From Minisyncoccota bacterium (GTDB lineage Bacteria; Patescibacteriota; Minisyncoccia; Phycocordibacterales; Zambryskibacteraceae): a stretch of DNA of 64,000 nt. Positions within the stretch are counted from its first letter, which is position 1. The number at the start of each line of letters is the position of its first letter. A program made the position numbers and the translations under genes. This document shows positions 1 to 64,000 of the stretch, in pieces. The notes beneath the pieces are model-generated. The model made no database searches. It worked only from the letters and a program-made list of their open reading frames with translations, and had not been told where the DNA came from. The stretch lies in the NCBI GenBank assembly GCA_020059045.1, contig JAGVCW010000018.1, positions 25,320-89,319 of the forward strand, given 5' to 3'.

Positions 1-378
1 CAGACGCTTCAATCAGTCTTCGCATCATGTACTTCTTTTGGATAATCTCAGAGTAGTGCTTAATATTTGCAGAAGAGGGGACCACATTTACAAGCTCTGT
101 CAGATAGCTTGATCCACCAATCTGCTCTAAAAGGTTTTTTTCCTTGAGTCGAGATGAAAGTGACAATAAGTCGATAGGTGTACGCTTGGAGAAAAGTTCA
201 AGCATAGTATCAAACGCTATTGCGTTTCTCTCAGAGTAGAAAGTTTTTGTTGTAATAATATCTATAACCTCATATATTGCATCAGGGCGCAGCATTATAG
301 AGCCAAGTAGTGCCAACTCAGCTTCGGTACTTTGCGGAGGAATTCGTACTTTTTCTTTTATAAGTTGGTCAGCCATAA
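1..378 (-). CDS. dnaB: replicative DNA helicase DnaB, N-terminal fragment (gene runs off the window start)
   Basis: Minus-strand ORF starting at ATG 376-378. Translation MADQLIKEKVRIPPQSTEAELALLGSIMLRPDAIYEV... fits the DnaB N-terminal domain pattern. Absent from the ORF track because it is truncated by the window edge. Confidence 0.6.
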
Positions 379-522
379 GTGGGCACATTCTATCATGGAG
401 ACCTGGTACAACTAAAAGTATTAAACCATGCACAAACTGTGATTAAACTGGGGAGTAGACAAGCCGAAACCTTTCTGTAGAATCCATATTGGAACGATAG
501 GGTTCCTACACCCGGAGACCCC

Positions 523-1059
523 ATGCAAATAAGAGATACGGACAGGCTGTATCGCATTGCGTATTTCACAGTTGAAGAGCCTGCTCGACCCACACTAGTA
601 AGTCCTTGTGGCTTAAGGTGTAGAGCATTTTTCTTCTTCATGGTAGTGAATCCTCCGTACCTTTTAGCAAGGCTTGTCTGGTTTGCCATAGCAACTATCT
701 TTTTCTTCTTTTTCGGACTCCACGTGACAAAAATTCATAGGAACTTCGAAATAGCGGTTGCAGAATCCAAGTTCTGGCCAAAAGTGGGGGATGACGGTTT
801 TCCAATCGTTCCACTTACAATACTTGTTCCTCTCGGCATTCTTTACTTTGTTTATCACTTCGAGAGGGTGTACCCGACTGTGTTCGTAACTATTTTCGGA
901 GTCATTCTTGGCATAGTAATCATCTTCATTTTTGCGGCGGTACTTATGAGTATAAGAGACAACTTGTATCTCCACGGAAGGACACGCAAGTACATAAGGA
1001 GAATTGAGAGACGTTTTGCAGAAGCGTGCAAAACAGTAGAAGTGGTCAAAGGTAGGTAA
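523..1059 (+). CDS. hypothetical small integral membrane protein (true start probably internal, around 640)
   Basis: ORF is strongly hydrophobic from about 640 onward (MVVNPPYLLARLVWFAIATIFFFFFGL...). The N-terminal third overlaps a GC-rich non-coding-looking patch. A strong GC hairpin terminator follows at 1104-1146. Confidence 0.35.
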   Translation: MQIRDTDRLYRIAYFTVEEPARPTLVSPCGLRCRAFFFFMVVNPPYLLARLVWFAIATIFFFFFGLHVTKIHRNFEIAVAESKFWPKVGDDGFPIVPLTILVPLGILYFVYHFERVYPTVFVTIFGVILGIVIIFIFAAVLMSIRDNLYLHGRTRKYIRRIERRFAEACKTVEVVKGR

Positions 1060-1103
1060 TTCACTCGGCGGTTGTAATCTACAACTGCTTTTTATTTTAT
1101 ATA

Positions 1104-1146
1104 ACAACTTATAGCGAGGGGGGTCCTCGCTGTAAGTTGTTTTGCC
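1104..1146 (+). terminator. intrinsic terminator (extended GC hairpin followed by a T-run)
   Basis: ACAACTTAtaGCGAGGggggtCCTCGCtgTAAGTTGT followed by TTTTG. A second similar hairpin, CTTGAGGggagtCCTCAAG, sits at 1151-1169. Confidence 0.55.
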
Positions 1147-1244
1147 ATGCCTTGAGGGGAGTCCTCAAGACAATATTATAAGTTGACCATTGATGTATTA
1201 GTATGTATAGTTACTGAAGAATCCTTCTATCCCGGAGAAAGCAA

Positions 1245-1670
1245 ATGATGAAGAAGGGAAGGACCCGCACTCAAGCGGATGCGGTGGCTCTATTAAAAGA
1301 CACTGTAGATTTCTATAGTCGTGATCCTGAAAGTTTACGAGCTTATGTTGAAAAGGGTGAGAACGGTTTTGGCGAGTGCTTGTATAGAACACGTGATGGC
1401 CGGTGCTGCGCAGTGGGGCGCCATCTCCGGAATCCAGAACATACACAACAGTTTTTTCCGGCAAAAGTAGTTTCGGAAATTTCTTACCTTGAAACAAGGT
1501 TACAACCTCAAAGTCGAGGATTCCCCTTAGATTTCTGGGTGGCTATCCAAGTTCTTCATGATGACTCCAATCATTGGACCAAGAAAGGTATTTCGTACAA
1601 AGGAAAAAGAAAAGTAGATCAAATTCGTAAGTGGATCCGGAAGAACATACCGGTACCGCGTAAGGGGTGA
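1245..1670 (+). CDS. hypothetical protein
   Basis: 141 aa ORF, MMKKGRTRTQADAVALLKDTVDFYSRDPESLRAYVEKGENGFGECLYRTRDGRCCAVGRHL..., with moderately high GC. No family recognised. A convergent terminator lies at about 1678-1708. Confidence 0.4.
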   Translation: MMKKGRTRTQADAVALLKDTVDFYSRDPESLRAYVEKGENGFGECLYRTRDGRCCAVGRHLRNPEHTQQFFPAKVVSEISYLETRLQPQSRGFPLDFWVAIQVLHDDSNHWTKKGISYKGKRKVDQIRKWIRKNIPVPRKG

Positions 1671-1732
1671 AAGTCCCAGACCATTCATAAGGAGTGGTTT
1701 TTTTGTTTAAACTCTAATGTAAAACTATTTTA

Positions 1733-3145
1733 TTAGTGTTTTGAAATCCGTGGTCCTTCCTGTAGGTCCTCAACCAGGTATCCTTTTGATTTTAGAATCT
1801 CACGAATCTCATCTGATTTCTTGAAATCCTTATTTTTTCTTGCATCTTCTCTTTCTGAAATAAGTGCTTGAATATCCGCAGGCAAGTTGTCGATATAAGT
1901 TATTTTCTCCTCCATGAATGAGTTCCCAAGACCGAGCCCCAACACTTTGTCAAATTGCAGAAGAGTATTTCGCTTCATATTTTCATTCAAGTCACTTTTG
2001 AGTACTTCCCAGGCGAGAGCAAGTGCTTCTGCCGTATTTAAATCATCCTCAATTACTGCCTTAAATTTGCTCATGTATTCCTCGTCTGGCGCGGCAGTAG
2101 CTTCCTCAAGCGAATGAAATTGTTTTAACAAATTTTCTAAGCCATTTTGAGCCCCACGGAGAGCCTCCCAGCTAAAGTTGGTTGGGGTTTTATAGTGTGA
2201 CCCAAGGAGTAGGTATCTGAGTGCAATTGGGGAAAATCCTTTCTCAATTATTTCAGATAGGTACACCACATTTCCATCTGATTTAGCAATTTTTGAATCA
2301 TTAATCTGCAAGTGAGCTCGGTGAAGCCAGTATCGCGAAAAAGGAGTTTTACCCGTAGCTGCCTCTGATTGAGCAATCTCGTTGTTGTGATGTATTGAGA
2401 CATGCTCTATACCTCCAGTATGTATATCAATCTGTGGGCCCAGTATTTTTATAATCATCGCAGAACACTCAATATGCCAGCCAGGAAACCCTTGTCCCCA
2501 CGGAGAAATCCATCCAATTTTCTCGTTAAATTTCCAAAGAGCAAAATCTTCTGAGTTGATTTTTTCTTGGTTTAGACCAATACGAGTTTGGCTTTCATCC
2601 TTTTTTAAGTTCAAGCCACCAAGCTCTCCATAGTTAGGAAACTTGGAAGTATCAAAGTAGATTCCATCCGAAGTTTTGTAGGCAAAACCTTTTTCTTCAA
2701 GTGCTTTGATTAATTCAATTTGCTCTGGAATGTAATCACTTGCATATGGGAAGGTGGTACCAACAGTATTTATATTTAATTTTTCTATGTCAGACAGGAA
2801 GATTTCAGCGTACTTTTTTCCAAGTAGTTTCATATTTTCGAGAGTTTGCTCCAGACCATCGTTTCTCAACCCTTTGGCCATTTTGTCTTCTCCTTCGTCT
2901 GGGGTACCAAGATTCTCTCCGGTTAGGTGCCCAAAGTCTGTGAAGTTAATGACTTGTTTTACCTCTAATCCGCCATGCTCGAGTGTGCGACGAAGAATGT
3001 CTGTAAAAACAAACATCGAAAGATTCCCAATATGCTGAACACCGTATACTGTAGGCCCGCAGTTATACATGCTTACCTTACCCTCCTGAATTGGTTTAAA
3101 CTCTTCTTTTTTACCAGTTAATGTATTTGTGAGATGCAAGGTCAT
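1733..3145 (-). CDS. cysS: cysteinyl-tRNA synthetase
   Basis: 470 aa class I aaRS. It carries the HIGH-type motif (CGPTVYGVQHIGN) and a KMSKS-like motif (KIAKSDG), with overall CysRS architecture. Confidence 0.92.
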   Translation of the reverse strand: MTLHLTNTLTGKKEEFKPIQEGKVSMYNCGPTVYGVQHIGNLSMFVFTDILRRTLEHGGLEVKQVINFTDFGHLTGENLGTPDEGEDKMAKGLRNDGLEQTLENMKLLGKKYAEIFLSDIEKLNINTVGTTFPYASDYIPEQIELIKALEEKGFAYKTSDGIYFDTSKFPNYGELGGLNLKKDESQTRIGLNQEKINSEDFALWKFNEKIGWISPWGQGFPGWHIECSAMIIKILGPQIDIHTGGIEHVSIHHNNEIAQSEAATGKTPFSRYWLHRAHLQINDSKIAKSDGNVVYLSEIIEKGFSPIALRYLLLGSHYKTPTNFSWEALRGAQNGLENLLKQFHSLEEATAAPDEEYMSKFKAVIEDDLNTAEALALAWEVLKSDLNENMKRNTLLQFDKVLGLGLGNSFMEEKITYIDNLPADIQALISEREDARKNKDFKKSDEIREILKSKGYLVEDLQEGPRISKH

Positions 3146-3234
3146 ATAGTTGAATAAAGAATAGCGAATATCGAGGGTGGAGTAAACATACTCTTAATTC
3201 ATCATTCCTTATTCCTTACTCTTCCTCCGACATC

Positions 3235-4152
3235 CTACAGCCAGTGCCTATGCTTAAAATAAGCAAACATGAGAAGACAGGCAAAAGCCATAATTCCGAG
3301 TATGTACCAGAAATCGTTCGGTGATCCAATGATAGGGACCGAATCAGCTTCAATGGAAAAGATAGCCGCAATAAGTGTTAGTGGGAATGTCACAAACGCC
3401 ATAATAGTTAGCGTTTTCATGATCTCATTTTCCTTTGTAGAAAGTATTGAATTGTTCGTTTCTCGTAGTTCAGCCACAAACTCCAGGTTATTTGTCAGAA
3501 TATTTTGAACCTTTGAGTACTCGTTTATTACGGACTTAATGTGGTGAGAGAAGTATTCTCCAAACATTCTGTGTCCGAACGAATCAAGCGAATCCAGGAT
3601 CTCCCGATGGAAAACTGTTATTTTTCTGAAGTTCAGTAGTTCGCGGCTCACTTCAGAGAGTGCACGAACCATTTCTTTCTCTTTTCCTTCAAATATATTT
3701 TTTTCAATTTTCGAGAGCCAATTATCAATATACTCAAGTTCGTTGAAAAGTGACATATAAATCTCATTTACAATACCAAAGAAGATTTCCCCGGTAATAT
3801 TTTCACCGAATCCCTTATCAAGTATTGTGTTAACCTCTACCACTTTTGCAAACTTGTCTACAGAGTCTATGGTGTCGTAGCGGGTAGTAATGAGGAAGTT
3901 CTTCCCAATGACGAAATCAATTTCCTGTCGGACCTCACTATCAGTATGGCTGTGTTTGAAAGCGGGGAAATGCAGAATAACGTATATATATTGTTTGTAG
4001 AGCTCTACTCTAGATTTGATAGTAGGGGAGATCAGCTCATGAGCAATATCTCTACTTAAAGAGAATTCCTCCATCACACTTCTGATCTCATCTTCTGTGG
4101 GTTTGGTGATATCTATCCAGACTACACCTCTGTAGTTATATCGATTTATCAT
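3235..4152 (-). CDS. CorA-family divalent cation transporter homologue lacking the GMN signature
   Basis: 305 aa with two C-terminal TM helices and a CorA-like C-terminus (LTIMAFVTFPLTLIAAIFSIEADSVP...YFKHRHWL). The position of the canonical YGMNF loop reads FSIEA instead. Confidence 0.75.
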   Translation of the reverse strand: MINRYNYRGVVWIDITKPTEDEIRSVMEEFSLSRDIAHELISPTIKSRVELYKQYIYVILHFPAFKHSHTDSEVRQEIDFVIGKNFLITTRYDTIDSVDKFAKVVEVNTILDKGFGENITGEIFFGIVNEIYMSLFNELEYIDNWLSKIEKNIFEGKEKEMVRALSEVSRELLNFRKITVFHREILDSLDSFGHRMFGEYFSHHIKSVINEYSKVQNILTNNLEFVAELRETNNSILSTKENEIMKTLTIMAFVTFPLTLIAAIFSIEADSVPIIGSPNDFWYILGIMAFACLLMFAYFKHRHWL

Positions 4153-4285
4153 TCACTTAGAAATTTAAATATGCAACATAATAATTTTAGCATATTCTTT
4201 TGTCATTGTGCATGTATAAACATGGATGCCAAAATTTTCGACTCTGTTATAATGGTTCCTACATGTTTGAAGCTGTCGCGCACAA

Positions 4286-5515
4286 ATGAATACATACAAC
4301 AAAAATATATACTCCGCAGTTGCGCTCGTTGCAGTGTTTATTCTTGTATTTTCACTAGGGTTTCAGTCTGGTGAAAAAAGCCGGCATCTTGGTGTAGAAA
4401 ATGTTGAGCTTCAAAACAAGGAGACTGATACGAAAGTTGAGGCCGATTTCGGAGCTTTCTGGAAAGCTTGGAATCTTATAAACGAAAAGTATGTTCCGGC
4501 CTCATCTACCCTGAAAGCGGTGACGGATGAGGAGAAAGTTTGGGGAGCTATTAGCGGACTTGCATCTTCACTCGATGATCCCTATACCGTGTTTCTTCCT
4601 CCTGTAGAAAATGAAATATTTGAAAGTGATGTGAGAGGTAATTTCGAAGGAGTTGGTATGGAAGTTGGCATTCGTGACGGAGTGCTCACAGTCATAGCGC
4701 CCCTCAAGGGAACCCCAGCTTACAATGCCGGGATTAAAACTGGTGACAGAATTACAAATATTGATGGAGTCACTACATACAATCTATCCACCGAAGAATC
4801 AGTGCTCCTTATACGGGGTGAGAAGGGGACAAGGGTAGTGTTTACAATAATTCGTGAGGGAAGCGACGAGCCTCTCGAGATTGGTGTTATAAGAGACGTA
4901 ATCAATATTCCTACTCTTTCGACAAGTCTACGTGCTGACGGTGTGTTTGTAATAGAGCTTTACAACTTTTCAGAGAATTCTCCGAACCTTTTCCGTGCGG
5001 CACTTCGTGAATTCGTGGACGCAAACACCGACAAGCTACTTCTCGACCTTCGCGGCAACCCAGGTGGTTACCTAGAAGCTTCCATAGATATGGCAAGCTG
5101 GTTCCTAGCACCCGGAAAAGTTGTGGTCCGAGAAGATTTCGCTGGAAAGCAAGAAGAAGTTATCCATCGAAGCAGGGGTTATGACATATTTAATAGCAAT
5201 CTCAAATTTGTAATACTTGTAAACGGCGGCTCCGCTTCTGCATCAGAAATTCTTGCTGGAGCGTTGAAGGAGCACGGTGTTGCTAAGCTTGTGGGGAACA
5301 AAACATTTGGCAAGGGCTCAGTCCAAGAGCTTATCAGTATTACTCCGGAGACGTCCCTCAAGGTCACCATCGCGCGGTGGCTTACTCCAAACGGTGTCTC
5401 AATTTCTGCAAGCGGTGTAGCACCTCACTTTGAAGTCAAGAATACTCCAGAGGATGTGAAAAATGGTGTTGACCGTGAGAAGGATAAAGCCATAGAGGTT
5501 CTCCTTAATTGGTAG
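4286..5515 (+). CDS. ctpA: carboxyl-terminal processing protease (S41 family, PDZ-containing)
   Basis: 409 aa with an N-terminal signal/TM segment, a PDZ-like segment, and the S41 catalytic region LDLRGNPGGYLEASIDMASWF...NGGSASASEILAGALKE. Confidence 0.88.
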   Translation: MNTYNKNIYSAVALVAVFILVFSLGFQSGEKSRHLGVENVELQNKETDTKVEADFGAFWKAWNLINEKYVPASSTLKAVTDEEKVWGAISGLASSLDDPYTVFLPPVENEIFESDVRGNFEGVGMEVGIRDGVLTVIAPLKGTPAYNAGIKTGDRITNIDGVTTYNLSTEESVLLIRGEKGTRVVFTIIREGSDEPLEIGVIRDVINIPTLSTSLRADGVFVIELYNFSENSPNLFRAALREFVDANTDKLLLDLRGNPGGYLEASIDMASWFLAPGKVVVREDFAGKQEEVIHRSRGYDIFNSNLKFVILVNGGSASASEILAGALKEHGVAKLVGNKTFGKGSVQELISITPETSLKVTIARWLTPNGVSISASGVAPHFEVKNTPEDVKNGVDREKDKAIEVLLNW

Positions 5516-5587
5516 GCTGGCAATCGTTTCCCATTGGACAAAGAGCTATTTATAAGTAGTATTAAACCCTAAATAATAAGATTAGGA

Positions 5588-5715
5588 ATCCCGTTAGAGA
5601 CGGTCGGGGTTAAGAGTAATATACAATAGTAATAAGCGTTTAGAGGTCGAAAAAATCATTTAATAAAAAATCTAATCAAGACAGGAATCGAAAGGTTCCT
5701 TGTCTCTAACGGGAT
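5588..5715 (+). repeat. TIR-bounded ~125 bp element, copy 3 (ATCCCGTTAGA ... TCTAACGGGAT), ending in the rplI start codon
   Basis: A perfect 11 bp inverted repeat at 5588-5598 and 5705-5715. The final AT of the downstream repeat is the first two bases of the rplI ATG (5714). An internal hairpin GACAGGAAtcgaaaggTTCCTTGTC precedes the downstream repeat. Related copies are at 26261-26385 and 54938-55062. Confidence 0.7.
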
Positions 5716-6163
5716 GAAGGTAATACTACTAAAAGATGTGCCAAAGATTGGTAAGAAATATGAGGTCAAGAACGTGGCTGAAGGTCATGCTCTCAATTTT
5801 CTTATACCCCGGGGTCTAGTTGAGACTGCCACAAAGAGCGCTTTAGAGAAGGTTAAGACTTACAAGACTCAAGATGAAGCAAGGAGGAAAATACAGGAAG
5901 ACCTACTTCTGAAAAATATTGCGGATCTCGAGGGTGTAAAGATAGAGATGAGCGAAACAGCGAATGACAAGGGTCACCTTTTTGCAGGTATTCACAAAGA
6001 AGAGATAATCCCAGAAATTTCAAAACAGACTAAGCTTGAGATTCTTCCAGAGCACCTTCTGCTTGATAAGCCTATTAAGTCTGTCGGTGAACATATAATA
6101 GAAGTCAAAATCAGAGATACTCACGCCAAATTCACTCTAATTGTAAGCGCAAAGACAGATTAA
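5714..6163 (+). CDS. rplI: 50S ribosomal protein L9
   Basis: 149 aa, MKVILLKDVPKIGKKYEVKNVAEGHALNFLIPRGL..., canonical L9 N-terminus. Confidence 0.9.
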   Translation: MKVILLKDVPKIGKKYEVKNVAEGHALNFLIPRGLVETATKSALEKVKTYKTQDEARRKIQEDLLLKNIADLEGVKIEMSETANDKGHLFAGIHKEEIIPEISKQTKLEILPEHLLLDKPIKSVGEHIIEVKIRDTHAKFTLIVSAKTD

Positions 6164-6214
6164 ACTAACAAGCGGCAAAGTTATTATAGGCTAAACATAT
6201 AAAAGAAAGACCCG

Positions 6215-6650
6215 GAGCGAAACGCTCACGGGCCCGTACTGCATGTATGCAAAGTCCAATTTCTGGACTGAAAGATCTTAACCCGCTTGCCGAACACCTG
6301 GCTCTCGGCCGGCAAGCGGGTCGTGTTCAGAGGAAGCTCGAGTGCTGCCTCGTCATGGGAGTGGATGCGGTTTCACTCCGATTACAGTGTGCCCGGCCGG
6401 GGCTCCGCATCAGCGCTTCCACCTCGTTGGAGACGGTCGCTTTCCCAAACACTTATTAGACCCTTGCGCCGTTTTTTACCAGCACGCTTAGGTGGTTTGA
6501 GCATGACTCGACAGCCTTCCTTTGAACACCCACCTCGGTTTCTTCCCCGGCTGTGAGGGAGGACTTCTGACTACCCCGAGGTGTCACTTACTTGTTTAAC
6601 CTGCCCTGGAGCTTCTGCCGGGACCCAAAGGGACCCCACAGGCGCTAGCA
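6215..6650 (-). ncRNA. rnpB: RNase P RNA (bacterial type), probable
   Basis: A GC-rich ~430 nt non-coding block. The minus strand carries GCTCCAGGGCAGG (compare E. coli GCUCCAUAGGGCAGG), an upstream GTCCCGGCAGAAGCTCC (P4 5' strand-like), and a 3' ACGACCCGCTTGCCGGCC (compare ACAGAACCCGGCUUA). A terminator-like hairpin plus U-run lies at its 3' end (about 6210-6235). The only ORFs here are short and overlapping. Confidence 0.55.
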
Positions 6651-6800
6651 GATATTTGTTCCTACATGTCCTGTAACTAGCTCCAGAGCATTCTATTATC
6701 TATTATAGCATGCCCACTTTTTTTGTCAAGCAATTTAGCATGAAAATAGAAAAAACTTTGCTAGACAATCAAAATAAGCCTTAAAACAAAGCTTTTTTCA

Positions 6801-6831
6801 AAAATGTTAAACACTCGGTGTTTAACATTTT
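6801..6831. terminator. bidirectional intrinsic terminator (perfect 14 bp inverted repeat flanked by A- and T-runs)
   Basis: AAAATGTTAAACACtcgGTGTTTAACATTTT lies between rnpB and rpmA on the minus strand. Confidence 0.6.
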
Positions 6832-6849
6832 AGAATCAAAATAATATAT

Positions 6850-7065
6850 AAAAAAAGATCCTGCAGGTTGCATTCGCCTCCTCTTTACTCCTCACTCTTA
6901 ATTCTCTGCTCCTAATTCTTTATTCTCCATTCCTCATTCTACGATTCATCATTCATTCTTCTCCCTTTCCACTGCACTCATTATTTTAGTAGTTAGATCA
7001 ATTAGAAATTCTCTCCCTTACTCCTCATTCTTCCCCCGCTCTTGCTACGTTGTTGGTTGTCGGTG
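6850..7065. repeat. polypyrimidine (+ strand) ATTCNT/TCCTCATTC-rich tract, locus A, containing a 39 bp core shared with locus B (6979-7017)
   Basis: Low-complexity CT-rich + strand run (tcctcattc, attcat repeats). The core cattattttagtagttagatcaattagaaattctctccc matches 37848-37886 at 35 of 39 positions. Confidence 0.6.
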
Positions 7066-7081
7066 GTTGGTTGTAAGTTCT

Positions 7082-7354
7082 CTACACCACCTGTATTACC
7101 TTCTTCACAATAATTTTATTATTAAAGTGTATTTTTCTTTTACTTTTCATTTGGACAATCCCATCCTTGAGTGCAAATATAGTGTGGTCTCTGCCAATAG
7201 AAGTGTTTTTTCCTGGCATTACATCTGTGCCTCTCTGACGCACGAGAATAGACCCAGTATACGTCTGGGTTCCGGGTGTGACCTTAATCCCCAGATATTT
7301 TGGGTTTGAGTCTCTTCCGTTTTTTGTCGATCCTCCCGCTTTCTTTGTTGCCAT
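7082..7354 (-). CDS. rpmA: 50S ribosomal protein L27
   Basis: 90 aa, [25 protein letters not shown]..., canonical L27. Confidence 0.92.
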
Positions 7355-7407
7355 GTGTATTGAAACTTATTCGTATATTAGTATGCTTAACCTATAAATA
7401 ACAGGCT

Positions 7408-7914
7408 ATGAGTATACAAGAAGAGGGAGAGAAAGACAAGCAGGGAAATAGCTTAGAAACAGACATAACTGAAGAGGAATTTGACATTGTGCCTTCAAAC
7501 GGAGCTGTCGCAAAGACTTCTCCGTGGAAGCATGTAGTAAGCATTCTTATTATTGTTCTAGTTGGCACAGCATCTTTTGGTCTTGGGAGACTCTCTTTTT
7601 ACGAGAAGAAAACAGCCCCGGTTACAATTGAGACAAGTGTGATAGAGCCTAGAAGTGAAGAGGTTTCTGGGGAAGTGAAGGGTGCCTCAGTTGCAATCCC
7701 TACTACCATTACAAACAAGCCGCCTGTTGCACCAGCCCAAGCACCAACTGCCGGGGAAGAGGTGGTTGCGTCAAGAAGCGGTAGCAAGTACCACTATCCA
7801 TGGTGTGCCGGCGCGAAACAAATTGCAGATAAGAACAAAATAGTTTTTCAATCATTTGAAAGCGCTAGAGCTGCAGGCTATACCCCAGCTGCAAATTGCA
7901 AAGGGCTTAGGTAA
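7408..7914 (+). CDS. membrane-anchored protein with a C-terminal Ada-like (Ada_Zn_binding-type) Cys/AGY domain
   Basis: 168 aa with an acidic N-terminus and one TM helix (VVSILIIVLVGTASFGLG). The C-terminus KYHYPWCAGAKQIADKNKIVFQSFESARAAGYTPAANCKG resembles the Ada N-terminal metal-binding consensus (C...N.v.F.s.eeA.aaGYrPC). Confidence 0.4.
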   Translation: MSIQEEGEKDKQGNSLETDITEEEFDIVPSNGAVAKTSPWKHVVSILIIVLVGTASFGLGRLSFYEKKTAPVTIETSVIEPRSEEVSGEVKGASVAIPTTITNKPPVAPAQAPTAGEEVVASRSGSKYHYPWCAGAKQIADKNKIVFQSFESARAAGYTPAANCKGLR

Positions 7915-7952
7915 TCCTAAATAATTCTTTATACTTAGTAGCCTAGATTACT

Positions 7953-8195
7953 ATGCCGAAAAAATATAAAATTATTTTTCTACAAACTGCGGGATTTCTC
8001 TTATTTGTGCTTGGAGTTATTTCTCTTTTTCTACCTTTTTTACAGGGTATAATATTTATCATATGCGGCCTCTATCTCATGTCTCTTAGTAATCCAAAGT
8101 ATGAAAAATTATTTAATGAAAGCCTCTCGAAGTTTCCCAGATTACATCGTATGTATATCCGTTTTCATAATAAAATAAAAGAATGGTTATTGTAG
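7953..8195 (+). CDS. small two-TM membrane protein (DUF454/YbaN-like?)
   Basis: 80 aa, with hydrophobic segments FLQTAGFLLFVLGVISLFLPFLQGIIFIICGLYLM. Confidence 0.35.
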   Translation: MPKKYKIIFLQTAGFLLFVLGVISLFLPFLQGIIFIICGLYLMSLSNPKYEKLFNESLSKFPRLHRMYIRFHNKIKEWLL

Positions 8196-8770
8196 ATGTA
8201 GAGACTACAGGTACAGACCCAAACAAGCACTCTCTTGTAAGCATTGGTGCAGTTGAGTTTGAGCGGCCAGATAGGCAATTTTACGAAGAGTGCCGGATTT
8301 GGGATGGAGCTCATATGGATCCAGAAGCACTTCAAATAAACGGTTTAAGTGAAAGTGATGTTACCGATCCGTCAAAGCAGACGGAAGCTGAACTTGTAGC
8401 AAATTTTAGTAGGTGGACCGAGGGGTGCACTGACCTCGTCATTGCTGGACAAAATGTTTTCTTCGACATGCGATTTATTGAGCAAGCCGCATTAAGAGCA
8501 GGTGTTTCAGTGTCCTTTTCAAGAAGAATAGTAGATAACCACTCAATTACTTATTACCACATGAGAAAACGTCGAATAACGCCGCCACTACATGGTCGCA
8601 AGACCAATCTCGATTCGGATACCATAATGGCTTATGTTGGTATCCCAGTAGAGCCGAAGCCGCACAATGGGCTGAATGGTGCGATCTGGGAAGCAGAAGC
8701 ACTTCACAGACTAATGTTTGATAAACCACTTTTTGATCGATTTAAAATACACGCGATTCCTTGGCTTTAA
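8183..8770 (+). CDS. DEDD-family 3'-5' exonuclease (DnaQ-like)
   Basis: 195 aa. The Exo I motif MVIVDVETTGTDP sits at the N-terminus, followed by a DEDDh-type fold pattern. Confidence 0.75.
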   Translation: MVIVDVETTGTDPNKHSLVSIGAVEFERPDRQFYEECRIWDGAHMDPEALQINGLSESDVTDPSKQTEAELVANFSRWTEGCTDLVIAGQNVFFDMRFIEQAALRAGVSVSFSRRIVDNHSITYYHMRKRRITPPLHGRKTNLDSDTIMAYVGIPVEPKPHNGLNGAIWEAEALHRLMFDKPLFDRFKIHAIPWL

Positions 8771-8781
8771 CACTAAAGTTA

Positions 8782-8860
8782 AAAAGTGGTTGTTATAATT
8801 TTTTTATCATAAATACTGCCGATGGACAGTATTTATGATAATATTGATTACCACTTTTTT
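8782..8860. terminator. long imperfect palindrome / bidirectional terminator
   Basis: AAAAGTGGT...ATCATAAATACTGccgatggaCAGTATTTATGAT...ACCACTTTTTT. It has a 13 bp inner stem plus an outer stem, with a T-run after it. Confidence 0.55.
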
Positions 8861-8919
8861 AAGTAACACAGTTTTAGGTACACACACATTTGACATACTA
8901 GGGATTATGATGTAACATC

Positions 8920-9363
8920 ATGAAAGCGTTGGAAACCCCAACACCTTCCTCAATGAGGAAGTCCCGCTCTTTAACGGAGACCATCTTGGCGGATGACCTG
9001 GAAGTAGAGACCGCGGATGAATCTAGCTCGGAGTCCCAAATTTTTCGAAAAAAGGTCGTTGGTATGGCTCTTATCAGAGCCTTGTTACTCAACGACGAGG
9101 ATAGTGACGGAGGAGAGCTTGAGGCTCGAGTAATCAAATTGATGGTTAGGGATGTTATTGAGGAAGATCGAAGAAAGGGTGGAGATGATTCATTCCGCGA
9201 TGCGGCAAAAAAGTTCTTGAGTGACATCAAGTCTTCTGACATTGGCGTTACCGGGGTTGAAAGTTCTACGTGTGGGAGTAGTAAAAATCTTTTTCATACA
9301 AAACAAAGCCGTCTCGTGGAGAGACGGCTTACCGGATTTTTGGCCACGCCGGTGTGGGCTTAG
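8920..9363 (+). CDS. hypothetical acidic, low-complexity protein (doubtful)
   Basis: 147 aa ORF in the GC-rich island, preceded by TTGACA-N17-TAACAT directly abutting the ATG. Composition is acidic and disorder-like. It overlaps a competing minus-strand ORF. Confidence 0.25.
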   Translation: MKALETPTPSSMRKSRSLTETILADDLEVETADESSSESQIFRKKVVGMALIRALLLNDEDSDGGELEARVIKLMVRDVIEEDRRKGGDDSFRDAAKKFLSDIKSSDIGVTGVESSTCGSSKNLFHTKQSRLVERRLTGFLATPVWA

Positions 9364-9724
9364 GGTTCAGTCGAACTTCGTGTGGGGGGGGTACCCCAGC
9401 CTGGATCATCGAGGCGATCGCGACGACCGCCTCGATTCTGACGAAGCTTTCGGCAATCTGCGTCGGGCCGAAGGTTCGACGAACCAGTTCCGACAGGAAC
9501 CGGTGCCAAACCTCAGCACTAGGCGAGCCGTTCAGCGTGAACGACTGACTTCGCAGACTGGCGATGAATCTCTCAGCGTAGCCGAGATATTCATCTGCGT
9601 TCACTCCGTAGTAGCAGTGGAGTGGGTCAACCGTGTTGAATGCTTCCAACACGATCGAACCTAGCTCACCGTTACTCGTGAGAAAACCCTCCACTTTCTG
9701 CCGGGGGTTGGTGGCTGCGGTCAT
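9329..9724 (-). CDS. hypothetical protein encoded in a GC-rich island
   Basis: 131 aa, with an AGGAGG RBS 4 nt upstream of the ATG (minus strand). Local GC is clearly higher than the rest of the window. No recognisable family. Confidence 0.5.
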   Translation of the reverse strand: MTAATNPRQKVEGFLTSNGELGSIVLEAFNTVDPLHCYYGVNADEYLGYAERFIASLRSQSFTLNGSPSAEVWHRFLSELVRRTFGPTQIAESFVRIEAVVAIASMIQAGVPPPHEVRLNPKPTPAWPKIR

Positions 9725-9902
9725 GCTTCCTCCTGGTTGCGGGTTAAGGGGGTTTGTATTGGTCCCTGCATATTGTCCCGACTAACCACTAGAGCATTTC
9801 CGCTGTGCCAAGGAGCTACTTATACATACTAGCATACTTGATCCCTAAAGTCAAGTACTAAATTTTACAAATAGAAAAAAACTGCTAAGATAAAGGATAT
9901 AA

Positions 9903-11186
9903 ATGATTAGAAGGATAAATCAAAAGCTCTCGCATCTTCAGACCGACCTATCCGTCGGCTTCTTTCTTGCATGGCGTCAGGTCAAGCGATCAAGCCTTGC
10001 GACTACATTGCTTATCATTTTTGTGATGATGCTCACGTTTCTCAATCTCGTTGTTGTGCGAGGTATTCTTGTGGGTCTTCTACAGGGTTCCACAGAAGCT
10101 TACAAGGCACGATTTGCAGGCGACATCATACTTACCAATCTGCCTAAGAAAGATTTTATTGAGAACAGCCCTTCAGTTATAGAAGTAGCAGAGAACCTTC
10201 CTTGGGTAGAGCATCTCACGTACAGATATGTTGACGGTGGCACAGTTGAAGCTGGTTACAAAACAAGAGTGAGTCTCACCGATGACCCCAATTCCACTGC
10301 CGGCTCAGTTGTTGGTATTAATCCAGAAGTTGAAGACAGAGCCACAGGACTTGCGGGCACAGTTCTTGAGGGTAGGTATCTTACTCCCGAGGATTCAGAG
10401 GGCATCCTAATTGGTGCCAATATGCTCAAGAAATATCTTGATATAGAAGCTCCAGGGCTCACTCTTCTTGAAAATGTTGCAGTGGGTGACAAAGTCAGAC
10501 TTACGATAGGTGATACTCGCAAGGAGTTTGTTATTAGAGGGTTTCTTCAAAGCAAGGTAGACCAAGTCGATTTCCGGATGTTTATACTTGATTCTACTTT
10601 CCGCAACATGACAGGTCGGAGTGATTTCAATGTTGACGAAGTTACTCTTGTCTTGAAACCCGGCAGTGATCCCGAGCTTGCGAAGAGTGCTCTCATTGCA
10701 TCCGGCGTAGACAAGTACGCTCGGGTTCAAACTTGGGAAGAGTCTCTACCCAAGTTTCTTCTTGATATTCAGAACACCTTCGGTCTACTTGGAAACGTAG
10801 TTGGCTCAATCGGTCTTGTCGTGGCATCAATCACTATTTTCATTGTTATCTTCGTTAACGCCATAACTAGGAAGAAATATATTGGAATTCTAAAGGGTAT
10901 TGGAATTGATAGTACAGCTCTAGAATTCACATATGTGATGCAGTCAGCTTTTTATGCCGTTGCTGGTACACTTCTTGGTCTTTTAGTTCTTTATGGATTT
11001 CTAGTGCCGTTTGTGACGGCGCACCCTATTAAATTTCCGTTTAGTGATGGAATACTTGTTGCAGAAATACCTAATACTCTCGTAAGGGCTGGGCTCCTGC
11101 TTCTTGCTACCCTAATCGCAGGATATATTCCCGCACGTATTGTAGTGAAGCAGAATACACTGGACGCTATTCTTGGTAGAAAATAA
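9903..11186 (+). CDS. ABC transporter permease, FtsX/MacB-like
   Basis: 427 aa. It has an N-terminal TM helix, a large periplasmic domain and C-terminal 3-TM FtsX-like helices. An AAGGA RBS sits upstream. Confidence 0.82.
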   Translation: MIRRINQKLSHLQTDLSVGFFLAWRQVKRSSLATTLLIIFVMMLTFLNLVVVRGILVGLLQGSTEAYKARFAGDIILTNLPKKDFIENSPSVIEVAENLPWVEHLTYRYVDGGTVEAGYKTRVSLTDDPNSTAGSVVGINPEVEDRATGLAGTVLEGRYLTPEDSEGILIGANMLKKYLDIEAPGLTLLENVAVGDKVRLTIGDTRKEFVIRGFLQSKVDQVDFRMFILDSTFRNMTGRSDFNVDEVTLVLKPGSDPELAKSALIASGVDKYARVQTWEESLPKFLLDIQNTFGLLGNVVGSIGLVVASITIFIVIFVNAITRKKYIGILKGIGIDSTALEFTYVMQSAFYAVAGTLLGLLVLYGFLVPFVTAHPIKFPFSDGILVAEIPNTLVRAGLLLLATLIAGYIPARIVVKQNTLDAILGRK

Positions 11187-11868
11187 AATGATTAAAGCAC
11201 TAAATTTAAGGAAATCTTTTAGAAGCGGAGACTCAGAGCTTCATGTATTGAAGGGAATTTCTTTTGATGTAAAAAGTGGAGAGTTTGTAGCTATAACTGG
11301 TCGCTCAGGATCGGGTAAGAGTACTCTCATGTATCAGCTCGGGCTCCTCGACAATCCCACTTCCGGAGAGGTATATATCGATGGAGTCGAGGCCACACAG
11401 ATTAGCGCAGATGAAAGAACGAAGATGCGGTTAAGCGAGCTCGGGTATATTTTTCAAGATTATGCTTTAATGCCAGAGCTAACTGCACTTGAAAATGTTT
11501 TGATTCCGCTCTTGATGCAGGGTCTGACACGGAAAGATGGTGAGAAGAAAGCAGCAGAATCACTTGAAAGAATTGGCTTGGGTCATAGACTAGAGAACAC
11601 TCCTAGCCAGTTATCAGGTGGAGAGCAGCAACGTGTGGCTATTGCTCGGGCAGTTGCTCATGAGCCGAAAATTATTTTTGCAGATGAGCCTACTGCAAAT
11701 TTGGATAGCGAAACCTCCCAAGTGGTGTTACAAAACTTTATAAGTCTCAATAAGGAAGGTCAAACCATCCTTATGGTGACTCATGAACCTGAGTATGCTA
11801 ATCTTACTGATCGTATTATTACTCTTTCAGATGGTCTTATTGTTTCCGATGTGAAATTAAAGAAATAG
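11173..11868 (+). CDS. ABC transporter ATP-binding protein (MacB/LolD-like)
   Basis: Walker A GRSGSGKST, signature LSGGEQQRVAIARA and Walker B IIFADEPT. It overlaps the permease by 14 nt. Confidence 0.92.
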   Translation: MVENKMIKALNLRKSFRSGDSELHVLKGISFDVKSGEFVAITGRSGSGKSTLMYQLGLLDNPTSGEVYIDGVEATQISADERTKMRLSELGYIFQDYALMPELTALENVLIPLLMQGLTRKDGEKKAAESLERIGLGHRLENTPSQLSGGEQQRVAIARAVAHEPKIIFADEPTANLDSETSQVVLQNFISLNKEGQTILMVTHEPEYANLTDRIITLSDGLIVSDVKLKK

Positions 11869-11877
11869 AAAACTAAA

Positions 11878-13404
11878 ATGAAAGAAAAATTCAATAAAAT
11901 TATCGCCTGGATAAAGGCAAACAAGAAGAAGTCTATAGCACTTGCTCTCGTAGTCCTCCTTATTCTTTGGAGTGTGCTCAGAGAAGGTGCAGTAGACTAT
12001 GAAGATGTTTTAGCAGTACGCGGAACTGTGGTCCAAGAAGTTTCAGTTACCGGCAAAACTAGGGCTGTGGGAGAAGTTGATCTTGCATTCGAGCGAGGTG
12101 GCACTGTGGCAGGGATCGGCGCAGAAGTTGGTTCCACTGTATCTAAAGGGCAAACCATAGTCCGTCTAAACCAAGGAGAGCTTCTAGCAGATCTCAACTC
12201 TGCACGAGCGACTCTTTCACAAGAGGAGATTAAGCTTGCAGAAATTAGGAAAACAAGTCCAAGCGCACGTAAGGATGCGATGGAGGGCCTTGTGGCATCT
12301 CTACGTGATGCTTATGCGAAAGTTGATGATGCAGTGAGGAACAACATTGATCAATTCTTCAAGAATAAGGGCACTGCAAGTATGAACATTGAATTTGCGT
12401 TTATTGATGGAAACACAGTCTATACATTTCCCATCAACTCTGACTTGCGTCTCGACATAAACACAAAGCGAGCAGAACTTGAAAGCAAACTAACATTCTG
12501 GCATAACTCACTTCTTTCTCTTGATTCTAAAACCGATTTCGACGGGGACATTAGGACTGCCAAGGATACCATCGCTGAAGCCCAAGTATTACTAAATAGA
12601 GTCGCAACAGCCGCCAATTCGCTTGTTGCAACAGAGTTTCAATACGAAGCAACTGTAAGTGGTTACAAGGATACTGTAGCGACAGCTCGCTCCTCTACAA
12701 ATACTGCACTCACAAATCTGCTTACAGCTGAGAGCAAGTTCGAGAATGCGCCAACCCAAGTGACAACGTCGCAAGGCGTAGGTCTTGATGAGGTTCTTTC
12801 TCAGGAGGCGCGGGTAGGGCAGTATCGAGCTCAAGTTGCTTCAGCAGAGGCAAGACTTGCAGAAACTGTCATTAGCTCTCCAATCGCAGGTATTCTCACA
12901 AAGCAGGATGCAAGAATTGGCGAGGCGGTTACGGCCGGCACTATACTCGTATCAGTTATACAAGATGCTGGTTTTGAAATAGAAGCGAACGTCTCCGAAG
13001 TTAGTGTTGGAAAAGTTGCACTAGGCAATGCCGTCTTAGTTTCCTTTGACGCATTCCCAGGTGAGGAGTTCGCAGGTGAGCTGTTCTACATTGAACCATC
13101 AGAAACTATTGTTGACGGAGTAGTCAATTACAAAATAAAAGTCATGCTAAGAAATGAGATCCCAGGACTTAAGAGCGGACTCACGACCAATTTGAAAGTG
13201 AAGACTGCTGAAAAGCCTGATGTTTTGAAGGTTCCTCAGTTTGCAATAATTACAGAAAATGGTTTGTCCTATGTAGAGAAAGTAGTGGGTGATAACCTCG
13301 AAAGAAGCGAGGTGGTTGTAGGTCTTAGAGGTAGTGATGGAACTGTAGAGATAATTTCAGGAATAAGTGAAGGCGACACGGTAAGATTCAGCAAGTCCAA
13401 GTAA
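11878..13404 (+). CDS. efflux periplasmic adaptor (HlyD/membrane-fusion family)
   Basis: 508 aa with an N-terminal TM helix, a long coiled-coil and a C-terminal beta-barrel/lipoyl-like region (VISSPIAGIL...), typical of MacA/HlyD adaptors. Confidence 0.78.
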   Translation: MKEKFNKIIAWIKANKKKSIALALVVLLILWSVLREGAVDYEDVLAVRGTVVQEVSVTGKTRAVGEVDLAFERGGTVAGIGAEVGSTVSKGQTIVRLNQGELLADLNSARATLSQEEIKLAEIRKTSPSARKDAMEGLVASLRDAYAKVDDAVRNNIDQFFKNKGTASMNIEFAFIDGNTVYTFPINSDLRLDINTKRAELESKLTFWHNSLLSLDSKTDFDGDIRTAKDTIAEAQVLLNRVATAANSLVATEFQYEATVSGYKDTVATARSSTNTALTNLLTAESKFENAPTQVTTSQGVGLDEVLSQEARVGQYRAQVASAEARLAETVISSPIAGILTKQDARIGEAVTAGTILVSVIQDAGFEIEANVSEVSVGKVALGNAVLVSFDAFPGEEFAGELFYIEPSETIVDGVVNYKIKVMLRNEIPGLKSGLTTNLKVKTAEKPDVLKVPQFAIITENGLSYVEKVVGDNLERSEVVVGLRGSDGTVEIISGISEGDTVRFSKSK

Positions 13405-13507
13405 AAAGGAGGTAAATTAGACATTTAGCTCTAAATATTGGATAGTTAGTATTGTAATAATATAGCCTTAAATAAGGATATAATACATGTTATGTCGCAT
13501 TTTATCC

Positions 13508-13536
13508 TTGACTTCTCTTTTCTAATCTGCTATAAT
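13508..13536 (+). promoter_or_regulatory. sigma70-type promoter, TTGACT-N17-TATAAT
   Basis: -35 TTGACT at 13508-13513 and -10 TATAAT at 13531-13536. It drives a ~190 nt GC-rich, hairpin-rich leader ahead of the 13730 gene. Confidence 0.55.
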
Positions 13537-13729
13537 ATATATAAATCAGTGAAAGCTGATTTTTTGTGCTCTTGGGCAAGCACTTGTTGCTCATGCCTCG
13601 GGCAAGCACATAGTGCTGACGTGTCCTCGCTTAAGCAGTTAGTGCTTTAGCAATTGTTCTCTCGGTCTCGGCCCGCTTAAGTTGAAAAACCTAAGTGAAC
13701 CGTTATCGTCGTAATCCCGAGAACATTTC

Positions 13730-14245
13730 TTGATCTTTCCCGTACGATCTACTAGGCTCTCTTCACAGAGATTTTGGTGGGTAAACAGAATTACAACTAA
13801 CCACATAAGTATTTTAAATTTAACAACGGTAGGTCTACTTGCAGTTATTTCTGGTTTCAACACAGTTGGTACACCCATAGATATGGAAGCATCCCTTGCG
13901 ACAGAAGAGACCTCAATAGAGAAATCTCTGACCGTAAAGGATAAGGTATCAATTTATTTTGATGACCTTCCAATCATGATTGATGTCGCACGTTGCGAAT
14001 CTCGCTTCAGACATCTAGATAAGAATGGTAGTGTCCTTCGTGGTGTAGAAAATAGCAAAGACGTGGGTGTGATGCAGATAAACGAGTATTATCATGGAAA
14101 GACTTCCAAGAAACTCGGTTATGACATCTATACTCTCGAAGGTAACATGGGTTATGCCAGATACCTTTATGAGAAAGATGGTGCACGACCATGGCTTGCC
14201 TCATCTAGCTGTTGGGCCAAGTATGCAAGTATAGCCAAAATATAA
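13730..14245 (+). CDS. lytic transglycosylase-like (SLT/lysozyme-fold) secreted protein
   Basis: A signal-anchor-like N-terminus. The motif ARCESRFRH...GVMQINEYYHG matches the SLT catalytic E-S ... G.MQ.. pattern. Confidence 0.5.
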   Translation: MIFPVRSTRLSSQRFWWVNRITTNHISILNLTTVGLLAVISGFNTVGTPIDMEASLATEETSIEKSLTVKDKVSIYFDDLPIMIDVARCESRFRHLDKNGSVLRGVENSKDVGVMQINEYYHGKTSKKLGYDIYTLEGNMGYARYLYEKDGARPWLASSSCWAKYASIAKI

Positions 14246-14330
14246 TCTTGTAACCTTGTTTACAAAGTTAAGAGATAAAAGAAAAGCCGCTTGGGTAGCC
14301 CTAAGCGGCTTTTCTTATGAAAATCCGCAC

Positions 14331-14741
14331 CTATCGAAGGCGCGGCAGCGTTTCAAGATATGCTGTAAAGCAAATCATCACTTGCTCAAGGTGCTCAACC
14401 CTCTTTCCAAGAATGAAAATAATTAGAAAGCAAAACAAGAAGTAGAGGAGAAGTCCACCAATTGAATAGAGAATAATTCCAGTAAGTATCCCAGCAATAA
14501 AACTTATTACCGCTGGAAGTCTTATCCCAGATTTCAAAAGACTAATAGCGTGAGGGTTTAACCTTTGGTGCACACTATTTTCTCTGTTGTATTTCTTAAA
14601 CCAAGAAAAAACAAGTATGGCTACTATAAACCAAATTACTATAAAAGGTCTAAAGTAGTACGAATACCCAAACATAAACCCCATAACCGACAGAAGCGAA
14701 ACAAGAGCATTTCTGAAGGTACCCAGTGGAGTATCATCCAC
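14331..14741 (-). CDS. hypothetical 4-TM membrane protein
   Basis: 136 aa, very hydrophobic. Confidence 0.4.
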   Translation of the reverse strand: MDDTPLGTFRNALVSLLSVMGFMFGYSYYFRPFIVIWFIVAILVFSWFKKYNRENSVHQRLNPHAISLLKSGIRLPAVISFIAGILTGIILYSIGGLLLYFLFCFLIIFILGKRVEHLEQVMICFTAYLETLPRLR

Positions 14742-14783
14742 ATTTCTCTCCAGTGTTTAGTCTAAGTAGAATCTATTAGATTT

Positions 14784-15227
14784 TTATGTGTTTGGCAACA
14801 GAGGTGTGACTTTCTCTTTTATAAATATTTGAATACCAAGCAAGAATAAAATTGTGGATGTCCCAGCAGATAGAAGACAATACGTGCAGAATGCATCAAG
14901 TATCACAGCTTGTACATAGACAAACCATATGGATGCAACAAGTCCTATAGCTGTTGCCCAGGGTATTGCTTTTGCTACGTTAAACCGGTTCTTATCAATA
15001 TACCCAAGACCAAGAACGAGCATCCCGAGGTAGTATATTATCCCAAGCATGGGTACGGGGATGCCAATAATTTTTGAGTAAGCACTACTTGTCACAGTGT
15101 CACATCCATCTGTGAGAAGACAGGGTGGCGGTATGCCTCGGAAGTGGCTTGCCGCAAGGTAAGTTGCGTCCATGAATCCCACGAATGCAACAATAAGAAA
15201 CAATATCGCGATTGCTTTATTCGACAT
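14784..15227 (-). CDS. vitamin K epoxide reductase (VKOR)-like membrane oxidoreductase
   Basis: 147 aa. It has a loop Cys pair (CLLTDGC), TM helices, and a CxxC (CTYC) near the end of the last TM. It overlaps the upstream thioredoxin-like gene. Confidence 0.65.
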   Translation of the reverse strand: MSNKAIAILFLIVAFVGFMDATYLAASHFRGIPPPCLLTDGCDTVTSSAYSKIIGIPVPMLGIIYYLGMLVLGLGYIDKNRFNVAKAIPWATAIGLVASIWFVYVQAVILDAFCTYCLLSAGTSTILFLLGIQIFIKEKVTPLLPNT

Positions 15228-15882
15228 TTGGTATACCTAATTCAGTATTGATTAATGTAGTGAATTCAGCTACAGATCTAGGGTTAACAATCTTTTTTCC
15301 GTTTAGATAAAACGTAGGTGTCCCAGAAAGCCCTAGTGCAACAGCATCCTTGTAACTATTTTCAACTTTATCTTTTACCAAGTCTGAATCTAGATCTGCC
15401 TTGAACTTAAGAACATCAAGTCCTAGTTCTTCGGCATACTTCTCAAAAAAGCTATTTGTTAGTTTTCCAGCCCAAGCAGTTTGGTTCTCAAAGAGTTTTG
15501 CGTGCATTTCCCAGAACTTTCCTTGTAGATTCGCTGCCTCTGATGCGCGAGCAGCTGCCACAGCTGTTGTGTGAATTGTTTTAAGTGGGAAGTGTCTGTA
15601 CACAATTCTTAAATCATTTGGGTACTGTGCAAAGACCTCATTTAGTAGTGGGTGATAGGCTTGGCATGCAGGACACTGAAAGTCTGCAAACTCTACAAGC
15701 GTGACTTTCGCAGTAGGCAGTCCCTTCACGTGGTCGTCCGTTGTAATTTCAAAAGATACATCATTTTTAACATCATTGGGATCAGTAGATGGTAGGGCAT
15801 TGTCCCTTCCCGCAAACCACATGGCTCCAATGGCTCCTACGAGTATTACAGCTAGTCCTATTCCCCAAATATTCTTAGGCAT
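15217..15882 (-). CDS. DsbA-like thiol:disulfide oxidoreductase (thioredoxin fold)
   Basis: 221 aa with a signal/TM segment. It carries the CPAC active site (FQCPACQAYHP) and a DsbA-like helical insertion. Confidence 0.8.
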   Translation of the reverse strand: MPKNIWGIGLAVILVGAIGAMWFAGRDNALPSTDPNDVKNDVSFEITTDDHVKGLPTAKVTLVEFADFQCPACQAYHPLLNEVFAQYPNDLRIVYRHFPLKTIHTTAVAAARASEAANLQGKFWEMHAKLFENQTAWAGKLTNSFFEKYAEELGLDVLKFKADLDSDLVKDKVENSYKDAVALGLSGTPTFYLNGKKIVNPRSVAEFTTLINTELGIPNVE

Positions 15883-16328
15883 ATGTATAAGTTTTGGTAT
15901 TAATCTTTATTAATTTGAAATTATTATAGTACATTAATTCGTAAAAAAGAGATTGTATTCAGTTTCTCTACGTGGCATAGTTTACATAGATCTTCCTGCA
16001 CAAACACCTATTACTCAAAGAGTGATTACATTGATAATCCCCTCAGGTCTCCGTCACCAAGTGAAAGCCGTTCACTTTGCTCATGAGGAGAGGAAAGCCT
16101 TTCAACCCCCTGTTACGGGATCAGTTGATGGCCCAATAAGTGAGAGCCTTCAAACTCCAGATGTTCTAGCAATTACTGAAGCTGAAAGGACAGAAGGGGT
16201 TAAATCAGGTATTTTCAAACTGATTGTTCCATAAATAGGTTTGCTCGTCTGGCTATAGGCCTGACGATTTTTTTTAATTAAACTCATTCAAGGGAAAGCG
16301 TTATAAAATGTACATTTTTAAAATATCG

Positions 16329-16337
16329 TGATATGAT
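16329..16337 (+). promoter_or_regulatory. extended -10 element (TGaTATGAT) upstream of 16353
   Basis: cgTGaTATGATct sits 15 nt upstream of the ATG. A weak -35 TGTACA lies 17 nt upstream of the -10. Confidence 0.35.
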
Positions 16338-16352
16338 CTATTTTAGAAGTTA

Positions 16353-16889
16353 ATGTCCACCTCGACTCGGAGCGATGCCATGAGTATCGGAGAAAGGGAT
16401 CCTAATGCAGAATACGTGGCCGGGGGTTTCAGGTATGAAACAAAAGTAGGATCGGGGACGATGGCCTGGATGCGAGATGGCGCACAGGTCACGGCGGCAG
16501 TGTCTCTCCGTGGAGATGTTGTACTTTTGGTTCTAGATGAGGTTCGCAGGTTAAAAAGTGAGCTTGCCAAAGAAAAAGCCATCAAAGTCGAACTAAGTAA
16601 GCTTGTGGATACAATTCGAGAAATTTTTCGTTTACATGTTGTTGTAGAAAATAGCACAATACTTTCGGCGGCACGTAACATAGCAGTTAATGCTGAACGA
16701 TGGATGAAGCTCCTTGCTTGCCCAAGAATTCGCGTGATGGGCACTGCATCCCTCGGGAGGCCAAACGGTCATATCGAAGTAGGACTGTGGGGTAGACATC
16801 CATCAAGTGATAGTCCTGAAACTGGAGGGAAGAGAATAATGGAAAAATTCGTCGATGGCCTTGACCATCTAAAGGGCCCACTGTTCTAG
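16353..16889 (+). CDS. hypothetical protein (GC-rich gene)
   Basis: 178 aa with no recognised family. A weak hairpin plus T6 follows the stop (CCACttgttgGTGGTTTTTT). Confidence 0.4.
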   Translation: MSTSTRSDAMSIGERDPNAEYVAGGFRYETKVGSGTMAWMRDGAQVTAAVSLRGDVVLLVLDEVRRLKSELAKEKAIKVELSKLVDTIREIFRLHVVVENSTILSAARNIAVNAERWMKLLACPRIRVMGTASLGRPNGHIEVGLWGRHPSSDSPETGGKRIMEKFVDGLDHLKGPLF

Positions 16890-16977
16890 GTCATAGTTAT
16901 TCCGCCACTTGTTGGTGGTTTTTTAATTTATCGAGGACCCCATAGGTGTGTGAGTTTAGAATTGATATAATTTTTAT

Positions 16978-17508
16978 ATGAATTATGTCTATCACGGTGT
17001 TCCGAAACGTATGGAGGGAAATATTCTTCATCCTCTAAGCATTCTAAAAACACAGTTCCCAGAAGTTTATTCTGAAGAAGTTCGTAAATATGCAGGAAGG
17101 GAACATGTAATGGAAAATAGAATTCCGATTTTTAATTGTCTATGGAACGATGTTTTGCATTTTGCGTGTGTACCACCAATTGAATTAAAAAATGCGTTAG
17201 TAGAAGCTGGAATGGCAGAGGCAGTTAAGCTCTCCTTCTATAAAATCGATACGTCTATTCTTGATAAGGAAAACTGTATTGTCTATTTAAACAACAAAAG
17301 AGAAAAAGGTGAACTGATGAGTGAAAGCGATTTTACACAATACGATCAAAATAATTTGAAACGATATTCTATAATTCCCCAGATTGCAAAAGATAAATAC
17401 AAAGAGGCCTATATTGCAGGAAAAACCCCTTTAATGTTTCTCTTTATTCCGCATATCCTTTACCGTGGTTCTGTTAATGTTTCTAGTGCAGAAATTATCA
17501 CCGTTTAG
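16978..17508 (+). CDS. hypothetical protein
   Basis: 176 aa, MNYVYHGVPKRMEGNILHPLSILK..., AT-rich. The family is unknown; an N-terminal YHG...NILHPLSIL motif is noted. Confidence 0.4.
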   Translation: MNYVYHGVPKRMEGNILHPLSILKTQFPEVYSEEVRKYAGREHVMENRIPIFNCLWNDVLHFACVPPIELKNALVEAGMAEAVKLSFYKIDTSILDKENCIVYLNNKREKGELMSESDFTQYDQNNLKRYSIIPQIAKDKYKEAYIAGKTPLMFLFIPHILYRGSVNVSSAEIITV

Positions 17509-18378
17509 CCAGTTATTCACTAAAGTTCTGTGTCCATAAAATTATCGAAGGGTCCCTCGTTATTGGCAAACTAAAATATAGCTCAATGAAACTTGCTTTT
17601 TAATCTATTTCGTGCTAATGTTATGGGAGTTAGTTCCATTAAATACTTTGCGTTCTCTCAGGAACCTTCGTCCTTCATTTCTCACAGATCACTGTGTGAA
17701 GCGAAGGGGGAGGCAGCCTGATTAGGGCAATGCAGGCATAAGTCGTGCCCGCCCAAGCTTCTCTCAACTTTACTTGTATGAAAATACTACGAGTTGTAGG
17801 GCTTGGACTTGCAATAGTCATGCTCAAGTTCCTAGTTCCTAGAATCTTTTTAGGAATCGAGAATGTCCTCCTCACGTTCTTTGATACCTTGGGGTCTATT
17901 TTTTCTCAGGTTAACCCGTCCGTAGACAGTGGCGCCGCGAGCATCGAGGCGACTCCGTTTCTTCATAGCAAATAGATTCCAAGAGGAGTCCTCGAGGCCA
18001 TTGCCCGAGGACTTTTCGTTATCCACAGGCCAGCACTTGCATGGTGAACCAGAGTTCACTAGAATAGTAACAAAGAGAGTAATGAATTATCAATTACTAC
18101 TTACTTACAACTAATTACTATTACAATGAGTGGAAACAAACTAGTTAGCACAATTTCAAGGGAGATTGAAAACTTGAATGAGGTCATTGATCTCAAAGTG
18201 ATACAAGGTATTCCTTACAAAAGGGAAGCGAAGAGACACAGATTACTTTTAAACATGTTACACGATGTGTCAGGCAAAATATCTTCAAATTCTTACAGCT
18301 TTTTATCCTTCCTACTATGAATTTATTCGTATTAATTCGTGTATTCGTATAATTCGTTGATTCGTATGTTTACTTAAA

Positions 18379-18951
18379 ATGAACAAAAAATTAGAACAAA
18401 AAGATAAGCTCCTAGATTTTTACAAGAAGAACCGCCGAATGCCCGGTTACAAGGAGATTATGGATTTACTTGGTTTTAAGTCTAAGAATTCTGTTCACAA
18501 GCTCATTACATGGTTAGTGGAGGAGGGGATAGTGTCGAAGGATGGTCAAGGCAGGATCATCCCGAACCAAATTTACGATGAGATCCCTATTCTTGGTCTT
18601 GTTGAAGCTGGTATGCCAAGTGAAGCAGATGTAGATGAGCTCGATCGGGTAAGTCTCGAAGAGTTTCTTATCGAAGACAAAGAGAAAAGTTATCTACTCG
18701 AAGTGAAGGGCGACTCCATGATAGACGCGCATATTAGCGAAGGGGACTATGTTTTAGTTGAGCGCAAAGGTGAGCCTCGAGAAGGAGACATTGTGATTGC
18801 CGAAGTAGATGGGGGATGGACCATGAAGTATTATCGCAAGAAAGGTGGCAAGCCTTACCTTGAACCTGCAAACCGGAAGTACAAACCCATTTTCCCAACA
18901 GAGAGTTTCCACGTTGCCGCAATTGTTAAAGCTATAATTAGGAAACTCTAG
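18379..18951 (+). CDS. lexA: LexA-family transcriptional repressor (S24 peptidase)
   Basis: 190 aa with an N-terminal winged-helix domain and the cleavage-site region LVEAGMPSE. The catalytic Ser lies in GDSM and the Lys in IVIAEVDGGWTMKYYRKKG. Confidence 0.85.
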   Translation: MNKKLEQKDKLLDFYKKNRRMPGYKEIMDLLGFKSKNSVHKLITWLVEEGIVSKDGQGRIIPNQIYDEIPILGLVEAGMPSEADVDELDRVSLEEFLIEDKEKSYLLEVKGDSMIDAHISEGDYVLVERKGEPREGDIVIAEVDGGWTMKYYRKKGGKPYLEPANRKYKPIFPTESFHVAAIVKAIIRKL

Positions 18952-18994
18952 GATATAAAAAACTGCCAGAATTATGGCAGTGCTACATTAGTCA

Positions 18995-20143
18995 TTAGTT
19001 AAACATTTCCACCTGCTCGAGGTCATTTACTTTTTCCTCCTTTTCACTATGGGGAGGTTTTTTCTCCAGTGAAGGAACAAAAGGTAGAGATATCCCTGAT
19101 TGATCAAAGAGGTCAAGAGGTTTTTGCCTCTTCCCACGAATCACCACAAGACCTTGCACGTAATAATTGGCAGACGGTATTGCCCACTGACATTTCTTTT
19201 CAATAGGGCAGCGACCACATGTTCGAAAGTATCGTGTTTCCTCTGTCTTGCTCCATCGCACTATTTTTTCTGTAATTCGAGTACGACGAGCTTCGTATTT
19301 CTCTGCAATAGAGGAGGCATTCGAGGGGCTATCACGACAAAACTCACGCGAAAGGTTCCAAAGAGCGTCAGCCAACTCTAGAGTCTCAACAGAGTTATTT
19401 TGACAATATTTGAGAGTGAGTATTCTCGCTTCGCGGCTTAGTCTATTAATACTTAGGGCAGTTCCAGGCTGAGTGGAGTCCACATAGAGTATTCCAGTTG
19501 ATACTAAGTCTCGCAGAATATGGAAATCTACAGGCACAGGGTAGGGAGGTGGCTTGACAATACCTGCATCTTCAAAAAACCATGTAAGCATGCTTGCCAT
19601 CTTGTGTCGAAAGCCGAAGAATCCATGCGGTTCCTCTGGGCCAGTCCTTTTCCCACGGCGGAACAGAATCTTACAAAGGTCCTCGTAAGTTTCTGCATTC
19701 TTGTAGAAAAGCACGGGGTTACCGTCCCAGTGTCGAGCAAGCTTGTGCATGTTATGCACCCAATGCCCACTAACATTTAGAGCATCAAAACTCAATCCAT
19801 TTTTACTAAGACTGTCAAAAACGCGACTTCGCAGCTCCGAAGAATTACCATTCAAGTGTTCGAAACTTTCAGGCTCAAACATCCATTGCTCTCGATCATA
19901 AAGTTGTGACAAAGCAATAAGAGCAGTTCCACTGTCTATCTTTCCTTTCATGTAGAAACATGAAAGTTTAAGAAATCTTGCATGTTCAGTGCTTCCCCAT
20001 GGGAATGTTTTCGGGATAATTTTCGGTCCCTGAACCCTTACTACATTATCGTATGGGGGGAGCTTGTTTCGCCAAGCATGTAGGAGAATGCCGAATACCT
20101 CATCGGCCAACTCCCAGTTAGTTTGGATTGCCGGTGCGCTCAC
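18995..20143 (-). CDS. endonuclease III-like HhH-GPD DNA glycosylase/lyase, atypically long
   Basis: 382 aa. The segment FGFRHKMASML...PVPVDFHILRDL parallels EndoIII GVGRKTANVV...AVDTHIFRV (HhH Lys and catalytic Asp). A C-terminal Cys cluster CGRCPIEKKC is present (C-x2-C-x5-C). Confidence 0.5.
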   Translation of the reverse strand: MSAPAIQTNWELADEVFGILLHAWRNKLPPYDNVVRVQGPKIIPKTFPWGSTEHARFLKLSCFYMKGKIDSGTALIALSQLYDREQWMFEPESFEHLNGNSSELRSRVFDSLSKNGLSFDALNVSGHWVHNMHKLARHWDGNPVLFYKNAETYEDLCKILFRRGKRTGPEEPHGFFGFRHKMASMLTWFFEDAGIVKPPPYPVPVDFHILRDLVSTGILYVDSTQPGTALSINRLSREARILTLKYCQNNSVETLELADALWNLSREFCRDSPSNASSIAEKYEARRTRITEKIVRWSKTEETRYFRTCGRCPIEKKCQWAIPSANYYVQGLVVIRGKRQKPLDLFDQSGISLPFVPSLEKKPPHSEKEEKVNDLEQVEMFN

Positions 20144-20273
20144 TTCTAGTCTCGGTTGTGAAGGTTCAATGGTCTTTTTACATTATATGTGTCATGCCTC
20201 GATTGTCCACTTCAAGGAATGGTTTTAAATACATATAATATTTGCTAGACACGTCCTTTAAAATGGAGCTTCG

Positions 20274-21095
20274 ATGGCAAGAGAACCTGCAGTTGCTAGT
20301 CGTAACCAAGATGGAAGACCTCACTTAAGTGATAGTGAGCGTACGCGGATAGCGAAAAATAGTTGGAAGAGAACTATGCGTAAAAATACAATGGGCACCG
20401 TAGGCGACTTCGGACAGAACATTGTCGCCGAACTGCTTGATTGCAGTATCTCTCCCCGTGGCAACACAGATTTTGCAGATCTTTTTAGCGAAAATCTGGG
20501 TATCCGAGTGGAAGTTAAGACTTGTGACAACAACCACAGGTTTGTATTCAAGCATAAGCAGTTACGCGGTTATCAAGATGAAGACTCAGTTCCGTTCCCC
20601 ATAAGTGATACGTTGTACGCACTTCTGGGGTACCGAAACAGAAAATCTATAAAAGATCATAAGCTGAGACCAAAGCGTCTTCGTTCGAAGACTTTTTCCG
20701 AACTCGCGAGGTTACTACTTCCTGGTGAACAAGCGCAATATCTTGCGGATCGTGTTGACGAGCTCTATCTTCTTGACCTTGATGTTGTGACAGCACTTGA
20801 GGACATTCTACCTACAAGTACCAATTACTTTCCTGGACATCAGGGCAAAACTTCAATGAGTGCTGGTAGGAGTGAATTGAGGAGTCTCTTCAGAGACAGT
20901 GATTTTTCTCGCCTCTGCAGGACACTAAAGCTCAAAGAGTGCTCTTGGGTTCGAGAAATTCTTCCCATCTCTCGACCGGTTTCAATAGGGGACCTGACAT
21001 TTACAGTGGAGTACCGTCTCATAGCTCTTTTGAAGAAAAGTACATACAAGATGCTTCTCCAGACGCTCCGTTCCAAGGCCCAATTACCACAGTAG
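20274..21095 (+). CDS. hypothetical protein with a PD-(D/E)xK nuclease-like motif
   Basis: 273 aa. The motif GDFGQNIVAELLDC...TDFADLFSENLGIRVEVKTCD follows the D...(E)VK pattern of restriction-endonuclease-fold nucleases. It is divergent from the EndoIII-like gene. Confidence 0.4.
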   Translation: MAREPAVASRNQDGRPHLSDSERTRIAKNSWKRTMRKNTMGTVGDFGQNIVAELLDCSISPRGNTDFADLFSENLGIRVEVKTCDNNHRFVFKHKQLRGYQDEDSVPFPISDTLYALLGYRNRKSIKDHKLRPKRLRSKTFSELARLLLPGEQAQYLADRVDELYLLDLDVVTALEDILPTSTNYFPGHQGKTSMSAGRSELRSLFRDSDFSRLCRTLKLKECSWVREILPISRPVSIGDLTFTVEYRLIALLKKSTYKMLLQTLRSKAQLPQ

Positions 21096-21393
21096 TTTGG
21101 GTCTTTTTAATATATTTGTGATTAATACTAGGTAGCCTTAAATAGACAAAATAGGATGACTATGACATATAGACAGGGTAGGGGAGTTGTGTTCTAGCAT
21201 TGCTATCCACATTTTAAAGATGCAATAAAAAAGAGATAATAGATGAAACCAGTTGCGGGGTTTAGTTAAAAGATAAACATTAAGATCCTATGAACACAGA
21301 AGAATATACAAGTAGTAACACTGTTTCATTCTCCGATTTACCAGACGTCGAGGACCCCGCAAACCAATACATCTGTGAATCCTGTGCATAAAG

Positions 21394-21424
21394 AAAAATC
21401 CTGACTCGTAGTCAGGGTTTTTTG
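21394..21424. terminator. bidirectional intrinsic terminator
   Basis: AAAAATCCTGACtcgtaGTCAGGGTTTTTTG, directly at the 3' end of the 21412-21699 minus gene. Confidence 0.6.
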
Positions 21425-21699
21425 TCATTGTTTCCATTTTTGTAAAGCCTTTTAAAGTAGTTTACAGTTGTCTTCATCTCAAGCTTCCAAAGCGGTAGAA
21501 ACATTCGAAAGAAAACTGAAAACAAGAGAAAGGCGAGTAGTGCAAGAATTGTAAGAGCAATCCCATAGAGAGGTCGTCTCTCAAAAACTATCACAAGCAG
21601 CAGAAGTCCGGTCCCTGTTGCAAGGCTTGCAGTATTGAGCAATGCTAGCCATGTGTAGCGAAGCTGGTAGAGTAGTCCATGTTGGTTGACTCTGCTCAT
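21412..21699 (-). CDS. small 2-TM membrane protein
   Basis: 95 aa, hydrophobic. Confidence 0.4.
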   Translation of the reverse strand: MSRVNQHGLLYQLRYTWLALLNTASLATGTGLLLLVIVFERRPLYGIALTILALLAFLLFSVFFRMFLPLWKLEMKTTVNYFKRLYKNGNNDKKP

Positions 21700-22129
21700 T
21701 TGTTCTCGACGGCTTGAAGTGTTGAAGTAAAAGAGCGGAAAGAAAATCTAAACTAACTATAGCTATATTTTATTTTATGTCCATTTTAAAACTAAAGGTA
21801 TATTTGGTAGATCCTTAAAGGGAAGTGATTTTAGTAGGAGCTTCCTAAGTATATGAACGTCGCACAATATATCTTTTACGACATTAAACTAGGTACATAA
21901 GATCGAGCCACTCCCCTAGTAACAAAAAAAATAAAAAAGAGGATTTATATTTTATGTACTTATTTAATTTAATTCCCCATCAATCAAGCAGGTCTTCCCA
22001 CCACTTAAACGTGTAATGCAAAAAAATGTACATTGGTACGTAAATTGGAGCCAACAGGAAAAATATGACAATTTTGGCTGTTTTCATTTTAGAACCTGTT
22101 ATATTACTTATTTTAAAATTTCTGTCTAA

Positions 22130-22414
22130 CTAGCTCTGGCCATCTACCCAACCCTTCATAGCGTCGAAGATTATAACGGCATATTTCCAGAAAATTCCGA
22201 CAATAACTGTGTTCCAAACATAAAGTACAGGTCCTGCAAGGAACTTTTCCCATACGAGAATTATAAATTTCTTAATATAACTAAAAACAGCAATCACTTC
22301 TGGTGAATTCAAAAAATCAATAATATTCCAATTAAAAAAGTATTTAGCGAGCGCCAAAGCAAATATGAGTACAAGTATTATGCCAATAAATCCTTTTTGA
22401 TTATTACTTTTCAT
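22130..22414 (-). CDS. small membrane protein
   Basis: 94 aa, hydrophobic, 4 nt upstream of the M23 peptidase gene. Confidence 0.4.
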   Translation of the reverse strand: MKSNNQKGFIGIILVLIFALALAKYFFNWNIIDFLNSPEVIAVFSYIKKFIILVWEKFLAGPVLYVWNTVIVGIFWKYAVIIFDAMKGWVDGQS

Positions 22415-22419
22415 TTGTA

Positions 22420-23733
22420 TTATAGTGGTGGCAAATATATAAGTGGGTCGAGATATGCGTTTGAGCTTGCCACAGGAATATCGACTTGTTTGCAGAAATT
22501 GCTCTGTGCATATTTCTGAATTCGTACTCCTTCAGAAGCATATAAACCTAGGTGAAGATGCGGGCCAGTTGAGTATCCTGAGCCATTTACGCCCGGCTGG
22601 CCACCACTGTATCCAATAATTTCTCCACCACTAACACTTTGGCCTACCGTGACTCTTGTGGTTGAGAGGTGGGCATAGAGGCTAGAAAGACCGTTAGGGT
22701 GCTTTATGAGGACCCAGCGACCATATGAATAGCATCCAGCCTGATCATCTGTGTTTCCAGCACCCTCTACTACCCCACTAAGAACCGATTTTACTGCAGT
22801 CCCCATAGATGCCCTGAAGTCGACTCCATTATGTGTTCCAGATACATATAATCTCTTTGAGTCCACCGTTTTGCCAAATCTCTGTGTTATAAGTACATTA
22901 TCAAGTGGCCAGCTAAGCACCCCTTCACGGACAGTAGGTAGCTTGCTTTTGTCTATTGCAAATTGGAGCTCAGATTCAAACATAAAGAGTTCTTGCTCAA
23001 ACTTCTTACCAAGCTCAATGTTTCTCTCAAGCATTTTCTTGTATTCACTTTCTTTGTTTTTTGTTTGTGACAAAAGTGTTGATTGAGCTTTCTTGCTTTG
23101 CTCCACAACCACTTTCTTGTCCGAAAGTTCCCCTTTGTAATCTACTAATTCAACTTTATGACTCTCGTTTTCTGTCTTTTTTTCCTCGAGATCATCCTTT
23201 AATCCGCCCAGTTCTCGCGTTCTCTGCCTGATAGTTTCCTGGAACCTTTTTAGCGTCTCTACACCATCCCATACCTGACTTACATTTTTGTACTGTAGTA
23301 GGTCCTCGAGGAGCGATCTTCGCTCAGATTCATACAAATTTCGTAGGCTTTCAGATATTGCGTCTTGGTTCGTCTTTATACTTTCCTGTGTATCGGTTAT
23401 TTCAAATCCAAGTTTCTGTATGGACAGCTCAGTGCTTGAAATTTTAGTTTGCGTTACTTTCAGATCATTTTCCAATTTCTTCTGTGTCGTTTCAAGACTC
23501 TTAACTGCACCCTGTAGTGTCGCAGCTTGTTTTGCTGTTTCTGCAATTTGGGCCTCAAGTTTTTTGTTCTCTTCCTCTATCCGAGCTTTTTCAAGTCGCT
23601 TTGCCTCAATTTGTAACTTGAGCTCATCGATTGTTAGTGCATGTGCCACGGGTAGCGCATGCATGTCTAATGTCGCACAATATGTGGTCAAAATAGTAAA
23701 CGCAATAATAAATATAAATGTTTTATTTCTCAT
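22420..23733 (-). CDS. M23 family metallopeptidase with a long N-terminal coiled coil (EnvC/LytM-like)
   Basis: 437 aa with a signal peptide and an extended coiled-coil. The C-terminus carries HNGVDFRASMGTAV and GPHLHLGLY, the M23 HxxxD and HxH motifs. Confidence 0.85.
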   Translation of the reverse strand: MRNKTFIFIIAFTILTTYCATLDMHALPVAHALTIDELKLQIEAKRLEKARIEEENKKLEAQIAETAKQAATLQGAVKSLETTQKKLENDLKVTQTKISSTELSIQKLGFEITDTQESIKTNQDAISESLRNLYESERRSLLEDLLQYKNVSQVWDGVETLKRFQETIRQRTRELGGLKDDLEEKKTENESHKVELVDYKGELSDKKVVVEQSKKAQSTLLSQTKNKESEYKKMLERNIELGKKFEQELFMFESELQFAIDKSKLPTVREGVLSWPLDNVLITQRFGKTVDSKRLYVSGTHNGVDFRASMGTAVKSVLSGVVEGAGNTDDQAGCYSYGRWVLIKHPNGLSSLYAHLSTTRVTVGQSVSGGEIIGYSGGQPGVNGSGYSTGPHLHLGLYASEGVRIQKYAQSNFCKQVDIPVASSNAYLDPLIYLPPL

Positions 23734-25102
23734 TTTTTAAAATATCATTTGCTGCACTAAGTCTTTTCAGCGTTTCCTCCTTTCCAAGTATAGTAGCAAG
23801 GGTAAACGGATCAGGTGACTTCTGCATTCCAGACAAGGCGTACCGTATAGGCCAGAGCACACTGCCCTTTCCCTCACTTTCAGCATACGGCCACACCACT
23901 TCCTTAATTTTATCAGCTGTCCAGTCATTCTCTGGAATATCGGTAAGAAGTATTATGACTCTCTCTATATGACGCAAAGTGTTAGCAAAATCTTTCTCCC
24001 CCTTCCACGTGAGATCTCTTGCAGTATACTTGGGTGTCCTTAATACATAATCAAACTCACCGTTATCAATTAACTGTGTTACTTCGCCCCATACTGAAAT
24101 ACGTTCAAATATGATTGGAATAATTTTTTCAATTCTTCCCTCGTCAACATCAACCCCTTCGTTTTTTATTCTTAGGGATTTGTTAATCCAATTTTTGATT
24201 TCAGAATTTACTACATCCAGGGGTAATCTTTTCAAATGCTCTTTATTTATCCACTTAAGCTTGAGAACGTCGAAGACAGCACTTCCCTTCTGGACACGCA
24301 GAATGTCAAAGATCTGAGTAATCTCATCGAGGGTAAAAATTTCTCTATCATCACCAGGGTTCCATCCAAGAAGTGAGAAATAGTTTAGTAAAGCTTCAGG
24401 TTGGTAACCCTCCTCCTTGTATGTATCAAGCCATACCACCGCACCGTGCTTTCTCTTAGAGAGCTTTGCCCTGCTCGAGTCAACTATTAGGGGCAAGTGA
24501 GCGTATTCCGGCCTTTTTGCCCCAATTGCCTCCTGAATAAGGATTTGCCTTGGTGTGTTTGAAATATGATCGTCCCCACGGATAACATGCGTAACTTTCA
24601 TTTCATGGTCATCTACAACTACTGCCAGGTGGTATAGAGGCTCCTCCGGACTACGTGCTATAACAAAGTCCAGAAGCTCCGTAGTGTCAAATGTTACCTC
24701 CCCTCGTATAAGATCATTAAAGGTAATTTTTTTATTTGGATTTTTGAATCTCACTACAGACTCCCTTTGTCCAGGTTCTGTGGGAGTTTCTTTAGATATA
24801 TATGCAGATCCATTTTCTATCATTCTTTTTACATAATCTACATAAATGTCCCCTCTTTCAGATTGACGATAAAATTCGTCATGCTGAAGTCCAAGCCACA
24901 AAAGACCAGTAAGAATATTTTCCTCAAACTCCTTGGTCGAGCGTTCCTTGTCAGTGTCTTCAATGCGCAAAATAAACTTACCACCATATTTTTTTGCAAA
25001 CAAAAAATTATATAGAGTCGTGCGTGCGGTCCCAATATGCAAGTTACCCGTTGGCGATGGTGCCATTCGAACTACTATTTTTTTATCAGTGTCTTTGCTC
25101 AT
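23723..25102 (-). CDS. gltX: glutamyl-tRNA synthetase
   Basis: 459 aa class I aaRS. It has a HIGH-type motif (PSPTGNLHIGTAR), a KMSKS-type motif (KLSKRK) and GluRS architecture. Confidence 0.92.
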   Translation of the reverse strand: MSKDTDKKIVVRMAPSPTGNLHIGTARTTLYNFLFAKKYGGKFILRIEDTDKERSTKEFEENILTGLLWLGLQHDEFYRQSERGDIYVDYVKRMIENGSAYISKETPTEPGQRESVVRFKNPNKKITFNDLIRGEVTFDTTELLDFVIARSPEEPLYHLAVVVDDHEMKVTHVIRGDDHISNTPRQILIQEAIGAKRPEYAHLPLIVDSSRAKLSKRKHGAVVWLDTYKEEGYQPEALLNYFSLLGWNPGDDREIFTLDEITQIFDILRVQKGSAVFDVLKLKWINKEHLKRLPLDVVNSEIKNWINKSLRIKNEGVDVDEGRIEKIIPIIFERISVWGEVTQLIDNGEFDYVLRTPKYTARDLTWKGEKDFANTLRHIERVIILLTDIPENDWTADKIKEVVWPYAESEGKGSVLWPIRYALSGMQKSPDPFTLATILGKEETLKRLSAANDILKNEK

Positions 25103-25134
25103 TGCTTCTTATTACTATCTACTTCACTACTACA

Positions 25135-26262
25135 CTAGCCTTCATGCCTAAGTGCAATCTTGAGTATTTCATCAGCAATTTTCCGGGCTGCATCAGGTTT
25201 TACAAATAATTTCGCTGACTCCTTCATTTTAGATATGATCTCGGGTGCCCCAAGAATTCTTGAAACTTCTGCAAATAAAATATTTCCGGTAAGATTATTT
25301 TCCTCAATTACTTCTGAGCTTCCGGTACGTGCGTAAGCAAAGGCATTTTTCGTTTGATCGTGGCTCACCTCCTCGGGGATAGGTATCATAATGGACGGGA
25401 TGCCCCACGCCGCAACCTCAAATATTGCTGACCCTGCTCTCGATATAACCAAATTTGCTGCTCCAGCAGCCGAACGCAATGTTAGGGCATCGAGATAGCT
25501 GTATGGGCGGTACCTGTCCTTGTGCTCACTTTGAAAGAGTACCGCCTCAGCCACCTTCTTAACTTCCTCAAAGTTTCCTTTGCCAGTCTGATGAACAACT
25601 TGGTACTTCTCTACTAGCCTTGGAAGAACTTCAAGCAGGGCCTCATTTATCCTCTTTGATCCAAGTGATCCGCCAAGTATAAGAATAGTGGAAAGTAGAG
25701 GGTCAAGTTTTAGAAATTCATGAGCATTCGTTGCAAGTGGCATGAAGAATTCCTTCCTAATGGGGTGCCCAGTATGTGCAACTTTCTCCATTGGGAAATA
25801 TGCTGCAGCTTCACCATACGAAACTGCAATCCGGGTTGCAAATTTACCTGCCCATTTACTTACTTTGCCAGGTCGAGTATCTGATTCGTGAATAACAACT
25901 GGAATTCTAAGTATTCTTGCCGCAAATAGTGCTGGGAAACTCGCATACCCTCCCTTGCCAAACACAACATCAGGGTATATCAAGAATATTTCCCAAATGG
26001 ATTTTATAACTCCCCACCCGGTTTTAAACAGGTCAAAGAAGTTCATTATCGAGAAATATCTTCGAATTTTACCAGCGTAGTTCTTCTTGTAAATTATGTT
26101 GTTATTAAAAAGAACTCCCGCATTGTATGGTGAGGGTGACATATAGTAGAGTTCCACATCTACAAGTTTATTTTCTCGGACAATCTGGTTCAGCTCCTCG
26201 GCAATTGCAATAATCGGGTAAAAATGCCCGCCTGACCCCCCTCCTGTAAATAAGATCTTCAT
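25135..26262 (-). CDS. murG: undecaprenyl-PP-MurNAc-pentapeptide-UDP-GlcNAc GlcNAc transferase
   Basis: 375 aa. The N-terminal MKILFTGGGSGGHFYPIIAIAEEL is the GT28 MurG hallmark. Confidence 0.92.
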   Translation of the reverse strand: MKILFTGGGSGGHFYPIIAIAEELNQIVRENKLVDVELYYMSPSPYNAGVLFNNNIIYKKNYAGKIRRYFSIMNFFDLFKTGWGVIKSIWEIFLIYPDVVFGKGGYASFPALFAARILRIPVVIHESDTRPGKVSKWAGKFATRIAVSYGEAAAYFPMEKVAHTGHPIRKEFFMPLATNAHEFLKLDPLLSTILILGGSLGSKRINEALLEVLPRLVEKYQVVHQTGKGNFEEVKKVAEAVLFQSEHKDRYRPYSYLDALTLRSAAGAANLVISRAGSAIFEVAAWGIPSIMIPIPEEVSHDQTKNAFAYARTGSSEVIEENNLTGNILFAEVSRILGAPEIISKMKESAKLFVKPDAARKIADEILKIALRHEG

Positions 26263-26385
26263 CCCGTTAGAAGTAAGGAGTCGTGAGACTCCTGTTTTGT
26301 TAGTATAGTAAATAAAACGCTATCTCGAGTATCTGGCACATACAAATTTATCGTTGTTTTAAAGCACAACCACTTCTAACGGGAT
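26261..26385 (-). repeat. TIR-bounded ~125 bp element, copy 1, oriented so that its terminal repeat ends in the murG ATG
   Basis: ATCCCGTTAGA at 26261-26271 and TCTAACGGGAT at 26375-26385. On the minus strand the sequence reads ...CCTTACTTCTAACGGG-ATG-AAG, the murG start. An internal hairpin CAGGAGTCtcacGACTCCT is present. It shares the blocks GATAAATTTGTAT.TG.CAGAT and TTTTATTTA with copy 2. Confidence 0.7.
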
Positions 26386-26428
26386 GAATCCCGTTAGATC
26401 CTCATTTTAACATATAATTTTGGCACTT

Positions 26429-27538
26429 TTAGCTCACTTTCTTTTGTCCTTTAGATATATTTAATATTATGCCGACTTCAGCCAGGGTAAAGAAAAGAGC
26501 TGTCCCCCCATGGCTCACAAAAGGCAGTGGGTTTCCAGTAAGCGGCAAAATCCCAAGCATCGCACCCATATTGAGAAATGCTTGGGAAACAATTAGTGCA
26601 ACAATTCCAACTATTAAATATTTACCAAACGGGTCCGTGGTCCTTGCTGCAATTTTGAGCCCACGTAAACCAAACAGTACAAACATCGCAACTATTGCAA
26701 TAGTTCCAGTAAAGCCGAATTCCTCACCAGCCACAGCAAATATAGAGTCACCTGTTGGTTCGGGCAGAAAGTTGAATTTTTGAATACTTTGGCCGAAACC
26801 TCTTCCAGTTAATCCACCAGAACCTATTGCAATGAGAGATTGTTGGATCTGGTAACTTGAAGTAAGACCATTTTCCGCAGGATTAATAAACGTTTGAATT
26901 CTTTGTTTGATATATGGTCTTGCACTAATGATTATTCCCACACATAGCACACCAATGAGAAACACAGGTATCATATGGCGCCACTTTCCACCCGCTGTAA
27001 GAAATATAGCAAACCCAGCTAGCGCAGTTATTGCGAGTACATCAGTATCAGGTTGGCTAAGGAGCACTATGGCAACAAGTCCGAGAATTACAAGCATAGG
27101 GAGAAGCCCATATTTTATGGTAGTAACTTTGTCCTTAATCCCCGCTACCCATGCAGACATATAAACTACAAAAGAAATTTTCAAAAGTTCAGATGGTTGG
27201 AAAGAGAATCCGAACAAGTGTAGCCACCTGTGTGCTCCTCCATGCTCAAATCCTATACCCGGGACAAACACTAGTACAGAAAGAATAAGTGATAAGCCAA
27301 AGGCGATAAATGACACCTTTCTCCAGAACCGGTACGGTATGCGCGATGTAATTATTAAAGCGAGAGTCCCTAGAAATAAACCGAAAAATGTTTGAGAAAA
27401 CGTTGCGCTTGAGTATCTGTCGCCTCCTTTTGCAAGTAGACCAAGTGATGCAGAGCTAAATATGAAAAAACCTACAACAATTAGTGCAATAACAGAGAAC
27501 AAAAACATTCTGTCGAAGCTTTTAGACATCGCATTCAT
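26429..27538 (-). CDS. ftsW: SEDS-family peptidoglycan polymerase FtsW/RodA
   Basis: 369 aa, 10 TM, with the conserved SEDS C-terminal region (PLPFVSHGGTALFFTL). Confidence 0.88.
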   Translation of the reverse strand: MNAMSKSFDRMFLFSVIALIVVGFFIFSSASLGLLAKGGDRYSSATFSQTFFGLFLGTLALIITSRIPYRFWRKVSFIAFGLSLILSVLVFVPGIGFEHGGAHRWLHLFGFSFQPSELLKISFVVYMSAWVAGIKDKVTTIKYGLLPMLVILGLVAIVLLSQPDTDVLAITALAGFAIFLTAGGKWRHMIPVFLIGVLCVGIIISARPYIKQRIQTFINPAENGLTSSYQIQQSLIAIGSGGLTGRGFGQSIQKFNFLPEPTGDSIFAVAGEEFGFTGTIAIVAMFVLFGLRGLKIAARTTDPFGKYLIVGIVALIVSQAFLNMGAMLGILPLTGNPLPFVSHGGTALFFTLAEVGIILNISKGQKKVS

Positions 27539-27555
27539 TATAGTATGAATGTTTA

Positions 27556-27584
27556 ATAAAAAAACTGCTAAGTTACAGCAGTTA
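27556..27584 (-). terminator. intrinsic terminator (minus strand)
   Basis: On the minus strand, AACTGCTgtaacttAGCAGTT is followed by TTTTTTT. Confidence 0.6.
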
Positions 27585-27601
27585 GTACCTCGAAAGTCCG
27601 C

Positions 27602-27985
27602 CTATTCCCGACGTTTATGGTAGCGCAAGTGGTGTGCTGCCGCCTTGAGAAAGAAACAAACAAGAATCACATATATTGTCCAGGCAATTCTTACTTGCCA
27701 AACTGTGAGAGGCCGAATAAACAATAGTCCTACAAGTACCCACCCGAGAGTCATACATAGTAGTGTACCTAAAAGGGAAAAAAAGTATTCGTTCCGATTT
27801 CTGGTGTGTATTTCCGAAAATTGTACTGTAATGAATGCCGTAACTAGCGGCATTATTAGGGGTGGGCCAATTTGCCATGGATAACTCATAGAACTCGCAG
27901 CAATGGCAGAAGCAAATACTGCAAAGGCACCAAAAGTCCATGTCCGACGACTACTACTTATGGTGTTGAAATGGTTTTTGCCCAA
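27602..27985 (-). CDS. hypothetical 4-TM membrane protein (TTG start with AGGAGG RBS)
   Basis: 127 aa. On the minus strand AGGAGGaaacgTTG precedes the ORF. Confidence 0.45.
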   Translation of the reverse strand: MGKNHFNTISSSRRTWTFGAFAVFASAIAASSMSYPWQIGPPLIMPLVTAFITVQFSEIHTRNRNEYFFSLLGTLLCMTLGWVLVGLLFIRPLTVWQVRIAWTIYVILVCFFLKAAAHHLRYHKRRE

Positions 27986-28050
27986 CGTTTCCTCCTCTGA
28001 GAGGTTCTACTTCTAGAACAAATAGTAACGGTGAAGAGAGCCATTGTCAA

Positions 28051-29127
28051 CTACCCCACCAAAGCAAGTATTACTCCAAGGATTGCAAACACAACTCCAA
28101 TAATCCAGAACCGCATTGTAACTTTGTATGATGGCCAGCCAATTGCTTGAAAATGATGATGGATTGGGGCAACAAGGAATATTTTTTTCCCGTTGCGCAG
28201 TCTTTTAGAGCTAATCTGTATTATGTCGGAAAGGGTGGTAATGACTAGAGGCATTGCGATTACAGGTAATACTAGTATTCCGTATCCTCCTCCAAGTGAG
28301 TCAGTCATAAATGCTACCACCGCAAGAGTGATGGTGAGCCCCATTATTCCAGTCTCAGACATATAGAATCGAGCTGGCGGGATATTAAACCAAAGAAACG
28401 CAAGTATCCCACCCACCACTGCAAGGCAGAATGCTGCAAGATTAATTTGCTGTTGGTAGAAAGCAATTCCAGCATAGGCAGAAAATATTGTTGCAAATAT
28501 TCCTCCTGACAATCCGTCAATACCGTCAATCACACCCCCTGAGTAAATTGCATTTACGACAACAATAAAAAATGGAATAAAGAGCATGCCAAGCGGAAGA
28601 GTGAACCCCCCGGGTAAACCAAGAGTACTTACATCAAGCTTGAAATAAAACCAGGATCCCACTGCAAGCCCAATCAAACTTACGAGTGCAAGGCGTTTAG
28701 AAAGTGACAGTCCCCCTGCAATATGATCACCCCCTCCTCTAGTCTCAAGATAGTCATCAATAAGTCCAAGCAGTCCTCCAATGACAAGAGTAAAGAGTGG
28801 AAGCCACGTTTGATTACGACTCAGGAAATCAAGTTTAAGGGAAAGGTCGGTGGGAAGAAATTTTGATATGAACCACACAACGACAGTCGCAAATGCTGCA
28901 GATATCCATATTATAGATCCGCCCATTCTTGGGGTTTTCTTTGCCTCATCATTGTGGAGACTTTGAGATATTGGGGCGCCTCTTCCGTCAAGAGCTACAG
29001 ACACACTTTTTTTCTTCCACAACTCCTTTCTATATAAAAAGTCAGAAACAACAGGAGTGATAGCAATACCTACAATGAATGCTATAACGGCTGGTAGTGT
29101 TACTTTTACAATATCCGCGATAATCAT
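28051..29127 (-). CDS. mraY: phospho-N-acetylmuramoyl-pentapeptide transferase
   Basis: 358 aa multi-TM protein with the MraY motifs GLIDDYLE and the C-terminal HHHF region. Confidence 0.9.
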   Translation of the reverse strand: MIIADIVKVTLPAVIAFIVGIAITPVVSDFLYRKELWKKKSVSVALDGRGAPISQSLHNDEAKKTPRMGGSIIWISAAFATVVVWFISKFLPTDLSLKLDFLSRNQTWLPLFTLVIGGLLGLIDDYLETRGGGDHIAGGLSLSKRLALVSLIGLAVGSWFYFKLDVSTLGLPGGFTLPLGMLFIPFFIVVVNAIYSGGVIDGIDGLSGGIFATIFSAYAGIAFYQQQINLAAFCLAVVGGILAFLWFNIPPARFYMSETGIMGLTITLAVVAFMTDSLGGGYGILVLPVIAMPLVITTLSDIIQISSKRLRNGKKIFLVAPIHHHFQAIGWPSYKVTMRFWIIGVVFAILGVILALVG

Positions 29128-29199
29128 AATTTAATTATACTTTATAGCCATTTCGTATAGCAATCACATACTTTCACGCAAGACACTTGAAACGTTTGA

Positions 29200-30156
29200 T
29201 TATCTTCCTTGAGCAATATACTCAAATGTTTTTAGAGAAAGTAATTCCACATCTTGAAATCTTCCAGATGAAGTTGAACCGAGCACCACTATTGCTATGG
29301 GACGTACAAGCCCAGTATCCATGACAATACCAAGGTTCCCTCCTGCAAGTTCAGTGAAGCCTGTTTTAGATGCAATTAGGCCGGGTATTCTAGACACACC
29401 TTCATTCGTATTCACTCCAGTGTGATCAATCTCATCAAGGGATGTAAACACTCCTTTTACATCTCGTGTCGCGTCAAAAATCTGTGGATGATTTCGCACA
29501 GCATAGCCAAAAAGCATAGCCATATCATGTGCCGATCCATACGCTCCACTTCTTCCAGCATCTATATCAAGTCCCGTTTCGTTAAAAAATAAAGAGTAAT
29601 CCATTCCAATTTCTCTGGAAAGTTCGTTCATCTCTTCAATAAAATTATTTTCATTTATCGGAGGACTATCTGCTCCATATCCCAGAGATCCAACGGCGCC
29701 TGCGACAGCGGCTATCCCATCGTTAGATGACACTGTGAGTGAGAAATTAAGAAGCTCAGCAATACCCCACTTTTCATCTGCGAGAAGCCCCGAATCTCCC
29801 TCTTCATTAATGAAACTTCTTTCAATAGTTATAACAGCATCACTCGGTAGGAGTCGAGTTGCAGTTACTGCAGTCATCACTTTTGCAAGAGATGCAAGTG
29901 GCAGAGGCATGTTAGCGTTTTTCTGGAATATAATTCTGCCAGTTCCAATTTCATATACGATTGCCGCTTTTGCAATAACATTAATATTTTGGAATGGGTC
30001 TACTTGCACAATCGGTTCTTCATCCACAATCCTTATACTCCTATGCGTGTATAGTGATACAAGAAGCACAAGTGAGAGTACTAGTATAAGTAACAAACCG
30101 AGATTGAGTAATCGTCTATTATCTTGACTGAAAAATTCTTTAGCCTGATCTTGCAT
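29200..30156 (-). CDS. D-alanyl-D-alanine carboxypeptidase (S11 penicillin-binding protein)
   Basis: 318 aa carrying SxxK (ASLAK), SxN (SSND) and KTG (KTGFT) motifs. Confidence 0.82.
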   Translation of the reverse strand: MQDQAKEFFSQDNRRLLNLGLLLILVLSLVLLVSLYTHRSIRIVDEEPIVQVDPFQNINVIAKAAIVYEIGTGRIIFQKNANMPLPLASLAKVMTAVTATRLLPSDAVITIERSFINEEGDSGLLADEKWGIAELLNFSLTVSSNDGIAAVAGAVGSLGYGADSPPINENNFIEEMNELSREIGMDYSLFFNETGLDIDAGRSGAYGSAHDMAMLFGYAVRNHPQIFDATRDVKGVFTSLDEIDHTGVNTNEGVSRIPGLIASKTGFTELAGGNLGIVMDTGLVRPIAIVVLGSTSSGRFQDVELLSLKTFEYIAQGR

Positions 30157-30160
30157 TGGT

Positions 30161-30721
30161 TTAATTGGCTTGAGATGAAGTCTCCTCTTTCTTCATATTA
30201 TCTTCGAATTCATTAAGCTCACTTAATACATTTTCGTATTCCGGTAATTCACGCGTTTCCTTCAAGCCCATAAATGAGAGTAATTCCAAAGTAGGCTTAT
30301 AGAAATAACTTCTTTCTCCTTCTTTTGAACCAGTTCGTTCTACGAGTCCTCGTATTAAAAGGTTCCTAATTATAAAGCCAGAATTAACCCCGCGTATGTA
30401 GTCAATTTCTCTTTTACTTACGGGATGCTTGTAAAGAATAATAGTCAGAGTTTCAAGTCCAGCTTTGCCCAAGTCGCGTGACAATTCCTCTCGGGTTATG
30501 GCTTCTATGATTTCACTTGCCTCCCTCGATGTCCCAAGCATTATCTCATCATCGCTTTGAACAAGACATATTCCTCTGCCTTCTAAGTTCTTTCCAAGCT
30601 CATCTAGTGCCACGCGTATCTCTTCGGGTTTGGACGAAAGAGTTGTAGAAAGCTTCTTAACGGTGGTTGGCTCTCCACGAAAGAAAAGTATGGCTTCAAT
30701 TTTTGCTGAAAGAGTTAGCAT
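30161..30721 (-). CDS. scpB: segregation and condensation protein B
   Basis: 186 aa, MLTLSAKIEAILFFRGEPTTVKKL..., a tandem winged-helix ScpB. Confidence 0.88.
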   Translation of the reverse strand: MLTLSAKIEAILFFRGEPTTVKKLSTTLSSKPEEIRVALDELGKNLEGRGICLVQSDDEIMLGTSREASEIIEAITREELSRDLGKAGLETLTIILYKHPVSKREIDYIRGVNSGFIIRNLLIRGLVERTGSKEGERSYFYKPTLELLSFMGLKETRELPEYENVLSELNEFEDNMKKEETSSQAN

Positions 30722-30734
30722 TTTATAGCAAATT

Positions 30735-31505
30735 TTATTTGTAGCTCGGTATGCCTAAATTTTGTGTTTCAAGTGTAATATCCTCGCTTTCACTACTTTG
30801 TGTTGCATGAATAATACCCTGTTTTACAAGTTCAAGCATAGCAAGGAAGCTAACAATAACATGTGCTCTCTCTTCTCGCGTTACAATGTGTTTTGATCCA
30901 GTATTTACCTTACCCTCCTGCTCCTTAGCAAACTCGCTAAAATTAATTTTAAGCGTCTCTGTAACACGCACTGTTAGCCTATCTATCATTTCCTCAAGGC
31001 TGACAATTTTTTGCACCATCGCCCTTGGCAGCTTTTCCTCCTTGGGTAGATTTTTTAATAGCTCTTTAATGGACTGAAGAGTGGCAATTACGGTAATCTC
31101 GTCCCCGGGAGAAAAAACGGGAGAAATATTTTTGGATGAGAGCTTGGCAAAAATAATTCTACCACCAAAGCGCTCACTCGTGTGTTGTGAAAGCTCTTTG
31201 AATCTTTTATAGAGTTTCAATCGCAGTTCAAGGTCATGCACACTCTCCTCCTCTTCTTCAGTCAGAGCGAGTGTAGGTAGTAGTGATTTTGATTTTATAA
31301 GTAAAAGTGTTGATGCAACCAGAATGAAGTGTGCGGTTTCTCCCATTGGTAGCTCATTTGATTTTTGAATATATAAAATATAGTCATCTGCTACTTTGGC
31401 AAGTGATATATCGTTTATGAAAAGCTTTCTTTTTTCAATAAGCGAAAGCAGAAGGTCAAGGGGACCTTCAAATGCTTCAGTTTTTACGTTGAACTGGCTT
31501 GTCAT
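30735..31505 (-). CDS. scpA: segregation and condensation protein A
   Basis: 256 aa, GPLDLLLSLIEKRKLFINDISLAKVADDY, a kleisin ScpA N-terminus. Confidence 0.88.
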   Translation of the reverse strand: MTSQFNVKTEAFEGPLDLLLSLIEKRKLFINDISLAKVADDYILYIQKSNELPMGETAHFILVASTLLLIKSKSLLPTLALTEEEEESVHDLELRLKLYKRFKELSQHTSERFGGRIIFAKLSSKNISPVFSPGDEITVIATLQSIKELLKNLPKEEKLPRAMVQKIVSLEEMIDRLTVRVTETLKINFSEFAKEQEGKVNTGSKHIVTREERAHVIVSFLAMLELVKQGIIHATQSSESEDITLETQNLGIPSYK

Positions 31506-31728
31506 TACAATGTGTCAAATTATAGCCTAAACAAGCCATTTCCCTAACAATTGACTTATACAAACTCCGTGCTATAATTTTGCTCATCTTGTTCTTCCGA
31601 GTGAGTCTGAAGTGTATCTCGCGCGTTAATCAAATTTCTTGTCCGCTTGCATCTAAGGCAGCAGATTTTTTAATTTTCAATTTTCTAAACTTATCCAACT
31701 TATACAACATATTAAACTTATCAACTAA

Positions 31729-33024
31729 CTACGGGTTAAGCCTTTTTACATCCCTTGGCAAGAATGTTGCCTCTCTCACGTTAGGCAGATCAAGTATTTT
31801 CATTATGAAGCGCCCTGGTCCAATACCAGCACCACCATGTGGCGGCACGCCAAAGCGAAAGAAGTTTATATAGTCACGAAGTGGTTCTAGATCCATTCCT
31901 TTTTCAAGAGCATGTTTTTCCAGAATCTCTGGTCGGTGCTCGCGCTGGGCAAGTGTAGTTACTTCAAGTCCTCTGTATATAAGATCAGCTCTTCGAGCAA
32001 ATTCTGGGTTATCAGGATGCCTCATGTGATAGAAAGCACTTCTTGACTTGTGATAATCCATGAGGAAAACAAACTCATGGTCATATTTTTCCCTCACATA
32101 CTCATATAGTGCCTTCTCCTCTTCAGGTGATATGTCATAAGGCTCACTACTAGGTACCCCTTTTCCAGCTAATATTTTTTTTGCGTCAACCATACTTATT
32201 CGTGGGAATGGTCTTTTCGGTACGGTTATAGCTGTCAGAGGATAAGCCGCGAGTATTGATTCAAAGCCAGATACAATCATTCCTTCTTCGGCATCCATAA
32301 CATCGTGATGTGATTCGACGAACCCCATCTCGAAGTCCCAGCCAGTAAATTCTGTAAGATGTCTTGTGGTAAACGAGTGTTCCGCTCGAAATACTGGACC
32401 AACCATACAAACTTTCTCAAATCCTGAAGCAATAGCCATTTGTTTATAAAATTGTGGCGATTGGGCAAGGTATGCTTTACGATCGAAATACTCCACAGTG
32501 AAGACTTCCGCCCCTGTCTCAGACGGGGTTGACATAAATGCCGGTGGATATACTTGTATAAAGTCATTTTCTGACCAGTACTTTCTCCAACCTTTTTCAA
32601 ATTCTGTCCAAACTTTAAATATCTGTGTTTTCTCAGGCTTACGTAGATCAATCCATCTATAATCGAATCTTACAGGAGCCTCTGTTTCCTCTCCACCCTT
32701 TAAGGTAACGACTGGTATTGGGAGTTCGGGCTCTGAAGCCGATAGTACTTGGAGATCTTCAATTTGTATTTCAAAGCCACCTGGTGCATTAGTTTCCTTC
32801 TTTACACTTCCTGTTATGCGAACTACGGACTCTAAAGTTAGATCCTTTGCGCTTTCAAAGGTTTGGCTATCCTTTGTAATAACAACTTGCACAATACCAG
32901 TCACATCTCTAAGTACTAGGAAAATAATCTTGCTCTGGATACGGAGGGCCTGTGCAAACCCCTGAAGAGTAATACTTTTTCCTTCGTGACTTGCCAAATC
33001 TTTAGTATGAATTGCCTTAAGCAT
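31729..33024 (-). CDS. class IIb aspartyl/asparaginyl-tRNA synthetase (compact type)
   Basis: 431 aa with an N-terminal OB anticodon-binding domain and class II motifs 2/3 (FRAEHSFTTRHLTEF...GGAGIGPGRF). Asp versus Asn specificity cannot be resolved from the sequence alone. Confidence 0.82.
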   Translation of the reverse strand: MLKAIHTKDLASHEGKSITLQGFAQALRIQSKIIFLVLRDVTGIVQVVITKDSQTFESAKDLTLESVVRITGSVKKETNAPGGFEIQIEDLQVLSASEPELPIPVVTLKGGEETEAPVRFDYRWIDLRKPEKTQIFKVWTEFEKGWRKYWSENDFIQVYPPAFMSTPSETGAEVFTVEYFDRKAYLAQSPQFYKQMAIASGFEKVCMVGPVFRAEHSFTTRHLTEFTGWDFEMGFVESHHDVMDAEEGMIVSGFESILAAYPLTAITVPKRPFPRISMVDAKKILAGKGVPSSEPYDISPEEEKALYEYVREKYDHEFVFLMDYHKSRSAFYHMRHPDNPEFARRADLIYRGLEVTTLAQREHRPEILEKHALEKGMDLEPLRDYINFFRFGVPPHGGAGIGPGRFIMKILDLPNVREATFLPRDVKRLNP

Positions 33025-33070
33025 TTTAGATTAAATTAGTTCACTTGGGTTAATTAGAAATTAGGTTAAT

Positions 33071-34069
33071 TTACTCTAAATTCACCCCTATTCTCTCTTT
33101 AACTTCACTCATCTTCTCCTCAGTCCTTTCCCTAGCTCTCTCTCTACCTTCTTTTAGGACTCCAAGTACGTAATCCTTATCGCGAACAATCTTTTCACGC
33201 TTTTCACGAAGAGGTGCAATAAAATTAATAATATTTTTTATTAGGATTTCCTTAGATTCTTTATACCCTATTTTTCCAGTCTCGTACCTGTCTTCTAGGT
33301 CCTCAAGCTCCGTACCATCTGTAAAGAATTTGTGAAGTGCAAAGATTTTGTCAGTCAGTGGATCCTTCACATCACTTACATCTTTAGAGTCAGTAGGAAT
33401 CTTCATTATCGCAGTTCTAACATCAGCGTCCGAGGCAAAAAGTTCAATTGTATTTTTGTAGCTTTTACTCATTTTCTGTCCGTCTGTTCCAGGAACAGTT
33501 TGGGTCGTTTCCATAATAAGTGCTTGGGGGGGTTTAAATGTCTCGCCGAAGATGCGATTGAATTTTATTGCAACATCTCGAGCAATCTCAATGTGTTGCT
33601 TCTGATCAAGTCCCACAGGTACCACATCTGCATCATAGAGAAGTATGTCAGCCGCCATAAGCATTGGATAGTTGAAAGTCCCAACATTAATCTCCTTGTT
33701 TTTAGCTTCAGCATCTTTGAATGCGTGTGCTCTCATAAGGTATGGCATAGAAGTAATAGTGCTAAATATCCAAGAAAGCTCCGTGTGCGCCGCCACATCA
33801 GATTGCTTGAAAATACTATTTTTCTTAGGGTCAAGGCCAATTGCAAGGTAGTCCACTGCGAGATTGTAGGTCAGGTCTCTCATTTCATCCGCGTTCTGTA
33901 TAAAGTTTAAAGCATGGTAATCCACAATAGCAAAAAAACATTCGTAATCATTTTGAAGATCTACAAACTGCTTCATTGCCCCAAGGTAGTTTGCTACATG
34001 AGGTCGTCCAGTAGGTTTCACACCAGACAAGAGTATTTTGCCATCCTTCATATGGAAAAATAATACCAA
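33071..34069 (-). CDS. trpS: tryptophanyl-tRNA synthetase
   Basis: 332 aa class Ic enzyme. It has SGVKPTGRPHVANYLGA (HIGH-type) and KMSKS, with a size typical of TrpRS. Confidence 0.88.
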   Translation of the reverse strand: MVLFFHMKDGKILLSGVKPTGRPHVANYLGAMKQFVDLQNDYECFFAIVDYHALNFIQNADEMRDLTYNLAVDYLAIGLDPKKNSIFKQSDVAAHTELSWIFSTITSMPYLMRAHAFKDAEAKNKEINVGTFNYPMLMAADILLYDADVVPVGLDQKQHIEIARDVAIKFNRIFGETFKPPQALIMETTQTVPGTDGQKMSKSYKNTIELFASDADVRTAIMKIPTDSKDVSDVKDPLTDKIFALHKFFTDGTELEDLEDRYETGKIGYKESKEILIKNIINFIAPLREKREKIVRDKDYVLGVLKEGRERARERTEEKMSEVKERIGVNLE

Positions 34070-34107
34070 AGTTGGCTATTTTTTGAAAGATCGTAATTTA
34101 AGTGGTT

Positions 34108-35211
34108 TTAGAGGCTTAGTTTCACAAGTTTGTCATCACCTTCTTTCTTGTTACCTCGGCCGTCGGTATTTGACGTAATTATATAAAATAAGTTATCTGG
34201 TCCAAGCACAATTGTTCGGATACGGCCGAATTGATGAGCTATGTGCTCTGTCACTTCCCCTATTACCTTTCCATTCTCAATTTTCAGACTATATACTGCC
34301 TCTCCTCGCAGTCCAGCAAACAAAAGCCTCCCATTTGAATAAACCATGCCCGACGGGGCCCAAGTCTTACTTTCACCAGATTGCGCCACTGGGCTTATCA
34401 TACCTTCCCTTCTTTGTGTTCCTTCTATTTCGGGCCATCCATAGTTACCGCCTTTCACAATTAAGTTCACCTCATCAAAGCCTGATTGTACTCCTGATCT
34501 GCCGTGTTCAGTTGCCCAGAGATTCCCGAGATTATCCCATGCCAGTCCCTGAGGGTTTCTGTGACCGTAGGAGTAGATTTCGTTATCGAATGGGTTGTCC
34601 ATAGGCACCAAACCATCCTTATTTATTCTTAATATTTTTCCAGATAATTTACTTAAATCTTGTGCAGAATCATCGTCTCCCGCGTCCCCTGTAGTTATGT
34701 AGAGATATCCGTCAGGACCAAATGCAATGCGACCTCCATCATGATTATTGGACCCTGGTATACCAGAAATAATGACGATCCTTTCGCTAAGATTATTTTC
34801 TACAAGTTTATATCTCTCAACCCTATTTTCTATCTTGCCATTAATTTGGGTTGTAAGATAAAGATAAATATTCTGATTAACTGTAAACTGCGGATCAAGT
34901 ACCATACCAAGCAACCCGTCTTCTCCAGAATGGCTAACGCCAGATACAGGTATGGCCAAACGTTCTTCACCAATTTTAAGAAGATTCCCACCCCGCTCGG
35001 TTATTAGAATGCTCTTGTCAGGTAAGAATGCTACTTCCCACGGGATATTAAGATTTTCAAGTACAATTTCAGGTGCTTGCTGTGTTTGAGTAGTATTACT
35101 CTCCTGATTTTCCGTCTGATCAGGTTCTTTATTAAAAGAGACTTGCGTAGCAGCAAGGTAAACAAAAATTAAGGTAATTAGTGATATAAGTATTTTTGGC
35201 CATTTTTTCAT
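34108..35211 (-). CDS. PQQ-dependent soluble aldose sugar dehydrogenase-like beta-propeller (YliI/Asd family)
   Basis: 367 aa with a signal peptide and GHRNPQGLAWD plus repeated propeller blades. Confidence 0.72.
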   Translation of the reverse strand: MKKWPKILISLITLIFVYLAATQVSFNKEPDQTENQESNTTQTQQAPEIVLENLNIPWEVAFLPDKSILITERGGNLLKIGEERLAIPVSGVSHSGEDGLLGMVLDPQFTVNQNIYLYLTTQINGKIENRVERYKLVENNLSERIVIISGIPGSNNHDGGRIAFGPDGYLYITTGDAGDDDSAQDLSKLSGKILRINKDGLVPMDNPFDNEIYSYGHRNPQGLAWDNLGNLWATEHGRSGVQSGFDEVNLIVKGGNYGWPEIEGTQRREGMISPVAQSGESKTWAPSGMVYSNGRLLFAGLRGEAVYSLKIENGKVIGEVTEHIAHQFGRIRTIVLGPDNLFYIITSNTDGRGNKKEGDDKLVKLSL

Positions 35212-35222
35212 AAATATGCGTC

Positions 35223-35846
35223 TTATATTAGTTCAGCAAATACTACAATCCGTTCGGTGTATGTATTTTCGTCATCGAGCCACTGACCACTGCATGTTAT
35301 AAGGTTGAGCCACGATGAATCCTTGGTGTTAAATATTTTTGTAAGCGGCATATCTAGGTAGGAATAGCGTAGAACCTCTCTTACTATAAAGTGTACGGTG
35401 ACACCTTGTCCGTTAGTAATGTAGATATCATCCCCCGATCTAACCTCCTCAAGCCGTCGGAAAACGGCACCAAATCCTGCTCCGTTATCATAATGGCCAG
35501 CCATAACCGCGCTTCCTACTTCTCCAGGCTTTGGTCCATATCGGTACCATCCTACGTCCCTATAGTTACTAGGAACAGCCATATTCCCCCGGAGACTTAT
35601 GCCCACGTCCTGTATGGAAGCCCTAACATCAATAATTGGAATAAAAATCTCTACAGGGTCTGCCATATCTGGTGTCTTTACATCCTCGACCCCGTTTAAC
35701 TCAAGCTGAGGATACCCCCTTGCCACTTCATCCTCTGTTAGCTCACTTTCTGGTGCATAGAAAAAAGCTTGACTAATTCCAATTCCAAGTGTAAATATGG
35801 CAATTAATGTGATCGCTCCTATTAGTTTGTCTTTTGTGGTTCTCAC
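35223..35846 (-). CDS. sortase-family transpeptidase
   Basis: 207 aa with an N-terminal TM helix, AGH (His), the LNLITCSG catalytic Cys motif and a C-terminal RIVVFA (Arg). Confidence 0.65.
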   Translation of the reverse strand: MRTTKDKLIGAITLIAIFTLGIGISQAFFYAPESELTEDEVARGYPQLELNGVEDVKTPDMADPVEIFIPIIDVRASIQDVGISLRGNMAVPSNYRDVGWYRYGPKPGEVGSAVMAGHYDNGAGFGAVFRRLEEVRSGDDIYITNGQGVTVHFIVREVLRYSYLDMPLTKIFNTKDSSWLNLITCSGQWLDDENTYTERIVVFAELI

Positions 35847-35920
35847 TCTTACATCTACAGATTAACACAGGCGACTACTTTCGCTTTCAGTGCTTCTGGC
35901 CAATAGTAGTTACTCTTATA

Positions 35921-36148
35921 TTAGACTGTTTGACGGACGAAATACGTGAGTCCGAATGCGATTACTGCTGAAGATATTGCCAGGAGTAAAAGCGTGCTCA
36001 TGCTCTCTCCTCCGAAGCCAGTTACTGGTGCTCCTGGTGTGGTGCTTGCTGTTTGCGCAAAAGCCGTGCTTGTCGTCTGCGTAAGAAGTAGTACGGGTAT
36101 CATTAGCAAAGGAAGTAGTCGTCCCCGCGATATTTGAGACTTTAACAT
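35921..36148 (-). CDS. 75 aa secreted protein with a C-terminal TM plus basic tail (candidate minimal sortase substrate)
   Basis: It has a signal peptide (MLKSQISRGRLLPLLMIPVLLLTQTTSTAFA), a short mature region, APVTG followed by a hydrophobic helix and RQTV (sorting-signal-like). It lies next to the sortase gene. The alternative-frame ORF 35916-36188 has no such features. Confidence 0.35.
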   Translation of the reverse strand: MLKSQISRGRLLPLLMIPVLLLTQTTSTAFAQTASTTPGAPVTGFGGESMSTLLLLAISSAVIAFGLTYFVRQTV

Positions 36149-36432
36149 TGTAATGGAATATATTATTTGGTATGGATAATTTCGACATTGTGTCCCGGAT
36201 TACAAGCTAGGCTCGTAAATTGCGGTACATATATTGTGTATTATTAAGATGAATATTTAGTGATCACCACTCAACATAATTTCTCACCAATTTTACTGGC
36301 AGTTCTTCTCTCCCTGCAATTATCTTGATAAATTTTGCACATTAAAACTTTAGAATATATAAAATTGTGTGTAACAAAACTGACGGCCGTCAGTTTTGTT
36401 ACAGTCTCTTTTTGTACACAAACAAACTGAGG

Positions 36433-36885
36433 CTACTTAAAGTGAATGCGAATTTCGTGATGCTCACTGATACTTGAGTTTCTAGTTGGATTAGTTCTAG
36501 CAAGAATTAGGAAACCATCATCGTTATATACTGGCTTCTCGAATGTTACAGTTGCAGAAAAGGGCATTAGACCTCCCTCATGCTTTCCGTGAGTATATAT
36601 GGCTAGAGCCTCAGATATTATAAGTCCATCCCAGTTTGTGAGAGTAACTGGAAACTCGTTGTTTATGAACCAGTCAGGGTGAGCAAACCCAGCCACTATA
36701 AACGGATCGCTCACATACTCCTCGGAAAGCGGTTTACTAAGTATTATTCTCTCTGTGCTTGGCGTGATCAGAAGAGGATCCTTTTTTTGCCAGTGAAAAT
36801 ACCCACCAAGTAATATGAGAATGAGAGATAGAAGTATAATTACTTTTTTCATAACTATTCGGTTGCAATGGGAATGTTTCCACAC
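36433..36885 (-). CDS. hypothetical secreted protein
   Basis: 150 aa with an N-terminal signal/TM helix. Confidence 0.4.
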   Translation of the reverse strand: MWKHSHCNRIVMKKVIILLSLILILLGGYFHWQKKDPLLITPSTERIILSKPLSEEYVSDPFIVAGFAHPDWFINNEFPVTLTNWDGLIISEALAIYTHGKHEGGLMPFSATVTFEKPVYNDDGFLILARTNPTRNSSISEHHEIRIHFK

Positions 36886-37478
36886 TTTGTTTGTGTGTGC
36901 CCCACCACTTCAAAAACATCATCGATTTGGGGTTCAACCGCTACAACTCTCCTTCCGTCAAGAAGATTTAAATAAACATTGAGGCTATGATCTTGCATAA
37001 CCATACTTACAGCACAGTCTTCTATGAGTAATACCGCTTGTGGCCATGATATGAAGTGTGCTCCTGGTTGCTGTGCTATAGATTGCTCACTTTCGACTAA
37101 CACTCTGATTTTTCTAACTAGCACAGTTTCGCCTTGCGCAATTCCTTCTACAAGTACCCGTTTATCGCCAAGTGATTGCGATGGGCTTACACTCATTGCA
37201 ATACATGGAGTTGCCCCATTTTGGAACGCACAAGAGCTAAGCTCATCAAAAGTAAGCGTCCTCGTACTTGTGCCTGCACTTCCCTCGTAGACTAAGTGAG
37301 GTACGTCTTGAGTATCAGGCAAATTAAATTTTACTATCCCATACTCTACGAAATTTGTTGGGGTACTGAGTACAATTACATTCCCAGGGATTCTCACAGG
37401 GTATTTAATAGATAGGCCAATTCCGTATAAGATAAAAGCTAGAGTGAGGAGTATTATTACAAGTGTAGTCTTTTTCAT
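36855..37478 (-). CDS. hypothetical secreted protein
   Basis: 207 aa with a signal peptide, MKKTTLVIILLTLAFILYG. Confidence 0.4.
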   Translation of the reverse strand: MKKTTLVIILLTLAFILYGIGLSIKYPVRIPGNVIVLSTPTNFVEYGIVKFNLPDTQDVPHLVYEGSAGTSTRTLTFDELSSCAFQNGATPCIAMSVSPSQSLGDKRVLVEGIAQGETVLVRKIRVLVESEQSIAQQPGAHFISWPQAVLLIEDCAVSMVMQDHSLNVYLNLLDGRRVVAVEPQIDDVFEVVGHTQTKCGNIPIATE

Positions 37479-37523
37479 ATCGTTTAGTTAGTGACGTAAA
37501 TATATTCTAAATATTTCCATAAA

Positions 37524-37562
37524 GCAAAAAACCACTTTGAGTTTATCGAAAAGTGGTTTTTT
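37524..37562. terminator. bidirectional intrinsic terminator
   Basis: AAAAAACCACTTTgagtttatcgAAAGTGGTTTTTT, downstream of the histidine kinase gene on the minus strand. Confidence 0.6.
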
Positions 37563-37799
37563 GAAAGCCTACTGATTAAGCAGCAACTTCTCCTTCTGCT
37601 CCTTCCTCCTTTGGTTTAACTGGATTCATAGGATCCATTGCTGGGTCCTGGGTGTTATTTGGTTCCATGATGATTTATAGTACTTAGAATGCTAATAATC
37701 TAGCTGTATTCGACTCCAAACGGCCTCTCTTGCCGAAAAATAATACTCGACGATTAGCCGAGTCCCTCTAAGTATACAGCACTCAATTCTAAATTGCAA

Positions 37800-37925
37800 G
37801 CATCAACCCCCCCAAGTATTTATTCATATCATTCGTGGGATCGTATTCATTATTTTAGAAATTAGATCAATTAGGAATTTTCTCCCTTTTTATTCCTCCT
37901 TCATTTTTCCTTATTCTTCCTTCCC
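37800..37925. repeat. polypyrimidine/ATTCNT tract, locus B, with a 39 bp core (37848-37886) nearly identical to 6979-7017
   Basis: The core cattattttagaaattagatcaattaggaattttctccc is followed by ttattcctccttcatttttccttattcttcc. It runs into the 3' end of the histidine kinase ORF. Confidence 0.6.
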
Positions 37926-39578
37926 CGGTATCTCAATATAGAATGTTGAGCCCTTTCCTTTACCATCTGACTCCACCCACACTCGCCCCTTATGTGCCTC
38001 AACCATTTGCTTAGCAACATATAGTCCTAGTCCTGTCCCAGAGACATTTGTTTTGGATGCGTCCTTAGCTCGCGAAAACATTGAAAAGAGCTTCGATGTT
38101 TCCTCAGGTGCTATACCCACACCAGTGTCAGTTATTGAGAACCTAATTATATGATCAGAAGACTTCCCCACAGAAACTGTGATACCTCCTTTTGGTGTGT
38201 ACTTTATCGAATTATCAACAATATTACCTATAACTTGCTTAATCTTACCTCGGTCGGCTCTTACCATGTATTGCCCGGGATTTGCCTTGTACTCAAAGCT
38301 AAGGCCTTTTTTCTCTACATTTGGACGCAGTTCAGCTACTACTTCTCGAGCAAGCACTTCCGCATCAAAGTCTGTTAATTCGTATTTCATTCTTCCCTGC
38401 TCAATTCGTGATACATCAAGGAACTCGTTTACAATTTTAATAAGGCTCTTTGATGATTGATCAATAATACCTATTTGGTCCATGATCTTTGGAGGTACTT
38501 CGCCAAAGTCTCCTTCCAGAAGCATAGAAGCATATCCATCAATTGCTGTCAGTGGAGCTCGAATTTGATGTGATGCAAATGATAAGAACTGGGATTTAAG
38601 CTGATCTAATTCCCTGAGTCTTGTATTCGCCTTCTCTAAGTCTTGTGCAAGCTTCTCTATCCTTTCGCGCTGCTTAATTTCACGTTCAACACTTCTGATA
38701 AGTAGGTACCCGAAAACAAGTGTAAGCAGGACAGTTATGGTATTTAAGATAATGGCAGTTCCTCCATCTATGAATGTATATTGGGTTCCTATAAGTGCAA
38801 CAAGACCAGCAACGAGCATCTGTACTCCCAAAACCTTTATGTTAAAGGCCTGGAACTTGACAATTAAATATGCAAGGAACGCTACAAATACAATCATTCC
38901 AAATAGGCCGTATATTTCAAAAGTATAGTTGCCTGTTCTCTCAGAAATCTGTCCAGCAATGAAGAATGCGAATATGAATCCCAAGATGCCGATGGTTAGT
39001 AGGCTAATCTGTTTTCGTAGCTGACTTTTTGCCTCAAAAAATTTATAAATACCAAACCCCAGAATAATGACAGACAAAATAAGCTTAAGATAAAATACAT
39101 AGCTCAAAAACAAAGGGCTCTCCAGAGCCACACACTCCTGCAGATCATATTCTGTTAAATATGACGTTGTTGGCGCAGCAATAATAATTGGCAAAAGTAG
39201 CAGTGCGAAACCAATCTTTGCAATTATTGGGGCATCCTTCTTTGTAATAAATACATATACAAAATAAAGACACAGTTCAAACAGAAGTACACTGAAAATT
39301 TCAATAGGTGCCCACGAGAACATAAGAACACTTGCCTTATCGTAGTTTATCCAAATTGCAAGATCGAGAAACGCCCATAATGAGAATACCAGACTAATGG
39401 AGAGTAATATTTTGGCCAAAAGGTCCTTTTTGTTTTGTGTGTATACAAAAACTCCTGCCAAAAGTGCAATTATTGCTGTAGGTATGTGCGAGTAATATAA
39501 AAGCTTTAAGAGATTATCGACAAACTCCCCACAGTAGGCGAGGTTCTCTGAAAAGTTGAAATCAATAATTTCTAGCAT
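37911..39578 (-). CDS. sensor histidine kinase with a multi-TM N-terminal sensor domain
   Basis: 555 aa with 6-7 predicted TM helices. The HisKA H-box is FASHQIRAPLTAI, and HATPase_c N/G boxes are present (DNSIKYT, DTGVGI, GTGLGL). Confidence 0.85.
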   Translation of the reverse strand: MLEIIDFNFSENLAYCGEFVDNLLKLLYYSHIPTAIIALLAGVFVYTQNKKDLLAKILLSISLVFSLWAFLDLAIWINYDKASVLMFSWAPIEIFSVLLFELCLYFVYVFITKKDAPIIAKIGFALLLLPIIIAAPTTSYLTEYDLQECVALESPLFLSYVFYLKLILSVIILGFGIYKFFEAKSQLRKQISLLTIGILGFIFAFFIAGQISERTGNYTFEIYGLFGMIVFVAFLAYLIVKFQAFNIKVLGVQMLVAGLVALIGTQYTFIDGGTAIILNTITVLLTLVFGYLLIRSVEREIKQRERIEKLAQDLEKANTRLRELDQLKSQFLSFASHQIRAPLTAIDGYASMLLEGDFGEVPPKIMDQIGIIDQSSKSLIKIVNEFLDVSRIEQGRMKYELTDFDAEVLAREVVAELRPNVEKKGLSFEYKANPGQYMVRADRGKIKQVIGNIVDNSIKYTPKGGITVSVGKSSDHIIRFSITDTGVGIAPEETSKLFSMFSRAKDASKTNVSGTGLGLYVAKQMVEAHKGRVWVESDGKGKGSTFYIEIPGKEE

Positions 39579-39594
39579 ATGAGATATTATAACC

Positions 39595-40353
39595 TTAATT
39601 TTCGGGAATAAGCTTCTTTAAGTGGGCTGGGTATGCAAGCCAGTGCTTGTATTTCTGATACCCAATTGGTACTAATGGAAATATTAAGGGCTTTAATCCA
39701 TAGTATCTCCCAGCCTCAACCAAACTTGGGTATATTTTCTCTTTCAAAAAAGAAACTTCTGATCCATCGTCAAAGAGAAAATTCTCAAACAAAACTGCAT
39801 TACAAATAAATAAAGATAAGTACTGAAAGTAGTAATAATCGGATGCAGTTCTCGCTGTATTAAACCATTTAGTTATATCCACAAACATTTTTTCCCCACT
39901 ATTAGGATATTCGTTTAAAAGTAGTTTGTGGTGAAAATCATGGACACTTTCTCCCCAAAGTGTCTTAACTTTAGAAAACATTTGGCCCTCATACTTAGCT
40001 ATGTCAACAATTTTTTTAGCTTCAAGGATGTGATTATTTTTATTTACTTCGTCAAGAAATAGTAGTTTACAAAGGCAATATTTTTCCATATTAGCACCGA
40101 CAAGCTTACCATCGTATTCAAGAATAAGCGGCTCAAGATTAAGATCCTTCGCTAGTTCAATAAAATATCTAAGCTCTAAGTTGGGTGTTGCTACGGTTCT
40201 TGAAAGTATTGCCAGGGGCTTATCTAAACTAAATGGGATGAGGTTCTCCCCCCAAGTGCTAATAATTTTCTGCCGAAGTGTGTCATCACACTGTCTTCTG
40301 GCGAGCTCTTCTTTTATTGTTGAGAATGGAGTGTATATTTCGGTGGGTGTCAT
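39595..40353 (-). CDS. hypothetical protein
   Basis: 252 aa with no recognised family. Confidence 0.4.
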   Translation of the reverse strand: MTPTEIYTPFSTIKEELARRQCDDTLRQKIISTWGENLIPFSLDKPLAILSRTVATPNLELRYFIELAKDLNLEPLILEYDGKLVGANMEKYCLCKLLFLDEVNKNNHILEAKKIVDIAKYEGQMFSKVKTLWGESVHDFHHKLLLNEYPNSGEKMFVDITKWFNTARTASDYYYFQYLSLFICNAVLFENFLFDDGSEVSFLKEKIYPSLVEAGRYYGLKPLIFPLVPIGYQKYKHWLAYPAHLKKLIPEN

Positions 40354-40745
40354 ACAGCAGAAATACTTAAATCTGATTCGGAAGACTCATTTTCCTCCAA
40401 AATCGTACACTCGCCTTCTATTGCATATTCCTCCAATATTTCCTCTGAACACAGAACAATTTCGCATTCTCTTTCATTTTCTGAACAGGAATCAATGGGA
40501 GGGATCATATTGGCACTTTTGTATATAATTTTAAAAACATTTACTCCCTGAATTTGATCACACCTAGGATCAAGGGTGTCACATTCTTCTATAAAACAGC
40601 TTTCAAGTTTTGGGTCGCAAGGTATCTTAGCAAACACAATATAGTCTTGAAGAATAATAAATCTTATAAACGACATTGTTATGGACAACAATACAAGAAA
40701 CATTGTTAAACCAATTAATACATTAGAGATTTTTTTGTCTGACAT
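40350..40745 (-). CDS. hypothetical membrane-anchored Cys-rich protein
   Basis: 131 aa with an N-terminal TM helix. The C-terminal region has 8 Cys (CDPKLESCFIEECDTLDPRCDQ...). Confidence 0.4.
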   Translation of the reverse strand: MSDKKISNVLIGLTMFLVLLSITMSFIRFIILQDYIVFAKIPCDPKLESCFIEECDTLDPRCDQIQGVNVFKIIYKSANMIPPIDSCSENERECEIVLCSEEILEEYAIEGECTILEENESSESDLSISAV

Positions 40746-40762
40746 TGCTTACTAATTATAGA

Positions 40763-41674
40763 TCAAAATAGAAAATATGTACCAACAATGATGAGTACAA
40801 TCGAACCAGCCTTGTGCATAAGGCTTCTTGCGCTTATATCCTCCTTGATTATGTGTGGAAATAAAAGGGTGAGTAGTATCCCCTCAAGAAATACAAACAG
40901 CGGCTGATACCCAGTTGTGATCATTACAAGAGCCGCTGGGGCAAGTAGTAATGCGAAATTATAAAAACTGTTACCAAGAATAGTTAGTCCTTCATTTGTT
41001 ATATTTATGCTGAATAACTTCCAATTATGCTTCCTAATTAAAAAAAGAAAGTCTGATCTGTACTTCTTTACACAAGTAAAAAGACATAATCCAAAAATGA
41101 AAAGGCCCACATACTGCCAGAAAGTTGCTTTCCAGAAACCTTCCTCAACCGCCGCTAATTTAAATAGGACCTCGTATAATGCAAAGGATATTGAGGAAGC
41201 AAACATGAGTAGCGTTATTTTTCTTTTAAAGCTCACACCATTATCGTCAGTAATTTCAAATGACAGTATTATTGCTCCAAGCATGATTATAAGTCCTCCA
41301 ATAATTTGTGATGTTGTCAAATGTTCTCCAAGGAAAAACAGGCCCATGAAATAGCCAAAAACAGGAATGGTCTGAAAAAATGGTACAACGATAGAAGCTT
41401 CCTCGTCTTCAAGAGCATACAGGTACAAATAAATTGCAAATGAGCTTAGAATTCCGCAAACAACAAGAATCAAGATGTTTTTGTGCCCAATACTAAAAAC
41501 GCTATTGTCGATAATAAATGCTATTGGCAACATTATTACCCCAAAAAAAGTAGAGTAAAGAACGAGCGCTCCCTTTCCGACACCCTGCATGTGCTTTGAA
41601 AGTAAAAACTTATCGAGGTGATTCGTCAGGCTCCAAAATAGTGGTCCGAGAATTGCAATAAAGAGCCAGTGCAT
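40763..41674 (-). CDS. EamA/DMT-superfamily 10-TM transporter
   Basis: 303 aa with two EamA-like 5-TM repeats. Confidence 0.68.
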   Translation of the reverse strand: MHWLFIAILGPLFWSLTNHLDKFLLSKHMQGVGKGALVLYSTFFGVIMLPIAFIIDNSVFSIGHKNILILVVCGILSSFAIYLYLYALEDEEASIVVPFFQTIPVFGYFMGLFFLGEHLTTSQIIGGLIIMLGAIILSFEITDDNGVSFKRKITLLMFASSISFALYEVLFKLAAVEEGFWKATFWQYVGLFIFGLCLFTCVKKYRSDFLFLIRKHNWKLFSINITNEGLTILGNSFYNFALLLAPAALVMITTGYQPLFVFLEGILLTLLFPHIIKEDISARSLMHKAGSIVLIIVGTYFLF

Positions 41675-41692
41675 TATTTTAGTTGTCTACAA

Positions 41693-42757
41693 TTATATAC
41701 CCTGATTCCGTATTTCACTTATAAGCTTCCTTGTCTCCTTAGATAACTTCTTTGGCATTTCAATTATTATTTTTACCAGTATATCTCCTCTCTTGCCAGA
41801 ACTGAATGGAACTCCTTTATTCTTAAGACGCAGTATCTCACCAAAGGCGATCCCTTCTGGAATTTTGAGTTTAACCTCACCATCAAGAGTTTTAAGTGGA
41901 TACTCAGTGCCAAGAAGGGCATCAGATAGTTTAATGTGTATTGTTGCAAACAAATTGCTTCCTTCCTTAGTAAAGAGAGTATGCTTACGTACATGAATTT
42001 TAATATACAGGTCCCCCGCCGATCCTCCGGTTATGGCCTCGCCCATACCCGTTAGCCGTATTACCTCTCCATTATCAATCCCTGCTGGAATCTTGACCTT
42101 TATTTCTTGCTCTCTCTTTAGTACCCCTCTACCATGGCAGGAGTCACATTTCTCCTTAGGGATCTTCCCAGTGCCATGGCAAGCCTCACAAGTACGTGTA
42201 GTAGCGAATGACCCTATTATTGACCTACGTACCTCCTGGACCGATCCCTTCCCATTACAAGTTGAGCAAGTATCAAGCTTGCTTCCTGGCCTTGCTCCGT
42301 TTCCTTGGCAGACATTACAAGCCGCAGTTTTGTTTAAAAGTATTACCCGCTCGACGCCAAACACAGAATCTTCAAAAGCAATTTCTAGGTCCATCGAAAT
42401 ATCGCGTCCTCTCTTTCCTCTACTTCGTCCTCCACCAAATATATCTCCAAATATATCTCCAAGGTCAAACTCAACTCCGCCATTCCCACCAGAAAATCCC
42501 GAGAAGTCGAATCCGCCAAAGTCATTCGGATTAAATCCGCTTCCTGCTCCTTCTGCACTACCAAACGTATCGTATTGCGAGCGCTTCGTGTCATCAGACA
42601 GTATCGTGTAAGCCTCATTTACTTCCTTAAACTTACTTTCATCACCACCTTTTTTGTCTGGATGATATTCATGCGCAAGTTTACGAAACGCCTTTTTAAT
42701 TTCGTCCTTAGTGGCTGTTCTATTTACACCGAGTATTGAGTAATAATCCTTCGACAT
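41693..42757 (-). CDS. dnaJ: molecular chaperone DnaJ
   Basis: 354 aa with a J-domain (DYYSILGV...HPDK), a G/F-rich region and four CxxCxGxG zinc-finger repeats. Confidence 0.93.
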
Positions 42758-42898
42758 AAGTATAATTTTACCACTTCTCGCCCCGTAGGAAATAAGCTAT
42801 TTATTAGCTTCTATTTCGTACGGGGTCATCCTTTGTAGTTGAATAGTAAGAAGCATTGTAAACAAAAAGGACCCGCTTTCGCAAGTCCCGACGCTCTC

Positions 42899-43132
42899 CT
42901 ATGACACTATCCCGCTTTGCTTTGGCAGAACTTGCGTGATCTCGATATCGACAGCAATCCCGTCAATTTCAAGAGGCAATCTTTCACACTGTCCTTCATC
43001 CGGAAGCTTTACCGCTATCCGGAATGATCCTGACACTCGAGTCAGCTCTACCTTGCCTGGAATGTGCTCACTTTGGAGCGTTCTTTCGAGTTTCCCCTTT
43101 GCAGTCTGAGCCACAATCCTCGAGATCTCCAT
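42899..43132 (-). CDS. hypothetical small protein
   Basis: 77 aa ORF inside the dnaK operon. No family recognised. Confidence 0.3.
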   Translation of the reverse strand: MEISRIVAQTAKGKLERTLQSEHIPGKVELTRVSGSFRIAVKLPDEGQCERLPLEIDGIAVDIEITQVLPKQSGIVS

Positions 43133-43204
43133 TCACTATCCTCCGGAGCGGGTGGACTTCCTCAATAAATCTATTAAGAAAAGCAGGTGTTGTCAATAGC
43201 AAGC

Positions 43205-43234
43205 AATAAAAAAAGACTTGTTAACACAAGTCTT
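43205..43234 (-). terminator. intrinsic terminator (minus strand)
   Basis: On the minus strand AAGACTTGTgttaACAAGTCTT is followed by TTTTTTT. Confidence 0.6.
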
Positions 43235-43238
43235 ACAT

Positions 43239-44360
43239 TCACTTTTTAATTTCCAGCCACGTTCCATTGACAAGAACCTCACTTCTTTCGCTTGTTTCAA
43301 CTTTTACCACAACGGCCTGGAATAATGGATCCGAAAGACTCTCTACTGCACCGGCATAATCTCCTAGTGTAGGTTCAAGGTTACCTGTCTGAGGAGAGCT
43401 CACAGTTTGAATTGTAGCTTTTACTCTGTTGTTAAAATCTGATGCAGCCATATGCAAACCAAGTTTAGGAATAGCGACTGGGTTCTCTTTTTTGATACGA
43501 GCCCCTTCAAGTCGGTAATAAACCCAAAACCAAGTGGTAATGCGAAGTGGTGTACCCTCCTTTGTTTTCATTGCAGGTCCTTTTACTTCTGCAATTTCAA
43601 GTCTGGCATACTGCTTCCAGTCAAAGTCTTTGTCCACTGAAACACTTACAATTCCCTGTCCAAGGGACCTTGTTGTTTTTACAAAAGAAATCTGCACATT
43701 GCTATTTAAGCTTCTTTCTTCTAGTGTCCCTAATGCCCAGTCTCCGCTTACCAGAAACACTCCATCATCAAAAGTAGGCGGCTCTCTTGAGACGGCAGTA
43801 ACAATGAAGTTCGAGGAAAAGGCAAGTAGAAAAGTTGGTAATAGGGCACGAAAAACATAGCTTGCTCTATACTCTCTTGGGCTTCTAGACCTTGGAGAAA
43901 AAAATAGCAGTACACCAGTAATACCTAGAACAGCAAGACATAGTATTAGCCCCTTTACTCCAAGAAACAGAAATAGAGCGGCAACAAGCAAATAGATCTT
44001 GGGATACTCAAGCAAACTCTCCCATGCCAATCTGAGTGGGTAGAAGAAGTTTGATAGAGCTTGCTTCGCGCTCGCCATAATACCTCTTGCAAAGTCCGAA
44101 AGCATCCAGCCAAGCCTTTCATATTTGCCTGGGCCTCTATCTGCAAGCAGGAGTAGTTCTTCGTAGAGAACCATATCCTCGCCTATCTTTATTGAGGCAT
44201 CAACATCTAATCGAGGCAGGTTAGCGAATTGCTTCTCAGTTTCCTCAGCAAGTCTCAGGAATGCCAGCTTCCCAGTTTCAGTCTGCGCTTCATTTGCTAA
44301 CTCTCTCCATGTTAAGGCGGGATTCTCACTGTGCCTTCTCAGAAACTCTCTTTTGTTCAT
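43239..44360 (-). CDS. hypothetical membrane protein
   Basis: 373 aa with a cytoplasmic N-terminus, 2-3 TM helices and a large C-terminal domain. It sits within the dnaK-dnaJ interval. Confidence 0.45.
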   Translation of the reverse strand: MNKREFLRRHSENPALTWRELANEAQTETGKLAFLRLAEETEKQFANLPRLDVDASIKIGEDMVLYEELLLLADRGPGKYERLGWMLSDFARGIMASAKQALSNFFYPLRLAWESLLEYPKIYLLVAALFLFLGVKGLILCLAVLGITGVLLFFSPRSRSPREYRASYVFRALLPTFLLAFSSNFIVTAVSREPPTFDDGVFLVSGDWALGTLEERSLNSNVQISFVKTTRSLGQGIVSVSVDKDFDWKQYARLEIAEVKGPAMKTKEGTPLRITTWFWVYYRLEGARIKKENPVAIPKLGLHMAASDFNNRVKATIQTVSSPQTGNLEPTLGDYAGAVESLSDPLFQAVVVKVETSERSEVLVNGTWLEIKK

Positions 44361-44481
44361 GACTCCCTCCTCTGTCTTGGGTGTATGGAAACGTCAACGA
44401 GCGTCTAATCCAGTTATATCAGAATATAGTACTAATGTAAAGACCTATCCACTTGATACCAAAACCCTCGAAACTGCTTAT

Positions 44482-45372
44482 CTAGTTTGAGGCGTCAATG
44501 CTCCTCCAAGAAGCAAAAATGGACATAGGAAGTAGGCGATTTGAGTCCTTGTGCTTTAGAGCAAGTTCTCCTTTCTCAGTTTTTCCTTTGTAACCTTGTG
44601 TAACGTCTAAGAGCAAGTTTTCGAGCGAAATCGCCGAAAGATCTGTTGAATACATATTCAAAATAATAAACAGAGGTTTGTCACTAAGCAGTTTTCCGCA
44701 TTCTGTAAGTAGTGGCAGTAAATTTTCCTCAATTTTCCATACTTCACCTTTTGGCCCCTTACCATAGCTTGGCGGGTCCATCACTATCGCATCATACCTC
44801 TGTCCCCTCTTCACCTCTCTTTTAAGAAATTTAAGGGCGTCATCAATTATCCATCGAATAGGTGTGTTTTCTAGCCGAGATAATTTTTGATTCTCCTTTG
44901 CCCAGTCAATTGTATTTTTTGACCCATCCACATGAGTTACTTTTGCACCAGTCCGTGCAAGTGCAAGTGTTGCAAGCCCAGTGTAGCCGAATAAGTTGAG
45001 GGCATTGATTTGTCTACCACTTTTCCTCACAAGTTCCTCCATCCATCTCCACTCCTCAACCTGCTCGGGGAATACTCCAATATGCTTTGACGTTCCGCCA
45101 AGCATAATTTTCGCCTTAAAGCCGAATGTTTCAATCTCAAATTGGTGAGGAACACTGTTCTTGTATACCCAACTACCTTTAGAAACTTTTTCGAATCGTG
45201 CTTGGGCTTTATCCCACTCAACTTTGGGCAAGATCGGATTCCACCAGGCTCTTGGCTCGCTTCTCACTATTGTTATACCTCCAACTCTTTCCAATTTTTT
45301 ACCCAGGCCTGAATCCAGAAGTTCGTACCCCTTTCCGTCATTAGTCCAAACTTTAATATGTTCCGGGGTCAT
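44482..45372 (-). CDS. class I SAM-dependent methyltransferase, RlmI/YccW-like (rRNA m5C family)
   Basis: 296 aa. The motifs LNLFGYTGLATLALARTGAKVTHVD (motif I) and IVMDPPSYG (motif IV, DPPS) are present. Confidence 0.7.
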   Translation of the reverse strand: MTPEHIKVWTNDGKGYELLDSGLGKKLERVGGITIVRSEPRAWWNPILPKVEWDKAQARFEKVSKGSWVYKNSVPHQFEIETFGFKAKIMLGGTSKHIGVFPEQVEEWRWMEELVRKSGRQINALNLFGYTGLATLALARTGAKVTHVDGSKNTIDWAKENQKLSRLENTPIRWIIDDALKFLKREVKRGQRYDAIVMDPPSYGKGPKGEVWKIEENLLPLLTECGKLLSDKPLFIILNMYSTDLSAISLENLLLDVTQGYKGKTEKGELALKHKDSNRLLPMSIFASWRSIDASN

Positions 45373-45440
45373 GATTAAGTACTAAGTGTGAGAGTTCTAA
45401 GTTCTAAGTACTAAGTAGCGCAAAGTTCACCCCCCACGTT

Positions 45441-47360
45441 CTACGCCTTGGGTGATTCGTTATCTTTCTTCTCCTCAAATTCAGCCTCTCGAGCTCTGCC
45501 TGTGTCCGAATCTTCTTTGGCAGAGCTCGACCCTGAGGCAGCAGCCGTAGGGCCGGCGTTTTGTTCCTGCATATACTTCCCAATCTTTTGAAGTTCCATT
45601 GAGAGTTCTTCGGTAGCCTTCTTAATATTTTCAATATTATCCGTGTCTTTTGATTTCTTGAGCAGATCAATCTTTGCTTCAATACCGCTCTTTACGTCTA
45701 CTGGTACTTTATCCCCCGCATCCTTAATTGATTTCTCCGCAGTATATGCGAGTTGTTCTGCCAGATTGCGCACCTCAACAAGATCTTTCTTTTTTTTGTC
45801 TTCTTCCCCATGTAGCTCTGCATCTTTTTTCATTTTCTCTATGTCGTCCTTAGACAGTCCGGAGCTAGCTTCTATACGTATGGACTGTTCCTTACCCGAT
45901 GTCTTGTCTTTTGCTTTCACACTTAGTATTCCGTTTGCATCTATGTCAAAGGAGACTTCAACTTGTGGCATACCTCGAGGTGATGGAGGGATTCCATCGA
46001 GAATGAATCTTCCAAGGCTTTTGTTGTCACTTGCCATAGGTCTTTCACCTTGAACTATGTGAATCTCAACTGATGTCTGATTATCTGCGGCAGTGGAGAA
46101 AGTCTGTGACTTCGAAGCAGGTATTGTTGTATTTTTTTCGATGAGCTTAGTTGCTACTCCACCAAGAGTTTCTATACCTAGCGACAGCGGGATGACATCG
46201 AGCAGGAGAATGTCTTTCACATCTCCAGCTATAATTCCGCCCTGTACAGCCGCACCGAGCGCCACAACTTCGTCTGGGTTTATGGATTTGTTCGGATCCT
46301 TCCCAAAGTAGGATTTCACTGCTTCAGCGATAGCTGGCATTCGAGTCTGTCCACCTACTAGAATTATTTCATTAATATCACCCACCTTAAAAGGAGATGC
46401 TTCCATAGCACGCTTAGTAATAACCATAGCCCGATCCACAAATTCTCTAGATAGTTCTTCAAGCTTTGCACGAGTCATTTTGACAAGCAGATGTCTTGGC
46501 CCACTTGAGTCAGATGTAATGAAAGGGATATTTATCTCCGTATCAAGCGCCGTTGAGAGCTCAATCTTTGCTTTCTCTGCCCCTTCATCAAGTCTCTGTA
46601 GTGCAAGAGGATCAATTCGTACATCTATACCAGACTCTCTTTTAAACTCTTCTGCAAGCCAGTTAATAATCTTTTGGTCTATATCTCGTCCTCCCAAGTG
46701 GCTATCACCGTCAGTAGACTTCACCTCCACCACATCATCCCCCACTTCTAGAATTGAAATATCGAATGTCCCTCCTCCGAAGTCAAACACAGCAATCTTT
46801 TCGTTCTTCTTTTTATTAAATCCGTATGCGAGGGCCGCTGCTGTTGGCTCATTTATTATTCTTTTGACGTCAAGACCTGCTATTTTACCAGCGTCTTTGG
46901 TTGCTTGTCTTTGTGCATCGTTAAAGTATGCAGGTACTGTGATGATAGCTTCTGTAATTTTTTCTCCAAGTTTAGTCTCAGCGTCAGTCTTAAGTTTCTG
47001 CAATATCATTGCAGAAATCTCTTCTGGTCGGTAGCTTTTGTCACTCATTTTTACTTCCACCCCACCATTTGCAGATTTCGCAATTTCAAATGGAACATTT
47101 GTCTTATCCTTCTGAACAGCCGGGTCATCAAATGTGTGCCCAATGAATCTCTTGATTCCGAATATAGTATTCTTTGGGTTTGTTACCGCCTGCCTTTTAG
47201 CTAGTAGTCCCACTAGACGCTCATTTGTCTTAGATATAGCTACAACAGAAGGAGTTGTCCGCGCTCCCTCAGCGTTTTCAATGATTTTAGGTACACCAAG
47301 CTCCATTACAGCTATAGCTGAGTTTGTCGTCCCCAAGTCAATTCCTATAATTTTAGACAT
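45441..47360 (-). CDS. dnaK: molecular chaperone DnaK (Hsp70)
   Basis: 639 aa with [18 protein letters not shown] and a C-terminal EEKK tail. Confidence 0.96.
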
Positions 47361-47393
47361 ATTTTTTACTTAAATTAAATTTTATGAACAAAT

Positions 47394-47422
47394 ATTGTAT
47401 AACCTTGCTCTCTATTTGTCAA
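47394..47422 (-). promoter_or_regulatory. sigma70-type promoter for dnaK, TTGACA-N17-TACAAT (minus strand), in the grpE-dnaK spacer
   Basis: The minus strand reads TTGACAaatagagagcaaggttaTACAAT, with the -35 at 47417-47422 and the -10 at 47394-47399. The dnaK ATG is about 35 nt downstream. Confidence 0.55.
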
Positions 47423-47451
47423 ACCCCTTATCCCTCCTTATTCCTCATTCT

Positions 47452-48105
47452 TTATTCATTATTCTTCCCTTCATACTCTCCAATCTGAACTTTAGCTGGT
47501 CTCACAAGCTTTCCATTTAGCATATACCCTGCCTGAAACACTCCCTTCACCATATGATCTTCTTCTTTTTTAGTAACAGGAACCATGTTTACTGCCTCAT
47601 GCAGTTTTGGGTCAAATGCTTCACCAAGGGCTTTTATTTTTTCTAAACCATGACTTTCAAGGGCCGCTACTAGTTGGCCAATACTTGATTCCATACCTTT
47701 CCTCCACTCGGGAGGCAACGCCTGCCAGGCGGCCTCATCCTTTCTAGCAATTTCAAAACTATCCAGTGCTGGGATAATATCAGATAGAAGTCCGGCAGTA
47801 GCCCATTTCATAAATGTTTCTCTGTCAGAACTATCTTGCTTACGAAGATTTAGGAAATCTGCCTTATCCTTTTGCCAATTTGTTAGGTATTCCTGCTTCT
47901 CCTTTTCAGCTCTCTTAAGTTTTTCCCTAAGTTTCTTTATGGTTTCCTGCATGGACTCTTCCGCGACAACTGAGTCATCCCTATACGCATCTTCCTCAAG
48001 ATGCGTCGGGCGATCATCCACAGATGATTTAGCCAGATCTGTGTCGGTGTCGACAGTTACGTCATCGGCCTCATGATTTTCGTTTTTATCATCATCTTTT
48101 TTCAT
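47452..48105 (-). CDS. grpE: nucleotide exchange factor GrpE
   Basis: The GrpE fold is clear (coiled-coil plus C-terminal beta domain, ...RKDEAAWQALPPEWRKGME...). The start is probably M at 48105 (MKKDDDKNE). The ORF track extends it to 48195 with a hydrophobic, unlikely N-terminus. Confidence 0.85.
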   Translation of the reverse strand: MKKDDDKNENHEADDVTVDTDTDLAKSSVDDRPTHLEEDAYRDDSVVAEESMQETIKKLREKLKRAEKEKQEYLTNWQKDKADFLNLRKQDSSDRETFMKWATAGLLSDIIPALDSFEIARKDEAAWQALPPEWRKGMESSIGQLVAALESHGLEKIKALGEAFDPKLHEAVNMVPVTKKEEDHMVKGVFQAGYMLNGKLVRPAKVQIGEYEGKNNE

Positions 48106-48149
48106 TTGAGTGCAGAAAATATACATTAAAACCCAAAATATTTGTAGTA

Positions 48150-48178
48150 TTGACCCGTGTATGAATGTAATATATAAT
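48150..48178 (+). promoter_or_regulatory. sigma70-type promoter, TTGACC-N17-TATAAT, for the divergent 48217 gene
   Basis: -35 TTGACC at 48150-48155 and -10 TATAAT at 48173-48178. A GAGG RBS sits 6 nt before the ATG at 48217. Confidence 0.55.
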
Positions 48179-48216
48179 ATTTCCAGAACGAACATTCACA
48201 TCAGCAACGAGGTTTC

Positions 48217-49416
48217 ATGCCAAGTGATATCTCAGTCTTCGAGTCTATCGTAGAAGGTGACGACGAGCTCAAGAAGTTAATTGAAGAAATCGTACCAGAG
48301 CTCAAAATTCCTGTCCCTAAGCCCCAGAAACCAATTGGCTTCTTTAAAGCTATGAGTCAGGCCGTCAAGCATTGGTGGGGATTTAATTCTCCGGATGACG
48401 GATGGCGAGAAATTAAGGCATATCGGTACATGATGAGAAAACTGTGGGTGCAAAATGGCGCAAATATTGGCCTTGGTCTTGGACTAGCGAGTGGTGAAAA
48501 CCTGCTTGGTCTTGTTGCTCTAGGAGCAGCAGCGTCTTTTCTTATAGTCCACCTTAACCGAGACACGGAAGAACTTACAGGTGAGGTAATTCAAGGAAAA
48601 GGCTCTACAATTTGGTTCTTTTTTTCGTACATATACCTATTGTCCTTTGGTATGATTAACATGTTGCCAGGTCAAACTGACGGCATGTGGCTTATCAGTT
48701 TTATATTTCCTGTGTGGAGCTGGATCATATACGCCATAATGGAAATGAGAAAGTCGAGAGATAGGGCATCTAAGCCACACATTCGACCACCTCTTCCAGA
48801 TATCGAAGAGATTCAAAGACGATTCCTAGAAAAAATGAAGAGCGTTGTTGAGGAATCACAAAAAATGATTGTTGGTTCAGGATCCGAAGTTGGGAGACAA
48901 GTCGAAACGCTTAAAGGAAAGCAGTACAAAGCAGAGAACATTTTAAGAAGGTTTGAGGAACATTGTAAGAGAAGTCCCGATAACCAGGAGTACAAGCGTC
49001 AGTGTAACTTAGCGCGAGAGACAATACTCCTCTTCAAGGGTGACCTTTCAGCTCTTGAAGCTGAAAGAACAGAAGTTCTCCGTCAGTGTGGTGAAGTAGT
49101 ATCATTCATTCCACAAGAAACTGAACGTCTCGAGGTTGGCCAGCTTATCTCCGAGCTTGCAATTCTACGAGGCGAGGCACTCGAATCAAGGCAAGTATCA
49201 CGCTCGATCCTCATGGAAGCGGTAAGACCAATGATTGAGAAGTTTGTTCCACTTGCTGAGGCACGAGAGCGACTCCTAATGCATGCCAATGCTCTCATTG
49301 ATGGAGAACCAGGCAGCCTTGCAGGCTTTATTGGAGAAGCTGAATCTAGTGGTCAGAGGATTGCAGGTGTCGAAGGAGTTGAGCGCAAGCTGAGACTCCT
49401 CACAGGCGGAGAGTAG
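48217..49416 (+). CDS. hypothetical membrane protein with a C-terminal coiled-coil region
   Basis: 399 aa. A Gly-rich amphipathic segment plus 2 TM helices is followed by a long charged helical region. No family recognised. Confidence 0.5.
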   Translation: MPSDISVFESIVEGDDELKKLIEEIVPELKIPVPKPQKPIGFFKAMSQAVKHWWGFNSPDDGWREIKAYRYMMRKLWVQNGANIGLGLGLASGENLLGLVALGAAASFLIVHLNRDTEELTGEVIQGKGSTIWFFFSYIYLLSFGMINMLPGQTDGMWLISFIFPVWSWIIYAIMEMRKSRDRASKPHIRPPLPDIEEIQRRFLEKMKSVVEESQKMIVGSGSEVGRQVETLKGKQYKAENILRRFEEHCKRSPDNQEYKRQCNLARETILLFKGDLSALEAERTEVLRQCGEVVSFIPQETERLEVGQLISELAILRGEALESRQVSRSILMEAVRPMIEKFVPLAEARERLLMHANALIDGEPGSLAGFIGEAESSGQRIAGVEGVERKLRLLTGGE

Positions 49417-49518
49417 AATAATTTATTGTTTGCTGACGATGCCACCTTTTATAGGACTGGCATTTTTTCTTATTCTTTTACTTGCAGGCAAGCCATATTT
49501 TTAGGCACAAATTGGTGC

Positions 49519-49547
49519 TTGACAATCAGAACTAAATTTGATATACT
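49519..49547 (+). promoter_or_regulatory. strong sigma70-type promoter, TTGACA-N17-TATACT
   Basis: -35 TTGACA at 49519-49524 and -10 TATACT at 49542-49547. Confidence 0.55.
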
Positions 49548-49554
49548 ACATATA

Positions 49555-49852
49555 GCAGTACAACAAGGAGCATAAATGATGAACAGGAAGTTCGACCCTG
49601 GTTAAGTACCCACTTAACCAGGGGGAAGTATGCAGTTGCTCCACATGATCGTGACCGGCAAGGCAAAGCTCGTTGGGGTCGTGAACCCCGGCAACTCTCT
49701 CAACCAGGCGTTCTGGATTGCGGAGGCTCGTAGCCGCGGGTACCACACGTCACGGGCGATGAGCGGCTTCATTCTCATCTACCGCTAGTCTGCCACTCAA
49801 GCGGTCACAAAAACGCCGTCACCTTAACAAGTGACGGCGTTCCCATTTATTT
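49555..49852 (+). ncRNA. unclassified ~300 nt GC-rich structured transcript (candidate ncRNA or cis-regulatory leader) ending at a strong intrinsic terminator
   Basis: The promoter is immediately upstream. The region is GC-rich within an AT-rich genome and contains many hairpins, for example CCCTGGTTAAgtacccaCTTAACCAGGG. The terminator AACGCCGTCACcttaacaaGTGACGGCGTT plus a U-rich tail lies at 49812-49852. The only ORFs are a 9-codon upstream ORF and a spurious minus-strand 66 aa ORF. Confidence 0.35.
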
Positions 49853-49937
49853 GAAGTCCTTATAAGAAATTAGGGCTTGACGTTTCTATAAAATTTGTTA
49901 TTGTGACTTGATATTGTACCCTTAAACTGAGGTAAGG

Positions 49938-50186
49938 ATGAGCTCACTGTGCGGCAAAACTATTGAGATGATTCGAAGAGATTTTTTTCATCCCAGAAGC
50001 GTGCGAAAAATAATAGGTGTCGTTCACAACAAAGCAGAGTTAGAAGCAGGTATTTGGCTCCAAAAAGGGGCAATAGAAAATTCCGAAAGGACCTCAGAAA
50101 GGACTTCAGTGGACACTTTTCATCCTTGGCATAATGTTATAGACGTAAATCTGGATGTTCAAGTCCCGTCCCAGGAGCTTAAATGA
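49938..50186 (+). CDS. hypothetical small protein (first of an overlapping pair)
   Basis: 82 aa, with a GAGGT RBS 7 nt upstream. Its stop overlaps the next ORF's start (ATGA). Confidence 0.4.
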   Translation: MSSLCGKTIEMIRRDFFHPRSVRKIIGVVHNKAELEAGIWLQKGAIENSERTSERTSVDTFHPWHNVIDVNLDVQVPSQELK

Positions 50187-50473
50187 AGAACCTCTTTGAG
50201 TGGTTCAAGTCCGTAAGCATTGCTCGTAAACAAAGGATTGCGAGGGTTACACTTGAGCGGGTGCAGGAGCTCAGCCGAACAATTTCAAGACTGCAAGATG
50301 AAAATCGTGATATTGCAGCCAAAATCAAACGCGGTTGTCACTACTCCATGTTTGATTTAGATACTATGAGATCGAATTTGAGAGCCATAAGTAGCGCTCA
50401 CGATGAACGCGCTACCTTACATAGAGATAATGCCCACAAGTGGCATCTTCCGTCACCAAAACGAGTCTTTTAA
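50183..50473 (+). CDS. hypothetical small protein (second of the overlapping pair)
   Basis: 96 aa, basic and helical (RIARVTLERVQELSRTISRLQDENRDIAAKIKR). It is translationally coupled to the upstream ORF. Confidence 0.4.
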   Translation: MKNLFEWFKSVSIARKQRIARVTLERVQELSRTISRLQDENRDIAAKIKRGCHYSMFDLDTMRSNLRAISSAHDERATLHRDNAHKWHLPSPKRVF

Positions 50474-50716
50474 CAGAGTCGTTTTTTTATTCTGTATTGA
50501 TGTCTCCTCTTTTATTATTCACCATTCTCTCACCTATCTCTAATGTACCGAAGGAGCTAGGGCGATGTTAAGCGAAGCTTAACGTTTAGACCAATGAGGT
50601 CACTCCGCCCTTTGGAAAACCACGGTTTTCCAACTCTCGTGATTACACGAACTGCCTTCCTCCACGGGAAAAGCAGAGTTTTCCCGACCCCTTTCTCACA
50701 CCTCATGTTCTGTAAA

Positions 50717-51130
50717 CTAGCGTTTACTCCACTGAGGTGCTTTTCTTGCTTTTTTGAGACCGAATTTTCGGCGCTCCTTCATTCTAGGATCACGTTTTAG
50801 AAATCCAGCCTCCTTTACCTTTTTGCGAAGTGTCTCATCATGCTTTACTAGTGCCCTTGCTATGCCGTGTCTCACAGCCCAAGCCTGCGATGATATCCCC
50901 CCTCCAACAATTTGTGCTGTTACCTTAAATTTCTCTGTGATCTTACTTTTATCAAAAGCCTCTCTCAAAGTATTCTGTAGCTCCTTTGTAGGGAAATAGA
51001 TTTCAAGCTCCTTACCGTTAACAGTGAAAGAGAACTTCGTCGCCTCAGTCATTCTAACTCTGGCAACAGATGTTTTTCTGCGTCCAACTGCCTCAATATA
51101 TTTTTCTTTTGATTTAGTATCTCTTTCCAT
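50717..51130 (-). CDS. rpsI: 30S ribosomal protein S9
   Basis: 137 aa ending in ...RRKFGLKKARKAPQWSKR. Confidence 0.92.
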   Translation of the reverse strand: MERDTKSKEKYIEAVGRRKTSVARVRMTEATKFSFTVNGKELEIYFPTKELQNTLREAFDKSKITEKFKVTAQIVGGGISSQAWAVRHGIARALVKHDETLRKKVKEAGFLKRDPRMKERRKFGLKKARKAPQWSKR

Positions 51131-51249
51131 CCCAGTACAAAAATTTTTATATAATTATTTCGCTAATAATACGTAATTTGAGACGCTTGTCCACACATTT
51201 TCATTGTTTACAGTTTGCTGAAATTTCATACGGGACAAGTATTTATTCT

Positions 51250-51621
51250 CTATTCGCTATTCTTTAGTTTCAAGTTTTTAATCATACGACTTCGGAGTTT
51301 GTTCTTTGGTAACATTCCATATATAACCTTCCGGAGAGCTTCGGGCGCACCTTTCTTTGCAATCACCTCTCCAAGGTTTTCAGTACGGAATCCACCTGGG
51401 TACCCAGAATACTTTGCATATACTTTTCCATCCTTTTTCTTTTCAGTAATATCTAGGAGAGACACATTCGTGATGGTGATAGCCACAACTGGCACGACGT
51501 TTCGAGCGAAATCTGTTCTGTTCTTCCCCATAAGCAACTTTGCCGCCTCGCTTGCGATTCTACCAAGTTTCTTTCCTTTTGCGTCAATAGTGTGATTAGT
51601 CATGGGATTCAATATAGCCAA
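51250..51621 (-). CDS. rplM: 50S ribosomal protein L13
   Basis: 123 aa, ...IDAKGKKLGRIASEAAKLLMGK... Confidence 0.92.
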   Translation of the reverse strand: MAILNPMTNHTIDAKGKKLGRIASEAAKLLMGKNRTDFARNVVPVVAITITNVSLLDITEKKKDGKVYAKYSGYPGGFRTENLGEVIAKKGAPEALRKVIYGMLPKNKLRSRMIKNLKLKNSE

Positions 51622-51626
51622 ATATA

Positions 51627-51974
51627 CTAAACAAACTCAATTATAGCCCTAGGACTTGCATCCTTCTTCCTTGAGCCAGTTTTTACAATTCTCGTGTACC
51701 CACCTTTTCTGTCCTTATACTTGGGTCCCACCACATCAAGAAGTTTCTTACCTGCTCTTGCACCCACCTGCGAAACAACACCTCTACGATCTGAAAGTGT
51801 AGCACGACGCGCGGAAGTTAGTAGCTTTTCAATAAAAGGTCTCAGTTCCTTAGCCTTTGGAAGTGTTGTTTCAATTTTTTCTCGAGTTATGAGAGACACG
51901 GCAAGAGCTTTCAAGAGTGCTTTTCTCTGATTCTTCGTTCTTCCAAATTTTCTGTTTTGATTGTGATGCCGCAT
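51627..51974 (-). CDS. rplQ: 50S ribosomal protein L17
   Basis: 115 aa, MRHHNQNRKFGRTKNQRKALLKAL... Confidence 0.92.
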   Translation of the reverse strand: MRHHNQNRKFGRTKNQRKALLKALAVSLITREKIETTLPKAKELRPFIEKLLTSARRATLSDRRGVVSQVGARAGKKLLDVVGPKYKDRKGGYTRIVKTGSRKKDASPRAIIEFV

Positions 51975-52045
51975 GAATCTTGTATGTGTTCTATTTGATT
52001 TAAGAATTACATTTATAACATCTATAACAATTAGAACATGTAAAC

Positions 52046-53002
52046 CTACTTAAGAGTTATGCCATACCCGCCAAGCATTTCCTTTATTTCAGAAATACCC
52101 TTTGCCCCAAGTCCCTCTACGTCAAGCAAATCTTTTTCCTTTTTGCGCGCTAGGCCTCCAACAGTACGGATATTTGCATTGGACAAAGCGTTTTGTGTAC
52201 GTGCGGAAAGGCCAATTGATTCGATTCGAGTTTTTAGAAACTCTGAATCAGGTTCTGCTTTATCAAGCTTCATAGAACTACCATCTGCTTTTTCCTCCAT
52301 CTCCATTTCCTCCTTAAATCCAACAATAGCCTTGAGTTGGTTTATCATCACTTCGATAGAAGTTTCAAGCGCTTCCTTGGGAGCAAGCGTTCCATCAGTT
52401 TCTATAAATATTTTGAGTCGATTGAAGTCTGTTCTATCCCCAACACGCATATTCTCTACTTCATAGCTAACTCTTCTGATAGGGGTGAATATTGCGTCAA
52501 GCGCGATTGTACCTATATCAACTCTGTTCTTTTGCAATACTTCTTTTGGTACATATCCCATACCACGCTCAACTGTCATTTGGATATCTAGCTCGGTGTT
52601 TTTGTCTGTAACATTTGCTACCACAAGCTCTGGGTTTAGGATCTCCACTTGACCTGGGTGCTCTATATCGCTTGCTACAATAGTTTTTTGCCCTTTGACC
52701 TTAAGAGTAAGAGTTTGTGGTTCAGAAGTTAGCATCTTCAAACGAATTTTCTTCAAATTTAAAATTATTGTTATCACATCCTCCTTCACGCCAGTCATTA
52801 CTGAGAACTCATGGCTAACACCAGCAATTTTAATGGTAGTAATAGCAGCTCCAGGCAGAGATGATAAGATAATTCTTCGTAGCGAATTTCCAAGTGTATG
52901 ACCGTATCCAGGATACAAGCCGTCTATCTCGTAGCTTCCAGTGAATTGGTCTTCTGTGACAATTCTTGGCTTAGAAGGCAAAATGATTGAATGTTCACTC
53001 AT
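52046..53002 (-). CDS. rpoA: DNA-directed RNA polymerase alpha subunit
   Basis: 318 aa with GHTLGNSLRRIILSSLPGAAI...HEFS and a C-terminal CTD HhH. Confidence 0.93.
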   Translation of the reverse strand: MSEHSIILPSKPRIVTEDQFTGSYEIDGLYPGYGHTLGNSLRRIILSSLPGAAITTIKIAGVSHEFSVMTGVKEDVITIILNLKKIRLKMLTSEPQTLTLKVKGQKTIVASDIEHPGQVEILNPELVVANVTDKNTELDIQMTVERGMGYVPKEVLQKNRVDIGTIALDAIFTPIRRVSYEVENMRVGDRTDFNRLKIFIETDGTLAPKEALETSIEVMINQLKAIVGFKEEMEMEEKADGSSMKLDKAEPDSEFLKTRIESIGLSARTQNALSNANIRTVGGLARKKEKDLLDVEGLGAKGISEIKEMLGGYGITLK

Positions 53003-53041
53003 GGTATTAAAATTATTTTTTAAATTAAAATTTATCCCTGA

Positions 53042-53653
53042 CTATCTACTATAAAATTCCAAGATTGCATTAATATCAAACAATGAATTCCCTGCATCAA
53101 ATTTCGGGTTACCATCGATCTTAGCCTCCTTCTTCCCTGCATCCACCTTAAGCCACGGTACAGAAGTAAACTTACTTGCTCGCTCCTCATAACTTGCAAA
53201 AAGAGGTTTCCTTGCACTAGCTGGACGTATGGAGACTACATCACCGAGAGAGAGCCTCATGGATGGGATTGTAATTCTTTTTGCATTAACCATCATATGC
53301 CCATGAGAGACTAGCTGCCTTGCCCCTTGTCTTGTGGTCGCAAACCCGGAGCGATAAGCTATATTGTCAGCCCGTAGTTCTAGCGTCTCATAGAGTTCTG
53401 TAACTGCATTGGAAGACTTCTTCGCAAGAGAACTCTTTACATATTTTGCAAATTGCTTTTCCGAGATTCCATAAGTATAGCGGGCCTTTTGTTTCTCAAT
53501 AAGTTGTAGACCGAAGTCTGATTTAGGGCGGGAGAATGACCTACCACTTTTGTCCTTGCGCTGTTGCGACTGCACAAACTTGTGTGTCTGCGTTTTCTCA
53601 AACACAGGCGCCCCAAGTCTTCTTGCAATTTTGTATTTTGGACCAATGCGCAT
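53042..53653 (-). CDS. rpsD: 30S ribosomal protein S4
   Basis: 203 aa, MRIGPKYKIARRLG..., with an S4 domain. Confidence 0.9.
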   Translation of the reverse strand: MRIGPKYKIARRLGAPVFEKTQTHKFVQSQQRKDKSGRSFSRPKSDFGLQLIEKQKARYTYGISEKQFAKYVKSSLAKKSSNAVTELYETLELRADNIAYRSGFATTRQGARQLVSHGHMMVNAKRITIPSMRLSLGDVVSIRPASARKPLFASYEERASKFTSVPWLKVDAGKKEAKIDGNPKFDAGNSLFDINAILEFYSR

Positions 53654-53749
53654 GGGTTAAAGTTAAAAGGTAATGTTTAAAATTTAAATTATTCGTTTCT
53701 TGGCCTGAATTATCATTTTGTTTCTTGATATTTCAGTTTTCAATTGACT

Positions 53750-54178
53750 TTATACTCTTCGTGGTTTCTTAGGCTTTGTACCATTATGTGGAACTGGAGT
53801 CATATCTCTAATAGATGTGAGATTCATCCCTTTTGAAAGGAATCCTCTTATACCTGATTCTCTGCCTGAGCCCACTCCTTTCACAATCACGGAAACCTCT
53901 TTTAGCCCCATGGCTTGCGCCTTGGTGCCCACTGTTTCTCCTACTTTTGCAGCTGCAAAAGGGGTTCCCTTCTTTGCGCCCCTGAACCCCAAGGACCCAC
54001 TAGATGACCAAGACAAGGTATTACCTTTTATATCTGTAAGTACGATCTTGGTGTTATTGTATGTCGATTCTACACAGAGAATCCCCACATCAGCCCTTTT
54101 CTTTGAAACCAAAGATACAGCCTGTTTAGACTGAGCTCCTTCTTCCCCTTCCTTTGTTATAATTCTTTTTTTTCCCAT
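53750..54178 (-). CDS. rpsK: 30S ribosomal protein S11
   Basis: 142 aa, ...ILCVESTYNNTKIVLTDIKGNTLSWSSSG... Confidence 0.92.
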   Translation of the reverse strand: MGKKRIITKEGEEGAQSKQAVSLVSKKRADVGILCVESTYNNTKIVLTDIKGNTLSWSSSGSLGFRGAKKGTPFAAAKVGETVGTKAQAMGLKEVSVIVKGVGSGRESGIRGFLSKGMNLTSIRDMTPVPHNGTKPKKPRRV

Positions 54179-54357
54179 TTATCTATTCCCACTTATTTTA
54201 TTTGAGCAGTCCCTAATGGTGCCCCTTAAAAATCTTATTTTACGAAAATAAACCCCCACTGGGCATGTTGTCCAGATAAGGTATTCATATGGACTACTAC
54301 TCTAACATGTGAGTAGAAATGTGCAAGCCCCACTTTTTAATAGTGCTTTCATGTGGC

Positions 54358-54738
54358 CTATTTCTTATCTGCAATCTTGCGCCCAGTACCCATGGTCTTT
54401 CTTACATTTCCACGTCTTGTCCTTGAGTTAGTCTTCGTCCTTTGGCCTCGCGCAGGTAGCCCTCGCATATGACGTACTCCTCTATAGGCTTTTATATCCT
54501 TAAGTCTCTTGATGTTTCCTGCAATCTCCCTTTTTAGATCTCCCTCTATTTTTATACTTTCTATTACCTTTCGAATGCTGTTTTCCTCTACTGCTGTTAT
54601 ATCTTTGGGCTTCATATCGTATGATACCTTCGCTTCAGTTAATATTTTTCTAGCCAAAGGTCGGCCAATGCCATATATCATGGTAAGAGCAATTTCCATC
54701 TTCTTTTCTTCAGGTAGTGTTATTCCAAGTATTCGCAT
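54358..54738 (-). CDS. rpsM: 30S ribosomal protein S13
   Basis: 126 aa, MRILGITLPEEKKMEIALTMIYGIGRPLARKIL... Confidence 0.92.
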   Translation of the reverse strand: MRILGITLPEEKKMEIALTMIYGIGRPLARKILTEAKVSYDMKPKDITAVEENSIRKVIESIKIEGDLKREIAGNIKRLKDIKAYRGVRHMRGLPARGQRTKTNSRTRRGNVRKTMGTGRKIADKK

Positions 54739-54822
54739 GTATTTTCTTATTTAGTATCTAAACTTATCAATCTTCTAAGCTACTTCCTAACTTATTAAAC
54801 TTTTTTAACTTATCAACTAACT

Positions 54823-54939
54823 CTATCCCTGCCTCTGCTTATGTCTAGGATTAGCTTTGCATATAACATAAACATAGCCCTTCCTTCGGACTACCTGACA
54901 CTTGGTGCACATCTTTTTTACTGAAGCCTTAACTTTCAT
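54823..54939 (-). CDS. rpmJ: 50S ribosomal protein L36 (below the ORF-track size cutoff)
   Basis: Manual translation of the minus strand gives [38 protein letters not shown] (38 aa, a C-x2-C...C...H zinc ribbon). The ATG overlaps the terminal inverted repeat of repeat copy 2. Confidence 0.85.
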
Positions 54940-55062
54940 CCCGTTAGATGTAAGGAGTCCTTAGACTCCTGTCTTGCTAGGTTATTAAATAAAACTCTAT
55001 TTCGGTCATCTGACATATACAAATTTATCATTATTCTTTACCTCGACTACATCTAACGGGAT
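54938..55062 (-). repeat. TIR-bounded ~125 bp element, copy 2, oriented so that its terminal repeat ends in the rpmJ ATG
   Basis: ATCCCGTTAGA at 54938-54948 and TCTAACGGGAT at 55052-55062. On the minus strand it reads ...CCTTACATCTAACGGG-ATG-AAAGTT. An internal hairpin CAGGAGTCtaagGACTCCT is present. It is about 75% identical to copy 1. Confidence 0.7.
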
Positions 55063-55149
55063 TCATCCCACAATATAATCTAATCAAATATACGAATTAA
55101 GATTGTACATGAGATAGTATTATAGTCAACAAAGAGTGGTATGGTTGAT

Positions 55150-55175
55150 ATTTCCGTCGGGAAGCTTCCGGAAAT
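55150..55175. promoter_or_regulatory. 26 bp near-perfect palindrome (operator-like) just upstream of the 55185 gene
   Basis: ATTTCCGtcGGGAAGCTTCCgGAAAT, centred on AAGCTT and ending 10 nt before the GTG start. Confidence 0.35.
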
Positions 55176-55184
55176 AATGCTACT

Positions 55185-55649
55185 GTGCTACAAATAAACA
55201 GGACCCTCCACCTAGAGGTAGCTGTGCAAAGACGTTACTACGCAATTATTCTTTTGTTGACGCTTGTTGGTCTCCTAGCAACAGCTCTGTTTGGATTAGT
55301 TCAAACGCCTGAAGAAGTGTTAGGGGCTCTTGCTTTAATAGGCACATTTTGTACCTTGGCAATCTACAACTTTCCGCATAATCGTCAATTACGACTTCAT
55401 AGGGAAATGAAGTTTGTTCTTGAGGAGATTCGTTTCATTGATAGCGAGATCGCTAACCTAGAAATCAGCAAATGGCGAATTAAAGCAGAGTACCCTATTG
55501 GTAGATCTCAAGCTCTACCACAAATATCTTGGTACCAAGCATGGAACCACAAGGAGAGAATTAGAGAATTAAAGGCAAGAAAACCAGAACGCGTTGAGAG
55601 ACTTTTCGCGCTTGTGATGAATTCCAAAATACCACTTACAATCGATTAA
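55185..55649 (+). CDS. hypothetical 2-TM membrane protein inserted between infA and rpmJ on the opposite strand
   Basis: 154 aa with a GTG start, two TM helices and a charged C-terminal helix. It is antisense to the flanking conserved ribosomal operon. Confidence 0.45.
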   Translation: MLQINRTLHLEVAVQRRYYAIILLLTLVGLLATALFGLVQTPEEVLGALALIGTFCTLAIYNFPHNRQLRLHREMKFVLEEIRFIDSEIANLEISKWRIKAEYPIGRSQALPQISWYQAWNHKERIRELKARKPERVERLFALVMNSKIPLTID

Positions 55650-55669
55650 TGAGTGGTTTTTTTAATTTC

Positions 55670-55891
55670 TTAGAGTCTTCTAATAATTCTTCCTTTACCA
55701 CCATATGGATCAATTTCTACTTCTACACTATCACCGACAAGAATACGGATTTTATGCATACGCATTTTGCCCGATAGATACGCGAGGAATTCCTCTGCAC
55801 CGTTTTCAGGCATTACTTTAAACAAAATATTTGGGAATGCTTCGGTTACTTTTCCTATAATTATTTCTTGTTTTTTTGTTGGGTCAGGCAT
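55670..55891 (-). CDS. infA: translation initiation factor IF-1
   Basis: 73 aa S1-like OB fold, ...[51 protein letters not shown]... Confidence 0.9.
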
Positions 55892-57225
55892 TATTGTTCG
55901 TTCGTTGTAAGGTCTGCCGCTTCAATCTTAATATTTTTTATATCGGTAGGAAATGCTCTTTTCCAGAATGGCCTTACTACGGCACTGGCTCGTTCAATTG
56001 TGGGATAGTTTGTCATAATTTCATTAAGATTCTTTTTTGGCTGACCTGCTACATCCGACATAATCTTTTCAGCGTCAAACTGTGAGACAAAATTGATAGG
56101 CCCACTCACTGTGAATTTTAAGTTCACATCAGTTTTTGGGTTGAGACTTTCTTTGTTTTCAATCGCAAATGCAAGTGATTCAATATTCGATATCATTACA
56201 TCACTTTTAGGTAGATTAGTTGCGAGATTCTCTGCAAGGTACTTAGACAATTCTTCACGGTTAAATATTACTCCATTGAGAATTCCTCGACGATTTATGA
56301 CCACAGATGACCCCTTGGCATCCGACTGTGGTAGTGCTTCGAATGAGTAAAACATTCCACCGCTATAAAGTATGAAATCCTTTGGCAGTTGAGCCACTGC
56401 TTCCTTCTCAAGCTCTACTATAAGTGCAGCCTCCAATTCAGCTTGGACGGTCGTAAGTGTCGCTGGTGCAACCTTTTTTACATTTCCTACAAAGCCTCCA
56501 CTCATTTCTCCTTTTGATCTCGCATACACCGCCTTAAAACGTGGGTCATCCTTAAAGCCAGGTATAGTGAAATCCTTTAGTCCGACGTTGTACTTCTCAC
56601 CTGGCTCATCCGCATAAACGGTAACTTCTATACTTCCGGGTGTCATCTGTGCACCTTGGCCAGTTCTGCCAGGCACTACCACAGACTCGTTGATTCTATA
56701 TATAAGTCCTTCTGGGGTTTCGAATCTTGTATTTTTTATTAGTCGCTGTGGGTTCGCATCAAAAGTGTTGTATATGATTATTCTTCCGCTCGCCTTCTCC
56801 TCGACGTGCTCCTCACCTGATGTCTCTACAGTTTGTCCAAGCTCCTTACTAATCGTTACAATCTGGTATGAAACATTGGCCACATCTGCGGTAAGTGCTG
56901 CAGAAAGTACCGTTGTACCGTCAGATGCAACAACTTCTTGCGTAGGAACAATGGTAATTGTTGCTCCCTTAAACAGTGAAAGAACTGCAAAGAAAACAAT
57001 AACCAAAGCGAGGCCTACCGCAATCCAAATCCACTTTCTTCCAGAGCCTGAAGAATAAGACTCATTTTCATACTGGTAAACCTTTGGTTGCTCACTTTGT
57101 TGTGGCTTTTTAGGTACAGAACTATTCATGGGTGGAACCGGCTTACCCATTCTCGCAGGTACGGGAATATTTCTTATTGATCTTTTTTCAGGGGGTATAA
57201 CATCCTGCAAAATATTTTTGGACAT
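55891..57225 (-). CDS. hypothetical single-pass membrane protein (Pro-rich cytoplasmic N-terminus, large extracytoplasmic domain)
   Basis: 444 aa with a TM helix at about residues 63-85. Its stop overlaps the infA start. Possibly PilN/O-like or FtsQ-like, given the upstream actin-fold ATPase. Confidence 0.4.
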
Positions 57226-57241
57226 ATGCGAGATTATAACA

Positions 57242-58435
57242 CTAAATTTTAAATGGATACAAAGAAAGGAAAAGGGATTCTAGGGCGATAAATGGGTCTT
57301 GCATGACAAATTTATCATATTCGATTTTCTCCAGGAAAAGATTGGGTGTTAAAGGCATGATAGAGAAAGCTCCTTGTGTAGACTTGAGACCTTCCAAATG
57401 TTTAATGAATATTCCTCTCGCTTCCTCTCCACTAGTTAAAAATATTTTTTTCATTGGCAATGTCACAGAAAAGCGCTTAAGCGCCAGGTCAAGTTCCTCT
57501 GTCCACTTCGCACCAAACTCATTTATCATTGCTTCAATATCAGAGTGAAGCCCACTTTCAAGCCCACCACTTTCGAACATAGCAATCGATGAAAAAGCAA
57601 TATCTGTTGTTGTTGCAAGTTTTCTGGCAGTAGTCCTGACAAGGTGATTTCTCCCAATATTAAATGAGCTAGAGCCAATAATGACTCCATTTTCTACATA
57701 AGAAACGTCTGTATTTTCTCCGGTTATATCTAGCAGAACATAGTTTAATTCATGCGGGTAGAGAAGCCTCACAGATGCAAAGGAAACAAGTGGGAATGTG
57801 AAGGATCGAATTTTAGTCGTATGGAGATAACGATCTATTAGTGCTTCAACTTTTTGGTGCACTGAGTGAGGAATGAGACTCATGTAAATAGAAAGCTCAG
57901 CAACGGAAGCCTTCTTGTCATACGGGTTATTTGTTTCATAGCCATTCAGTTTTACCTTTACCAACTCACGTTCCACCATCACAATATCCTTTTGAACTAC
58001 ATTTTCATATTTGCCCCCAAGAGCCCTATCTTCAAATTTCTTCTCTTCACTGTCCATTAGAGCCTCCACCTCACTCAATTTCAACACAAAAGGTTTTTCT
58101 TTTTTTATTTGAATTGTTTCAGTCCTCGAAACGTACCATGGCGAAGAGTAGATAAGATTAACAAACTCAAACCTATGCAATCTAAGCCCCAGATCATACT
58201 TTCTTGTTTGGCCGCTCACGACAAGTGATTTTAGCGCATCTTCAAGAAAGCTAAGCATCACAGGCTCCAAAGTTTCAGTCTTCGGAGTTTCTTGTATTGT
58301 TATTGGAAAATGATTACTAAACAAAACTTTTGGTTTTTCTCCATTTCGTAGCAAGAGAAGTCCGATGCTGACACTAGCGCTCCCAATATCGCAAATTACA
58401 CCAAGTTTTGCTTCAGATTTATTCCAAAGGGGCAT
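57242..58435 (-). CDS. actin-fold ATPase, PilM/FtsA-like
   Basis: 397 aa. The N-terminal phosphate-1 motif LGVICDIGSASVSIGLLL is similar to PilM (GIDIGSSSIK) and FtsA. Confidence 0.5.
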   Translation of the reverse strand: MPLWNKSEAKLGVICDIGSASVSIGLLLLRNGEKPKVLFSNHFPITIQETPKTETLEPVMLSFLEDALKSLVVSGQTRKYDLGLRLHRFEFVNLIYSSPWYVSRTETIQIKKEKPFVLKLSEVEALMDSEEKKFEDRALGGKYENVVQKDIVMVERELVKVKLNGYETNNPYDKKASVAELSIYMSLIPHSVHQKVEALIDRYLHTTKIRSFTFPLVSFASVRLLYPHELNYVLLDITGENTDVSYVENGVIIGSSSFNIGRNHLVRTTARKLATTTDIAFSSIAMFESGGLESGLHSDIEAMINEFGAKWTEELDLALKRFSVTLPMKKIFLTSGEEARGIFIKHLEGLKSTQGAFSIMPLTPNLFLEKIEYDKFVMQDPFIALESLFLSLYPFKI

Positions 58436-58496
58436 ATCTAATAATTATATATAAAAAATAATGGATTGTACCTACTAATTATTAGTATCTGGGTAA

Positions 58497-60425
58497 TTAG
58501 CCAAGTGTGGCTTTTATCCTCCTTGTACCAGCCGATACTGCTTCCTCTTTAATAATTTTGAAGTTACCTTTCAATTTACCGTCAGTTTCGGAAAGACTAG
58601 AGAGGTCACTAGTTTTCTCGACATGTGGGCCACCACAGAATTCCTTGGATATAATGTTTCCATCCTTATCTTCAATAAAATAAAGTGAAACAATGTCGGG
58701 GTACTTGGCTCCGAATTCCATCTCTGCACCAATAGTTTCAGCCTCAATACGTGGCATTTCTTTGCGTAGAACGGTTAGATCCTCCTCAATACGACGATTT
58801 ACAATATTTTCTACTATTCTTAATTCATCACTTGTAAGTTTTCTTGGGAAGGAAAAGTCCATACGTAGTCTTTCCTCAGTAATATTACTTCCCTTCTGCT
58901 TCACTTCCTTACCAAGCACCTCTTGTAGGGCAGCAAGTAGTAGATGATGCGCAGTATGAAGTTTTATAGTTTGCTCACTTGTATTTGCAAGTCCACCCTT
59001 AAACATCCCTACAGAAGATGTACGAGATAGCTCTTGATGTTGTTTAAGCTTTTCTTCAAAGCCTGGAGTGTCTACATTGATACCTCTTTCCTTTGCAATT
59101 TCCGCAATAATCTCTATTGGGAAACCATAGGTTTGGTAAAGGTCAAAAATTACTGTTCCAGGTAAAGTAATTGCTTCTTTGTATCCAGTCTGGTTCGGAG
59201 CGTATGTCATTCCGTTTCTAATTATTGGAACTTCTGAGGTATTACTTGCTATGTATGCATATTCAATAATTGTTTTCTCAAATTCTTTAAGACCTTGCTT
59301 GAGTGTTTCCTCAAACTTAATTAATTCTGTATCAATAGTCTTAATTATATCAATGACTTTACTCTCCAAATCGTAGAGTCCAGAGTATTTACTAACCACA
59401 CTTTTCACAAACGCAGTAATTTGTGGATTATCTATATTTTTTGAGTCCACTTTTAGAAGAGCTCGACGCAATAATCTTCTAAGTACGTACCCTCTTCCTG
59501 TATTAGATGGAGCCACTCCGTCTGAAATCATAAATACAGCAGTACGGAAGTGGTCAGCAATTATTCTTTGACTTTTAGTATCATTTGAAAGTTTACTTGT
59601 CTCATTAATCAAGTTCACAAATAGATCTGTATCAAACACAGTATCTTTTCCGTTCACAGCGGCGGTAGTTCTTTCAAGTCCCATTCCTGTATCAACATTT
59701 TTTTGTGTAAGAGGCTCAAAAGCGCCTTGTTCTGTTTTATTAAATTCGATAAACACATCATACCAAATTTCAACGAACCGATATGAGTCAACAAGATCAC
59801 TGAAGCGGCCAACTGGCTTGCCGAGCTCTGGGCGGGTGTCATAAAACATCTCTGTATCACCACCGCATGGACCAGTAGACCCAGCAATCCAGAAATTATC
59901 CTTTGTTCCAAGCGGGATTATGCGTATATTATCTGCGACCATCTCATCATCACCTGCAACTCCATTACTCAAATTATTCTCATTTAGTACCTCACGCCAC
60001 TCATTTATTGATTCCTCGTCTCTGGGAATCCCATTTTCTCCCTTGAAAACAGTAATATACAATCGGCTTGGATCCAACCCAAGTCCCTCCTCTTTTGAAG
60101 TAATAAACTCAAAGCTCCACCGAATTGCTTCCTTCTTGAAATAGTCGCCGAGGGACCAATTACCAAGCATTTCAAAGAATGTCAGGTGCCTATTGTCGCC
60201 AACATCCTCTATATCTCCTGTACGTACGCACTTCTGAGCGTCAACAAGTCTTTTACCCAGTGGATGCTCTTGCCCCAATAGGTAAGGAACAAGTGGTTGC
60301 ATGCCAGCAGTTATAAAGAGTGAGGATGGATCATTTTCGGGCACAAGAGAAGCCGAAGGGATGATTTTGTGTCCCCTCTTTTCAAAAAATTTTAGAAACC
60401 TACCGCGAATTTCTTCAGATGTCAT
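58497..60425 (-). CDS. alaS: alanyl-tRNA synthetase, short form (catalytic plus editing domains, no long C-terminal extension)
   Basis: The probable start is MTSEEIRGRFLKFFEKRGHKIIPSASLVP.... The ORF track extends 25 codons upstream to 60497 with a hydrophobic stretch. The editing-domain HxxxH is HTAHHLLLAALQ. Total length is about 643 aa versus the usual ~870. Confidence 0.85.
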   Translation of the reverse strand: MTSEEIRGRFLKFFEKRGHKIIPSASLVPENDPSSLFITAGMQPLVPYLLGQEHPLGKRLVDAQKCVRTGDIEDVGDNRHLTFFEMLGNWSLGDYFKKEAIRWSFEFITSKEEGLGLDPSRLYITVFKGENGIPRDEESINEWREVLNENNLSNGVAGDDEMVADNIRIIPLGTKDNFWIAGSTGPCGGDTEMFYDTRPELGKPVGRFSDLVDSYRFVEIWYDVFIEFNKTEQGAFEPLTQKNVDTGMGLERTTAAVNGKDTVFDTDLFVNLINETSKLSNDTKSQRIIADHFRTAVFMISDGVAPSNTGRGYVLRRLLRRALLKVDSKNIDNPQITAFVKSVVSKYSGLYDLESKVIDIIKTIDTELIKFEETLKQGLKEFEKTIIEYAYIASNTSEVPIIRNGMTYAPNQTGYKEAITLPGTVIFDLYQTYGFPIEIIAEIAKERGINVDTPGFEEKLKQHQELSRTSSVGMFKGGLANTSEQTIKLHTAHHLLLAALQEVLGKEVKQKGSNITEERLRMDFSFPRKLTSDELRIVENIVNRRIEEDLTVLRKEMPRIEAETIGAEMEFGAKYPDIVSLYFIEDKDGNIISKEFCGGPHVEKTSDLSSLSETDGKLKGNFKIIKEEAVSAGTRRIKATLG

Positions 60426-60505
60426 CAGAAAAATATAGCACAATAAAAAACTAATAAAAAACTCCAAGAATTGCCTTCTTCTTGAAGTAAGTTTCACCTG
60501 GCATT

Positions 60506-60850
60506 CTAGATGCTCCCATCATAAATGGAGAACTGCAAGGGAGAGTACATAACAAGTCTCCAAGATGCTCCAAGGCGAAGGAAATCCCTATATGTCCCCG
60601 AAATAAGCATAAACGGCACTCTATGCATTTGAAAACAACATTCGATTGTACCCGTGCTACTCCGTTTGGGGGCCCGGTCTTCTCCATCCTCATCCTTCAA
60701 AACAGGAGTAACTGGCTTAAACGTTAGCCGGAAGTAATTGCCTGGACCTGGGGCTACACATAACTCCACGCGAACAGGTTTCTTGAAAACTACCTTACGC
60801 TCTACTTCCGCGGTAGAAGACATTTTCACCTCAAGTGGGTGGTTAGACAT
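60506..60850 (-). CDS. hypothetical protein
   Basis: 114 aa with no recognised family. It competes with the overlapping 60451-60693 ORF. Confidence 0.3.
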   Translation of the reverse strand: MSNHPLEVKMSSTAEVERKVVFKKPVRVELCVAPGPGNYFRLTFKPVTPVLKDEDGEDRAPKRSSTGTIECCFQMHRVPFMLISGTYRDFLRLGASWRLVMYSPLQFSIYDGSI

Positions 60851-60910
60851 TTACATCTTGCTCTAATGTAGCAGGTCCAAGAACAAGAAGCAAAAACACT
60901 CCTAATACAT

Positions 60911-61504
60911 TTATATGTATTCTTTAATCCTTTGGAAGTCCTCTTTTAGGGTGTCCAATGAACTTGCGTTGTAAATGGCAACTGCCGGATGGTACAAGGG
61001 AAGAATTTTCATTTCACCCCATGAAACTTTCGTCTCAAAGATTTGTCCATGGATTTTTGAAATAGGTTGTAGTGCACTTTCAAGTTCGAATTTCTTCATA
61101 ACATATGCCATAGAAAATCTCCCGAGGGTTGCAATAATCTTTGGTCGTATTATTTCAATTTGTCTATCAAGAAACGGAGAGTATATTTCAATTTCAACTG
61201 GCTCTGGATCGCGGTTACCAGGTGGGCGATCCTTTACAGTGTTTGTTATATAGACCTCACTACGTGGCAGCCCTATGCTTGCAAGAAGTTCATCTAGAAT
61301 CTTTCCCGCCCTGCCACAGAACGGCTTCCCTGTTTTTGCTTCATTCTGTCCCGGTGCCTCACCTACAAACATCACCCTAGAATCATGACTCCCCTCCCCA
61401 ATTACTGGGAAATATTTGTTTTCGGTCCGATAATTAAATAGAGGAGACTTTTCCAAGACCAGAATCTCATCCTTTATTCTTTTCATCTCATCAAATTTAC
61501 TCAT
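60911..61504 (-). CDS. uracil-DNA glycosylase, family 4
   Basis: 197 aa. The motif FVGEAPGQNEAKTGKPFCGRAGKILDELL is the family 4 UDG motif A. Confidence 0.85.
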   Translation of the reverse strand: MSKFDEMKRIKDEILVLEKSPLFNYRTENKYFPVIGEGSHDSRVMFVGEAPGQNEAKTGKPFCGRAGKILDELLASIGLPRSEVYITNTVKDRPPGNRDPEPVEIEIYSPFLDRQIEIIRPKIIATLGRFSMAYVMKKFELESALQPISKIHGQIFETKVSWGEMKILPLYHPAVAIYNASSLDTLKEDFQRIKEYI

Positions 61505-62021
61505 GGGTTAGAGTTTCGTCGTTTAATATTTTATAATAAAACTCGTATTTGGCTTTCTGGTACTCGTATTTACTTTTTTTATGGCACGCCTTTTTTATAC
61601 TCTCGTATTCATCTTGAAGAGAAGGATTTGTTTTCAGTAGATTAAACAGTTTAAGCTGGCGGGATAAATTTTCTGTCCGAACTGACAAATATAATTCAAC
61701 CGGAATGTTACCTTCATTCCATAACCACTCACAAAAAAGAGTTCCTTCATGGAGCGGTGTCCCAAATATTTGACATAAGGAAGCTTTATTATTTTGGTAT
61801 AAAGACTGATCAGTAATAGCATATAAATCCACATCACCTTCTCCAACAAGGCTAAGTGCAGACGCTCCAATAAAATATGTCTCTATATCCAAACCTTGTT
61901 CATTGATTTTTCTTAGAATGTCATTGGCAACTTGGTGAGTTCTTGGGTTAAATGCATTAATTACAACTTTTTCAGTATTACTTAATGTGGACAAATATTT
62001 TTCATCGTCGGGGTACATCAT
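61497..62021 (-). CDS. GrpB-family nucleotidyltransferase-fold protein
   Basis: 174 aa. IGASALSLVGEGDVDLYAIT (GS...D.D) and a C-terminal ...LLKTNPSLQDEYESIKK resemble GrpB/UPF0157. Confidence 0.65.
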   Translation of the reverse strand: MMYPDDEKYLSTLSNTEKVVINAFNPRTHQVANDILRKINEQGLDIETYFIGASALSLVGEGDVDLYAITDQSLYQNNKASLCQIFGTPLHEGTLFCEWLWNEGNIPVELYLSVRTENLSRQLKLFNLLKTNPSLQDEYESIKKACHKKSKYEYQKAKYEFYYKILNDETLTHE

Positions 62022-62070
62022 TTTGAATGGTTGCTGTATGTATTAATATTTTGTATGTTACGCAACAATA

Positions 62071-62916
62071 CTAGCCAAAGAGAGTTTCCTTAGTTGATTC
62101 GCCCTTTGTTTCCGATTTTAAATTTCTATTTTTCCCTTTTTCATTATTATCTATTGCATTTCCCCTCATCACATCTCCGAGAGATTCTACATAACCACAA
62201 TAATCACATTCCTCACCCGCCTTCGGAATTCTTCCGTCCATTAGGCATGTTTTCATTTTGCTAATAGTTTTTGGTATCCAATCTGTGTTTCCCTTGTATG
62301 GGATTATAGTTACATCAAATTCTAGTTTGCCATCAAGTGCCTTTTTGTCAGTTTTACCATTCACATATACAAAGTAGCCCGTATCTGAAACTTTAAATTT
62401 ATTTTGTTTGAAGAGCCATTGGTATATCTCCATCTGTCTCTTGTACTGTATCTTCCACTCATCATCAAGTGTAATCTCTTCGTCCTTACTTGTTGCTTTG
62501 TAATCTACAATGATTAATTCTTCCTGTGGACTTACCCACACATCATCCACTCCTCCACGAATAATGAGATTATTTTCCTTATCATGAAACGATATGCCCC
62601 TGCGTAATGCATCACGCCACTCTTCCATTCGCGAGTCCTGAAGTGGCACCGCGTCAATTCCGTATGATTTCATTAGTGGGTGCACAGTCTTCTCGGCTCT
62701 ATGAATGTCAAATTCTTTCTTAAGTAGTGTGTCCACTGCATTGTTAAGTGTCAGAGGAAAACTTGCAGGCCTTCCAACACCAAGTCTCACATCAAGATAA
62801 AAGCATCTTGGACATTGAATAAAGAGGTCTATTTTTGAGCGAGACAACCTAAATGGCTCAGTTGCATTTGGGTCGAAGAGATTCCTTGTTCTTCTAGGAT
62901 TATAGTACTTACTCAT
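62071..62916 (-). CDS. Cas4/RecB-like PD-(D/E)xK nuclease with an Fe-S cysteine set (stand-alone)
   Basis: 281 aa with an N-terminal CPRC. The motif GGVDDVWVSPQEELIIVDYK matches D...E.VDYK. C-terminal C...CDYCGY completes a 1+3 Cys arrangement typical of Cas4/AddB nuclease domains. Confidence 0.6.
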   Translation of the reverse strand: MSKYYNPRRTRNLFDPNATEPFRLSRSKIDLFIQCPRCFYLDVRLGVGRPASFPLTLNNAVDTLLKKEFDIHRAEKTVHPLMKSYGIDAVPLQDSRMEEWRDALRRGISFHDKENNLIIRGGVDDVWVSPQEELIIVDYKATSKDEEITLDDEWKIQYKRQMEIYQWLFKQNKFKVSDTGYFVYVNGKTDKKALDGKLEFDVTIIPYKGNTDWIPKTISKMKTCLMDGRIPKAGEECDYCGYVESLGDVMRGNAIDNNEKGKNRNLKSETKGESTKETLFG

Positions 62917-63743
62917 TGAAGATTTTTAATCTCGTCATACACAAGTTTAGCCTTAGCATCGCTAAAGCCAATAGATTTTAAAATACTTGGATCCTCGATT
63001 AGGGTCCTACACAACACAATCTCTCGAGAAAGTAACATTCTCTTCTGACTTCCAGACAGGTGCGTTAAGCAAGTAAGTGGATGAAGCCCACTATCCTCTA
63101 TCATTTCCTGTAGGTTCCCCTTTTTGGGATAATTCCATCCAATTAGTTTAAGACCCTTGCATTCTGCATAGCGTATTGCCGTATCAGTAAACTTTGTATT
63201 AGTTATGAGCCACCCTTCATCTAGATGCCTTGGTCTACCATAATCGTGCATTACTTCCTTAAGATCATCCATCCTTGCTTTCACGTATAGTGCCACCTTT
63301 ACATCTGACTTTAATCCTATTTCATTATGAAATTTAGCTTCAGCCATTATGAGCTTATTCTCATTCCAAGCCACCACGTCTACCTCATGAGACACACAAC
63401 CACCCATTACTATCTCATCAGTTTTAACCTCATAACCTTTTTCCTTAAGTACAGACCCTATGTAATCCTCAAAGGGAAACCCTGATGGGCCAAGTTCTTG
63501 TATTGCACGCCTAAGAGAATACTTCACCGCTGCAGGTCGTAGCCTTTTGTGCAATAGAAACAGCGCATGTTTGTATATCTGCGATGTTGCCATCCCATCT
63601 GTAATCTCAAGTGAGATGTGCTCTGTGAGATCCTCCGCGAGCTTCTTATCTGCTCCGGCCCTCACGAGAGAAGCTTCTAGTTTACTTCCATCAAATGGTT
63701 CAGACTTACCACTTGCTTTTACAACAGTAATTTCTGGTTGCAT
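62913..63743 (-). CDS. ATP-cone domain fused to an Mrr-like restriction endonuclease catalytic domain
   Basis: 276 aa. The N-terminal VVKASGKSEPFDGSKLEASLVRAG fits the ATP-cone pattern. The central FEDYIGSVLKEKGYEVKTDEIVMGGCVSHEVDVVAWNENKLIMAEAKF fits Mrr_cat (D...EAK). Confidence 0.6.
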   Translation of the reverse strand: MQPEITVVKASGKSEPFDGSKLEASLVRAGADKKLAEDLTEHISLEITDGMATSQIYKHALFLLHKRLRPAAVKYSLRRAIQELGPSGFPFEDYIGSVLKEKGYEVKTDEIVMGGCVSHEVDVVAWNENKLIMAEAKFHNEIGLKSDVKVALYVKARMDDLKEVMHDYGRPRHLDEGWLITNTKFTDTAIRYAECKGLKLIGWNYPKKGNLQEMIEDSGLHPLTCLTHLSGSQKRMLLSREIVLCRTLIEDPSILKSIGFSDAKAKLVYDEIKNLQ

Positions 63744-63785
63744 GTAAGTATTATAAGTAAGCTTTTTAGATTTAGCTATAAGACC

Positions 63786-64000
63786 CTAATTCTCTCAATC
63801 ACCCCACCTCCAAGACACTCATTTTTATCGTAAACAACGAGCGATTGACCTGAGGCTATATCAACGAGTGTCCTTTTGAAAGTTACAAGCCACTTCCCCT
63901 TTTCAATTTTAATCTTCGCATCTTGTAGTGGTTGCCTATATCTAATGCGCACACCATAGGTTTTATTAACTTCAGGTCTTCCCGTTATCCAATTGGTTCC
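63786..64000 (-). CDS. mnmA: tRNA 2-thiouridylase MnmA, C-terminal fragment (gene enters from beyond the window end)
   Basis: Minus-strand translation ...RPEVNKTYGVRIRYRQPLQDAKIKIEKGKWLVTFKRTLVDIASGQSLVVYDKNECLGGGVIERIR* matches the MnmA C-terminal beta-barrel (GQS.V.Y....CLGGGVI). Confidence 0.6.

Follow-up and report, generated by a model that had tools for sequence, protein, structure and literature searches.

The window analysed here is a stretch of 64,000 nucleotides from a Minisyncoccota bacterium. It contains rpmJ, the gene for ribosomal protein L36, on the minus strand, with the genes for S13, S11, S4, RpoA, L17, L13 and S9 (assigned by Pfam) on its 3' side and a repeat element at its start. 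The L36 gene at this locus is absent from the recorded gene calls. The rpmJ region and its 5' flank up to infA have the following features.

54823-54939, minus strand: rpmJ (ribosomal protein L36), 38 aa; match to Pfam PF00444 (Ribosomal_L36) over positions 1-38 of 38, E 5.9e-23.
54935-54939, minus strand: right copy of the 5-bp target-site duplication, ATGAA; working rpmJ start codon plus 2 nt.
54938-54952, minus strand: 3' strand of stem P1, UACAUCUAACGGGAU; holds the A and U of the L36 AUG, with a UAA stop 4 nt 5' of the AUG.
54940-55061, minus strand: copy C, the element proper (TCCCGTTAGA...TCTAACGGG on the minus strand), 122 bp; covariance model R1 91.1 bits, E 5e-16.
54953-54970, minus strand: P3 hairpin AGGAGUC-UAAG-GACUCCU; stacks directly on P1, and 7 of 7 pairs covary family-wide.
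55048-55062, minus strand: 5' strand of stem P1, AUCCCGUUAGAUGUA; duplex free energy about -23 kcal/mol.
55062-55066, minus strand: left copy of the duplication, ATGAA; opens an 11-codon uORF (55066-55031, read from sequence) for MNPVRCSRGKE and a stop.
55102-55129, minus strand: predicted promoter-like site TTGACT-16-TACAAT, upstream of the element.
55185-55649, plus strand: orphan ORF of 154 aa between infA and the promoter-like site of rpmJ, outside the element.
55670-55891, minus strand: infA.

The first-pass annotation had placed the start of a 38-aa rpmJ at 54939, and the full-length L36 match bears out this call. The start codon is the plus-strand CAT at 54937-54939. It had been described as part of the repeat ATCCCGTTAGATGTA, which has a perfect inverted partner at 55048-55062 and seven matches, against 1.44 expected (none of 100 shuffles reached seven). 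Since the repeat begins at 54938 and the CAT at 54937, only the A and U of the L36 AUG lie inside, where they take part in the two terminal base pairs of the 15-bp stem formed by 55062-55048 and 54952-54938. The stronger claim that the element supplies the L36 start codon has to be given up, because the ATG belongs to the duplicated target site.

The usually tight infA-rpmJ linkage had been said to be interrupted. Exact-protein look-ups with the L36 and S13 sequences of the window gave no match, so that relatives were reached via S13 homologues. In three relatives with S13 proteins 78-79% identical, infA is directly followed by rpmJ, with a gap of 18 nt in L122 and of 53-98 nt, with a promoter, in L125 and L120. 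None of the three has the element or an extra ORF between the two genes, so the linkage is indeed interrupted in the window. A diverged copy of the element is present at rpmJ in the locus L021. The ORF at 55185-55649 exists, but its label as a membrane-protein gene is unsupported, as it has no Pfam match and its sole match among 5.8 billion protein clusters is itself. The presumed 26-bp palindrome next to it is not a perfect 26-mer; the sequence at 55149-55176 consists of two inverted 8-bp arms, TATTTCCG/CGGAAATA, that are separated by 12 nt. A separate insertion accounts for most of the gap between infA and rpmJ, made up of this orphan ORF and of promoter-like and terminator-like signals of its own.

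Two roles had been considered for the element at this junction, promoter or leader of the rpmJ operon on the one hand, and rearrangement breakpoint on the other. The leader is the part that stands: the element lies immediately 5' of rpmJ, but the promoter-like site is upstream of it. A weaker candidate, TTAATT-17-TATATT, stops 5 nt short of the left ATG of copy C. Among 53 aligned members of the family, no -10/-35 pair was found at a conserved position inside the element, both boxes were present in only 2 of the 53, and -10 boxes before P3 showed no positional enrichment. Judged from these signals, the element is best described as a transcribed leader of rpmJ and not as its promoter. It is not a leader particular to a ribosomal operon, as copies are found 5' of more than 100 unrelated gene families.

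Within the window, there are three intact copies, before rplI, murG and rpmJ, and a probable relic before rpsI. Apart from copy C, they are located as follows.

5588-5715, plus strand: copy A; ends in the rplI (L9) start codon at 5714-5716; left repeat decayed to AGGAA; R1 84 bits.
26261-26385, minus strand: copy B, between ftsW and murG; murG ATG at 26262-26260; R1 82 bits.
26388-26398, plus strand: solo arm adjoining copy B; together with the arm of copy B, a perfect 11+2+11 palindrome.
51130-51241, minus strand: probable decayed relic; fills the 119-nt rplM-rpsI spacer and ends in ...CUGGGAUGGAA at the S9 start; R1 12.9 bits, E 2.5 (weak).

Copies B and C are 80% identical. The solo arm next to copy B is probably what is left of a tandem copy, and might act as a competitor for the 5' arm; tandem copies are present in four other loci. 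In relatives, the rplM-rpsI spacer measures 4-5 nt.

Outside the window, there are at least about 250 further copies in Parcubacteria and other CPR genomes and metagenomes, on at least 119 genome and at least 120 metagenome stretches, and again before unrelated genes. Among the matches listed, all record titles that name a taxon refer to CPR bacteria, except for two TPA bins labelled Gammaproteobacteria. The copies are 105-140 bp long, with short forms of about 70-83 bp, and near-identical pairs occur within one genome in three cases. An ATG with an ORF of at least 38 aa is found on exactly one side in 112 of 128 copies among the matches listed; a start codon was no requirement of this search, so the figure is free of ascertainment bias. 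The genes behind the copies include those for ribosomal proteins, murG, topA and aminoacyl-tRNA synthetases, and 127 downstream proteins among the matches listed fall into 105 clusters. The search of IMG/VR phage sequences gave no match for the element. Rfam 15 had no match in the window at the gathering thresholds of its families, chance-level matches only around copy C, and only tRNAs in 15 element-bearing loci, and ARAGORN predicted no tRNA or tmRNA in the window. In the literature, the arm sequences matched only chance primers, and no account of such a CPR element was found. Copy C is apparently a member of a family of mobile hairpins of about 120 bases that is common in CPR bacteria and undescribed.

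Mobility of the element can be read from its flanks. The 5-nt sequences on both sides are identical in 75 of 112 copies among the matches listed, most frequently as ATGAA (52), followed by ATGAG and ATGGA (10 each) and ATGCG (5), and copies away from start codons are flanked by ATAAA or ATCAA. The start of rplQ is empty in L122, with a single ATGAA, and filled in L032 and L021, which have ATGAA, the element and a second ATGAA, with interiors of different classes. A second pair of loci, L238 and L038, is likewise filled and empty at the same site. From such comparisons, the target-site duplication is read as comprising 5 bp and beginning at the A of the ATG (ATGAA at rpmJ). Filled and empty sites that differ by an insert with a 5-bp duplication point to an element that behaves as a MITE-like insertion. 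Its other properties agree with those of MITEs. It is shorter than about 500 bp and has no capacity to code for a transposase, the uORF peptides not being conserved; it has terminal inverted repeats, TCCCGTTAGA(RRY) and (RYY)TCTAACGGG, that are 99.5% paired over 14 positions; and there are multiple similar copies per genome, three plus the relic in 64 kb. An autonomous parent with the same ends and a transposase was not found in about 1.7 Mb of element-bearing loci, where no arm pairs were more than 160 nt apart, except for one at 268 nt.

The family has a conserved fold. Alignment cells are paired in 98.1% of cases, the covariation score is 0.393 compared to 0.151 for shuffled alignments (reached in 0 of 500), and folding z-scores are about -5. 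Both-side changes affect three P1 pairs and all seven P3 pairs. In about 90% of copies, the AUG coincides exactly with the stem base. There are two topologically different classes, each with a 14-bp and a 7-bp helix and a short pyrimidine bulge on the 3' strand. A decoy of the 3' arm (CGGGA-like) is found 20-40 nt inside in 50 of 249 copies, compared to 7 for a reverse-complement control.

A stable, covarying structure that sequesters the AUG is what one would expect of a cis-regulatory leader, a riboswitch or a site of ribosomal protein autoregulation for the rpmJ-rpsM-...-rplQ operon, in which alternative pairing hides or frees the AUG, and the decoy arm would permit such a two-state fold. 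A leader of this kind should belong to one gene family, but the 105 clusters of downstream proteins largely refute this reading. Moreover, the interior lacks conservation resembling a ligand pocket, there is no Rfam match, the element is missing at rpmJ in close relatives, and target-site duplications with filled and empty sites indicate insertion. We therefore regard a regulatory leader as very improbable.

The fold could also matter at the level of DNA. The three variable P1 pairs are perfectly complementary in all eight R-R-Y combinations, which is more than terminal repeats of the plain DDE type need, and hints at selection on a folded single strand. G.U pairs on the sense strand number 26 compared to 18 A.C pairs in P1, and 10 compared to 7 in P3; there is no excess in P1, and the wobbles are mostly at P1 position 1, which derives from the duplicated target. 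The element might be a single-stranded DNA hairpin moved by a host HUH or tyrosine enzyme (RAYT, IS200/IS605-like) or by a recombinase (attC-like), with stems that are DNA structures and an orientation that follows the direction of replication. Covariation of P1 and P3 without strand asymmetry of G.U over A.C fits this picture, as do the strong orientation bias, the absence of a transposase between the arms, and the resemblance of the arm GTTAGAR/YTCTAAC to attC core sites. Arm conservation across the phylum would be expected if the enzyme were encoded by a vertically inherited single-copy gene, for which REPINs and RAYTs provide a precedent (PMC3116915). However, IS200/IS605 elements and RAYTs leave no target-site duplication, and here a clear, variable 5-bp matched repeat is present. 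The core sites are in inverted order relative to attC, with GTT... on the 5' strand, and a REP-type GTAG foot is not evident. Taken together, this makes a single-stranded DNA element quite unlikely. Reading the flanks as the target and right end of an IS200/IS605-type element was rejected separately, as it leaves variable repeats matching on both sides unexplained.

The orientation of the copies is strongly biased. Among the matches listed, canonical and reversed copies number 71 and 2 in the metagenome set, and about 94% are canonical in the genome set. Symmetric cut-and-paste would not be expected to produce a bias of 94-97%, so that either selection or an asymmetric mechanism is required. 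In five loci (L007, L017, L033, L051, L057), the interior is reversed and the flanking ATGNN repeats are unchanged. The reversed copies were also considered as terminators and rejected, as the tract next to P3 is mixed A/T and not A-rich.

Such copies with an opposite interior are what an invertible promoter switch would leave, in which the arms recombine and flip the 100-bp interior; the recombining arms could also have created a breakpoint and so account for the disrupted infA-rpmJ junction in the genome of the window. But the reversed copies constitute a related subfamily of their own across genomes (L033, L051, L111) and are not flips of their neighbours, a conserved internal promoter is lacking, and the genes that would be controlled are essential housekeeping genes. 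The junctions that hold copies A and B (S41 peptidase-rplI and ftsW-murG) are ordinary, syntenic and unrearranged, and the extra DNA between infA and rpmJ is mostly the separate orphan-ORF cassette. The idea of a breakpoint therefore falls, and a switch is extremely improbable.

If the element is an insertion that buries the start codon of essential genes, the question arises how these are translated. The genome of the window lacks Shine-Dalgarno sites, and in many of its genes a -10 box precedes the ATG by 4-10 nt. In copies without a nearby upstream ORF, the distribution of -10-like boxes has its maximum at 6-10 nt upstream of the left ATG. The phases between the two ATGs are distributed 97:64:44, in a statistic that ignores shared descent within subfamilies. 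Of the 97 copies whose left ATG is in phase with the UAA in the 3' arm, 52 have no interior stop in that frame, compared to 3 and 12 for the other two frames (again ignoring subfamily descent). In two independent samples, the frame was open in 26 of 55 and 26 of 44 copies, against means of 5.6 and 5.7 after shuffling of the interiors. The frame that ends at the arm UAA is also open in 25-33% of copies with the left ATG out of phase. Only 8 of 205 copies have an open frame in phase with the main ORF. In 15 of 127 genome-scan copies among the matches listed, the left ATGA preserves a stop-start overlap with the upstream gene. That stop codons are avoided in one frame in particular suggests that ribosomes starting at the left ATG may translate across the hairpin and be handed to the real start.

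In our preferred reading, to which we assign a probability of about 0.68, the region 54935-55066 is a MITE-like, non-coding, palindromic CPR insertion of about 120 bp at the start of rpmJ, with relay-type expression. Insertion of the element proper at the start codon of rpmJ would have led to a duplication of 5 bp, ATGAA. Of the two duplicates, the right one would now serve as the working L36 start, and the left one would remain behind the old rpmJ promoter. In the transcript, the element ends and the duplicated bases are predicted to pair as P1 (14-15 bp, about -23 kcal/mol), on which P3 (7 bp) would stack. Siting at start codons would follow if only a duplication that includes the ATG leaves a ribosome entry point 5' of the hairpin; insertions at other positions would silence the gene or be lost. 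Ribosomes from the left AUG or from the upstream cistron would translate into the element and open P1. The arm UAA, 4 nt 5' of the real AUG, would presumably be their point of termination in many copies, possibly followed by reinitiation there. A bridging uORF is present in about 29% of copies and in none of the three in the window, where the only uORF is the 11-codon one of copy C; the relay therefore leaves the opening of the window copies unexplained.

Alternatively, the hairpin could be a substrate for RNA processing, with RNase III or a dedicated endonuclease cutting the helix of about 21-22 bp (P1 with P3 or P2) at its base, to yield a leaderless mRNA at or near the AUG. Cistrons that are internal or have a leader would thereby become leaderless, in an organism that depends on this mode of translation. 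The lack of Shine-Dalgarno sites, the many starts of leaderless type, the position of the AUG at the stem base in about 90% of copies and the recurrence of a 14-bp plus a 7-bp helix in both topological classes are compatible with this proposal. Moreover, the Correia elements of Neisseria are bound and cleaved by RNase III (PMC2649163), and RNase III is discussed among the RNases in the passage of a 2025 survey that concerns factors retained in CPR bacteria (PMC12641178). An invariant sequence of 9-11 bp is not needed by double-strand RNases, though, P1 alone is short for canonical RNase III, and cleavage explains neither the left ATG duplicate nor the phase bias and the frame-specific avoidance of stops. 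We consider processing unlikely.

A MITE-like insertion with relay-type expression has partial parallels in known systems. Correia elements (CREE/NEMIS) are present in many copies beside genes, with which they are co-transcribed as mRNA hairpins that influence how the neighbouring gene is expressed (PMC2649163). Like the CPR element, they are non-coding, about 100-150 bp long and have terminal inverted repeats and a target-site duplication. They differ by their TA duplication, 26-bp repeats, ability to create promoters at the ends, IHF binding and lack of a start-codon register. In contrast, the CPR element duplicates 5 bp from the A of the ATG, has the AUG in its stem and no internal promoter, and is spread across a candidate phylum instead of one genus. 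REP sequences and REPINs are mobilised by an enzyme (RAYT) that is encoded elsewhere by a single-copy gene, and persist for long (PMC3116915). They too are short, palindromic and non-autonomous, as is the CPR element with no transposase between its arms, but REPINs are REP doublets, extragenic, mostly 3' of genes and free of target-site duplications. The duplication, and an architecture of one long stem and one subterminal hairpin, place the CPR element outside the REP/REPIN-RAYT group.

Rickettsia palindromic elements are selfish repeats in reduced genomes, and owe their survival to an insertion position at which the host gene can still be expressed. They reside in frame inside coding regions and are translated with the protein. 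The CPR element inserts at start codons instead, and the frame in phase with the gene is rarely open. Integron attC sites resemble it as folded imperfect palindromes of variable length and sequence, with short core motifs (GTTRRRY/RYYYAAC-like) and one orientation between consecutive ORFs. The CPR element has GTTAGAR on the 5' and YTCTAAC on the 3' strand, which is the reverse of the attC order, it has a 5-bp duplication, and its flanking genes are core housekeeping genes (rpmJ, murG, rplI) and not cassettes. TIGR arrays, which are Tas-associated and occur in CPR bacteria, consist of alternating 8-12-nt edge and loop repeats with spacers of about 9 nt in 36-nt units, next to a Nop-domain gene (PMC12045711). 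The units described here are about 120 nt long, mostly solitary and located at gene starts, and do not belong to this class. Group I/II or bulge-helix-bulge introns were also dismissed, as the element is too small and has no bulges and no exon-exon helix, as were DNA uptake sequences, for which the copy pattern is wrong.

With respect to expression, there is a likeness to translational coupling by termination-reinitiation or hairpin unwinding (ATGA/TGATG overlaps), given the arm UAA 4 nt before the main AUG and the ATGA overlaps that are kept in some copies. Reinitiation is known to work at this 4-nt UAA-to-AUG distance (PMC6728339). The CPR relay would differ in running via a non-conserved bridging ORF of 38-42 codons on a mobile element.

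CPR bacteria (Patescibacteria) make up a large share of bacterial diversity, and have tiny, streamlined genomes that are usually thought to be poor in mobile DNA. Against this background, well over a hundred species-level genomes carry members of one repeat family, positioned precisely at start codons of essential genes. The element accounts for many unexpectedly long spacers in otherwise tight operons. It may mislead gene callers, because the left ATG yields spurious small ORFs, and L36 went uncalled here. The exact 23-nt signature provides a handy marker for CPR contigs. The family also constitutes a natural test of how ribosomes gain access to an AUG that is buried in a stem of -23 kcal/mol without a Shine-Dalgarno site, and raises the question of which machinery prevents a 10-bp terminus from changing across an entire phylum. 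A more far-reaching, but doubtful, possibility is that the element is not just a tolerated parasite but a mobile module that serves translation initiation or RNA processing throughout the phylum. In this case, a conserved CPR factor would bind the invariant stem (UCCCGUUAGA/UCUAACGGGA with the stacked 7-bp helix), and gene expression would be tied to upstream translation or leaderless cleavage. If true, this would represent a previously unknown organisation of gene expression in bacteria without Shine-Dalgarno sites that depend on leaderless mRNAs.

The start of rpmJ, which the first-pass annotation had placed within a repeat, does lie there. Pfam Ribosomal_L36 covers the 38-aa ORF at 54823-54939 (minus strand) end to end (E 5.9e-23), and the genes for S13, S11, S4, RpoA, L17, L13 and S9 follow 3' of it. 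The plus-strand CAT occupies 54937-54939, ATCCCGTTAGATGTA runs from 54938, and its perfect reverse complement is found at 55048-55062, so that the L36 AUG contributes its A and U to the two terminal pairs of a 15-bp stem. With up to three mismatches the 15-mer occurs seven times in the window (1.44 expected). The covariance model of the family, a hairpin repeat of about 120 bp, recognizes exactly three copies in the window (82-91 bits) and one weak match, and all three terminate in a start codon:

5588-5715, plus strand: copy A, ending in the rplI ATG (Pfam L9 N- and C-terminal domains)
26261-26385, minus strand: copy B, between ftsW and murG, ending in the murG ATG
Minus strand, ending in the rpmJ ATG: copy C, 80% identical to copy B

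In the gene-sense fold of each copy, a long-range stem encloses the remainder (-38 to -47 kcal/mol, z about -5); the terminal duplex of 5' and 3' arm, P1, contributes about -23 kcal/mol by itself. The rplM-rpsI spacer (51130-51241, minus strand), 119 nt long in the window against 4-5 nt in three relatives, matches the model weakly (12.9 bits, E 2.5), with ...GUACUGGGAUGGAA at the S9 start and GUCCCGUA close to its 5' end. The spacer probably represents a fourth copy that has decayed.

P1 consists of 11 near-invariant pairs and three variable ones, which are only A-U or G-C, A-U or G-C, and U-A or C-G; all eight combinations were found. In the commonest class, which includes the window copies, a 7-bp hairpin, P3 (GG-N5 / N5-CC, loop of 3-4 nt), immediately precedes the 3' strand of P1, with AC ahead and one U behind; in the window, AGGAGUC-NNNN-GACUCCU abuts P1. 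Among 53 aligned copies, 98.1% of cells are paired, and both-sided changes affect all seven P3 pairs. The covariation score of the same alignment is 0.393 versus 0.151 when shuffled (0/500 shuffles reach 0.393), and at most 0.097 when the pairing partner is slid. In a second class, distinguished by eye, P3 is replaced by a long-range 7-bp helix (CGCGGUC/GACCGCG) with a 4-nt NYCU bulge, and thus both classes make a 14 + 7 bp helix. Compensated arm variants are ACCCCG/CGGGGU (with a GUG start in L074 and L041), AUCACG/CGUGAU and GUCCCG/CGGGAC. G.U pairs are not in excess on the sense strand. At L057 3873-4166 (RAAC4_OD1_1), the variant arms ACCCCGTTAGA/TCTAACGGGGT form a head-to-head palindrome and have a partner 268 nt off; no other arm pair in 1.7 Mb is separated by more than 160 nt, and the enclosed sequence has no ORF longer than 87 codons.

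Comparison with three relatives (L122, L125 and L120; S13 78-79% identical) confirms that the infA-rpmJ linkage is interrupted. All three share the order of two genes of ~400 and ~450 aa, infA, rpmJ, rpsM, rpsK, rpsD, rpoA, rplQ, rplM and rpsI, and none has the element between infA and rpmJ. The spacing is 18 nt in L122; L125 has TTGACT-17-TAGAAT and then 10 nt, and L120 a 98-nt spacer carrying a promoter. The gap in the window is 730 nt, with the element at the ATG and, farther upstream, a separate divergent ORF:

55185-55649, plus strand: orphan ORF of 154 aa that has two hydrophobic segments and is inserted between infA and the promoter of rpmJ

This ORF has no Pfam match and finds only itself among 5.8 billion clusters. 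A promoter-like site and a palindrome flank it; the latter, annotated earlier as a 26-bp operator-like palindrome, is an inverted repeat ahead of the ORF, of layout 8-12-8 (55149-55176). On the infA side there is a weak bidirectional terminator-like hairpin with a U-run (55625-55665), which resembles 37525-37565 (repeat family D11).

The TTGACT -35 box is retained upstream of the left ATGAA in the window, as in L120 and L125. Of the earlier suggestion that the element provides the promoter or leader of the ribosomal operon, the leader therefore stands; the element is not the promoter, nor is it specific to this operon. A diverged copy (ATCCCGTACGAAGT...ACTTCGTAACGGGATG) lies between infA and rpmJ in L021 (Zambryskibacteria), and L018 has no element there. 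Its presence in L021 and absence from L018 and the relatives indicate that the gene start is a recurrent target rather than an inherited regulatory site.

Other spacers of the alpha operon are also longer than in the relatives. The rpmJ-rpsM spacer (54742-54822) has 84 nt versus 20-38 nt, and shares with intergenic 31669-31730 an AACTTAT-rich repeat of 34-36 nt, 72-85% identical (D13, D14). The rpsM-rpsK (54179-54357; 179 versus 10-113 nt), rpsK-rpsD (53654-53749; 96 versus 4-48 nt) and rpoA-rplQ (51975-52045; 71 versus 14 nt) spacers gave no covariance-model match to the element. A second, pyrimidine-rich repeat family (CTCCTTATTCCTCATTC-like) is intergenic at 3190-3238, 6880-7033, 37847-37933 and 47429-47481; 6978-7033 and 37847-37902 are 82% identical over 56 nt (families D1, D3, D4, D12).

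The metagenome set was collected with a pattern lacking ATG and is thus unbiased regarding start codons. Of the 128 copies among the matches listed, 112 are bordered on one side, and one only, by an ATG from which an ORF of 38 codons or more begins, and in 75 of these 112 the 5 nt ahead of TCCCG equal the 5 nt behind CGGG (flank pentamers among the listed matches: ATGAA 52, ATGAG 10, ATGGA 10, ATGCG 5). Copies away from start codons are flanked by ATAAA or ATCAA. At the rpoA-rplQ junction, the empty site of L122 reads ...aaaaca ATGAA tcatag; with the same rplQ codon, L032 and L021 are filled, ATGAA[TCCCG...CGGG]ATGAA, and since their interiors belong to different classes, the insertions are independent. 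L238 (filled) and L038 (empty) form a second pair. The element has thus inserted and duplicated 5 bp of its target site, a point settled by the empty sites. The alternative that it marks a rearrangement breakpoint was not borne out.

The duplicates of copy C are the ATGAA at 55066-55062 and 54939-54935, hence the rpmJ ATG belongs to the duplicated target. The element accordingly does not supply the L36 start codon: the A of the AUG pairs with the leading T of TCCCG, the only element-derived partner, and its U with the final base of the left ATGAA. ATGRA accounts for 86% of junctions (genome set, matches listed) versus ~31% of window gene starts, so the target preference extends beyond ATG. Copy B's 5' arm and an inverted solo arm next to it form a perfect 11+2+11 palindrome at 26375-26398 (TCTAACGGGAT-GA-ATCCCGTTAGA), and L046, L048, L010, L075 and L239 have similar head-to-tail junctions as well as complete tandem copies. 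Such palindromic and tandem junctions suggest repeated insertion into regenerated ATGAA.

Scanning one genome per species for the exact pattern yielded at least 119 stretches, in Kaiser-, Wolfe-, Yanofsky-, Nomura-, Zambryski-, Harrison-, Taylor-, Moran-, Kerfeld- and Levy-bacteria and unnamed Patescibacteria; metagenome contigs, scanned without the ATG requirement, added at least 120. S13 homologues put the window among Paceibacteria/Minisyncoccia. Canonical elements also occur on L034 and L039, TPA contigs titled 'uncultured Gammaproteobacteria', which are probably mis-binned CPR contigs, because the element is otherwise confined to CPR among the matches listed. IMG/VR yielded no element matches, Rfam 15 no family match for the window and 15 element-bearing loci, and full-text literature searches no description of the element.

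The feature is best filed with elements of the MITE/REP kind. Neither a transposase nor a longer form turned up in 1.7 Mb of element-bearing DNA, and the termini are identical across many CPR lineages. The three variable P1 pairs would not need to be complementary if the ends were a plain DDE terminal repeat, and a plain DDE MITE does not predict the orientation bias of 94-97% (genome and metagenome sets, matches listed). The missing transposase, P1 complementarity, orientation bias and identical ends together keep three other explanations alive: an RNA-processing hairpin and a single-stranded-DNA mechanism, both of which we consider unlikely, and a host factor that recognizes the stem, which is somewhat less unlikely. 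In the way it works, the insertion comes closest to the Neisseria Correia element (PMC2649163), but it keeps an exact start-codon register, duplicates the ATG and shows signs of a uORF relay resembling termination-reinitiation (PMC6728339).

Such a relay would bear on how the genes stay expressed. The genome is essentially without Shine-Dalgarno sites (an SD-like 4-mer of any kind in 8/67 genes), and 24/67 genes have a TAnnnT box 4-10 nt ahead of the start, the leaderless-mRNA pattern; TATAAT-like boxes 4-10 nt before many ATGs would imply widespread leaderless mRNAs. Initiation at an AUG inside a stem of -23 kcal/mol should be blocked as long as the stem stays closed. Four features seen across the family speak for translation running through the element. 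In 55 copies that lack an upstream ORF close by, -10-like boxes are most frequent 6-10 nt ahead of the left ATG, and among the 127 genome-scan copies listed, the upstream gene stops at the TGA of the left ATGA in 15 and at a TAG in the 5' arm in 10 more, which suggests that ribosomes are delivered to the left edge. The ATG-to-ATG distance is phase-biased (97:64:44 among the copies listed, uncorrected for shared descent). In the favoured phase the uORF from the left ATG stops at the 3'-arm UAA, 4 nt before the main AUG, and its frame lacks interior stops in 52/97 copies versus 3 and 12 in the other frames, again uncorrected for shared descent. Two independent samples each give 26 open copies, versus ~5.6 with shuffled interiors. 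Reading in phase with the main ORF, just 8/205 copies are open, so N-terminal extensions appear to be avoided.

A bridging uORF is present in only 29% of copies. A decoy of the 3' arm, 20-40 nt into the element, occurs in 50/249 copies (7 for a control motif), only five of which also have a bridging uORF, suggesting an alternative route to an accessible AUG. Copy C has an 11-codon uORF (MNPVRCSRGKE*). In copies A and B the left ATG was lost or never present; copy A carries a CGGGGU decoy, and the solo arm adjacent to copy B could compete for its 5' arm. Persistence of the element at ATGs would be explained if only an ATG-containing duplication leaves a ribosome entry point before the hairpin.

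Follow-up and report, generated by a model that had tools for sequence, protein, structure and literature searches.

A stand-alone Cas4-like nuclease gene in a probable housekeeping gene array of a Patescibacteria genome

Gene content and organization of the locus

The window, that is, the whole stretch of 64,000 nucleotides analyzed here, contains a run of minus-strand genes bounded by alaS and the 3' end of mnmA, between which lie the genes for an ATP-cone/Mrr protein, a Cas4-like nuclease, a GrpB-like protein and a uracil-DNA glycosylase (UDG) (Table 1). A first-pass annotation of this DNA described the latter four as a tightly overlapped cluster. The open reading frames (ORFs) are consecutive, and the ATP-cone/Mrr and Cas4-like genes overlap by 4 nt (62913-62916) and the GrpB-like and UDG genes by 8 nt (61497-61504), but the Cas4-like and GrpB-like genes are separated by a 49-nt spacer, so that the description holds for the two outer junctions only. 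With 44% identity and E = 3e-14, the mnmA fragment (74 amino acids) aligns with the C-terminal end of the representative of the MnmA cluster, and this representative in turn matches the Pfam family tRNA_Me_trans. The remaining ORFs of the window are housekeeping genes according to Pfam, including those for Hsp70, several aminoacyl-tRNA synthetases (aaRS), ribosomal proteins, RpoA and FtsW, and there is no integrase or methyltransferase among the Pfam families listed for the window. The GC content of the Mrr, Cas4-like and UDG genes (0.39-0.41, compared with 0.41 for the whole window) points to a native composition.

Scanning of the whole window at the Rfam gathering thresholds gave no match, and a search at E ≤ 1 over positions 60380-62120 detected neither a T-box nor any other leader ahead of alaS. 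The spacer between UDG and alaS has a GC content of 0.47, against 0.41 in the window, and yielded no Pfam match, no Rfam match at E ≤ 1 and, in 175 related loci, nothing similar at the nucleotide or protein level. A noncoding RNA or a pseudogene was considered for this spacer, but neither could be assigned, the folding z-score being +0.56 and both similarity and a protein remnant being absent. In relatives, the slot between UDG and alaS is either empty or occupied by an M3 peptidase gene.

Table 1. Features of the locus, with positions in the window
Feature	Positions	Strand	Description
mnmA 3' end (tRNA 2-thiouridylase)	63776..64000	-	Upstream anchor of the array; gene cut by the window end
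ATP-cone/Mrr gene	62913..63743	-	276 aa; ATP-cone, AF1548-like restriction-endonuclease-fold (Mrr_cat) and C-terminal HhH-like domains
Cas4-like gene	62071..62916	-	281 aa; stand-alone Cas4/Dna2/RecE-fold PD-(D/E)xK nuclease ("solo Cas4-like")
AT-rich spacer	62022..62070	-	49 nt, from the Cas4-like stop codon to the GrpB-like start codon
GrpB-like gene	61497..62021	-	174 aa; divergent GrpB-family (UPF0157) minimal nucleotidyltransferase; lineage-specific insertion
UDG gene	60911..61504	-	197 aa; family-4-type uracil-DNA glycosylase, single Cys
UDG/alaS spacer	60498..60910	-	413 nt; its 114-codon ORF (60506..60850) is unlikely to be a gene
alaS (alanyl-tRNA synthetase)	58497..60497	-	tRNA-synt_2c, E = 2.4e-127; downstream anchor of the array

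The Cas4-like nuclease

The Cas4-like protein matches the PDDEXK_1 family (PF12705) with 47.9 bits (cut-off 22) over residues 23-243, and residues D124, D125, D138, K140, Q161 and Y165 are invariant among 20 homologs, so that the D, (D/E)xK and QxxxY motifs are intact. Because a search of the PDB sequences with the nuclease profile gave no significant match, Cas4 itself (4IC1) appearing only at E = 0.63, a comparison of folds was needed, and this comparison showed a Cas4/RecB-type nuclease fold. The label "Cas4" given to the protein earlier is not sustained by the curated models, both of which score it below their cut-offs: 28.7 bits against 65 for TIGR00372 and 17.8 bits against 22.7 for PF01930. 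Automated pipelines routinely assign this label to the family, which can mislead censuses of CRISPR and defense systems in CPR genomes.

The Fe-S ligands of Cas4, AddB, Dna2 and EXO5 are four cysteines in the arrangement C…C-x2-C-x5-C. The Cas4-like family has five invariant cysteines, C35, C38, C224, C237 and C240, which form the pattern CxxC…Cx12CxxC; the combination of C-x-[RK]-C-F-Y with C-x12-C-x2-C is present in 112 of 120 homologs, and the Cas4 pattern CxxCx5C in none of the 120. The cysteines, four of which were to be checked against the Cas4/AddB ligands, do not follow the pattern of these ligands, and the Fe-S cluster is an assumption; judging from the sequence, the two CxxC pairs appear equally compatible with Zn and with Fe-S. 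The protein ends in a basic C-terminal tail with TLFG as its last residues. Elsewhere in the window, a C-terminal LF is found in one unrelated 178-aa protein (ending PLF), from which nothing can be concluded.

The family is represented in at least 597 Patescibacteria species representatives, with 55-83% identity overall; the best 80 of these at least 597 loci show 55-71% identity, and their record titles are of the Patescibacteria/CPR type and cover many candidate phyla. In each of the 20 loci shared by the two proteins, the identity of the Cas4-like protein exceeds that of AlaRS, the median difference being 12.9 points. This Cas4-fold nuclease, whose Cys signature is atypical and whose terminal peptide is conserved, ranks among the most conserved proteins of Patescibacteria.

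Proteins encoded next to the nuclease

The product of the upstream gene matches Mrr_cat with 32.3 bits (cut-off 21); its ATP-cone scores 23.2 bits, just below the cut-off of 25.8, and PF03477 is recorded for most of its homologs. A profile built from 19 homologs matches AF1548 (PDB 1Y88) over residues 94-274 with E = 2.6e-37 and, weakly, the ATP-cones of NrdR and NrdD. Residues K9, G12, F17 and K21 in the ATP-cone region and H119, E120, D122, E135 and K137 in the nuclease core are invariant. There are 7068 homologs of this protein, the top 120 being 56-71% identical to it, and a literature search on the ATP-cone with Mrr and on AF1548 found nothing relevant.

The assignment of the UDG to family 4 in the first-pass annotation is confirmed by TIGR00758 (199.4 bits, cut-off 125.3) and by the presence of the GEAPG and HPA motifs (VGEAPG and YHPAVA in the translation); the protein also matches Pfam UDG (115 bits, E = 2.9e-33). 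The protein contains one cysteine, and 38 of 41 orthologs contain between none and two.

The GrpB-like protein is more divergent. It reaches 21.8 bits against Pfam GrpB (PF04229; cut-off 25.5) in a partial match restricted to residues 106-166, but its relatives (phmmer, E down to 6e-34) pass the GrpB cut-off over their full length with 33.9-41.1 bits, so that its identification as GrpB is supported through these relatives and not by the score of the protein itself. The minimal nucleotidyltransferase motif G-[SG]…[DE]-x-[DE] is present (IGASALSLVGEGDVDLYA, with G52, S54, D63 and D65). An exhaustive phmmer search produced 298 matches, the best non-self match being 39% identical, and a word-index search of 5.8 billion proteins retrieved the protein itself alone; relatives are fused to NUDIX, HAD, TehB-methyltransferase or APH domains, all of them from enzymes that act on small molecules. 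The gene was sought in 177 related loci (L001-L175, L176 and L177) and is absent from them, and its GC content (0.341) and GC3 (0.29) are lower than those of its neighbors (0.39-0.41 and about 0.35, respectively). Its earlier inclusion in the same cluster as the nucleases and UDG is contradicted by this low GC content and by its absence even beside Cas4-like proteins that are 80-83% identical. The GrpB-like gene is a recent, one-off insertion specific to its lineage and does not belong to the conserved part of the cluster.

A conserved gene array and its limits

Protein clustering combined with Pfam delineates the backbone of an array that is shared by the clade and runs on one strand in the order class-I aaRS, sigma-r4/HARE-HTH, membrane protein, YceG, MnmA, ATP-cone/Mrr, (Cas4-like), (UDG), AlaRS, two unknown proteins, IF-1, S13, S11 and S4. 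Of the 86 loci with a member of the ATP-cone/Mrr cluster, 71 have MnmA in front of that gene, and alaS lies downstream on the same strand in the 34 loci in which the whole interval is visible. Between Mrr and alaS, 13 of these 34 loci have both the Cas4-like gene and UDG, 10 have UDG only, 4 the Cas4-like gene only and 7 neither.

Within the clade, ATP-cone/Mrr, Cas4-like and UDG repeatedly follow one another in this order, often with an Ogt-type gene between the latter two. The order is unchanged in the two closest relatives (L176 and L177), the Cas4-like proteins of which are 80-83% identical to that of the window and in which the Cas4-like gene directly abuts UDG. The three genes are still consecutive (apart from the Ogt-type gene in 16 relatives) at 43-57% AlaRS identity, and because they recur consecutively at this divergence, some functional coupling of the three DNA-acting genes is possible. 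Throughout the array, genes commonly lie close together or overlap: mnmA and Mrr overlap in 19 of 56 loci and UDG and the M3 peptidase gene in 4 of 9, counts that are approximate because the longest ORFs were taken to define the start codons in the related loci. The 4-nt and 8-nt overlaps are therefore not special, equally tight junctions joining unrelated genes of the array.

Across the phylum, the neighborhood of the Cas4-like gene dissolves. Within 8 kb of the gene in the 80-species set, Mrr is found in 10, UDG in 6 and GrpB in none of the 80 loci. The immediate neighbors of the orthologs (n = 148) represent 171 Pfam families, none of which occurs more than four times, and the 74 upstream and 74 downstream neighbors fall into 62 and 68 distinct clusters, respectively; in other words, the neighbors are essentially random. 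The linkage expected from the first-pass annotation is thus preserved for Mrr, Cas4-like and UDG in their own clade but not across the phylum, where the genes are scattered and GrpB is near the Cas4-like gene in none of the 80 species. This is largely the outcome, scattered genes and an ordinary repair nuclease, with which that annotation had said its cluster would fall.

CRISPR and defense genes

No CRISPR-like array was detected in the window by a repeat search, and models of Cas1 and Cas2 matched none of its 69 ORFs, in agreement with what had been noted from the sequence. Given these results and the heterogeneous neighbors in 80 species, the Cas4-like gene lies outside a CRISPR adaptation module, as the initial reading had also held. 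Analysis of the same 69 ORFs with PADLOC, the kind of check proposed for a defense role, returned isolated generic matches only and no defense system. Variable presence and odd composition, two traits of a defense island, are confined to the GrpB-like gene with its low GC content. The suggestion that the region is an island rather than housekeeping is at odds with the collinear, same-strand housekeeping array, the native composition, an evolutionary rate of the genes that equals or falls below that of AlaRS, and the lack of a defense system.

The nuclease was also found in 15 IMG/VR contigs, which carry restriction-modification (R-M), Thoeris and integrase genes together with housekeeping genes, among them those for YceG and SAM synthetase. 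Interpretation of the nuclease as a phage gene was rejected, there being only these 15 contigs and no capsid or terminase family among the 25 commonest Pfam families.

Proposed role and alternative explanations

We favor, with a probability of roughly 0.7, the view that the region consists of vertically inherited housekeeping genes of a Patescibacteria (Paceibacteria-type) genome and is neither a mobile nor a defense island, that the Cas4-like protein is a phylum-wide, CRISPR-independent nuclease and that the GrpB-like gene is a recent, unrelated arrival. The proximity of Mrr, Cas4-like and UDG would then reflect conserved synteny of maintenance genes and not an obligate multi-protein system; the array genes are probably co-transcribed by read-through, and the GrpB-like gene, encoding a small nucleotidyltransferase, would have inserted between Cas4-like and UDG. 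The Cas4-like protein is most likely a metal-dependent nuclease that trims single-stranded DNA ends or flaps in repair, recombination or replication, with D124/D125, D138-x-K140 and Q161…Y165 as the predicted catalytic set. A putative Cys-ligated metal center, with either Fe-S or Zn bound by C35/C38 and C224/C237/C240, would hold the N-terminal helices and the C-terminal helix together. In the members that bear the tail, the conserved C-terminal [ST]-L-F, which follows a predicted basic disordered linker, may anchor the enzyme to a partner, for example the sliding clamp, although our confidence in this is low. Understanding the role of the nuclease would help to explain how minimal genomes are maintained, the candidates being the processing of ends or flaps, substitution for a repair nuclease that is missing, and nucleotide salvage.

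The three DNA-acting genes might alternatively form a dedicated operon for the repair of base damage, in which UDG (with Ogt in relatives) makes or marks lesions and the ATP/dATP-gated AF1548-like nuclease and the Cas4-like exonuclease incise and resect, as a lineage-specific stand-in for AP-endonuclease or flap processing of the canonical kind. Such an operon would account for the recurrence, on a single strand and with 0-20 nt at the junctions, of Mrr, Cas4-like, the Ogt-type gene (DNA_binding_1) where present, and UDG, for the 14 loci without the Cas4-like gene in which Mrr and UDG abut or overlap, with a median gap of -11 nt, and for the HD_3/YfbR-like deoxynucleotidase found in the Mrr-to-alaS interval of three loci. 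We nevertheless consider it unlikely, since the presence and absence of the Cas4-like gene and UDG occur in all four combinations at the locus, the same slots are taken by genes unrelated to DNA (PCMT, MgtC, DUF7282 and M3 peptidase), the most conserved junction, mnmA/Mrr, has no repair logic, and the Cas4-like gene is unlinked to UDG or Mrr outside the clade. Nucleotide salvage, in which the Cas4-like nuclease would degrade imported or host-derived DNA for a lineage that lacks de novo nucleotide synthesis, is highly improbable. The family occurs almost throughout a phylum whose members reportedly rely on external nucleotides, and a YfbR-like deoxynucleotidase and an ATP-cone protein are encoded near the gene in relatives; yet the Cas4-like protein has neither a signal peptide nor linked uptake genes, members of this fold family typically process ends instead of degrading DNA in bulk, and nothing in the neighborhoods points specifically to salvage. 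A salvage function has also been raised for CRISPR nucleases (bioRxiv 10.1101/2022.04.20.488981).

A connection to defense can be conceived in two ways. The Cas4-like nuclease and a restriction-type neighbor, here ATP-cone/Mrr, could form a defense module or hotspot directed against foreign DNA, possibly containing uracil or otherwise modified, as would fit the Mrr_cat (type IV restriction) core of the upstream protein, the varied defense-type genes that directly precede the orthologs in the 15 IMG/VR contigs and in several GTDB genomes, and the adjacency of solo Cas4 to R-M genes in some DPANN archaea that is described in a published survey (PMC5704561). The strong purifying selection on Mrr and Cas4-like and their fixed synteny with mnmA and alaS make this very unlikely, as do the native composition and the lack of a methyltransferase, integrase or other defense gene in the window; moreover, the Cas4-like ortholog is 54-66% identical whatever its neighbor, which argues for a neighbor-independent function. 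A gene of the defense type (OLD-family nuclease, GmrSD, reverse transcriptase, ResIII or ResIII-TnsA, HerA, UvrD or SLATT) does sometimes lie immediately upstream in other lineages, but the IMG/VR sample is biased toward islands, and among the 74 upstream neighbors of the species set, which is free of this bias, only about 6 are defense-like. A variant that we regard as distinctly unlikely retains the phylum-wide core nuclease, with a putative non-canonical five-Cys metal center and a putative [ST]LF docking peptide, and takes its 5' flank to be a recurrent landing site, or a functional partner, of these varied defense modules, represented in the present clade by the ATP-cone-gated Mrr-type nuclease. 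If this were the case, the Cas4-like protein would be a common downstream DNA-processing enzyme that serves unrelated immune sensors.

Comparison with known systems

The proteins encoded next to the nuclease each depart from their nearest known counterparts. The ATP-cone/Mrr protein is homologous over residues 94-274 to AF1548 (PDB 1Y88), a structural-genomics protein with a restriction-endonuclease-like fold and HhH, and retains the (E/D)…ExK core, but only the window protein has an N-terminal ATP-cone. In the characterized Thermus and archaeal family 4 UDGs, four cysteines ligate a [4Fe-4S] cluster; the UDG of the window lacks the cysteines needed for such a cluster. The GrpB-like protein differs from GrpB/UPF0157 in that it scores below the family cut-off, is a near-orphan and has no conserved link to DNA-acting genes.

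The Cas4-like protein resembles CRISPR Cas4 (SSO0001, PDB 4IC1; Cas4-Cas1 fusion, 7MI4) in its RecB motifs D…DxK…QxxxY, in the C-P-R-x-F-Y context of the N-terminal Cys and in the C-terminal CxxC. Unlike CRISPR Cas4, it has no counterpart of the last Cys of CxxCx5C at the C-terminus, carries the additional invariant C38 and C224 and is about 80 residues longer than is typical, with an extra helical insertion and the tail. With the Fe-S nuclease domains of AddB/AdnAB, Dna2 and EXO5 it shares a RecB-like core in which a Cys cluster bridges N- and C-terminal elements; it differs from them in having no helicase domain or partner, in the spacing of the cysteines and in that its metal center is putative.

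The closest counterpart is the solo Cas4/PDDEXK_1 of CPR bacteria (Hudaiberdiev et al. 2017, PMC5704561), which that survey presents as common in CPR genomes, vertically inherited and functionally uncharacterized. The likeness extends to the stand-alone, non-CRISPR context, the small CPR genome, vertical inheritance and purifying selection. Three features seen here were not found in the consulted passages of the survey, namely, the CxxC…Cx12CxxC arrangement of cysteines, the conserved C-terminal [ST]LF peptide and the clade-specific position between the ATP-cone/AF1548-like nuclease and UDG.

Genomic Context of the Cas4-like Gene

The four minus-strand genes (see table) are best read as slowly evolving DNA-maintenance genes held in a lineage-specific conserved synteny, with one unrelated recent insertion, and not as the defence or modified-DNA island proposed in the first-pass annotation, a reading that is not supported. 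The observation behind that proposal is real apart from details of layout: the ATP-cone/Mrr and Cas4-like ORFs overlap by 4 nt and the GrpB-like and UDG ORFs by 8 nt, but the supposedly tight cluster is interrupted by a 49-nt spacer between the Cas4-like and GrpB-like genes. Upstream of the ATP-cone/Mrr gene lies the 3' end of mnmA, cut by the window end, and UDG is followed by a 413-nt spacer and alaS. As also annotated, the 64-kb window has no CRISPR-like array. Neither tRNA genes nor Rfam families at the gathering threshold were found across the 64 kb.

Coordinates of the genes and other features of the locus
Feature	Position	Strand	Length
ATP-cone/Mrr ORF	62913..63743	-	276 aa
Cas4-like ORF	62071..62916	-	281 aa
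Cas4-like C-terminus	62071-62150		
GrpB-like ORF	61497..62021	-	174 aa
UDG ORF	60911..61504	-	197 aa
UDG/alaS spacer	60498-60910		413 nt
alaS, longest ORF	58497-60497		

With each GTDB species represented by a single genome, at least 597 Cas4-like loci were confirmed, and the best 80 of these (55–71 % identity) were surveyed within ±8 kb of the nuclease gene; there, ATP-cone/Mrr was found in 10 of 80, UDG in 6 and GrpB in none. Clustering yields 62 clusters for the 74 upstream neighbours and 68 for the 74 downstream ones; together, these 148 immediate neighbours match 171 Pfam families, the commonest of which (cyclophilin, trypsin-like peptidase and ATP-cone/Mrr_cat) occur four times each. Given this scatter, the Cas4-like gene has no phylum-wide linkage. 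The 80 metagenome loci anchored on ATP-cone/Mrr (47–66 % identical), by contrast, share a strong collinear backbone on a single strand: class-I aaRS, Sigma70_r4/HARE-HTH protein, membrane protein, YceG, MnmA, ATP-cone/Mrr, Cas4-like, UDG, AlaRS, two unknowns, IF-1, S13, S11 and S4. Variable slots separate ATP-cone/Mrr from Cas4-like (MgtC, DUF7282 or HD_3), Cas4-like from UDG (an Ogt-type DNA_binding_1 gene or PCMT) and UDG from AlaRS (M3 peptidase). The window carries the same backbone tail, with infA and rpsM downstream. Among the 34 loci in which the whole Mrr-to-AlaRS interval is visible, 13 contain both the Cas4-like gene and UDG, 10 UDG only, 4 the Cas4-like gene only and 7 neither. Tiny gaps and overlaps run throughout the array, functionally unrelated gene pairs included, so that the overlaps of 4 and 8 nt are a product of genome compaction, and probably also of read-through transcription, not of any specific partnership. 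The Ogt-type protein (86 aa, with a PCHR active-site motif) occurs in 16 related loci (e.g., L110:4567-4827), 13 of which encode it directly 3' of the Cas4-like gene, and is absent from the window.

The GrpB-like gene, annotated as a member of the cluster, is a recent insertion outside any conserved cluster. It was found in none of the 175 related loci and is missing from the two closest relatives, whose Cas4-like proteins are 83 and 80 % identical to that of the window and whose nuclease gene directly adjoins UDG. Its GC content (0.341; GC3 0.29) is below that of its neighbours (0.39–0.41; GC3 about 0.35). The match to the GrpB profile is partial (21.8, cut-off 25.5), and a word-index search of 5.8 billion proteins returned only the protein itself. 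When 1.84 billion representatives were searched exhaustively with phmmer, 298 relatives were found (best non-self identity 39 %), which exceed the GrpB cut-off over their full length. Some of these are fused to NUDIX, HAD, TehB-type methyltransferase, APH or PIG-L domains, which points to small-molecule rather than DNA chemistry.

Defence Genes Near the Cas4-like Nuclease

PADLOC run on all 69 window ORFs detected no system, only isolated generic matches: Cas4 models (the nuclease), a DEDDh exonuclease and single 'mad' components. The single matches to the mad2, mad3 and mad8 models probably stem from generic housekeeping domains. The Pfam content of the window (Hsp70/DnaJ/GrpE, several aaRS, ribosomal proteins, RpoA, FtsW, ScpB) is that of housekeeping genes and base composition is uniform; the locus bears no island signature.

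A functional partnership of the nuclease with defence genes elsewhere is possible, if unlikely. On the 15 IMG/VR contigs with Cas4-like orthologues, the gene directly upstream is on the same strand, at most 15 nt away, and of a different defence type each time: ResIII with a TnsA-like nuclease, SLATT_4 (with a type I HsdR gene lying two genes upstream of it), DUF3644, HerA, UvrD, a 929-aa SMC/AAA_21 ATPase or GmrSD-HNH. Methyltransferase, integrase and Thoeris genes also lie near these orthologues. The IMG/VR sample is, however, biased towards islands. The unbiased GTDB species set has fewer defence-like genes in the upstream position, namely three OLD-family nucleases, one GmrSD and two RVT_1 reverse transcriptases (loci L007, L012, L039, L060, L009 and L036), and the other upstream neighbours checked are housekeeping genes. 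Because of this bias, and because orthologue identity is 54–66 % irrespective of the neighbour, we read the Cas4-like gene as a core gene that at times borders a variable region; its 5' side may be a recurrent landing site for defence genes.

Predicted Properties of the Encoded Proteins

The Cas4-like protein matches PDDEXK_1 (47.9 bits, cut-off 22) and stays below the cut-offs of both Cas4 profiles, PF01930 (17.8 versus 22.7) and TIGR00372 (28.7 versus 65), while the PADLOC Cas4 model gives an E value of 2.7e-9. It has over 8000 homologues; the best 120 are 59–83 % identical, and the named ones among them belong to Paceibacterota, Minisyncoccia, Parcubacteria or Patescibacteria. Record titles among the best 80 species loci include Nomura-, Yanofsky-, Taylor-, Jorgensen-, Wildermuth-, Azam-, Falkow-, Kerfeld-, Uhr-, Buchanan-, Levy-, Roizman-, Woyke- and Peribacteria. 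In comparisons within shared loci, sequence identity of the nuclease exceeds that of AlaRS in 20 of 20, by a median of 12.9 points, and that of the ATP-cone/Mrr protein in 39 of 44.

When 20 members are aligned, the RecB-type catalytic residues (D124/D125, D138-x-K140, Q161…Y165) are invariant, as are five cysteines (C35, C38, C224, C237, C240). The latter do not match the pattern of the Cas4/AddB Fe-S ligands, a check proposed in the first-pass annotation: C-x-[RK]-C-F-Y plus C-x12-C-x2-C is present in 112 of the best 120 homologues, and C-x2-C-x5-C, the signature of Cas4, AddB and Dna2, in none of the 120. The invariant cysteines and conserved patterns make a Cys-ligated metal site, either Fe-S or Zn, likely, with a predicted ligand set different from the canonical one. 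Sequence search alone detected no solved relative, and Foldseek comparison of the AlphaFold model (pLDDT 79) with solved structures matched AdnA, RecE and SSO0001, so that the modelled protein groups by fold with nucleases that process single strands and ends. In 65 of the 120 homologues the last CxxC is followed by a basic tail, 22 residues long or more, whose linker is not conserved; in 50 of the 65, [ST]-L-F stands among the final four residues (…KETLFG in the window protein). This ending has the look of a short docking peptide and may resemble the L-F terminus of clamp-binding peptides in bacteria. Judging by fold and motifs, the enzyme would carry out metal-dependent processing of ends or flaps, with a structural Cys-metal centre and the C-terminal peptide as a possible docking element.

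The ATP-cone/Mrr protein matches Mrr_cat (32.3 bits, cut-off 21) and falls just under the cut-off for ATP-cone (23.2 versus 25.8); its N-terminus weakly resembles the ATP-cones of NrdR/NrdD. Residues 94-274 are homologous (E 2.6e-37) to AF1548 (PDB 1Y88), a restriction-endonuclease-fold and HhH protein of uncharacterised function. Alignment shows no variation in the residues of the nuclease core or in those that mark the ATP-cone, and the family has 7068 homologues. The protein is a conserved, uncharacterised nuclease that may be gated by nucleotides. Its gene lies directly downstream of mnmA in 71 of the 86 loci having it and adjoins UDG where the Cas4-like gene is absent.

The window UDG scores 199.4 against TIGR00758 (cut-off 125.3) and is by this profile a family-4-type enzyme. 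Characterised family-4 UDGs hold a four-Cys Fe-S cluster, whereas the window protein has one cysteine and 38 of 41 orthologues have 0–2; the enzyme of this lineage therefore lacks this site and cannot hold such a cluster. The UDG/alaS spacer (GC 0.47 versus 0.41 for the genome) has no Rfam match, is not conserved across the 175 related loci and shows no excess in folding energy, and the 114-codon ORF inside it yielded no homologues. The longest alaS ORF begins with GTG and adds ~25 hydrophobic residues ahead of MTSEEIRGRF, the true start probably being an internal ATG; the AlaRS is short, its Pfam matches limited to the catalytic core and tRNA_SAD.

Comparison With Known Solo Cas4 Genes

The stand-alone Cas4-like gene is an already known phenomenon. 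Hudaiberdiev et al. (2017; PMC5704561) describe solo Cas4 genes as common in CPR genomes without CRISPR-Cas, evolving vertically under ordinary purifying selection and with function given as unknown, and report that no major branch of the pfam12705 group is CRISPR-associated. A cas4 gene without cas1 or cas2 is also described in recent genomic work on Patescibacteria (bioRxiv 10.1101/2024.03.08.584096). What gives the present locus its remaining value is the role of this near-universal Patescibacteria nuclease and its routine mis-annotation as 'Cas4'.

What the first reader, a model, noticed from the sequence alone, without database searches (positions are those of the whole stretch)
62913..63743. 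ATP-cone (nucleotide-sensing) domain fused to an Mrr-type restriction endonuclease core
The N-terminal roughly 90 aa fit the ATP-cone pattern seen in NrdR and RNR (VVKASGKSEPFDGSKLEASLVRAG...). The rest fits Mrr_cat (FEDYIGSVLKEKGYEV...HEVDVVAW...AEAKF).

An allosteric nucleotide sensor fused to a restriction-type nuclease implies dNTP- or ATP-regulated DNA cleavage. That is reminiscent of nucleotide-pool-sensing antiphage defences and, as far as I know, is not experimentally characterised.

The gene overlaps by 4 nt a stand-alone Cas4-like Fe-S nuclease gene downstream.
Basis: partly seen in the sequence, partly recalled or inferred. Interest (0 to 1): 0.6.

Follow-up and report, generated by a model that had tools for sequence, protein, structure and literature searches.

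The report
Conserved ATP-cone-fused nuclease gene
This gene really does encode a nuclease fused to an ATP/dATP-sensing "ATP-cone" domain. It is one member of a very large, database-known but biochemically untested family that sits among housekeeping and nucleotide-metabolism genes, not phage-defence genes.

Summary
Window 62913-63743 (minus strand) is a 276-aa ORF with three domains:
- an N-terminal ATP-cone (residues ~1-84);
- a PD-(D/E)XK nuclease core of Mrr_cat type (~88-205), with E92/D122/E135/K137 invariant in 488 homologues;
- a C-terminal helix-hairpin-helix-like domain (~206-276).

Residues 95-274 match the crystal structure of AF1548 (PDB 1Y88) at E=9e-31. The AlphaFold model (pLDDT 95) superposes its first ~83 residues on NrdR/NrdD ATP-cones at 1.6-1.9 Å.

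The fusion is not rare. Thousands of full-length homologues occur in Patescibacteria, Bacteroidota, Chlamydiota, Archaeoglobi and DPANN archaea, many already named "ATP cone domain-containing protein".

The antiphage reading is not supported:
- In 124 Patescibacteria loci the gene holds a fixed place in a core block (sigma70-DUF8128-YceG-MnmA-gene-[Cas4-like]-UDG-AlaS).
- It has no methyltransferase or defence neighbours and only weak sub-threshold nuclease-domain matches in PADLOC (E~0.01).
- It has no phage copies.
- In Bacteroidota/Chlamydiota it heads a cluster of β-CASP nuclease, nucleoside/NMP phosphorylase and PRPP-synthetase-like genes.

Most likely it is an adenine-nucleotide-gated nuclease acting in nucleic-acid turnover, salvage or repair. 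Nuclease activity, ligand and substrate are all untested.

The parts
62913..63743 (-). Complete gene for the 276-aa ATP-cone / PD-(D/E)XK / HhH-like protein (stop codon 62913-62915).
   Evidence: ORF list. 100% identical database protein P0001 and >7000 homologues. Homologues align from residues ~1-7 to ~272-276.
63492..63743 (-). ATP-cone domain, residues 1-84: β-hairpin 6-16 plus helices 19-28, 33-46, 53-67, 69-75, 77-82. K9, G12, K21, T53 and Y75 are conserved. Canonical Arg10 is replaced by Ala (KASG instead of KRDG).
63468..63494 (-). Junction motif L-G-P-S-G-F-P-F-E (residues 84-92). It joins the last cone helix directly to nuclease helix α1, which carries catalytic E92. G85, P86, G88, F91 and E92 are ~100% conserved.
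   Evidence: Alignment A1. Conservation in 488 sequences from four taxonomic samples. Secondary structure of the model.
63129..63482 (-). PD-(D/E)XK nuclease core (Mrr_cat type), residues 88-205. Predicted catalytic residues: E92 (α1), D122 (β2), E135 and K137 (β3). Further invariant residues: H119, E120, H139, Y153, R157, D160, N182; C116 and C195 are ≥94% conserved.
62916..63128 (-). C-terminal helical domain, residues 206-276 (AF1548-like_C). It is helix-hairpin-helix-like and presumably binds nucleic acid non-specifically.
62071..62916 (-). Downstream neighbour overlapping by 4 nt: a Cas4/RecB-like PD-(D/E)XK exonuclease-type protein (281 aa) with conserved Cys residues. It is a facultative neighbour and is not shown to act with the ATP-cone nuclease.
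   Evidence: PDDEXK_1 E=2.2e-12; PADLOC Cas4 E=2.7e-9. D125, D138, K140, Q161 and Y165 are 100% conserved; C35/C38/C237/C240 94-96% and C224 80% in 57 orthologues. Directly downstream in 41/93 loci.
63744..63775 (-). 32-nt spacer between the mnmA stop codon and the start codon. It contains TATAAT ending 6 nt before the ATG and has no Shine-Dalgarno motif.
   Evidence: Read directly from the sequence. The consensus promoter scan did not call it because no -35 element is present. Not followed up.

Best explanation
The gene encodes a member of the AF1548-type family, a three-domain protein (ATP-cone, PD-(D/E)XK nuclease core, HhH-like C-terminal domain).

Proposed mechanism:
1. The C-terminal domain holds nucleic acid.
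2. The E92/D122/E135/K137 site performs metal-dependent phosphodiester cleavage.
3. The ATP-cone binds adenine nucleotides (ATP versus dATP, or another adenylate) and switches the nuclease on or off. It probably does so by changing the oligomeric state or by moving the catalytic helix that starts six residues after the cone ends, as ATP-cones do in RNRs and NrdR.

Physiologically it is a vertically inherited, core-genome enzyme of nucleic-acid turnover. It would couple degradation of DNA or RNA (for nucleotide or ribose salvage, or clearance and repair of damaged DNA) to the cell's adenylate/dNTP status. It is not a restriction or antiphage enzyme.

Shown: the domain architecture, the fold, the conservation of catalytic and cone residues, the genomic contexts.
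Inferred: nuclease activity, nucleotide binding and gating, direction of regulation, substrate, physiological role.
For: Architecture and fold.

Catalytic competence: E92, D122, E135 and K137 are 100% conserved in 488 homologues from Patescibacteria, a 50%-cluster sample, archaea and Bacteroidota.

Cone under selection: K9, G12, K21 and Y75 are ~100% conserved. Archaeoglobi and Nanoarchaeota members keep the canonical V-x-K-R-D-G-R motif.

Tight coupling: the invariant LGPSGFPFE junction leads straight into catalytic helix α1, and pTM is 0.88.

Housekeeping context:
- MnmA is immediately upstream in 70/92 loci.
- AlaS lies within 4 kb in 61/93 loci and UDG in 52/93 of 124 distinct Patescibacteria loci.
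- Neighbours are DNA-repair or nucleotide-sanitising genes: Cas4-like nuclease, UDG, YfbR-like HD 5'-nucleotidase, MazG, MGMT-like.
- Local GC is unremarkable.

Salvage link:
- In Pontibacter, Criblamydia and Cyclobacterium the gene is first in a co-directional cluster with a β-CASP MBL nuclease, a thymidine-phosphorylase-family protein and a PRPP-synthetase-like protein.
- In a Saprospiraceae genome the β-CASP MBL gene is likewise directly downstream, followed there by an ATC_hydrolase-family gene and then the contig end.
- PPK2, phosphoketolase, acetate kinase and DeoC lie nearby in several of these loci.
- The MBL/PRPS/TP trio is microoxia-induced in Bradyrhizobium diazoefficiens (PMC6515984).

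The closest nuclease-domain structures include ligand-switched nucleases such as Can2, Card1, Cdn1 and NucC.
Against: - There is no biochemical datum for any family member. 1Y88 is a structural-genomics entry lacking the cone.
- The window protein's own ATP-cone Pfam score is below the gathering cut-off (23.2 vs 25.8).
- The canonical phosphate-binding Arg10 is Ala in this subfamily, so the ligand may not be ATP/dATP, or binding may be weak.
- The β-CASP/TP/PRPS genes are absent from the window and from all 130+ Patescibacteria and archaeal loci examined.
- The same trio occurs on 127 plasmid records without the ATP-cone nuclease, so that link may be lineage-specific.
- Archaeal contexts show no conserved partner.
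- Conserved synteny within one class partly reflects relatedness.
- Only 7 non-CPR bacterial contexts were sampled.
Confidence: 0.55

Rival explanations
1. Antiphage defence nuclease. It would be a solitary type IV-like or abortive-infection nuclease whose ATP-cone senses phage-induced changes in ATP/dNTP pools and unleashes DNA cleavage.
For: - Sensor-plus-PD-(D/E)XK is a common design of defence effectors.
- Nuclease-domain structural neighbours include MspJI, AspBHI, Can2, Card1, Cdn1, NucC, Shedu and Avs4.
- There are weak PADLOC hits to CARF-PDDEXK/Csx1 nuclease domains, E~0.01.
- Two homologues are plasmid-borne.
- A Cas4-like gene is adjacent.
Against: - The gene has a fixed position in a core housekeeping block in 124 loci.
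- Sequence conservation across bacterial phyla and archaea is extreme. This is unlike fast-evolving, patchy defence genes.
- No methyltransferase, immunity or known defence gene appears in any of ~20 annotated contexts.
- There is no significant PADLOC model and no phage homologue.
- Composition is native.
- On both plasmids the gene lies inside a metabolic cluster, not a defence island.
- Rfam found no CRISPR repeat family in the window.
Confidence: 0.12
2. Dedicated DNA-repair or recombination nuclease, structure-specific like Hjc or NucS. It would work with the Cas4-like exonuclease and UDG on damaged or uracil-containing DNA. The ATP-cone would tie repair incision to dNTP availability for resynthesis, rather than serving bulk salvage.
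For: - Gene order nuclease / Cas4-like / UDG holds in many Patescibacteria, with overlapping or near-abutting reading frames.
- MGMT-like and MazG-like genes are alternative neighbours.
- 6/58 members hit Pfam Hjc.
- The E92-D122-E135-K137 spacing (30/13/2) equals that of Sulfolobus Hjc E12-D42-E55-K57 (Hjc numbering from my memory, not checked here).
- The C-terminal domain is HhH-like.
Against: - Cas4-like and UDG neighbours are missing in about half of the Patescibacteria loci and in all archaeal and Bacteroidota contexts.
- Geoglobus encodes a separate Hjc two genes away.
- The Bacteroidota/Chlamydiota clusters point to catabolism rather than repair.
Confidence: 0.22
3. Nucleotide-responsive DNA-binding regulator analogous to NrdR. 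The nuclease fold would serve only as a DNA-binding scaffold, with little or no cleavage.
For: - NrdR is the precedent for an ATP-cone attached to a DNA-binding module.
- JGI labels one homologue 'NrdR family'.
- 5/58 members weakly hit an 'inactive restriction endonuclease' Pfam model, NA-iREase1.
Against: All four catalytic residues are invariant in 488 sequences. Inactivated PD-(D/E)XK domains normally lose them. No conserved target operon lies next to the gene.
Confidence: 0.05

Closest known systems
AF1548 of Archaeoglobus fulgidus (PDB 1Y88; Pfam AF1548-like_C, PF22357)
   Different: The crystallised and annotated AF_1548 (174-199 aa) lacks the ATP-cone, so the full architecture has never been seen experimentally. 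It was deposited as 'unknown function'. Archaeoglobi keep the canonical KRDG cone motif, whereas this protein has KASG.
ATP-cones of NrdR and of ribonucleotide reductases (NrdA, NrdD, NrdB)
   Different: The effector is a nuclease, not a reductase or a zinc-ribbon DNA binder. The cone is short (~84 aa). The Arg following the conserved Lys (Arg8 in P. copri NrdD, PMC11226230) is Ala here. Nucleotide binding is untested.
Can2/Card1/Cdn1 (CARF-nuclease effectors of type III CRISPR) and VC1899
   Different: The sensor is an ATP-cone, not CARF. There is no cyclic-oligoadenylate signalling context and no CRISPR locus. The genomic context is housekeeping.
E. coli Mrr and other type IV modification-dependent restriction enzymes (MspJI, AspBHI)
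   Different: There is no Mrr_N, SRA or other modified-base-reading domain. The gene sits at a core syntenic position and is very highly conserved.
Archaeal Holliday junction resolvase Hjc and mismatch endonuclease NucS
   Different: This protein has extra N- and C-terminal domains. A separate Hjc gene exists in Geoglobus near the homologue. There is no evidence for junction specificity.

Membership tests
ATP-cone domain (PF03477) | Score at or above Pfam's gathering cut-off | tested here: not met
   The window protein scores 23.2 bits against a cut-off of 25.8, with only residues 6-56 matched. However, 53/58 homologues match at E<=0.01 (best 1.3e-10), and most database homologues carry a precomputed PF03477 hit.
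ATP-cone domain (PF03477) | Fold: β-hairpin 'roof' plus four-helix bundle of ~85-100 residues | tested here: met
ATP-cone domain (PF03477) | Conserved nucleotide-contacting residues (the Lys-Arg pair of the V-x-K-R-D-G hairpin, a second Lys, a C-terminal aromatic/basic helix) | tested here: inconclusive
   K9, G12, K21 and Y75 are ~100% conserved. Arg10 is Ala in Patescibacteria and Bacteroidota members (78-100%) but Arg in 50% of the archaeal sample. The contact residues of P. copri NrdD (Lys7, Arg8, Tyr83, Arg87, Arg91) are taken from PMC11226230.
ATP-cone domain (PF03477) | Binds ATP and/or dATP and transmits an allosteric signal | not testable with these tools
   Needs ITC/DSF and activity assays.
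Mrr_cat / PD-(D/E)XK nuclease superfamily | Pfam Mrr_cat above the gathering score, and an αβββαβ core | tested here: met
   32.3 bits vs cut-off 21, residues 88-201. 57/58 homologues hit. The model shows α89-101, β105-113, β118-126, β131-137, α148-161, β176-181. Structural matches to many restriction endonucleases.
Mrr_cat / PD-(D/E)XK nuclease superfamily | Catalytic (E)...D...(D/E)xK residues present | tested here: met
   E92, D122, E135 and K137 are 100% conserved in 488 sequences. They match D38/E51/K53 predicted for AF1548.
Type IV restriction enzyme of the E. coli Mrr kind | N-terminal modified-DNA-recognition domain (Mrr_N winged helix, or SRA-like) | tested here: not met
   No such domain appears in Pfam or NCBIfam scans. 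The N-terminus is an ATP-cone.
AF1548 family (PDB 1Y88) | Full-length homology of the nuclease core plus AF1548-like C-terminal domain | tested here: met
Known antiphage defence systems (PADLOC-DB v2; defence-island residents) | Significant match to a defence-protein model | tested here: not met
   Best PADLOC hits are E=0.0094 and 0.015, covering the nuclease domain only.
Known antiphage defence systems (PADLOC-DB v2; defence-island residents) | Variable, island-like genomic context with other defence or mobile genes | tested here: not met
   Conserved core synteny in 124 Patescibacteria loci. Metabolic or housekeeping neighbours in archaea, Bacteroidota and Chlamydiota. Native GC. No phage homologues.
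Restriction-modification system | Cognate DNA methyltransferase encoded nearby | tested here: not met
   No DNA methyltransferase adjoins the gene in any annotated context (the nearest Methyltransf-family ORF, PF13578 in Sporocytophaga L135, lies ~2 kb away on the opposite strand).
CARF-nuclease effectors (Can2/Card1) | CARF sensor domain binding cyclic oligoadenylate | tested here: not met
   The sensor domain is an ATP-cone. Only the nuclease domain aligns (Pfam Card1_endonuc in 5/58 members; structural matches).

The most novel reading that the evidence does not exclude
The family is a previously unrecognised metabolic 'gate'. It would be an ATP/dATP (or other adenylate)-switched endonuclease that starts controlled breakdown of the cell's own or scavenged nucleic acid. 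The products would feed a β-CASP exonuclease, then an NMP/nucleoside phosphorylase, then a PRPP-synthetase-like route.

This would apply the RNR-style master switch to nucleotide supply by degradation rather than by reduction. It would explain why the gene is retained in genome-reduced, salvage-dependent CPR bacteria and DPANN archaea, and why it sits in hypoxia/energy-stress islands of Bacteroidota and Chlamydiota. The recurrent Mg2+ transport neighbours (MgtC, CorA, P-type ATPases) hint at a link to ATP/Mg2+/rRNA homeostasis.
Probability: 0.3. Interest if true: 0.7.

Novelty: new member of a known kind. Interest (0 to 1): 0.45.

Why it matters
ATP-cones are the classic allosteric switch of ribonucleotide reductases and NrdR. 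Outside those proteins their function is essentially unstudied. This family couples that switch to an apparently active nuclease. It is very large, strongly conserved and single-copy in a core genomic position in Patescibacteria, and it also occurs in DPANN archaea, Archaeoglobi, Bacteroidota and Chlamydiota.

If the cone gates cleavage, it would be a new way of tying nucleic-acid degradation, salvage or repair to the adenylate/dNTP pool. That matters for organisms which cannot make nucleotides de novo. It could also provide a compact nucleotide-switchable nuclease.

For this particular window the practical message is more modest. The gene is an ordinary member of that family and should not be annotated as a restriction or defence enzyme.

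Tried and rejected
1. An exact look-up of the window protein's own contig found nothing on record, so upstream context beyond position 64000 came from relatives instead.
2. Literature searches for ATP-cone with restriction endonuclease, endonuclease, nuclease, Patescibacteria, CPR/DPANN or antiphage found no paper on the fusion. Aravind, Wolf and Koonin 2000 (PMID 10939243), which may mention it, is not held.
3. The Tn-seq and annotation supplement for the Saccharibacterium Southlakia (PMC10633639) lists only a stand-alone ATP-cone protein and the RNR, not this family, so no essentiality data exist.
4. The metagenome scan with the family alignment returned only close Patescibacteria relatives (47-66% identity). 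It therefore did not widen the taxonomic sample.
5. tblastn of the β-CASP MBL, TP-family and PRPS-like proteins against the window and all Patescibacteria and archaeal loci found nothing. The salvage-cluster link cannot be transferred directly to this genome.
6. The AFDB Foldseek library was unavailable.
7. Promoter and terminator scans gave fewer or no more sites than shuffled sequence and do not define the operon.
8. The top hits of the N-terminal profile against PDB were designed helical-repeat proteins with many weak repeated stretches. I treated them as composition artefacts and ignored them.
9. Rejected the label 'plain Mrr homologue', because the ATP-cone fold is confirmed.
10. Rejected the label 'Holliday junction resolvase' (an automatic JGI name), because it rests only on weak Hjc-model similarity of the shared core.
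Full report
**1. What is there.**

Window 62913..63743 is a 276-aa ORF on the minus strand with an ATG start. Its stop codon overlaps the start of the next minus-strand gene by 4 nt (ATGA, + strand 62913-62916).

An identical protein is in the public collection. More than 7000 proteins match at E<=1e-3, and the best 120 are 56-71% identical and 272-314 aa (mostly 275-290). An exhaustive HMMER search of 1.84 billion 50%-identity representatives gives 1174 clusters at E<=1e-3 and 447 at E<=1e-30. Almost all are full length. This is a real, conserved gene.

**2. Domain architecture.**

Pfam results for the window protein:

| Pfam family | Residues | E-value | Bits | Cut-off |
|---|---|---|---|---|
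| Mrr_cat | 88-201 | 1.2e-7 | 32.3 | 21 |
| ATP-cone | 6-56 | 1.1e-4 | 23.2 | 25.8 |
| AF1548-like_C | 236-274 | 0.02 | 15.5 | 23.9 |

Because the cone score is sub-threshold, I tested it in four other ways:
- Of 58 diverse homologues, 53 hit ATP-cone (best 1.3e-10), 57 hit Mrr_cat and 35 hit AF1548-like_C.
- A profile of the N-terminal 84 residues from 25 bacterial and archaeal members hits ATP-cones in PDB. The hits are P. copri NrdD (E=4.4e-4, profile 6-75), S. coelicolor NrdR (2.1e-3) and E. coli NrdA (2.5-4.3e-3).
- An AlphaFold2 model built on the 58-sequence alignment is very confident (pLDDT 95.4, pTM 0.88). It shows a β-hairpin plus helical bundle in residues 6-82.

The ATP-cone assignment therefore stands.

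**3. Conservation.**

I aligned 488 family members drawn from four searches: close Patescibacteria, 50%-cluster representatives, AF1548-like archaea, and Bacteroidota-like sequences. The findings:
- The predicted catalytic residues E92 (helix α1), D122 (β2), E135 and K137 (β3) are 100% conserved in every group.
- The junction motif G85-P86-x-G88-x-x-F91-E92 is also ~100% conserved.
- D122/E135/K137 correspond to D38/E51/K53, predicted as the active site of AF1548 in the GOS paper (PMC1821046).
- In the cone, K9, G12, K21 and Y75 are ~100% conserved.
- Position 10 is the Arg of the canonical V-x-K-R-D-G hairpin (Arg8 of P. copri NrdD, which contacts the phosphates; PMC11226230). It is Arg in half of the archaeal sample (Archaeoglobi and Nanoarchaeota: 'VRKRDGR') but Ala in Patescibacteria, Bacteroidota, Chlamydiota and Aenigmarchaeota ('VKASGE').

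So the cone is ancestral to the family and under strong selection. The subfamily that includes the window protein may bind its ligand differently, or may bind a different adenylate.

Only six residues separate the last cone helix (77-82) from catalytic helix α1 (89-101). That gives a short mechanical path from ligand site to active site.

**4. Distribution.**

The family is not confined to one lineage:
- Searching with the AF1548 core returns about 1000 archaeal proteins. They come from Archaeoglobus, Geoglobus, Ferroglobus, Nanoarchaeota, Aenigmarchaeota and Hadesarchaea. Nearly all are 260-280 aa and carry all three Pfam domains.
- Searching with a Pontibacter homologue returns more than 7500 proteins. 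Those that carry a source name come mostly from Bacteroidota such as Sporocytophaga, Flavobacterium, Cyclobacterium and Saprospiraceae.
- Many are already named 'ATP cone domain-containing protein', 'restriction endonuclease' or 'Restriction endonuclease/ATP cone domain'.

The annotated AF_1548 of strain DSM 4304 (174-187 aa) and the 1Y88 chain (199 aa) lack the cone. Relatives that are 99% identical are 265 aa and have it. The full architecture has therefore never been seen experimentally. I found no paper that characterises the fusion. The original ATP-cone paper (PMID 10939243) is not held.

**5. Genomic context in Patescibacteria.**

All 44 species-representative genomes retrieved are Patescibacteria (Paceibacteria, Zambryskibacteria, Taylorbacteria, Nomurabacteria and similar). 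With the metagenome loci they give 124 distinct loci.

| Neighbour | Position relative to the gene | Loci |
|---|---|---|
| MnmA | immediately upstream | 70/92 |
| Cas4-like PD-(D/E)XK gene | immediately downstream | 41/93 |
| UDG | within 4 kb downstream | 52/93 |
| AlaS | within 4 kb downstream | 61/93 |

Further upstream lie YceG, DUF8128, a sigma-70 factor and LeuS. Where the Cas4-like gene is absent, its place is taken by one of several genes:
- a YfbR-like HD 5'-nucleotidase;
- UDG;
- MgtC (7 loci);
- PCMT;
- a MazG-like gene;
- an MGMT-like gene.

The window itself reads mnmA / ATP-cone nuclease / Cas4-like / GrpB-like / UDG / (gap) / alaS, all on the minus strand. GC is 0.35-0.43 across this block. 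Rfam found no CRISPR repeat family, and indeed no RNA family at all, in the window. This is a stable core-genome position, not a defence island.

**6. Context elsewhere.**

In three archaea the neighbours differ and are housekeeping genes: an amino-acid permease and MerR in Geoglobus, CorA overlapping the start in Ferroglobus, and metabolic genes in a DPANN-like contig.

In non-CPR bacteria a pattern appears:
- On plasmids of Pontibacter actiniarum and Criblamydia sequanensis the gene is first in the same co-directional cluster. The order is ATP-cone nuclease, MBL-fold (β-CASP) hydrolase, thymidine-phosphorylase-family protein, ribose-phosphate pyrophosphokinase.
- In Criblamydia the cluster is flanked by phosphoketolase, glucan phosphorylase and acetate kinase.
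- The same four genes, followed by PPK2 and a P-type ATPase, occur in a Cyclobacterium chromosome.
- A Saprospiraceae genome has the β-CASP gene directly downstream, followed by an ATC_hydrolase-family gene before the contig ends.
- Another Bacteroidota contig has PPK2, a P-type ATPase and DeoC nearby.
- Sporocytophaga and a Flavobacterium lack the cluster.

The MBL/PRPS/TP trio is induced by microoxia in Bradyrhizobium diazoefficiens (bll3115-3117; PMC6515984). It sits in islands rich in universal stress proteins in Sphingobium and next to P-type ATPases in Legionella. It also occurs on 127 plasmid records that lack the ATP-cone nuclease. The nuclease is thus an optional addition to that module.

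No context contains a DNA methyltransferase or a recognisable defence gene adjoining the gene. PADLOC gives only E~0.01 nuclease-domain hits. No phage genome encodes a homologue.

**7. Interpretation.**

Shown:
- a three-domain protein with a bona fide ATP-cone fold, an intact PD-(D/E)XK active site and an HhH-like tail;
- very strong conservation across two domains of life;
- core or metabolic genomic contexts.

Inferred:
- It cleaves nucleic acid.
- Adenine nucleotides bound to the cone gate that activity. The analogy is with RNRs and NrdR, where ATP/dATP binding changes oligomeric state (PMC5794259, PMC11226230). The design also resembles Can2/Card1-type ligand-switched nucleases, whose nuclease domains are among the closest structures.
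- Its role is nucleic-acid turnover, meaning salvage and/or repair.

I put 0.55 on this package. About 0.22 goes to the narrower repair-nuclease variant, 0.12 to antiphage defence and 0.05 to a non-cleaving regulator. The direction of regulation, the ligand (given Ala10) and the substrate (DNA or RNA) are open.

**8. Comparison and novelty.**

By every sequence and structure test, the gene is a member of the AF1548-type family. The family is recognised in Pfam, NCBI and PDB but has no known function.

It is not a member of the E. coli Mrr type IV class, because it has no modified-DNA reader domain. It is not part of an R-M system, because there is no methyltransferase. It is not a CARF-nuclease and not in any PADLOC system.

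For this window the finding is 'new member of a known kind'. The family as a whole remains an attractive uncharacterised target, hence a moderate interest score. The most novel reading that the data allow is an adenylate-gated entry point into nucleic-acid catabolism and salvage (probability ~0.3).

Noticed in passing
PDB 1Y88 / A. fulgidus AF_1548; proteins P0271, P0511-P0518: The annotated AF_1548 (174 aa UniProt O28724; 187 aa RefSeq) and the crystallised chain (199 aa) lack the ATP-cone. Proteins 99% identical from other Archaeoglobus assemblies are 265 aa and start with a canonical 'MLRVRKRDGR' cone. I did not examine whether the type strain has a mis-called start or a frameshift.
   Followed up: partly
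L053 2829-6597; L054 8840-12608; L137 7875-11666; L140 5619-9393; L141 7049-9384: There is a conserved, uncharacterised trio: β-CASP MBL hydrolase, a ~500-aa thymidine-phosphorylase-family protein, and a PRPP-synthetase-like protein. The phosphorylase is found on 127 plasmid records; in the contexts inspected it is followed by the PRPP-synthetase-like gene (the MBL gene is absent in Sphingobium) and lies beside universal stress proteins, P-type ATPases (including MgtA), phosphoketolase and acetate kinase. It is microoxia-induced in Bradyrhizobium diazoefficiens as bll3115-3117.
   Followed up: partly
L035, L040, L096, L102, L122, L124, L125 (gene just downstream of the homologue); L051 3958-5001; L136 1658-4282: Mg2+/cation transport genes recur next to the ATP-cone nuclease:
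- MgtC family directly downstream in 7 Patescibacteria loci (Pfam E=1e-33).
- CorA overlapping the start in Ferroglobus.
- A P-type cation ATPase overlapping the stop in a Flavobacterium.
- P-type ATPases nearby in Criblamydia, Cyclobacterium and L139.

This may hint at an ATP/Mg2+ link, or it may be coincidence.
   Followed up: partly
window 62071-62916 (-): In 57 orthologues of the Cas4-like neighbour the active-site residues D125, D138, K140, Q161 and Y165 are 100% conserved. The Cys pattern is C35-x2-C38 ... C224-x12-C237-x2-C240. This differs from the one-N-terminal plus C-x2-C-x5-C pattern that I recall for Cas4/AddB, so the metal or cluster site may be arranged differently. Rfam found no CRISPR repeat family in the window.
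   Followed up: partly
window 63744-63775 (-): The 32-nt spacer between the mnmA stop and the ATP-cone gene start is CTAAATCTAAAAAGCTTACTTATAATACTTAC. A perfect TATAAT ends 6 nt before the ATG and there is no Shine-Dalgarno motif. This could mean a leaderless or very short-leader transcript.
   Followed up: no
window 1-64000: Rfam at gathering thresholds finds no RNA family at all (no tRNA, rRNA or riboswitch) in the 64-kb window.
   Followed up: no
window 61497-62021 (-): A 174-aa ORF with a weak GrpB match (E=2.3e-4, below cut-off) lies between the Cas4-like gene and UDG. It has no counterpart in any of the other 134 loci searched by tblastn, so it looks like a lineage-specific insertion.
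   Followed up: partly
window 60506-60850 (-): The 413-nt gap between UDG and alaS holds a 114-aa ORF with no Pfam match. The listed alaS ORF starts at a GTG with ~25 extra hydrophobic residues before the likely true start, 'MTSEEIRGRF'.
   Followed up: no
Supplement of PMC10633639 (Southlakia epibionticum SEML1_0737): This cultivated Saccharibacterium encodes a stand-alone ~95-aa ATP-cone protein with no effector domain. That is a different ATP-cone architecture in Patescibacteria, and no member of the nuclease family is listed there.
   Followed up: no
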